Positions 1 to 12,331 of a stretch of 12,331 nt of DNA are shown one piece after another (positions within the stretch are counted from its first letter, which is position 1; the number at the start of each line of letters is the position of its first letter). The stretch is from Pseudomonadota bacterium (GTDB lineage: Bacteria > UBA10199 > 2-02-FULL-44-16 > JBDRGF01). The stretch spans positions 1 through 12,331 of the forward strand of contig JBDRGF010000035.1 in assembly GCA_043818055.1 (NCBI GenBank), in the 5' to 3' direction. Under the pieces are notes generated by a model. It did no database searches. It saw nothing but the letters and a program-made list of their open reading frames with translations, and was not told the DNA's origin. The position numbers and the translations under genes were made by a program.

Positions 1-115
1 TGTTTATGACCGAATTGAACTATTTAGCAGGTAATATGAATGGATTTTCAAAGTGGGTTTGAACTCGATACCGTTAAGATCATTCTGCCATCTAGAGTTT
101 GCACGGACCGGGAGT

Positions 116-152
116 GTCTAAAAAGTTAGACTGTGAGTCTAGACTTTTAGAC
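116..152. promoter_or_regulatory. Two tandem palindromic sites GTCTA-N6-TAGAC (116-131 and 137-152); putative upstream activator sequences for a sigma-54 enhancer-binding protein
   Basis: GTCTA-AAAAGT-TAGAC and GTCTA-GACTTT-TAGAC are offset by 21 bp (two helical turns). They lie about 100-140 bp upstream of the predicted sigma-54 start site (~254), the usual position for bEBP sites. Confidence 0.75.
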
Positions 153-198
153 GTTTTTGGGAGGCTCCAAAAAAGTGTGTTTTTATAATACTCAATAA

Positions 199-211
199 TA
201 TCAACAGGTTA
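199..211 (+). promoter_or_regulatory. IHF binding site
   Basis: TATCAACAGGTTA is an exact match to WATCAANNNNTTR. It is preceded by an AT-rich tract and sits between the palindromes and the -24/-12 box, as is canonical for sigma-54 promoters. Confidence 0.75.
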
Positions 212-227
212 AAGAAAAACAACAAGT

Positions 228-243
228 TGGCATGAAGATTGCT
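228..243 (+). promoter_or_regulatory. Sigma-54 (RpoN) -24/-12 promoter
   Basis: TGGCATGAAGATTGCT matches TGGCACG-N4-TTGCW with one mismatch and has exact GG-N10-GC spacing (GG 229-230, GC 241-242). Predicted TSS is ~254. Confidence 0.85.
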
Positions 244-413
244 ATGCGCAAGACAAATGTTGATTGACTATTTTCTTTATGCAATGATAAATGTATGGAT
301 TTTTTGATATATTTTTGAAACTATTAAGGTGCCCTCTTAAGTTATTGATTGGGATAATGCAATAAGAAATTGTATATTAGAATTTCTGGCACCAAAACAA
401 AAGAATTAGGCAT

Positions 414-1754
414 ATGATAGAAAATGTAGACAGAAAGAGTATAATTAAATTCGCATTTCCACTTATTCTTACAGGAATGTCATACATTATGATGACTACT
501 GTCGATGCAATTTTTGTTGGTAGGTTGGGTGTTTCTCAAATTGCTGCTGTAGGATTGAGTGGCTTTCTTATCTGGGCGTTCTATAATTTTTTTACTGGGA
601 TTCCACTCAGCGTTAACACTTTTGTCTCACAGCATTTTGGTGCAAAGAATTACTCTAAAACAATTGTATCGGTTTATAACGGGATGCTGATTATTATTAT
701 CTCTAGTTTGCTATTGTTTTTCATTCGCATATTTACACCAGAGATATTAAAACTCATGAAACCTTCTCAAGAAGTACAAAAAATGGCTGTAATTTATACT
801 CAGATGCGATTAATGGGTGCGCCATTTTATCTTGCTAACTATGTTTTTGCCTCGTTTTATCGTGGAATAGGTGATAACAAAATAATATTAAAAATTAACA
901 TTGTAATTAATATCATCAATATTTTCCTAGATTATATTTTAATATTTGGTTTCAGTGAAATAAAGGGGATGGGTATTAAAGGAGCTGCCATTGCAACTGT
1001 TATAAGTCAGCTGATCGGCACATTAGCATATATTGTACTATTTTATAAATTTAAGTGCGAAGAGAATAAGAATTCAAATTACAAATTAAGATTTGATTCA
1101 TCTGAATTAGTTACTTTGGTAAAAGTAGGATTTCCTCGTGGCTTGGCTATGTTTGCGGAGCTTTTTGCAGCTTTTGTCTTTGTTACACTGTTAGGTCGAC
1201 TAGGCGATGCACAATTAGCTGCTAGTACCATAATGCTCCAGATAGTTCTTTTTTCAAATATAACAGCACTTGGTTTAGGGCGTGCAGGGGCATCTTTAAT
1301 AGGCCAATTTATAGGAGCGAAACGAAAAGAAAGTGCGTATAAAAGTGGTTACTATTCAGCAGAGATAAATTTTACATTTACAGTGATGTTTTCTGTACTT
1401 CTTATTATAAATTCAAAAAATATTTGTTCAATTTTTAATACGGATCCTAACGTAATACTTTTTTTTGATCGAATTGTAGTTTTTGGAGCTATATTTGTAT
1501 GTTTTGATGGTCTACAAATCATAATGAATTATTGTCTTGGCGGAGCTGGAGATACAAAATATCCCCTCTATATTATCTTAGTTGTAGCTTATCTTATATT
1601 TATACCCTTAGTATATTTACTTGCGTTTCATTTTGAATACGGAATATGGGGTGCATGGTTAGCATCGAGTATATTTATTGTTTTGTACGGTACGCTTCTT
1701 TTTTATAGATTTGTAAAAAAAAGATGGCAAATGATTAATTTAATGCCTGCTTAA
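414..1754 (+). CDS. MATE family efflux transporter (NorM/DinF-like)
   Basis: 446 aa with about 12 hydrophobic segments in two similar halves. MATE-typical motifs: FAFPLILT, VDAIFVGRLG, VSQHFGAK, RGIGDNK, NIFLDYILIFG..MGIKGAAIAT, GQFIGAK, GAGDTKYP, GIWGAW. Confidence 0.95.
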   Translation: MIENVDRKSIIKFAFPLILTGMSYIMMTTVDAIFVGRLGVSQIAAVGLSGFLIWAFYNFFTGIPLSVNTFVSQHFGAKNYSKTIVSVYNGMLIIIISSLLLFFIRIFTPEILKLMKPSQEVQKMAVIYTQMRLMGAPFYLANYVFASFYRGIGDNKIILKINIVINIINIFLDYILIFGFSEIKGMGIKGAAIATVISQLIGTLAYIVLFYKFKCEENKNSNYKLRFDSSELVTLVKVGFPRGLAMFAELFAAFVFVTLLGRLGDAQLAASTIMLQIVLFSNITALGLGRAGASLIGQFIGAKRKESAYKSGYYSAEINFTFTVMFSVLLIINSKNICSIFNTDPNVILFFDRIVVFGAIFVCFDGLQIIMNYCLGGAGDTKYPLYIILVVAYLIFIPLVYLLAFHFEYGIWGAWLASSIFIVLYGTLLFYRFVKKRWQMINLMPA

Positions 1755-2003
1755 TAAGCTATATCATCCTATGAAAAATCTATCATGGAGGCCCCAATGG
1801 CTATTAGACAAAAAGGAATAGTGAGCTTACCCAGAATATTACATATAAGAAAGCAAATATCATTTGGTTCAAATCACATTACTCCTAGCGAAGATGGAAA
1901 AAAGCTCAACCGACAAAAATTTTATTTAAATACTAATTGTTTTTGGCGTCAAAGAAATGGTGATCGACATGAAATTCGTAATGGCATAGGGGAAGGAGTT
2001 TTA

Positions 2004-2888
2004 ATGTCACAAGGAGAGGATGCTTATAGATCTGCCCATAATAATAGTCAGTCAAATGATGGTACAGAAGAAATTGGAATGTTCAAACAAGTAATGAATC
2101 TCGAATTACAGGTGCTCATGGAGAGACACTTAAGATTACAAGTAGACATATCATTAGACACACATCGCAGCTTTCTGCATCAACATGGGATTGAAAATTG
2201 CGAATCTGTTCTAGATGTAGGAACTGGCACTGGATACTTTTTATCACGATTAGCTACTTTCTATCCTGCAATCAAGTTCACTGGAATTGATTTTAAAGTT
2301 GATCTTATTAAGCGTGCTGAAACAATCTCTGAGGAATTGGGCGTTGAGAATGTTTCATGGATACATGACGATATTAACAATATGCAATTAGATAATGCTA
2401 AAAAGCAATTCGATGGCATACTTTTACGTTTTTCTGCAGTTCATATTCCAAAAATTGATAACACATTGAAATTGCTAAAAGCAATGCTACGTCCTGGTGG
2501 AAAAATTTGGATTATCACTGTGGATTTAGATCATATGTATAGTCAGCCTGAGCATAAGGCTTTTGAATTGTATAAAGAGGGTACTGAAAGGTTATTCAGG
2601 AAACTAGGGATGGATTGTCATATAGGTGCAAAGCTTCCTAAAAGATTGGTGGCTGCTGGTTTCAACAATGTTACACAAGAGTTAGATCCAATGTCTAATA
2701 GAGACTCTGATGATATACGTTCATATCAGCAATTCATGTTAAACGAAGCTAGACTATTTAACTATTATGATTCTGAAGCTATTACGCAAGCTGATTTAAA
2801 AATAATTGGAACTTTTGTTGAAAACACAGTCCCTAGGTCTGATTTTTACTGCACTTATGGTTGTGTTATGATTGCGGCAGAAGGGTGA
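2004..2888 (+). CDS. Class I SAM-dependent methyltransferase
   Basis: Motif I VLDVGTGTG, an acidic residue after beta2 (TGIDF), post-II FDGILLRFSAVHI, and LRPGGKI. ATG 2004 has AAGGAG at 1993-1998 and is the preferred start (294 aa). The frame is open from 1785, with an alternative RBS-bearing ATG at 1797. Confidence 0.9.
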   Translation: MSQGEDAYRSAHNNSQSNDGTEEIGMFKQVMNLELQVLMERHLRLQVDISLDTHRSFLHQHGIENCESVLDVGTGTGYFLSRLATFYPAIKFTGIDFKVDLIKRAETISEELGVENVSWIHDDINNMQLDNAKKQFDGILLRFSAVHIPKIDNTLKLLKAMLRPGGKIWIITVDLDHMYSQPEHKAFELYKEGTERLFRKLGMDCHIGAKLPKRLVAAGFNNVTQELDPMSNRDSDDIRSYQQFMLNEARLFNYYDSEAITQADLKIIGTFVENTVPRSDFYCTYGCVMIAAEG

Positions 2889-2895
2889 TTTTACT

Positions 2896-4878
2896 ATGAG
2901 AGTTTTACTGATTCAACCCCCTCAAAGTCGACCGGAAAAATTAATTTATCTTCCGCTTACCCTACTTACTATCGGTACTGAGATAGCAAGTGTGAACAAC
3001 GAAGTCCGAATACTTGATTTCAATCTTGAATTGCATCGAAGACAACAAATTTTTGATAATAGCCAACTTTCTATACTTGACAGACAAGTATCAGAATTTA
3101 AACCCTCAGTCATAGGATTAACTGCTTCATGTTTTAACCTTCCTATTGTTTTCTATATAATTAAATATTTGAAAAGAAAGTATAAAAACATACAAATTGT
3201 CCTTGGCGGGCCTTATGTTTCATTGATTCCGAATAAAGTTATGTCAGTGTGTCCTGAAATTGATATTGTCGTCATAGGAGAGGGGGAAATTACTTGTAGA
3301 CAATTATTCGCTGACACCAAACTTTCTCTTCAAGACGTGCAAGGTATAATTTATAGAGATAATAATAACGATCTTCATTACAATAATAGTAGAGAGTTAG
3401 TAGGCGATTTAGATCAGTTACTACCTCTCAATTACTCGCTTGTCGATATGGAAGCTTATGCTAATCGAGGAGATGCTTTATATCGCACAACATTTTATGA
3501 GATAGGAAGAGGATGCACATATAACTGTTCTTTTTGCTCAACATCTAAAATGTGGGGAAGAAACTATAGAGTTAAAAGTATTAAAACAGTAATTAAGGCA
3601 ATAAGGGAGCTTAAAGAAAATTATGGAATAAAGAATTTCGATTTTATTCATGATAACTTACTTATTGATTCGAACTATGTGAAACTATTATCCAACACCC
3701 TATTACAAGAAAAATTAAATGTGAGATGGAGCTGCACTGCAAGAGCTGATGGAAATTATGTTGATTCACTTAAATTATTATACGAATCAGGTTGTTATAG
3801 ATTGGTAATGGGCATTGAAACTGCTTCCTCTAAATTACAACATGACATTGGAAAAAGATTAAATACATGCAAATCATTGAATGTTATTAAAGATTGTATT
3901 AAATGTGGATTGCAAGTTTCTCCAACGTTTATGGTTGGCTTGCCAAATGAGTCAAATAGAGATTTTGAAGATACTTTAAAATTGGCATTACGTTGTCGAC
4001 TAGCAGGTTGCAGTGGACTTCAAATTCACAAATATTTACCTCATCCTTCAACAGCTCTTTATGAAAAGAACAAAAATTCAATAGTTAAGCGAAAGCATCA
4101 TCATTACTTCATGGTTTGGAATGAATTATCTGTACCACTTAATAATTTAATACTTAAGCACCCTGACATATTTACATCATTCTTTCATGTTCCAGCCGAA
4201 TCAGGAAGTGAAACGTTTCTTCACGATGCTGAGTATATATCTTATCTCTTGATTAACCATTTTCCTCGCACACTTTTATTACTAACACAGCATTATAATG
4301 TTTCATTTACTACTCTAATAAAATTATTTCAGGATTTTGGTATTACGGGCCATACTTTATACGCAATTAAAGAGCTTGAATTATCTACGATTCTTGAAAA
4401 AATCCTATATACCTATGATAGTAAAATTAGTGCTGATAATGTTTTTAGCAATATTTTAAAATATGAAAGTACAATTCACCTTATACAGATTACCGGGATG
4501 GAAAAAGCCAGAGCAAAAAACACTTCAAATATTAGCTCAGAAAGAGGACAGTATTATTTGAATAATCTGTTTAATACAGCTTCATTTTGCTATGACATTG
4601 ATGTGTTAGTTAAAACCATTATTAGTAACAGAGCAAATAAAATTCAAGAATTGGTTTTTCCAGTTCATTACGCATTTGTTTTCTGGAAGGGAACAATTGA
4701 AATATATGAAATAGAAAAACATATTGTAATGATTCTAGCGACTTTGCCATTAATTGGCACACGCGATGAATATTTATTGTCAATTGAAGAGCATGGGCTA
4801 TCAAAATTTGACTCAGTGGAACTCTTCAAAGTCTTTCAAGCTAATCACGTAATCAATTTAAGGGAGGAGGCATTATGA
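2896..4878 (+). CDS. Cobalamin (B12)-binding radical SAM enzyme with C-terminal extension; putative RiPP maturase
   Basis: N-terminal B12-binding fold pattern (RVLLIQPP..LPLTLLTI..VRILDFN..PSVIGLT..IVLGGPY..DIVVIGEGE). CxxxCxxC motif GRGCTYNCSFC at 3514-3537, followed by FIHDNL, W-C-ARAD, MGIETAS and FMVGLP. ATG 2896 is preferred over 2872 because it follows AAGGGTGA and the domain begins there. Confidence 0.92.
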   Translation: MRVLLIQPPQSRPEKLIYLPLTLLTIGTEIASVNNEVRILDFNLELHRRQQIFDNSQLSILDRQVSEFKPSVIGLTASCFNLPIVFYIIKYLKRKYKNIQIVLGGPYVSLIPNKVMSVCPEIDIVVIGEGEITCRQLFADTKLSLQDVQGIIYRDNNNDLHYNNSRELVGDLDQLLPLNYSLVDMEAYANRGDALYRTTFYEIGRGCTYNCSFCSTSKMWGRNYRVKSIKTVIKAIRELKENYGIKNFDFIHDNLLIDSNYVKLLSNTLLQEKLNVRWSCTARADGNYVDSLKLLYESGCYRLVMGIETASSKLQHDIGKRLNTCKSLNVIKDCIKCGLQVSPTFMVGLPNESNRDFEDTLKLALRCRLAGCSGLQIHKYLPHPSTALYEKNKNSIVKRKHHHYFMVWNELSVPLNNLILKHPDIFTSFFHVPAESGSETFLHDAEYISYLLINHFPRTLLLLTQHYNVSFTTLIKLFQDFGITGHTLYAIKELELSTILEKILYTYDSKISADNVFSNILKYESTIHLIQITGMEKARAKNTSNISSERGQYYLNNLFNTASFCYDIDVLVKTIISNRANKIQELVFPVHYAFVFWKGTIEIYEIEKHIVMILATLPLIGTRDEYLLSIEEHGLSKFDSVELFKVFQANHVINLREEAL

Positions 4879-4925
4879 AGCTAATTGAAGTTGTAGCATG
4901 TGAAGCTGAACAACCAATTGCCTAA
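4875..4925 (+). CDS. 16-aa peptide MKLIEVVACEAEQPIA; putative RiPP precursor or signal peptide precursor (not in ORF track)
   Basis: ATG 4875 overlaps the rSAM TGA stop (ATGA overlap). A strong SD GGAGGAGG lies at 4863-4870. The ORF ends at TAA 4923-4925 and is followed by a perfect hairpin. Confidence 0.75.
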   Translation: MKLIEVVACEAEQPIA

Positions 4926-4939
4926 CTGAAGGAGATACA

Positions 4940-4970
4940 GAAGGAGCGCTTCATGGTGAAGCGCTCCTTC
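4940..4970 (+). terminator. Perfect 14-bp stem-loop; terminator-like or mRNA-stabilising hairpin
   Basis: GAAGGAGCGCTTCA (4940-4953), loop TGG, TGAAGCGCTCCTTC (4957-4970). No U-tract follows, so it is not a canonical intrinsic terminator. Confidence 0.7.
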
Positions 4971-5001
4971 ACTCCCTACCTAGTGGGTATCGACATTCTT
5001 T

Positions 5002-6555
5002 ATGTACAAAAAAATTATTATTATACTTATATCTTCACTACTCTATTCTACTTTTTGTAATGCCGCAACATATGTTTCACCTATGCCAAGTCTCAATCTA
5101 GTATTGGATCCAGTTAAGGCAGCAGAAGGATTTAGTTTTCTAGTGATAAATCAAATGTGCGATCGTTTAGTCACATATGATGAAAAATTAAATATTGTTC
5201 CACAACTGGCTAAAAAATGGTCCGTGAGTAATGATGGGCTCACTTATACTTTTGTATTGCGAGAGAATGTTTATTTCCATGATGGCAGGTCAGTTAAAGC
5301 TACCGATGTTGTCTGGTCCTTAACTAGAATGCTTAAACGAAGCTCAGTAAAGTTCCATGAATTATCTTACATTAAAGGTGCAGTAGAGTATCATAATAAT
5401 AAAGTTAAGACTGTTACAGGTATTCGAGCTAAGGATAATGTTACGATAGAAATAGAATTGACAAGACCATATCCACCCGTTCTATCTGTATTGTCAGCTC
5501 CTGGTGCAGAAATTTTTCCTAAATTGAAGGACGAAAAATCTGAAATGCAATTTTTTAAAGCGCCAATTTGCGCTGGTCCTTACCGACTTATTAAAAGAAC
5601 TAATAATCTAATAAAATTAGAAGCGTTTAATAAATATTATGAGAAGGCTGATCGCACAGAGTTTATTGAATTTAGACTTTTAAAAAGAAAGGATGCGATT
5701 CAATGTTTTATAGATAAGCAATGCCATGATTTACGATGGTATTTTATGGCACCTGATGAATTGAGTGGCGATTACAAAATTGAAAAATCTGAAGTCGCGC
5801 ACGTAAATATTATTGCATTCAATGCTGCTAGATATCCATTCTCTGATCCTAATGTGCGTAAGGCGATTACTATGGCAATTGATCGTGAAAAATTAAGGAA
5901 ATTATGTTATCCCGATAAAAGACAGGCTCATGGCTATATTCCTACAGGACTTGGAGGGTATGATTTGCATGCTAATGAAATACAATTTGACCCAGTGAGA
6001 GCTAAAAAGATTCTAGAAAAGATAGGTTTAAATAAAAGCGTTCTTAGAAGAAAATATACATTGATAAGAATGACAAATTATATGTGTCAAGATAACTTTA
6101 AGAAGTTTATCGAGACGTCGTTGGGCAAAATTGGTTTAAACGTTGAGGTAGTGCATGTTCCACCTGATATGTTTGTAAATAAATATCTCTATCCTCGTAA
6201 TTATGACATGACTAATTTTACAATGACCTCGGATTATTCTGAGGCCTATTTTCTGCTCAATTATTTTAGAAGCAATTATCCCTCAAATTACACTGGCTTA
6301 AAAGATGAAAAAATTGATAATATGCTGGATGAGTCTACTAAAGTCGATAATAGATATGAGCGTTATAAAATATATCGTAATATTCAAAATCGCTTATTAG
6401 AACTCGCTCCAATAATTAATATGTATCATGATATATGGGTAACATATTATCAGGGTAATATTGTAGATTATCAAAATACTTCATTATCGATATACAATAC
6501 ATTAATTAGAAACGTTAGGTTTATTGGCAGTGAAGACAGAAACTTACTTAAATAG
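5002..6555 (+). CDS. Family-5 (OppA/DppA-like) extracytoplasmic solute-binding protein; orphan (no permease or ATPase in the window)
   Basis: Signal peptide MYKKIIIILISSLLYSTFCNA-A. Family-5 signature LDP..DRLV.YD..IVPQLAKKWSVSNDGLTYTFVLRENVYFHDGRSVKATDVVWSL, plus PICAGPY, FN..YPFSDPNVRKAITMAIDRE and NYTG..DEKIDNML. Confidence 0.93.
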   Translation: MYKKIIIILISSLLYSTFCNAATYVSPMPSLNLVLDPVKAAEGFSFLVINQMCDRLVTYDEKLNIVPQLAKKWSVSNDGLTYTFVLRENVYFHDGRSVKATDVVWSLTRMLKRSSVKFHELSYIKGAVEYHNNKVKTVTGIRAKDNVTIEIELTRPYPPVLSVLSAPGAEIFPKLKDEKSEMQFFKAPICAGPYRLIKRTNNLIKLEAFNKYYEKADRTEFIEFRLLKRKDAIQCFIDKQCHDLRWYFMAPDELSGDYKIEKSEVAHVNIIAFNAARYPFSDPNVRKAITMAIDREKLRKLCYPDKRQAHGYIPTGLGGYDLHANEIQFDPVRAKKILEKIGLNKSVLRRKYTLIRMTNYMCQDNFKKFIETSLGKIGLNVEVVHVPPDMFVNKYLYPRNYDMTNFTMTSDYSEAYFLLNYFRSNYPSNYTGLKDEKIDNMLDESTKVDNRYERYKIYRNIQNRLLELAPIINMYHDIWVTYYQGNIVDYQNTSLSIYNTLIRNVRFIGSEDRNLLK

Positions 6556-6560
6556 AGATT

Positions 6561-8855
6561 ATGAAAGACAAAAAAACACTCTACCATTCTTTTCTATATG
6601 CATTGCCTTTTATTACCTTTGTTTTTTGGGTAATCATTGCTGTTTGCGTTATAGTTTTATCAAAAAATGCTGTTTATCATGAACATTCTGTTATGATGAC
6701 AAGAGTATTGAAAAGTCTGTCAACTCAAGTTGCAAAAGACATTCAATATGGGGACTATTATCAAGTTAAAAAAACGTTTGGGGACTTTTATGATGGTTCA
6801 CAAATGCGCTATTTTGCACTTTATCTCGCTAATGGTAATTTGATTGTTGAGTATCCCGATTCTGGACAAACATCAAAAGATGGTCTTAAATTCCATAGCA
6901 ACATTCGAGACGGACAGGGAGATGTTATCGGTTCAATAATATTAGAAAGTGATACAAGCTCTACTGATAGAATCATATTTAAAGAAATTATTTTTTTTGT
7001 TATATTTGGGGTTTGTATAGTCATTATTGAAATGATCATTTTGTTAATTATGGCTAAAAGATATTTGAAACCTATAGCAAATTTTGCTGCTGAACTTGAT
7101 ATTATCAACCCCAATAATTATGAGGAAATCGAAGGGTATATCTTGAATTGTCAACAAAAATCATATGCAACAAAAGAACTGCAATCTTTTACGAAAGCGT
7201 ACTCTAGATCCATTCAAATGATATTAGCTTTTCATAGAAAAGCGGAGAAAATGAAAACTCTTGCAGCCATCGGTCAAACAACATCCATGCTTGCGCACGA
7301 TGTTCGCAAACCTTTTTCAATAGTTAAAGCAATGATGGAGTCATATGATACTTATATAAATGACCCCGTGGCGTTGAAGGAAGCTAAGCAATCGTTAGAC
7401 AAATCAATCAAACACGTTGAATCGATGCTCAATGACATTATGGACTTTTCCAGGGATGTAAAATTGGATGTTAGACCTGCTTCAGTTATTCCAGTGATTG
7501 ATTTTTCAATTCGTCAGGTTTCCCAGAATCATAAAGATACAGCTATAAATTTTAATTACAATATTACACACACCAAACATCCCCTTATCGATGATGAAAG
7601 AATTGCTCGTGTTTTTACTAATATTCTCTCAAACGCCGTGGAAGCGATCATTCAAATTGGAAAAAGAGAACACGGCACGATTGATATCTCAACTCATGAT
7701 CTTAATGGCCTCGATAACAATACAGTTGCTATTGTTATCGGTAACGACGGACCACCACTTAAAGTAGAGGACATTCCCAATATGTTTGAAACTTTTTTTA
7801 CAAAGGGTAAAAGAAAAGGAACTGGCATAGGGTTGGCTTCAGCGCATAAAATTATAGCTCTACATGGCGGTAAGATTGTTGCTCGCAATAGGGAGGAAGG
7901 GAGAGGAGTAGAATTTATTATCATAGTGCCTGCATCTGATCTCGCTGAGACAAATGACATTTCCAGATTACCCAAGAACATAAAAGAGACACAATTTGTA
8001 GAGGCTACAAAGGATGAGAGTGAGATAGAAAATATGATATCAGATCTTGTAAAGAGCATGCATAACATCAAAATATTGTTGCTTGAAGACGAAGCTCTTT
8101 ACAGGGCATCAGTGAGAAATACGATAAAGCAGAATAGGTCGCTGGACCAAATGATTACATTATATGAAGCCCATAATGTTGGAGAGGCTCTTGCTCTTAT
8201 AAAAAAGGAGAAGATAACACACGCAATTGTCGATATCGATCTGGGAGAGTTGAAAAATGGTTTTGATTTCCTCAATGAAGTTAAAATGGGATTTCCAAAT
8301 CTACGATGCATGGTTCATTCTAATAGATGTATTGAAGAGGATAAAAAGAAAGCTGTTGATCTGGGAGCTCTGGCATTCGTGCCTAAGCCTTTAAATATCG
8401 AACATCTGGTTGAATTTTTGGCAGGTAAAAAAATAGAGAATGCTCAAACAAGTGAGCTTATAGAAAAATCCAAAACTGATAATCATTCAACGATTTTGTT
8501 AGTCAATGACGAACAACCATTAATCATAATGATGAAAAGCATGTTGAACAGTGCCGCTAAGTTAAATAAGGATTCAAATATGATCTTGGAATTTAGCGTT
8601 GCACAAAGTTACGACGAAGCTGTTACATTGATGAAGAATCATAACTTTGATTATATTTTTAGCGATTTAAACTTGAAAGAAACCAAAAATGGAATGGACA
8701 TTATAAAGACAGCCAAAGAACTAAAGCAACTGTCGAAAATATATATAGTCTCAGGTACTCAGCGATGCGATGCAGAGCCAGAAGCACTGGAGCTTGGCGC
8801 AGATGGTTACTTGCAACTTCCTGTAAATGCAAATGACTTCGTTGGAATCATATAA
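6561..8855 (+). CDS. Membrane-bound hybrid sensor histidine kinase (2 TM, periplasmic loop, HisKA, HATPase_c, two REC domains)
   Basis: Two hydrophobic helices flank a ~105-aa loop. H-box MLAHDVRKP (His246), N-box NILSNAVEA, G1 NDGPP, F-box FETFFT, G2 GTGIGL. REC1 is ILLLEDE..AIVDIDL..FVPKP and REC2 is ILLVNDE..IFSDLNL..YLQLP. The gene starts 5 nt after the SBP stop. Confidence 0.93.
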   Translation: MKDKKTLYHSFLYALPFITFVFWVIIAVCVIVLSKNAVYHEHSVMMTRVLKSLSTQVAKDIQYGDYYQVKKTFGDFYDGSQMRYFALYLANGNLIVEYPDSGQTSKDGLKFHSNIRDGQGDVIGSIILESDTSSTDRIIFKEIIFFVIFGVCIVIIEMIILLIMAKRYLKPIANFAAELDIINPNNYEEIEGYILNCQQKSYATKELQSFTKAYSRSIQMILAFHRKAEKMKTLAAIGQTTSMLAHDVRKPFSIVKAMMESYDTYINDPVALKEAKQSLDKSIKHVESMLNDIMDFSRDVKLDVRPASVIPVIDFSIRQVSQNHKDTAINFNYNITHTKHPLIDDERIARVFTNILSNAVEAIIQIGKREHGTIDISTHDLNGLDNNTVAIVIGNDGPPLKVEDIPNMFETFFTKGKRKGTGIGLASAHKIIALHGGKIVARNREEGRGVEFIIIVPASDLAETNDISRLPKNIKETQFVEATKDESEIENMISDLVKSMHNIKILLLEDEALYRASVRNTIKQNRSLDQMITLYEAHNVGEALALIKKEKITHAIVDIDLGELKNGFDFLNEVKMGFPNLRCMVHSNRCIEEDKKKAVDLGALAFVPKPLNIEHLVEFLAGKKIENAQTSELIEKSKTDNHSTILLVNDEQPLIIMMKSMLNSAAKLNKDSNMILEFSVAQSYDEAVTLMKNHNFDYIFSDLNLKETKNGMDIIKTAKELKQLSKIYIVSGTQRCDAEPEALELGADGYLQLPVNANDFVGII

Positions 8856-8885
8856 TATGACAACAGAGTATATCCCGGTTTTTAC

Positions 8886-8914
8886 TACATGCCACATGCT
8901 TTGAACCACATGCT
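8886..8914 (+). repeat. Heptamer YACATGC repeats in the convergent intergenic gap
   Basis: TACATGC (8886-8892), CACATGC (8893-8899), TTTGAAC, CACATGC (8907-8913), in 7-bp register. Confidence 0.55.
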
Positions 8915-8921
8915 GCTTTTA

Positions 8922-11900
8922 TTATTCCATCATAGGCATATCGACGATAATAGGTGGGGGAGTTTTTGAATTTTCAAGTAAAGAGTTCTGAATGATTTTT
9001 TGCGTGTCTGCATAGCTGATACCTCCGACATAAGGGCGACCGGGGAGGACAAAGGCGCTGGAATGAAAAGATAGGGGGACGCGTTTAATCCCCCACGTTT
9101 CATCTATACAGGCATCTTTTCCTAAAATTTTTTCCCATTTCAAGCATCTGAAAGAATCAGCAATTATTATCCATTCATCTTTGCATTGGAAAATGTAACG
9201 GTCATCCATTGCAAAAGGTTTGCAGCTAGAATCAATTTTCACTGGCTGAAAATTTTCAGGTCGCCTGGATGCTTCACCACGAATTAAAATATCAAAGCTG
9301 TTACCCGGAATATATACACCTAAATCAGGATTATCGGTTCTTGTATGACTCCATCTTGAATAAGGAATGAGAATCAATTCATTTCCTCCAATAACAGGGG
9401 ACTCTATCGAACATTCTTTTGTAATCTTGCAATATTCAAAATGATCGGCAACTCCATCTATTATGGCTCCTGCCCCAGCATCCCAAATCCCACCAAACTT
9501 TTCTCCGTTCAATATGGTGTCAGGATTTTTAACATAAAGAGCATCTACATAATAAGACAAGTTATCGGTCATCAGTTTTTCAATAGAATCACGATCTCTC
9601 ATTGAACTCACATATGTCTGATATGCCCAGCCCGGAGCGGCTTTCAGTTGTTCATCTGTCAGATATTTTGCCTCGAAATCCCATATTCCATCAAGTCCGT
9701 TTGGCCCTCCTAAATCAACTCTCCAGTAACCATCTGAACATAGGATTGATATGTCCGCCCAGCCATCTGCAAATCTATGACCTTGGATATGTCGTCCTCC
9801 TAAATCACTCACCGCAGGCCTTGAGTATTTGCTCTTCCATGGGTCGATATTTAATTCGTCCTTCCAGTCATATTGAAGCTCTTTGTCCCACTTTGTTATC
9901 TGATTTTCTCTCCCGTTTATGTAATCGACGTTCATATATTCGATATGCCATTTGCCATGCTCTTTATCGTAAAGCATTAGATCAGATCTGTGATCTGCGT
10001 CCATGTCCTTCACATATGGCAAAACCCATTTACTGTTGAGCTGGTTATATTTGATCATGATATCCCATGAGCCGTATTTCTCCGGATATTTATCACAATA
10101 GCCGTCTGTCTCTTTCACTCCTTTGAGATCGGAACACCATGCGCTATCAGCACCCTTTGAACTCAAATCCACCTTAAACTCCCCCCTCTTCCAGCTCACA
10201 AGATCCATCAATCCATCGCCATCGACATCCATATCGACACTCATCTGATCTCCACTCGGCCAGAGAAGATCATCCGAACACAATGGATCGCTTGAGCTGC
10301 CGTCGGGATCGTATTTTATGCAGACCAGCCCTACTCCCTCTGAACGCATCGATATAATATCCTGTTTGCTCATTCGATTGATAGCGCCTGTTTTTTGTTT
10401 CAACGCTGGATATTTTACAGAAATCGTCTGCCAGTAGTTATCGACAGCTTTTAATAGTTTATCCATCTTAGGCTGGACGCCGATTTTCCTGCCGGTTGTA
10501 TCCTTCTGACTATCGCCAGTTGATCTAACAAACTCCCTCAGCTTCTTCGGCATGATATATCTCATCCGTCCATTGCCTGCTAATTGCATAAATCTGCTCT
10601 GAGCCAGTGTAACAGCTCCACCGACTATCGCAGTTGCAGCCGAGGTTCCGCCAAATCTGTTTGTATAGAACTTGTGTTTGTCGTTCACAGGGTCCTGGGA
10701 TGGCGGGCCGTTTGCGCCGCTCCAGTAAAAAGGAGAGGTTGAAGCATCGCCATATGGATATGATGTCGTAACTATGCCGCTACCCCATGAATATGTATCA
10801 ACACGGGGGCTGTAGTTGCTAAAAGATGCCTTTTGCATATTAGCACCTTCGCTTGCTCCTACCATAATAGCCCCGCTGTCCTGTGTCGTCGGATTGACCC
10901 AGACACTCCACTGGCCTGTGTATTGAGCATGGTCGCCGATATCTAAACCGGAATTCCCGGCACCTTCAACGACTGTGATTCCCATCGCTGAAAGCGTTTG
11001 GAAATATTTCATCTTGTCGGGAACAACCTCCGAAGGTAACTGACCAGCATTATAACAGGGCTCGCCAAACTTACAGTCTATTTTTCCATCCTTCCCCATT
11101 ACTGCGGATTCGATGAGATGAACTGAACCCGGGAATGTGTTCGAATCATGATCGTCACCTAATGGGAAAATATTTGCCTCTTTATAATAAACCGGCGGAT
11201 TCCCGGCTAATAACTTTGCATCCGGTGCAATCCCCCTTACGCCAAAATTAGAGGTTCCATTATGTGAAGCGTTTACCATGCCTGCAACAGCTGTCCCGTG
11301 TCCTATTACCAGATACATACAATCAATGCCGCACGATATGTAATATGGTTGTTTGTCCATCGGGAGATGATCTGCAAGAGATGTTTTTTCTCCAACGAGA
11401 GAGCCCTTTGGATTGTTCTGTTCATCATATACTGTATAGTTAAGCTGTAGATCCTCGTGAAAGAAATTATATGCTGCATCATCGTTGTATATATGCACAC
11501 CTTTGCCTGTAACTCCAAGATTCCAGGCATATTGAGTATCTATTCCTCCATTTGCTGTCAAATATCCCTGCTGGGATGAAAGATCGGGCGTCGTTATAGC
11601 TGTGAGCACCTTCTGCAGATGGGGATAGATGTATTCGACGCCGTAGAAATCTTTTAGTTTGTTGTATAAAAGAAGAGCCTCTTTGGGTTCTGCCTTGAAG
11701 TAATAGATCGAGTTGAGATCGGGGAGTTCTTCGGAGTTTAATTCTTCAAGATCGCGTTTGAAAGTGTCATAAGCGTCCTGATCCATATTGAGATATCGTC
11801 TCACCTCAACCGATGGATGTTCTTCGAGTATTCTATTAAGATCATCGGCAAGGGTTTGATAGTAGAAGTTGCGCACTTCGAATTGGGGTTGTGGTTTTGT

Positions 11901-12164
11901 TGCTGTATTGTAGGGGCAGACCCCCGTGTCTGCCCATTTATAAGAAGGCGGGCAACCACGGGGGGTTGCCCCTACATTTAATCTAACCTTCAAATCATCC
12001 CTGAAATGCACGACGAGCTCACCGAGATATCGATCGGACATTATCATATCTTCAGGGGTTAGCTCTTTGGTTATGGAATCTGTGGGAGGGTCGTAAAGAG
12101 CATCATTTCCTTTGCTTCCGCAACCTGCAATTAAAAATAAAAACAGTAGGAAGAAAAGGCGCAT
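8922..12164 (-). CDS. S8 family (subtilisin-like) serine peptidase lipoprotein with N-terminal prodomain and C-terminal FG-GAP/VCBS-like repeats
   Basis: Likely start is ATG 12164 (Met51 of the track ORF), giving MRLFFLLFLFLIAG-C with a lipobox. Triad motifs are GKGVHIYNDD (Asp), GHGTAVAG (His) and FGGTSAATAIVGG (Ser), with oxyanion GAGNSG and ASFSNYS..VD. Ca-binding-like repeats DVDGDGLMDL, DMDADHRSDL and ADGWADI follow. Confidence 0.9.
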   Translation of the reverse strand: MRLFFLLFLFLIAGCGSKGNDALYDPPTDSITKELTPEDMIMSDRYLGELVVHFRDDLKVRLNVGATPRGCPPSYKWADTGVCPYNTATKPQPQFEVRNFYYQTLADDLNRILEEHPSVEVRRYLNMDQDAYDTFKRDLEELNSEELPDLNSIYYFKAEPKEALLLYNKLKDFYGVEYIYPHLQKVLTAITTPDLSSQQGYLTANGGIDTQYAWNLGVTGKGVHIYNDDAAYNFFHEDLQLNYTVYDEQNNPKGSLVGEKTSLADHLPMDKQPYYISCGIDCMYLVIGHGTAVAGMVNASHNGTSNFGVRGIAPDAKLLAGNPPVYYKEANIFPLGDDHDSNTFPGSVHLIESAVMGKDGKIDCKFGEPCYNAGQLPSEVVPDKMKYFQTLSAMGITVVEGAGNSGLDIGDHAQYTGQWSVWVNPTTQDSGAIMVGASEGANMQKASFSNYSPRVDTYSWGSGIVTTSYPYGDASTSPFYWSGANGPPSQDPVNDKHKFYTNRFGGTSAATAIVGGAVTLAQSRFMQLAGNGRMRYIMPKKLREFVRSTGDSQKDTTGRKIGVQPKMDKLLKAVDNYWQTISVKYPALKQKTGAINRMSKQDIISMRSEGVGLVCIKYDPDGSSSDPLCSDDLLWPSGDQMSVDMDVDGDGLMDLVSWKRGEFKVDLSSKGADSAWCSDLKGVKETDGYCDKYPEKYGSWDIMIKYNQLNSKWVLPYVKDMDADHRSDLMLYDKEHGKWHIEYMNVDYINGRENQITKWDKELQYDWKDELNIDPWKSKYSRPAVSDLGGRHIQGHRFADGWADISILCSDGYWRVDLGGPNGLDGIWDFEAKYLTDEQLKAAPGWAYQTYVSSMRDRDSIEKLMTDNLSYYVDALYVKNPDTILNGEKFGGIWDAGAGAIIDGVADHFEYCKITKECSIESPVIGGNELILIPYSRWSHTRTDNPDLGVYIPGNSFDILIRGEASRRPENFQPVKIDSSCKPFAMDDRYIFQCKDEWIIIADSFRCLKWEKILGKDACIDETWGIKRVPLSFHSSAFVLPGRPYVGGISYADTQKIIQNSLLENSKTPPPIIVDMPMME
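11909..11976. repeat. GTAG-type REP doublet (REPIN-like) inside the S8 CDS
   Basis: TGTAGGGGCAGACCCCCGTGTCTGCCC (11909-11935) and an inverted copy at 11950-11976 (reverse complement TGTAGGGGCAACCCCCCGTGGTTGCCC). Each is GTAG followed by a palindromic stem; the spacer is 14 bp. Confidence 0.85.
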
Positions 12165-12187
12165 GTAGCATGTGGTGAAAGAACTCA

Positions 12188-12282
12188 CCCCCATCCGCCC
12201 TTCGGGCACCTCCCCCCGTTCAGGGGGAAGGGCAGAGGGGAAAGTATCATTGAGGGCACCTTCCGCCGTCCAGGGGGAAGGG
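12188..12282. repeat. GC-rich structured intergenic repeat; one long copy and one partial direct copy
   Basis: CCCCCATCCGCCCTTCGGGCACCTCCCCCCGTTCAGGGGGAAGGG (12188-12232) has a GCCC-TTC-GGGC hairpin and a CCCCC..GGGGG hairpin. Positions 12204-12232 are repeated at 12254-12282 with 3 mismatches in 29 nt. Confidence 0.7.
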
Positions 12283-12301
12283 AGGGGACAGAAAGCAAAG
12301 C

Positions 12302-12327
12302 GGGCGGGTTTCAAACCCGCCCCTACA
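12302..12327 (-). repeat. GTAG-type REP element
   Basis: The reverse complement is TGTAGGGGCGGGTTTGAAACCCGCCC: GTAG followed by a perfect GGGCGGGTTT/AAACCCGCCC palindrome, with the same TGTAGGGGC head as the 11909-11976 copies. Confidence 0.85.
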
Positions 12328-12331
12328 TTGA

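Follow-up and report, generated by a model that had tools for sequence, protein, structure and literature searches.

A sigma-54-dependent operon that may make and sense its own small modified peptide in a diderm bacterium

Does an operon that encodes the machinery for a small modified peptide also encode the receptor for that same peptide? The question is raised by the 12,331-nt stretch of DNA analyzed here (the window), in which genes for a MATE exporter, a methyltransferase, a B12-binding radical SAM (rSAM) enzyme, a 16-codon ORF, a solute-binding protein (SBP) and a hybrid histidine kinase all lie on the + strand (Table 1). An earlier note had read this locus as a peptide-based quorum-sensing system under sigma-54 control, and every part that it listed was confirmed in the sequence. 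The rSAM enzyme, the ORF slot, the SBP-kinase pair and the synteny stood up to analysis, whereas the proposals on the ligand of the SBP, the role of the methyltransferase, feedback through a sigma-54 activator (bEBP) and quorum sensing as such gained no support. We regard the central proposition, that the operon makes a small modified peptide and senses the same peptide, as evenly balanced between right and wrong. The host is an uncultured diderm, as BamA is found in its genome. Upstream, the contig C3 carries the radical-SAM gene with whose 3' end the window begins; this gene closes a peptide cluster of the SPASM type. The window has no gene for a bEBP, an Hpt protein or a co-oriented peptidase and no Rfam match, and sigma-70-type sites and terminators occur in it at chance level only; the operon itself encodes no outer-membrane channel.

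Table 1. Features of the window, with the basis of each assignment.
Feature	Position	Strand	Basis
3' end of upstream radical-SAM gene	1..62	+	Window start and C3 start dovetail over 141 nt; matching protein ends
Two GTCT-N8-AGAC palindromes	116..131 and 137..152	+	Inverted repeat
IHF-like site between palindromes and promoter	199..211	+	Motif match
Sigma-54 -24/-12 promoter	228..243	+	Sole match in window
MATE exporter, 446 aa	414..1754	+	Pfam PF01554 (MatE); TIGR00797 above cut-off
69 open codons in frame with methyltransferase, own GGAGG	1797..2003	+	Open-frame count
Class I SAM methyltransferase, 294 aa from likely start	2004..2888	+	Pfam Methyltransf_31
B12-binding radical SAM enzyme, 660 aa	2896..4878	+	CxxxCxxC at C207/C211/C214
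Candidate precursor peptide, 16 aa, MKLIEVVACEAEQPIA	4875..4925	+	RBS, ATGA coupling, codon score, sister-cassette slot
Perfect 14-bp stem-loop	4940..4970	+	No U-tract; z = -4.5
Family-5 (peptide/nickel class) SBP, orphan, cleavable signal peptide	5002..6555	+	PF00496
Hybrid histidine kinase, 2 TM, HisKA, HATPase, 2 receivers	6561..8855	+	Domain matches
Secreted subtilase (S8), convergent	8922..12164	-	Multi-copy in genome; often adjoins such cassettes

The sigma-54 promoter that had been placed upstream of the cluster was recovered as a -24/-12 box. Such a box is expected 0.05 times in the window and was present in 10 of 200 shuffles, and the genome holds 61 sigma-54-like boxes against 10-17 in shuffled versions. 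The GTCT-N8-AGAC palindromes upstream, judged from the sequence, are likely binding sites of an activator; the same motif precedes 9 of the 61 boxes, with about 0.017 expected per 120 nt. The IHF-like site is weak on its own, because the window has four matches to this motif against 1.9 expected. With rpoN and 15 Sigma54_activat matches encoded in the genome, the elements of an enhancer-dependent promoter are thus present. The idea that the kinase feeds back on this promoter through a bEBP gained no support, the operon lacking a bEBP gene and the window any activator that could be the cognate response regulator. Sister cassettes C99, C73 and C75 end with an NtrC-type activator, seven related activators are encoded elsewhere in the genome, and the remaining two double-receiver kinases of this kind in the genome, on C42 and C3, likewise have none adjacent. 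No stand-alone Hpt protein was found in the genome, its two Hpt matches both lying within long proteins.

The SBP has no permease gene beside it. Its nearest solved structures are DppE and DppA, and its best NCBIfam match, NikA, reaches 114 bits against a cut-off of 393. The kinase carries transmembrane segments at residues 15-33 and 143-161 around a periplasmic domain for which Pfam has no family, followed by His246, a first receiver with D558 and K609, and an atypical second receiver (D702) in which the conserved Lys is missing; His246, D558 and K609 are intact, as expected of an SBP-dependent kinase. Prediction of the complex between the SBP and a dimer of the periplasmic domain gave a score of 0.61, the best control reaching 0.02, with at least 93% of contacts agreeing between runs and partner pLDDT of at least 85. 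Of 157 solved complexes, 116 reach the mark applied to such scores, as do 2 of 215 mismatched pairs; these figures are only a rough guide in the present case, and the score may reflect resemblance to known SBP-kinase pairs. The SBP is therefore predicted to dock on the periplasmic domain of the kinase. Across 11 loci, SBP identity tracks the N-terminal sensor part of the kinase (r 0.79, Mantel p 0.0002), a result also expected from plain gene adjacency, and the loci are kin; against the kinase core, r is 0.25 (p 0.06). Because SBP similarity follows the sensor part and not the core, SBP and sensor seem to travel as one module, and both the docking and this co-variation favor the pairing of SBP and kinase that had been proposed.

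A comparison of gene neighborhoods, suggested as a check in the earlier note, showed that the layout recurs in relatives. The same sensor module also accompanies other peptide chemistries, namely a DUF4135 enzyme with a 23-aa ORF (G082) and SPASM enzymes (G001), and in the cassettes C73, G084:C35 and G057 it is joined by methyltransferase or GNAT-type enzymes with no tiny ORF. The promoter of C73 is 94% identical to that of the window. A fork in the assembly suggests that this promoter is followed by another cassette in a second strain; the assignment of C35 and C73 to different strains rests on contig-end overlaps. Four public runs were compared with the window: contigs of X1 cover 30 of 30 bins, but the source sample may be X1 itself; contigs of the RNA run X3 match exactly within the kinase gene, which is not proof of transcription; and small-share runs carry no habitat evidence.

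The main competing explanation, which we consider unlikely, is that the peptide is made and exported while the SBP-kinase pair has been recruited to sense another cue, such as protein-breakdown peptides or the product of a neighbor or prey, and times this operon and other sigma-54-dependent genes, e.g., those for subtilases. This would be nutrient sensing in the manner of ChiS and CBP, with no autoinduction. In a quick tree the SBP groups (97% SH-aLRT) with four others, to which it is 33-42% identical. Three of these adjoin kinases with neither rSAM gene nor tiny ORF, their neighbors being LysE plus an activator in one case and M20 peptidases in two, whereas the contig of the fourth breaks off. 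The claim that the SBP binds the operon's own peptide thus finds no support among its nearest relatives. Also in favor of another cue, the nearest solved structures are di-/oligopeptide binders, maturase-free SBP-kinase modules are common in the class, and subtilases often flank the module. Tiny ORFs are enriched near such loci, occurring within 1.5 kb upstream at 8 of 16 sensor-type SBP loci versus 410 of 3742 genome windows; nonetheless, the nearest SBP relatives lack peptide genes, and among 12 SBP-kinase loci retrieved purely through resemblance of the SBP or kinase, only 4 have a tiny ORF at a distance of up to 1.5 kb. However, SBPs at 33-42% identity need not have the same ligand and could be solo receptors, and the module has come to share an operon with various maturases and tiny ORFs repeatedly and apparently independently.

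A second alternative, quite improbable in our judgment, holds that the product is a functional metabolite, a metal binder or antimicrobial, which the SBP recaptures or neutralizes within one periplasm while reporting its level to the kinase, with no signaling between cells. The peptide has a single Cys and three acidic or amide residues, the SBP family includes nickel and metallophore binders (with NikA as best NCBIfam match), canonical peptide ABC permeases are encoded elsewhere in the genome, and the MATE exporter, which falls below the cut-offs of the SolL and WgkD profiles, reaches the periplasm only. Against this reading, the sister peptides have no common metal-binding motif, some lacking Cys altogether, and none of the cassettes read contains a permease, TonB receptor or immunity gene. 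Crossing of the inner membrane only by the MATE exporter also leaves quorum sensing, as opposed to sensing of a product in the periplasm, without support.

Whether the operon makes a modified peptide at all depends on its B12 enzyme, whose best NCBIfam match is ApyD (197 bits, residues 21-614), short of the 750 bits of the ApyD equivalog (NF050148). In the model of the full-length enzyme (pLDDT 89), the C-terminal part comprises a beta-hairpin and three helices; TglI (8hci_C; Z 10.9, rmsd 5.3, 231 aligned) is matched by residues 411-657 and NGO1945 (3dee_A; Z 10.4, rmsd 4.1, 186 aligned) by residues 437-658. In TglI, the domain at the C-terminal end is a precursor-recognition element, or RRE (PMC10880893). 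At these middling Z-scores, the region of about 411-657 is predicted to be a TglI-like precursor-recognition region, and since this is the fold of a precursor-binding protein, the substrate is likely a peptide; the enzyme looks peptide-directed, in line with the earlier proposal. Folded alone, the C-terminal domain reaches a pLDDT of 56 with no useful structural match, and Pfam has no family for it. The closest rSAM enzyme is P0002 (41%). A single-protein scan of GTDB contigs returned 43 pattern matches and zero relatives, and among the best 80 of 595 matches of an alignment scan only generic B12-rSAMs were confirmed; their loci served as control and contain a family-5 SBP in 0 of 78 cases. 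In a FastTree phylogeny of B12-rSAMs, cassette membership cannot be read, because the cassette enzymes form no single supported clade.

The tiny Cys-containing ORF follows the rSAM gene directly, with its start overlapping the rSAM stop (ATGA), a strong RBS (GGAGGAGG, 4863-4870) and a codon score of 0.14. The stem-loop behind it likely stabilizes the precursor mRNA or lowers read-through, and strong hairpins lie downstream of 6 of the 8 tiny ORFs tested. In 6 of 6 cassettes with a B12-rSAM upstream of the SBP (the window, C42, C99, G033, G005 and G085:C69), a tiny ORF with an RBS starts no farther than about 35 nt from the stop of the rSAM gene; besides the window these are five sister cassettes, three in other genomes and two in the same genome, whose ORF sequences are unrelated; in G014:C33, with SBP and B12-rSAM, no tiny ORF is recognizable after the rSAM gene. 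A small adjacent ORF with translation signals, as in RiPP clusters, therefore occupies a conserved slot, and this part of the earlier note holds. In 92 other genomes the peptide has no homologue, only two chance-like pattern matches, one inside a long gene and the other without start codon. A separate candidate origin of the ORF, as split-off tail of a CUAEP-type rSAM, was dropped (family score 34 bits versus 500). That the rSAM enzyme and methyltransferase instead have some other protein or a small metabolite as substrate, and that the ORF is a by-product of the rSAM 3' end, either regulatory or not translated at all, is very improbable: the missing homologue, the additional fold match over residues 1-608 to the non-RiPP methylases TokK and CysS, and the three sensor cassettes without tiny ORF would fit it, but the RBS, coupling, hairpin and slot, the TglI-like domain, and the finding of a tiny ORF with strong hairpin in only 26 of 3742 genome windows argue against it.

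For the methyltransferase, the proposed action on the peptide is unsupported. It is unrelated to the methyltransferases of C42, C99 and C73 (5-9%), and most of the loci read that contain a member of its family have no rSAM, among them sensor clusters without peptide. A metagenome scan with its alignment yielded mostly distant class I methyltransferases, and the one of 80 such loci read, L134, contains no cassette. The reading frame of the window methyltransferase is open from 1785, and its start region is the same in the G008 homologue. The 69 codons in front of the likely start (open by chance with p about 0.003) have a codon score of 0.015, between coding (0.064) and non-coding (-0.070) values, and are missing in 4 of 5 close homologues; they may be an extension of the methyltransferase, a fused second precursor, or chance.

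If the operon both makes and senses its peptide, its sigma-54-dependent product would reach the kinase through the docked SBP as follows. The hydrophobic N-terminal strand of the peptide (residues 2-7) is predicted to bind the TglI-like domain, and the cobalamin enzyme would, like ApyD, C-methylate an unactivated carbon, here within the C-terminal half. The leader would be cleaved by a protease encoded elsewhere, and the MATE exporter would move the short product to the periplasm. There, one SBP is predicted to span the tips of two periplasmic domains of the kinase, and its binding would switch phosphorylation at His246 and Asp558. Among the least supported steps are action of the class I methyltransferase on the same peptide and return of the signal to the promoter via one of the seven NtrC-type activators encoded elsewhere.

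Modified-peptide autoinducers are known chiefly from Gram-positive bacteria. In the agrBDCA and comQXPA systems of monoderms, precursor, maturase and receptor kinase form one swappable cassette, and the kinase binds the peptide directly; the alternative cassette C73 behind its near-identical promoter is reminiscent of this, whereas the present host is a diderm, a binding protein would stand between peptide and kinase, and the cassette relies on sigma-54 and radical-SAM chemistry. In LuxP-LuxQ-LuxU-LuxO, a binding protein and hybrid kinase act through a sigma-54 activator, an output matched by the sister cassettes; however, LuxP belongs to a different binding-protein class, AI-2 is a small sugar derivative, and the window operon has no activator and its genome no detectable stand-alone Hpt. 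PrgZ (PDB 4faj), among the solved structures similar to the window SBP, is a family-5 SBP dedicated to a peptide pheromone that hands the peptide to an importer and not to a kinase, on which the window SBP is predicted to dock. In Vibrio cholerae, the cluster-C binding protein CBP signals via the membrane hybrid kinase ChiS (PMC12704726, PMC8449061) in the 1:2 arrangement of our model, but CBP detects a nutrient and additionally works with its own ABC transporter, ChiS is itself a DNA-binding protein, and no ligand biosynthetic genes are described there. The aminopyruvatide pathway of Burkholderia thailandensis comprises the RRE-containing B12 rSAM ApyD, a precursor that is likewise short, and a methyltransferase of class I (PMC10635010); the match to ApyD spans nearly the whole window enzyme, but the window has no P450, MNIO pair or Tyr-Leu-Tyr-Asp core, its peptide has no aromatic residue, and it adds an exporter and the SBP-kinase pair. 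A description of the present layout was not found in a literature search mostly outside subscription journals and the supplements of PMC10635010 and RRE-Finder.

Even if the sensor answers to another cue, the locus would hold a B12 methylase of the RRE type that is as yet undescribed and whose precursor is among the shortest, together with a modular family of SBP-kinase sensors. The cassette is small enough for a laboratory host, with a 16-residue substrate, one B12 enzyme and one soluble receptor. More tentatively, such cassettes might form a family of peptide pheromones in double-membraned bacteria, with rSAM-methylated micro-peptides, dedicated SBP-kinase readers, sigma-54 feedback, several channels per cell and cassettes swapped like Gram-positive pherotypes. 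If the make-and-sense reading is true, a diderm lineage would have repeatedly wired RiPP maturases to an SBP-kinase receptor, pointing to peptide signaling in uncultured bacteria, and ligands could be assigned to orphan binding proteins.

The window, one entire contig (C35) of the 2.9-Mb source genome (G000; completeness 93.6%), carries the cassette with the gene set, gene order and sigma-54 box that the earlier note had described. The operon comprises five genes, all in one orientation, and a tiny ORF; its GC content is 33.7% versus 43.3% for the genome. The host is a diderm, since its genome encodes BamA, and all 93 genomes of its phylum belong to one class. Other genomes of the phylum are designated here by G numbers, contigs by C numbers (those of G000 unless a genome is named) and the loci read by L numbers.

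Coordinates of features of the window and of related loci
Feature	Position	Remark
MATE, class I methyltransferase, B12 radical SAM, 16-codon ORF, family-5 SBP, hybrid kinase	414-8855 (+)	co-oriented, in that order
-24/-12 box	228-243	0.05 expected by chance
IHF-like site	in promoter	weak taken alone
Two palindromes	116-152	similar ones upstream of 9/61 sigma-54-like boxes genome-wide
Open stretch in frame with methyltransferase	window:1797-2003	69 codons
Subtilase family	window:8922-12164 (-); C99, C100, C34, C38, C87, C103, C107, C109, C148	large, secreted
Short palindromic repeats	window:11896-11979, 12155-12331	
Fork	window:1-319; L048:1-319; L049:1-141	
C3 cluster	L049:80-8739 (G000:C3)	minus strand; directly upstream of window
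Contig at window right end	L050:314-15621 (G000:C152)	
Ser/Thr kinase-like pair	L045:8766-13322; G000:C99:33383-37904	
DUF4135-like locus	L251:1495-6412 (G082:C67)	
9-codon ORF locus	L250:8649-9510 (G011:C92)	minus strand
FemAB-like/GNAT loci	L040 (G057:C129); L252 (G084:C35)	
34-aa tiny ORF	G000:C25:3132 (-)	
29-aa tiny ORF	G000:C113:1372 (+)	
2348-aa gene	G000:C3:37184 (-)	

The solute-binding protein (SBP) and the kinase are one module. No permease lies beside the window SBP, and canonical ABC systems for peptides, complete with SBPs of their own, are situated on C102 and C21. When one SBP was modelled together with the periplasmic domains of two kinases, the score was 0.61, against 0.02 for the best control; among solved complexes 116 of 157 reach the mark for such scores, and among mismatched pairs 2 of 215, counts that apply only roughly here. 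Contacts agreed between runs to at least 93%, with partner pLDDT of at least 85, and in the predicted interface a conserved kinase tip (residues 59-68, including an invariant Tyr) from both copies packs against conserved SBP patches, the conserved ones including Pro-x-Gly-x-Gly-Gly and Arg-x-x-Arg. The modelled assembly resembles the 1:2 arrangement given for CBP-ChiS in the cited account (PMC12704726); because of this resemblance, and because CBP is described as a cluster-C SBP (PMC8449061), the score may partly reflect this likeness. Across 11 loci, SBP identity tracks the TM-periplasmic part of the kinase (r 0.79, p 0.0002), a correlation that adjacency alone may partly explain and in which alignment artefacts account for some of the low N-terminal identities; it does not track the catalytic core (r 0.25, p 0.06). 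Between window and C42, the kinase cores are 62% identical but the SBPs 27%; between C42 and C73, the SBPs are 44% identical but the cores 30%. The sensor domain is rare, with 36 matches among 1.84 billion representatives.

Its sequence context indicates that the 16-codon ORF is probably a real gene. It is preceded by the ribosome-binding site (RBS) GGAGGAGG, its start overlaps the stop codon of the radical SAM (rSAM) gene, its codon score of 0.14 is coding-like (coding mean 0.064) for 16 codons only, and a 14-bp hairpin (z -4.5) lies 3' of it. The rSAM-tiny ORF-SBP layout recurs, as the earlier note had proposed to look for: C42 and C99 of the same genome contain a B12-rSAM, a tiny ORF, a methyltransferase, a family-5 SBP (SBP5) and a kinase, G033:C3 and G005:C1 have this gene order as well, and G085:C69 matches the window order with rSAM, 17-codon ORF and SBP, its contig ending before any kinase. 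The ORF starts at most about 35 nt from the rSAM stop in all six cassettes. Their peptides, of 16 to 65 residues, have in common only a stretch close to the N-terminus in which hydrophobic and charged residues alternate, and no homologue of the window peptide occurs in the 92 other genomes searched. Significant hairpins follow 6 of 8 tiny ORFs tested; that of C99 is not significant, and the segment folded for G033 fell within the next gene. The lack of a homologue of the window peptide counts against the tiny-ORF reading, as does G014:C33, where an SBP precedes an rSAM without a comparable tiny ORF. A pair of Ser/Thr kinase-like genes, one of about 350 and the other of about 1155 aa, is found beside the cassettes of both C42 and C99. 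Elsewhere in the genome, C25 carries a tiny ORF with a strong RBS and a Cys-rich C-terminus adjoining an ABC exporter, and C113, where an MFS gene is split, another with a strong RBS, which suggests more peptide loci.

The window rSAM is probably a peptide maturase. Its best NCBIfam match is ApyD (197 bits versus a cut-off of 750, residues 21-614), described as a B12 enzyme containing a precursor-recognition element (RRE) that beta-methylates Tyr of its own precursor (PMC10635010), and its nearest homologue, P0002, shows 41% identity over 99%. Overall, the structure predicted for the window rSAM (pLDDT 89) resembles TsrM, TokK, OxsB, CysS and MgmA; in this model, residues 411-657 align with TglI (Z 10.9, rmsd 5.3, 231 aligned) and residues 437-658 with NGO1945 (Z 10.4, rmsd 4.1, 186 aligned), both at middling Z. 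Precursor binding by TglI is reported to need its C-terminal domain, an RRE (PMC10880893, PMC9016710); folded in isolation, the C-terminal domain of the window rSAM gave an uninformative model. The window methyltransferase is unrelated to those of C42, C99 and C73, and its family is present in 12 of 93 genomes. One member lies immediately 5' of a B12-rSAM behind a sigma-54-like box (G085:C271), others adjoin kinases without rSAM (G008, G017, G058), and elsewhere settings are unrelated; the window methyltransferase is therefore only a possible modifier of the peptide. The open stretch in frame with this gene, with GGAGG upstream, occupies the precursor position of the sister cassettes and could be open by chance, extend the methyltransferase or represent a second precursor fused to it; databases annotate the methyltransferase in a 363-aa long form.

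Sensing of the cassette's own product is the weakest link of the proposed circuit. In its favour, a tiny ORF with RBS occurs within 1.5 kb upstream at 8 of 16 sensor-type SBP loci versus 410 of 3742 background windows, and a tiny ORF with a strong hairpin at 4 of 16 versus 26 of 3742. The 16 are the loci for which 1.5 kb of DNA upstream was available, a cut-off 17th and the later finds G082:C60 (without maturase) and G084:C143 (cut) being excluded; three of the 16 were found via rSAM and one is the window, the other 12 loci giving four. An SBP5 is carried by 0 of 78 generic B12-rSAM loci, many of them short. Other partners of the sensor module are a DUF4135 enzyme together with a 23-codon ORF (G082), SPASM enzymes (G001), and a B12-rSAM with MATE and MFS exporters (G014:C58). 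Against own-product sensing, the nearest relatives of the window SBP (33-42%; G014:C86, G058, G026 and G055, one clade with 97% SH-aLRT in a quick tree) have kinases without rSAM or tiny ORF in the first three, the G055 locus being cut, and two near-relative loci adjoin M20 peptidases. Possible explanations are that these relatives are solo receptors or that the clade senses generic peptides.

Variants of the module were seen in other genomes. G082:C67, with a sigma-54 promoter, 23-aa acidic tiny ORF, 354-aa DUF4135-like enzyme, SBP5, kinase and subtilase, is the same sensor module with different peptide chemistry. On G011:C92, a 9-codon ORF that has a strong RBS and a hairpin of -39.5 kcal/mol is followed by a methyltransferase, SBP5, a second methyltransferase and a kinase; no radical SAM gene lies upstream. 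The SBP5-kinase modules of G057:C129 and G084:C35 have a FemAB-like/GNAT enzyme in place of the peptide maturase, and their ligand is possibly non-ribosomal.

In the window kinase, His246 is present and the first of the two receivers is complete; the second lacks the Lys. Double-receiver kinases of the genome (window, C42, C3) have no adjoining activator, single-receiver kinases (C99, C73, C75) do, and seven related activators are encoded on C33, C38, C51, C73, C75, C99 and C133. The genome encodes rpoN and 15 activator-domain matches, none inside the window; a stand-alone Hpt was not found in the genome. Feedback onto the window promoter is possible in trans. Of the earlier scheme, in which a modified peptide is exported, bound by the SBP and sensed by the kinase, the general plan stands, but ligand identity, the methyltransferase step and autoinduction are points we only infer. 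A sigma-54 promoter on C3, with two palindromes closely resembling those of the window, drives the 2348-aa gene beside another hybrid kinase, a candidate co-regulated target.

At their left ends, the window and C73 each have a 141-nt dovetail with the left end of C3; their first 319 nt are 94% identical, all promoter elements included; beyond this fork the cassettes (exporter-enzyme-SBP-kinase) differ. C73 continues with an MFS, a different methyltransferase, a different SBP, a kinase and an activator, and has neither rSAM nor tiny ORF. As assemblers behave, a fork whose length is exactly one k-mer would most simply reflect two strains that carry different cassettes at the same locus, and cassette exchange at strain level is likely. 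A SPASM-type peptide cluster forms the end of C3, its kinase core being 70% identical to that of the window. This cluster has a sigma-54 promoter and contains a hybrid kinase with multiple TM segments, an exported protein of 178 aa, a tiny ORF of 24 aa with a hairpin, a PqqD-like ORF, an MFS and three radical SAM enzymes, two of them SPASM. A SET-domain gene is divergent there, and kinase and SET are also paired in G001. The right end of the window dovetails with a contig carrying the S10-spc-alpha ribosomal operon, which therefore places the island just 3' of rplQ. The subtilase family has about ten genome copies (72-85% DNA identity), and members of it are found beside sensor cassettes in the window, C99, G005, G033, G011, G082 (twice) and G016. 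The short palindromic repeats, one inside the subtilase reading frame, occur at dozens of genome sites and coincide with several contig breaks.

No published account of such a layout was found in the literature searched, mostly open-access journals. The window system works like a fusion of an ApyD-type RiPP cluster with a ChiS/CBP- or LuxPQ-type receptor and is a member of neither of these named systems.

Follow-up and report, generated by a model that had tools for sequence, protein, structure and literature searches.

A single operon in the 12,331-nucleotide stretch of DNA analysed here (the window) holds a 16-codon open reading frame (ORF), a B12-binding radical SAM enzyme (B12-rSAM), a class I methyltransferase, an exporter, a solute-binding protein and a histidine kinase. 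The reading that we prefer, and to which we would give an even chance, is that the ORF encodes a micro-RiPP that undergoes C-methylation and export and is then detected by the binding protein and kinase of the same operon. The ORF with its Shine-Dalgarno sequence (SD), its overlap with the enzyme gene, the hairpin behind it, the order of the genes, the domains of the enzyme and the repeated presence of small ORFs behind related enzymes are direct observations, and they support the original prediction that the ORF is a precursor gene. The features of the window are as follows.

116..152, imperfect palindrome upstream of the promoter, 17-nt arms, 82% complementary
228..243, + strand, sigma-54-type -24/-12 promoter site, exact pattern match
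414..1754, + strand, MATE-family exporter (TIGR00797, 284 bits, cut-off 147; PF01554)
2004..2888, + strand, class I SAM-dependent methyltransferase (Methyltransf_31/25; frame open from 1785)
2896..4878, + strand, B12-binding radical SAM enzyme, ApyD-like (PF02310 and PF04055 over cut-off; CX3CX2C at residues 207-214)
4210..4866, + strand, predicted TglI/DUF2063-like leader-binding (RRE-containing) module, enzyme residues 439-657
4862..4870, + strand, Shine-Dalgarno of the small ORF (GGAGGAGG at 4863-4870), complementing the genome's own 16S 3' end
4875..4925, + strand, putative precursor peptide gene, 16 aa; residues 2-6 likely leader motif, the rest likely core
4940..4970, + strand, perfect hairpin without U-tract, 14/14 pairs, arms 4940-4953 and 4957-4970, 3-nt loop
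5002..6555, + strand, family-5 (DppA/OppA-type) solute-binding protein (PF00496), without adjacent permease
6561..8855, + strand, membrane hybrid histidine kinase with a single Cache/CHASE8-like periplasmic domain and two receiver domains
8922..12314, - strand, convergent S8 subtilase-like protein (PF00082), of uncertain membership in the system

The binding protein, the kinase and the sigma-54 promoter of the operon went unmentioned in the original prediction.

The small ORF and its expression signals

The 16-codon frame translates as MKLIEVVACEAEQPIA and stops with the TAA at 4923-4925. It had been placed at 4863-4925; the feature is real, but that span takes in the SD at 4863-4870 as well as the ORF proper, which begins at 4875. 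The signals described around it were all recovered: the SD falls within the codons for REEAL at the end of the radical SAM gene, the ATG at 4875-4877 overlaps that gene's TGA at 4876-4878 (ATGA), and the perfect hairpin begins 14 nt past the stop. The SD, described as very strong, forms a duplex of -12.1 kcal/mol that is equalled or beaten at 66 of the 1636 long-ORF starts in the genome, placing it in the top 4%. Perfect hairpins of at least 14 bp number 74 in the genome's 2.93 Mb, and the 161-nt region folds with z = -3.9, none of 200 shuffles being equally stable. When all 1728 long ORFs of the genome were surveyed for an 8-40-codon ORF with a strong SD downstream, 21 entries (20 ORFs) were obtained; ranked by hairpin length, the small ORF of the window comes first and the peptide behind a paralogous B12-rSAM, on contig C42, second. 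Taken together, the SD, the ATGA overlap and the hairpin are not a chance combination.

The hairpin is likely to be an mRNA-stabilising or attenuating stem, and comparable stems lie 3' of the peptides at C42, G088 and G005. It was rejected as a canonical terminator (no U-run follows the stem, and a scan for terminators does not report it), as a repeated element (the genome has no second copy) and as an Rfam family (no match). A 35-codon ORF from 4953 was treated as spurious, because its SD lies in a hairpin arm and it overlaps the start of the binding-protein gene. The SD of the latter gene is weak (-2.9), so that the strong SD and downstream stem of the small ORF would give much peptide and little receptor.

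An RNA library contains one exact 146-nt piece spanning 4791-4936, and the run has no other piece between 4400 and 5500. This piece, one end of which is loose and adapter-like, may be a single fragment or DNA, and, as contigs of sequencing runs carry no strand, ends or level, is a weak hint only. A DNA contig begins inside the hairpin. No strain variants of the small ORF were seen in the sequencing runs.

Recurrence of small ORFs and their common motif

Forty-six distinct B12-rSAM ORFs were present in the fetched loci, just 28 of which had at least 1.2 kb of flank on both sides, and for seven of the 46 a family-5 binding-protein gene lies no more than 2 kb away; five of these seven enzymes were members of the search alignment. 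Four of the seven (window, C42, G005:C1 and G088:C69) are followed by a 16-27-aa ORF with an SD of -11 or stronger and a hairpin of at least 10 bp, two (C99 and G033:C3) by a longer SD-led ORF of 62-65 aa, and the seventh (G014:C33) by a 43-aa ORF beginning in an apparent repeat end. Such an SD-led small ORF was found behind none of the 36 other scorable B12-rSAM genes. In a second phylum (400 genomes), ORFs of 21-61 aa with SDs of -16 to -18 stand behind all nine matching enzymes, the nine loci being mutually related, and at one of them, L264, the 21-aa ORF overlaps the enzyme end as it does in the window. The check proposed with the original prediction, a search for short ORFs after homologous radical SAM genes, thus found them elsewhere in this genome, in further families of its phylum and in the second phylum. 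The protein collection searched does not contain the 27-aa G005 peptide.

These results bear on whether the frame is a chance or purely regulatory one, for instance a ribosome-loading spacer before the sensor genes, with the enzymes acting on a small molecule. Sixteen codons hold little information, the SD lies inside a coding end, and the relatives of the methyltransferase are mostly found outside RiPP clusters. However, none of eight binding-protein genes without an adjacent B12-rSAM has such an ORF upstream, and the small ORF therefore goes with the enzyme and not with the binding protein. Moreover, the SD is intergenic in sister loci; the last residues of the window enzyme continue past the point where its orthologue stops, and the model shows them as disordered; and the enzyme carries a predicted leader-binding domain, described below. 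We regard this explanation as very improbable, and the small ORF as very probably translated and a substrate of the B12-rSAM.

The peptides have in common a motif, K-hydrophobic-x-charged-hydrophobic, which in the window peptide is KLIEV and which, to judge from the comparison of peptides, is likely to be the leader. For five short peptides, the best shared 5-mer window is matched in score by 2 of 300 shuffles; the window peptide's own fit, in a leave-one-out comparison, is modest (123 of 2000 shuffles as good). A motif of the same type stands ahead of obviously repeated cores, with Cys/His/Pro repeats, in the second-phylum peptides, in keeping with the earlier division of the window peptide into an N-terminal leader and a C-terminal core. 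The second-phylum leaders took no part in defining the motif. With the motif sought in the first residues, they rank the C42 peptide first of 2885 SD-led small ORFs in the genome, and 48 of these ORFs and 43 of 1000 shuffles do as well as the window peptide; with the start unrestricted the figures for the window peptide are 212 of 2885 and 158 of 1000, and the ORFs at G026, C99, G033 and G014:C58 score no better than their own shuffles. Four further ORFs of the genome that score well against these leaders lie in unrelated contexts. Resemblance to the IEIV/IEVV motif of the SPASM-type precursors on contig C75 was rejected as evidence, as it does not rise above shuffles (556-1294 of 2000).

The B12 radical SAM enzyme and the likely chemistry

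The best NCBIfam match of the window enzyme is ApyD, with 197 bits against a cut-off of 750 over residues 29-622, and ApyD is also the best model for all seven relatives examined. C207, C211 and C214 are invariant in 74 of 74 alignment rows, and the AlphaFold model (pLDDT 92.9) matches the folds of TokK, TsrM and CysS. The sole close orthologue, P0002 (40%), is the single supported sister in a tree whose deep branching is not resolved and which does not show a single clade of cassette enzymes. Although the Pfam RRE family finds no match in the enzyme, its C-terminal domain, in the predicted model, resembles TglI (8hci_C; VIA-align Z 11.1, rmsd 3.6, 204 aligned), 3dee_A (Z 10.3, rmsd 4.0, 185 aligned) and DUF2063 clusters (TM 0.63-0.64), and is predicted to be a leader-binding RRE module, through which the enzyme would bind the KLIEV segment of the peptide. 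The C-terminal domain of TglI is an RRE required for peptide binding, according to the available text of PMC10880893. One second-phylum enzyme weakly matches the ApyI model at its C-terminus.

The window thus has what generally marks a B12-rSAM RiPP locus: a linked small ORF, cobalamin-binding and CX3CX2C domains and, in the predicted model, an RRE module. A ranthipeptide or sactipeptide assignment fits poorly, there being no Pfam match to SPASM/twitch at E 0.01 and no conserved donor Cys in the related peptides, which are not orthologues. By analogy with ApyD, which acts at the penultimate residue (PMC10635010), and MpcB, which methylates Pro, Ile and Val (PMC10849626), the main reaction is probably methylation of an unactivated carbon, most likely in Pro14 or Ile15. 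Alternatively, the peptide might be the substrate of an enzyme that forms a crosslink or ring, such as a thioether at Cys9, without methylation. B12-rSAM enzymes are described as making C-S and C-C bonds and contracting rings as well (PMC10635010), AprD4 and OxsB, which do not methylate, rank high among the fold matches, and the peptides of the window, C42 and G005 contain Cys, as do most cores from the second phylum. The lack of a SPASM/twitch match and the consistent first place of ApyD, a C-methyltransferase, argue against it, as does the absence of Cys from the G088:C69, G026:C27 and L264 peptides, and we consider it improbable. Because these three related peptides have no Cys, the Cys-based chemistry earlier envisaged is not a family feature, though Cys9 may still matter in the window peptide, of which the three are not orthologues.

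The methyltransferase likely begins at 2004, where an SD of -8.3 precedes the start and from where homologues of 274-296 aa align. Homologues of 46-54% identity exist, one of ten relatives adjoins a B12-rSAM, and when metagenome and genome contigs were scanned with the alignment of the methyltransferase, the matches listed were all distant, generic methyltransferases. It could add an N- or O-methyl group to the peptide, a step on which we are evenly divided.

Of the known systems, taken here from the available portions of the cited papers, aminopyruvatide (ApyA/ApyD/ApyS) of Burkholderia thailandensis likewise has an RRE-containing B12-rSAM and a class I methyltransferase beside a precursor (PMC10635010). 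However, the ApyD equivalog score is far from reached; the window operon has no P450 and, among its six long genes, no MNIO or ApyI, where MNIO is present in 100% of apy clusters (PMC10635010); and in the window peptide, which contains no Gly and has Ala as its last residue, neither the CBX2-3G motif nor the C-terminal Asp nor the penultimate Tyr is present. The window adds the binding-protein/kinase pair and the sigma-54 site. The mpc cluster for clavusporins also combines a B12-rSAM with a transporter, and its enzyme carries out leader-dependent methylation of unactivated carbons of Pro, Val, Ile and Thr (PMC10849626). It differs in the CX7CX2C of MpcB, against CX3CX2C here, in its S9 peptidase and DUF5825 protein, neither matched in the window, and in the 39-aa MpcA with its leader of 17-18 aa and a surfactant as product. 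FzmZ of fosfazinomycin biosynthesis (PMC13622209), a 22-aa precursor long overlooked, offers a parallel in size, in its N-terminal RRE motif, in the C-terminal RRE on the enzyme, in having no dedicated protease and in the very small product released; its enzymes are asparagine-synthetase-like, its leader is YxxP, and no sensor is reported in the available text. Precursors this short, FzmZ being a case, escape gene callers, and also RiPP-mining programs that consider nothing below 30 residues. With its leader motif of five residues, a 16-mer would offer a cobalamin radical enzyme a minimal substrate that is simple to synthesise; the reactions of such enzymes at unactivated carbons attract wide interest.

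Proposed export, sensing and control of the operon

The binding-protein gene has a kinase gene as its neighbour but no permease gene; the permease genes sit on other contigs. This arrangement recalls the logic of LuxPQ. A contact model of the binding protein with the periplasmic domain of the kinase scored 0.68, against 0.00 for the best of three controls; runs agree on at least 95% of contacts, partner pLDDT is at least 75, and the contact-score mark is reached by 116 of 157 solved pairs and 2 of 215 mismatched pairs. Contact between the two is thus predicted, though the score may reflect likeness to solved receptor pairs. In CBP/ChiS and LuxP/LuxQ (PMC8050422) a periplasmic binding protein also acts as kinase co-receptor, CBP being of family 5, and LuxPQ senses a self-made autoinducer; their ligands, however, are chitin oligosaccharides and AI-2 and not a ribosomal modified peptide, and CBP also serves a transporter. 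The SCIFF-derived ranthipeptides of clostridial quorum sensing (Chen et al. 2020, cited in PMC8102284) are radical SAM-modified ribosomal peptides with a signalling role, but with a SPASM enzyme, thioether chemistry and Gram-positive hosts, and no co-encoded receptor is described in the available account.

Under the preferred reading, general peptidases or S8 proteins would trim the modified peptide to a few residues and the MATE protein would export it; the binding protein would then bind this product, and the kinase would feed back on the cassette promoter through a sigma-54 activator whose gene lies outside the operon, two steps that jointly seem to us evenly balanced. Counting against it, no protease is co-oriented with the window operon, and the C73 cassette has exporter, methyltransferase, binding protein, kinase and regulator without a radical SAM gene or convincing peptide.

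On whether the ligand is the operon's own product, the gene context points both ways. Precursor and methylation might be real while the pair responds to a cue from outside, for example environmental di- or tripeptides, that does no more than switch the operon on, the product being an effector (an inhibitor, metal binder or surfactant). The closest solved relatives of the binding protein take ordinary dipeptides. Its four nearest relatives (42, 37, 36 and 34%), three preceding a kinase and one at a contig end, have no adjacent B12-rSAM or peptide, and three of the four adjoin M20 peptidases or a POT transporter. The nine second-phylum loci, with their Cys/His/Pro repeats, have no binding protein within 1.5 kb, and a search of that phylum for cassette-type binding proteins gave six weaker matches (251 genomes). 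On the other hand, seven divergent B12-rSAMs, 24-33% identical to that of the window, each lie about 1 kb or less from a binding-protein gene; most of those binding proteins are just 20-28% identical to the window's, a divergence more in keeping with a separate receptor for each product than with a single general nutrient sensor; and the genome has at least four such binding-protein/kinase operons. An outside cue seems to us possible but rather unlikely.

Should the co-encoded receptor take the product as its ligand, the system would be a case of modified-peptide signalling in a Gram-negative-type cell by way of a periplasmic binding protein, a combination for which a full-text literature search, outside whose reach most subscription journals lie, found no description. 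More tentatively, and at somewhat less than an even chance, uncultured Gram-negative-type bacteria may use B12-rSAM-methylated micro-RiPPs of 16-27 residues as private autoinducers read by family-5 binding-protein/kinase receptors, with several orthogonal channels per genome and a 16-mer near the minimum for an RRE-guided substrate.

The S8 subtilase-like protein has at least ten close paralogues in the genome, and S8 relatives lie near the cassettes on C99, G005 and G033. A plasmid search gave three matches, all generic. The window operon holds no sigma-54 activator gene; activators are present in the C73, C75 and C99 cassettes. The sigma-54 pattern, which alone is not above chance when one mismatch is allowed and occurs at 47 sites genome-wide, also stands ahead of these three cassettes, making four contigs with the window. 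The palindrome at 116..152 is possibly an activator-binding site, and a near-identical region opens contig C73, which bears a sister cassette.

The small ORF and its operon

The window is an entire contig, with the gene order MATE exporter, class I methyltransferase, B12 radical SAM enzyme (rSAM), peptide plus hairpin, family-5 binding protein and hybrid histidine kinase. Upstream of these genes lies

228-243, sigma-54-type site preceding five co-oriented long genes.

The signals originally described for a small ORF at the end of the rSAM gene were all recovered: a Shine-Dalgarno sequence (SD), GGAGGAGG, at 4863-4870 within the final rSAM codons; an ATG at 4875 overlapping the rSAM TGA; the frame MKLIEVVACEAEQPIA, its TAA ending at 4925; and a perfect 14-bp hairpin at 4940-4970, which has no U-run and is not listed by terminator calling. 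The SD pairs with the 16S 3' end of the same genome, where its strength is equalled or surpassed at 66 of 1636 long-ORF starts. Strongly SD-led ORFs of 8-40 codons lie just downstream of 20 of 1728 long ORFs in this genome, and the longest following hairpins among these 20 belong to the window ORF and to an ORF of 18 aa on contig C42, where it follows a paralogous B12 radical SAM gene. An RNA-library piece matching 4791-4936 exactly is a weak hint of expression, since a lone fragment or DNA could account for it.

Cassettes on contigs C42 and C99 of the source genome likewise contain a B12-rSAM, small ORF, methyltransferase, binding protein and kinase; contig C75 bears SPASM-type cassettes. Window positions 1-330 resemble 1-330 of contig C73, palindrome and sigma-54 site included, after which the contigs diverge into different cassettes. 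The opening codons of the C42 MFS gene recur at the 3' end of the C73 MFS gene, possibly as a deletion scar. An S8 subtilase-like protein (8922-12314, minus strand), which may serve in processing as a protease or be an output under regulation, has at least 10 paralogues at 70-80% identity in the source genome, and relatives near the cassettes on C99, G005:C1 and G033:C3 (the last two in other genomes). Further loci in the source genome are:

G000:C42 3946-4002, 18-aa precursor-like ORF behind the paralogous B12-rSAM gene, with strong SD and 10-bp hairpin
G000:C73 386-6122, cassette of MFS, methyltransferase, binding protein, kinase and sigma-54 activator, lacking an rSAM and any clear peptide
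G000:C38 165-6901, minus strand, sigma-54-led unit with SPASM-like radical SAM gene, small ORF with Cys-containing tail and divergent family-5 binding protein; it adjoins an S8 paralogue

Small ORFs behind related enzymes

The sole close rSAM orthologue in protein collections is P0002 (40%); because its DNA was out of reach, more distant relatives were used to compare small ORFs. Across 93 genomes of the phylum, with loci from most but not all matches, 46 distinct B12-rSAM ORFs were scored, only 28 of these loci having long flanks on both sides. A family-5 binding protein lies within 2 kb of seven, five of which had belonged to the search alignment. Directly behind four of the seven enzymes (window, C42, G005:C1 and G088:C69) is a 16-27-aa ORF with strong SD and a 10-14 bp hairpin; two (C99, G033:C3) have SD-led ORFs of 62-65 aa, and the seventh a doubtful 43-aa ORF. 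Such an ORF was found at none of the 36 other scorable B12-rSAM genes; the remaining three genes sit at a locus edge. At two further loci an ORF of 17 or 39 aa lies upstream of the enzyme. Since none precedes any of eight binding-protein genes that have no B12-rSAM beside them, the small ORF goes with the enzyme and not with the sensor.

A matching enzyme was present in nine of 400 genomes of a second phylum, and all nine have directly behind it a 21-61-aa ORF with very strong SD; because these loci are related to each other, they amount to about one independent line of evidence. Among them, a 21-aa ORF overlaps the enzyme end, as in the window. The prediction that comparable short ORFs follow homologous rSAM genes is thus borne out in the source genome, its phylum and a second phylum, and we consider the window ORF very probably a genuine precursor gene, missing from the annotation, that belongs to an unstudied family of B12-rSAM RiPPs. 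Full-text literature searches returned no account of an operon that combines a B12-rSAM and a micro-precursor with a binding-protein/kinase pair; supplementary cluster lists of the Apy and Mpc papers could include some.

Related loci in other genomes are:

L199 671-6179 (G026:C27), 17-aa SD-led ORF ending in Trp, then two tandem B12-rSAM genes and an MFS exporter
L004 792-1301 and L006 3075-3584, tandem Thr-Glu-(Tyr/His)-Gly-Ala-Pro repeat proteins, in two families, directly behind 526-529-aa B12-rSAM genes; possible multi-core precursors
L256-L264 (e.g. G384:C43, G321:C80), second-phylum precursors behind B12-rSAM genes, most with tandem Cys-His-Ala-Pro-x repeats behind a conserved N-terminus

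The L256-L264 group seems to form a RiPP family of its own, so far unstudied and perhaps metal-binding; an NCBIfam scan of four of its precursors gave no match. A methyltransferase often follows the precursor; the one in L256 is similar to the OvoA C-terminal domain plus Trm112.

Enzyme, probable leader and likely chemistry

Among NCBIfam models the rSAM scores best with ApyD, reaching 197 bits where the cut-off is 750. The confident predicted model of the rSAM (pLDDT 92.9) matches TokK, TsrM and CysS in overall fold, and residues 439-657 give moderate matches to TglI (Z 11.1, rmsd 3.6, 204 residues) and the DUF2063 protein NGO1945 (Z 10.3, rmsd 4.0, 185 residues); Atlas returned DUF2063 clusters for the same residues. 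The C-terminal domain of TglI is described as an RRE needed for precursor binding (PMC10880893). Within the cobalamin-binding domain of the rSAM, residue 79 (window ~3130) is a Cys that 52 of 74 aligned relatives retain.

A K-hydrophobic-x-charged-hydrophobic stretch (KLIEV, KVKEV, KIKKV, KVVRI, KVKRV) is common to five short peptides, two of 300 shuffled sets aligning equally well, and second-phylum N-termini, examined only after the motif was defined, show the same pattern. Since an RRE-bound leader is reported to take beta-strand form (CteB; PMC8326336), the motif would suit an RRE leader. Scored against second-phylum leaders, and with the motif search restricted to the first residues, the C42 peptide comes top of the 2885 SD-led small ORFs in the source genome. 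The window peptide fits less well (48/2885 genome ORFs and 43/1000 shuffles with the start restricted; 212/2885 and 158/1000 unrestricted; 123/2000 in a leave-one-out motif test).

The cores of the related peptides have nothing in common and three lack Cys, so that a Cys crosslink is not the reaction that defines the family. The window precursor is probably C-methylated; by analogy with ApyD, reported to modify ApyA by methylation at the penultimate residue (PMC10635010), and with MpcB, whose reported methylation targets are Pro, Val, Ile and Thr (PMC10849626), our best guess for the site would be Pro14 or Ile15. The operon would work in the manner of ApyA/ApyD and MpcA/MpcB, yet lacks the defining marks of aminopyruvatides, clavusporins and ranthipeptides. 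At 22 aa, the RRE-dependent FzmZ precursor described in PMC13622209 is longer than the window precursor; precursors shorter than that of the window are known for the P450-made biarylitides.

The binding protein and kinase

The source genome has nine family-5 matches, of which those on C35 (the window), C42, C73 and C99 lie ahead of kinases; permease genes are instead found on C102, C21 and C33. The kinase has a single periplasmic domain, Cache/CHASE8-like, whose modelled complex with the binding protein scored 0.68 against 0.00 for the best control; the mark set for this score was reached by 116 of 157 solved and 2 of 215 mismatched pairs. At least 95% of contacts recur between runs, with partner pLDDT of at least 75; the score may stem from a resemblance to receptor pairs already solved. 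CBP/ChiS (family 5) and LuxP/LuxQ are described precedents (PMC8050422).

The operon appears built to sense a peptide-like ligand, and the odds that this is its own product are about even. Against the own-product reading, the four nearest binding-protein relatives have no adjacent B12-rSAM or peptide, three of them adjoin M20 peptidases or a POT transporter, and the second-phylum loci have no binding protein within 1.5 kb. Methyltransferase relatives adjoin a B12-rSAM at only one of 10 loci; the modules thus mix and match. Tandem arrays of six to seven family-5 binding-protein genes occur at L255 (G014:C39), G003:C22 and G012:C35, the first adjoining Dpp-type permease and ATPase genes.
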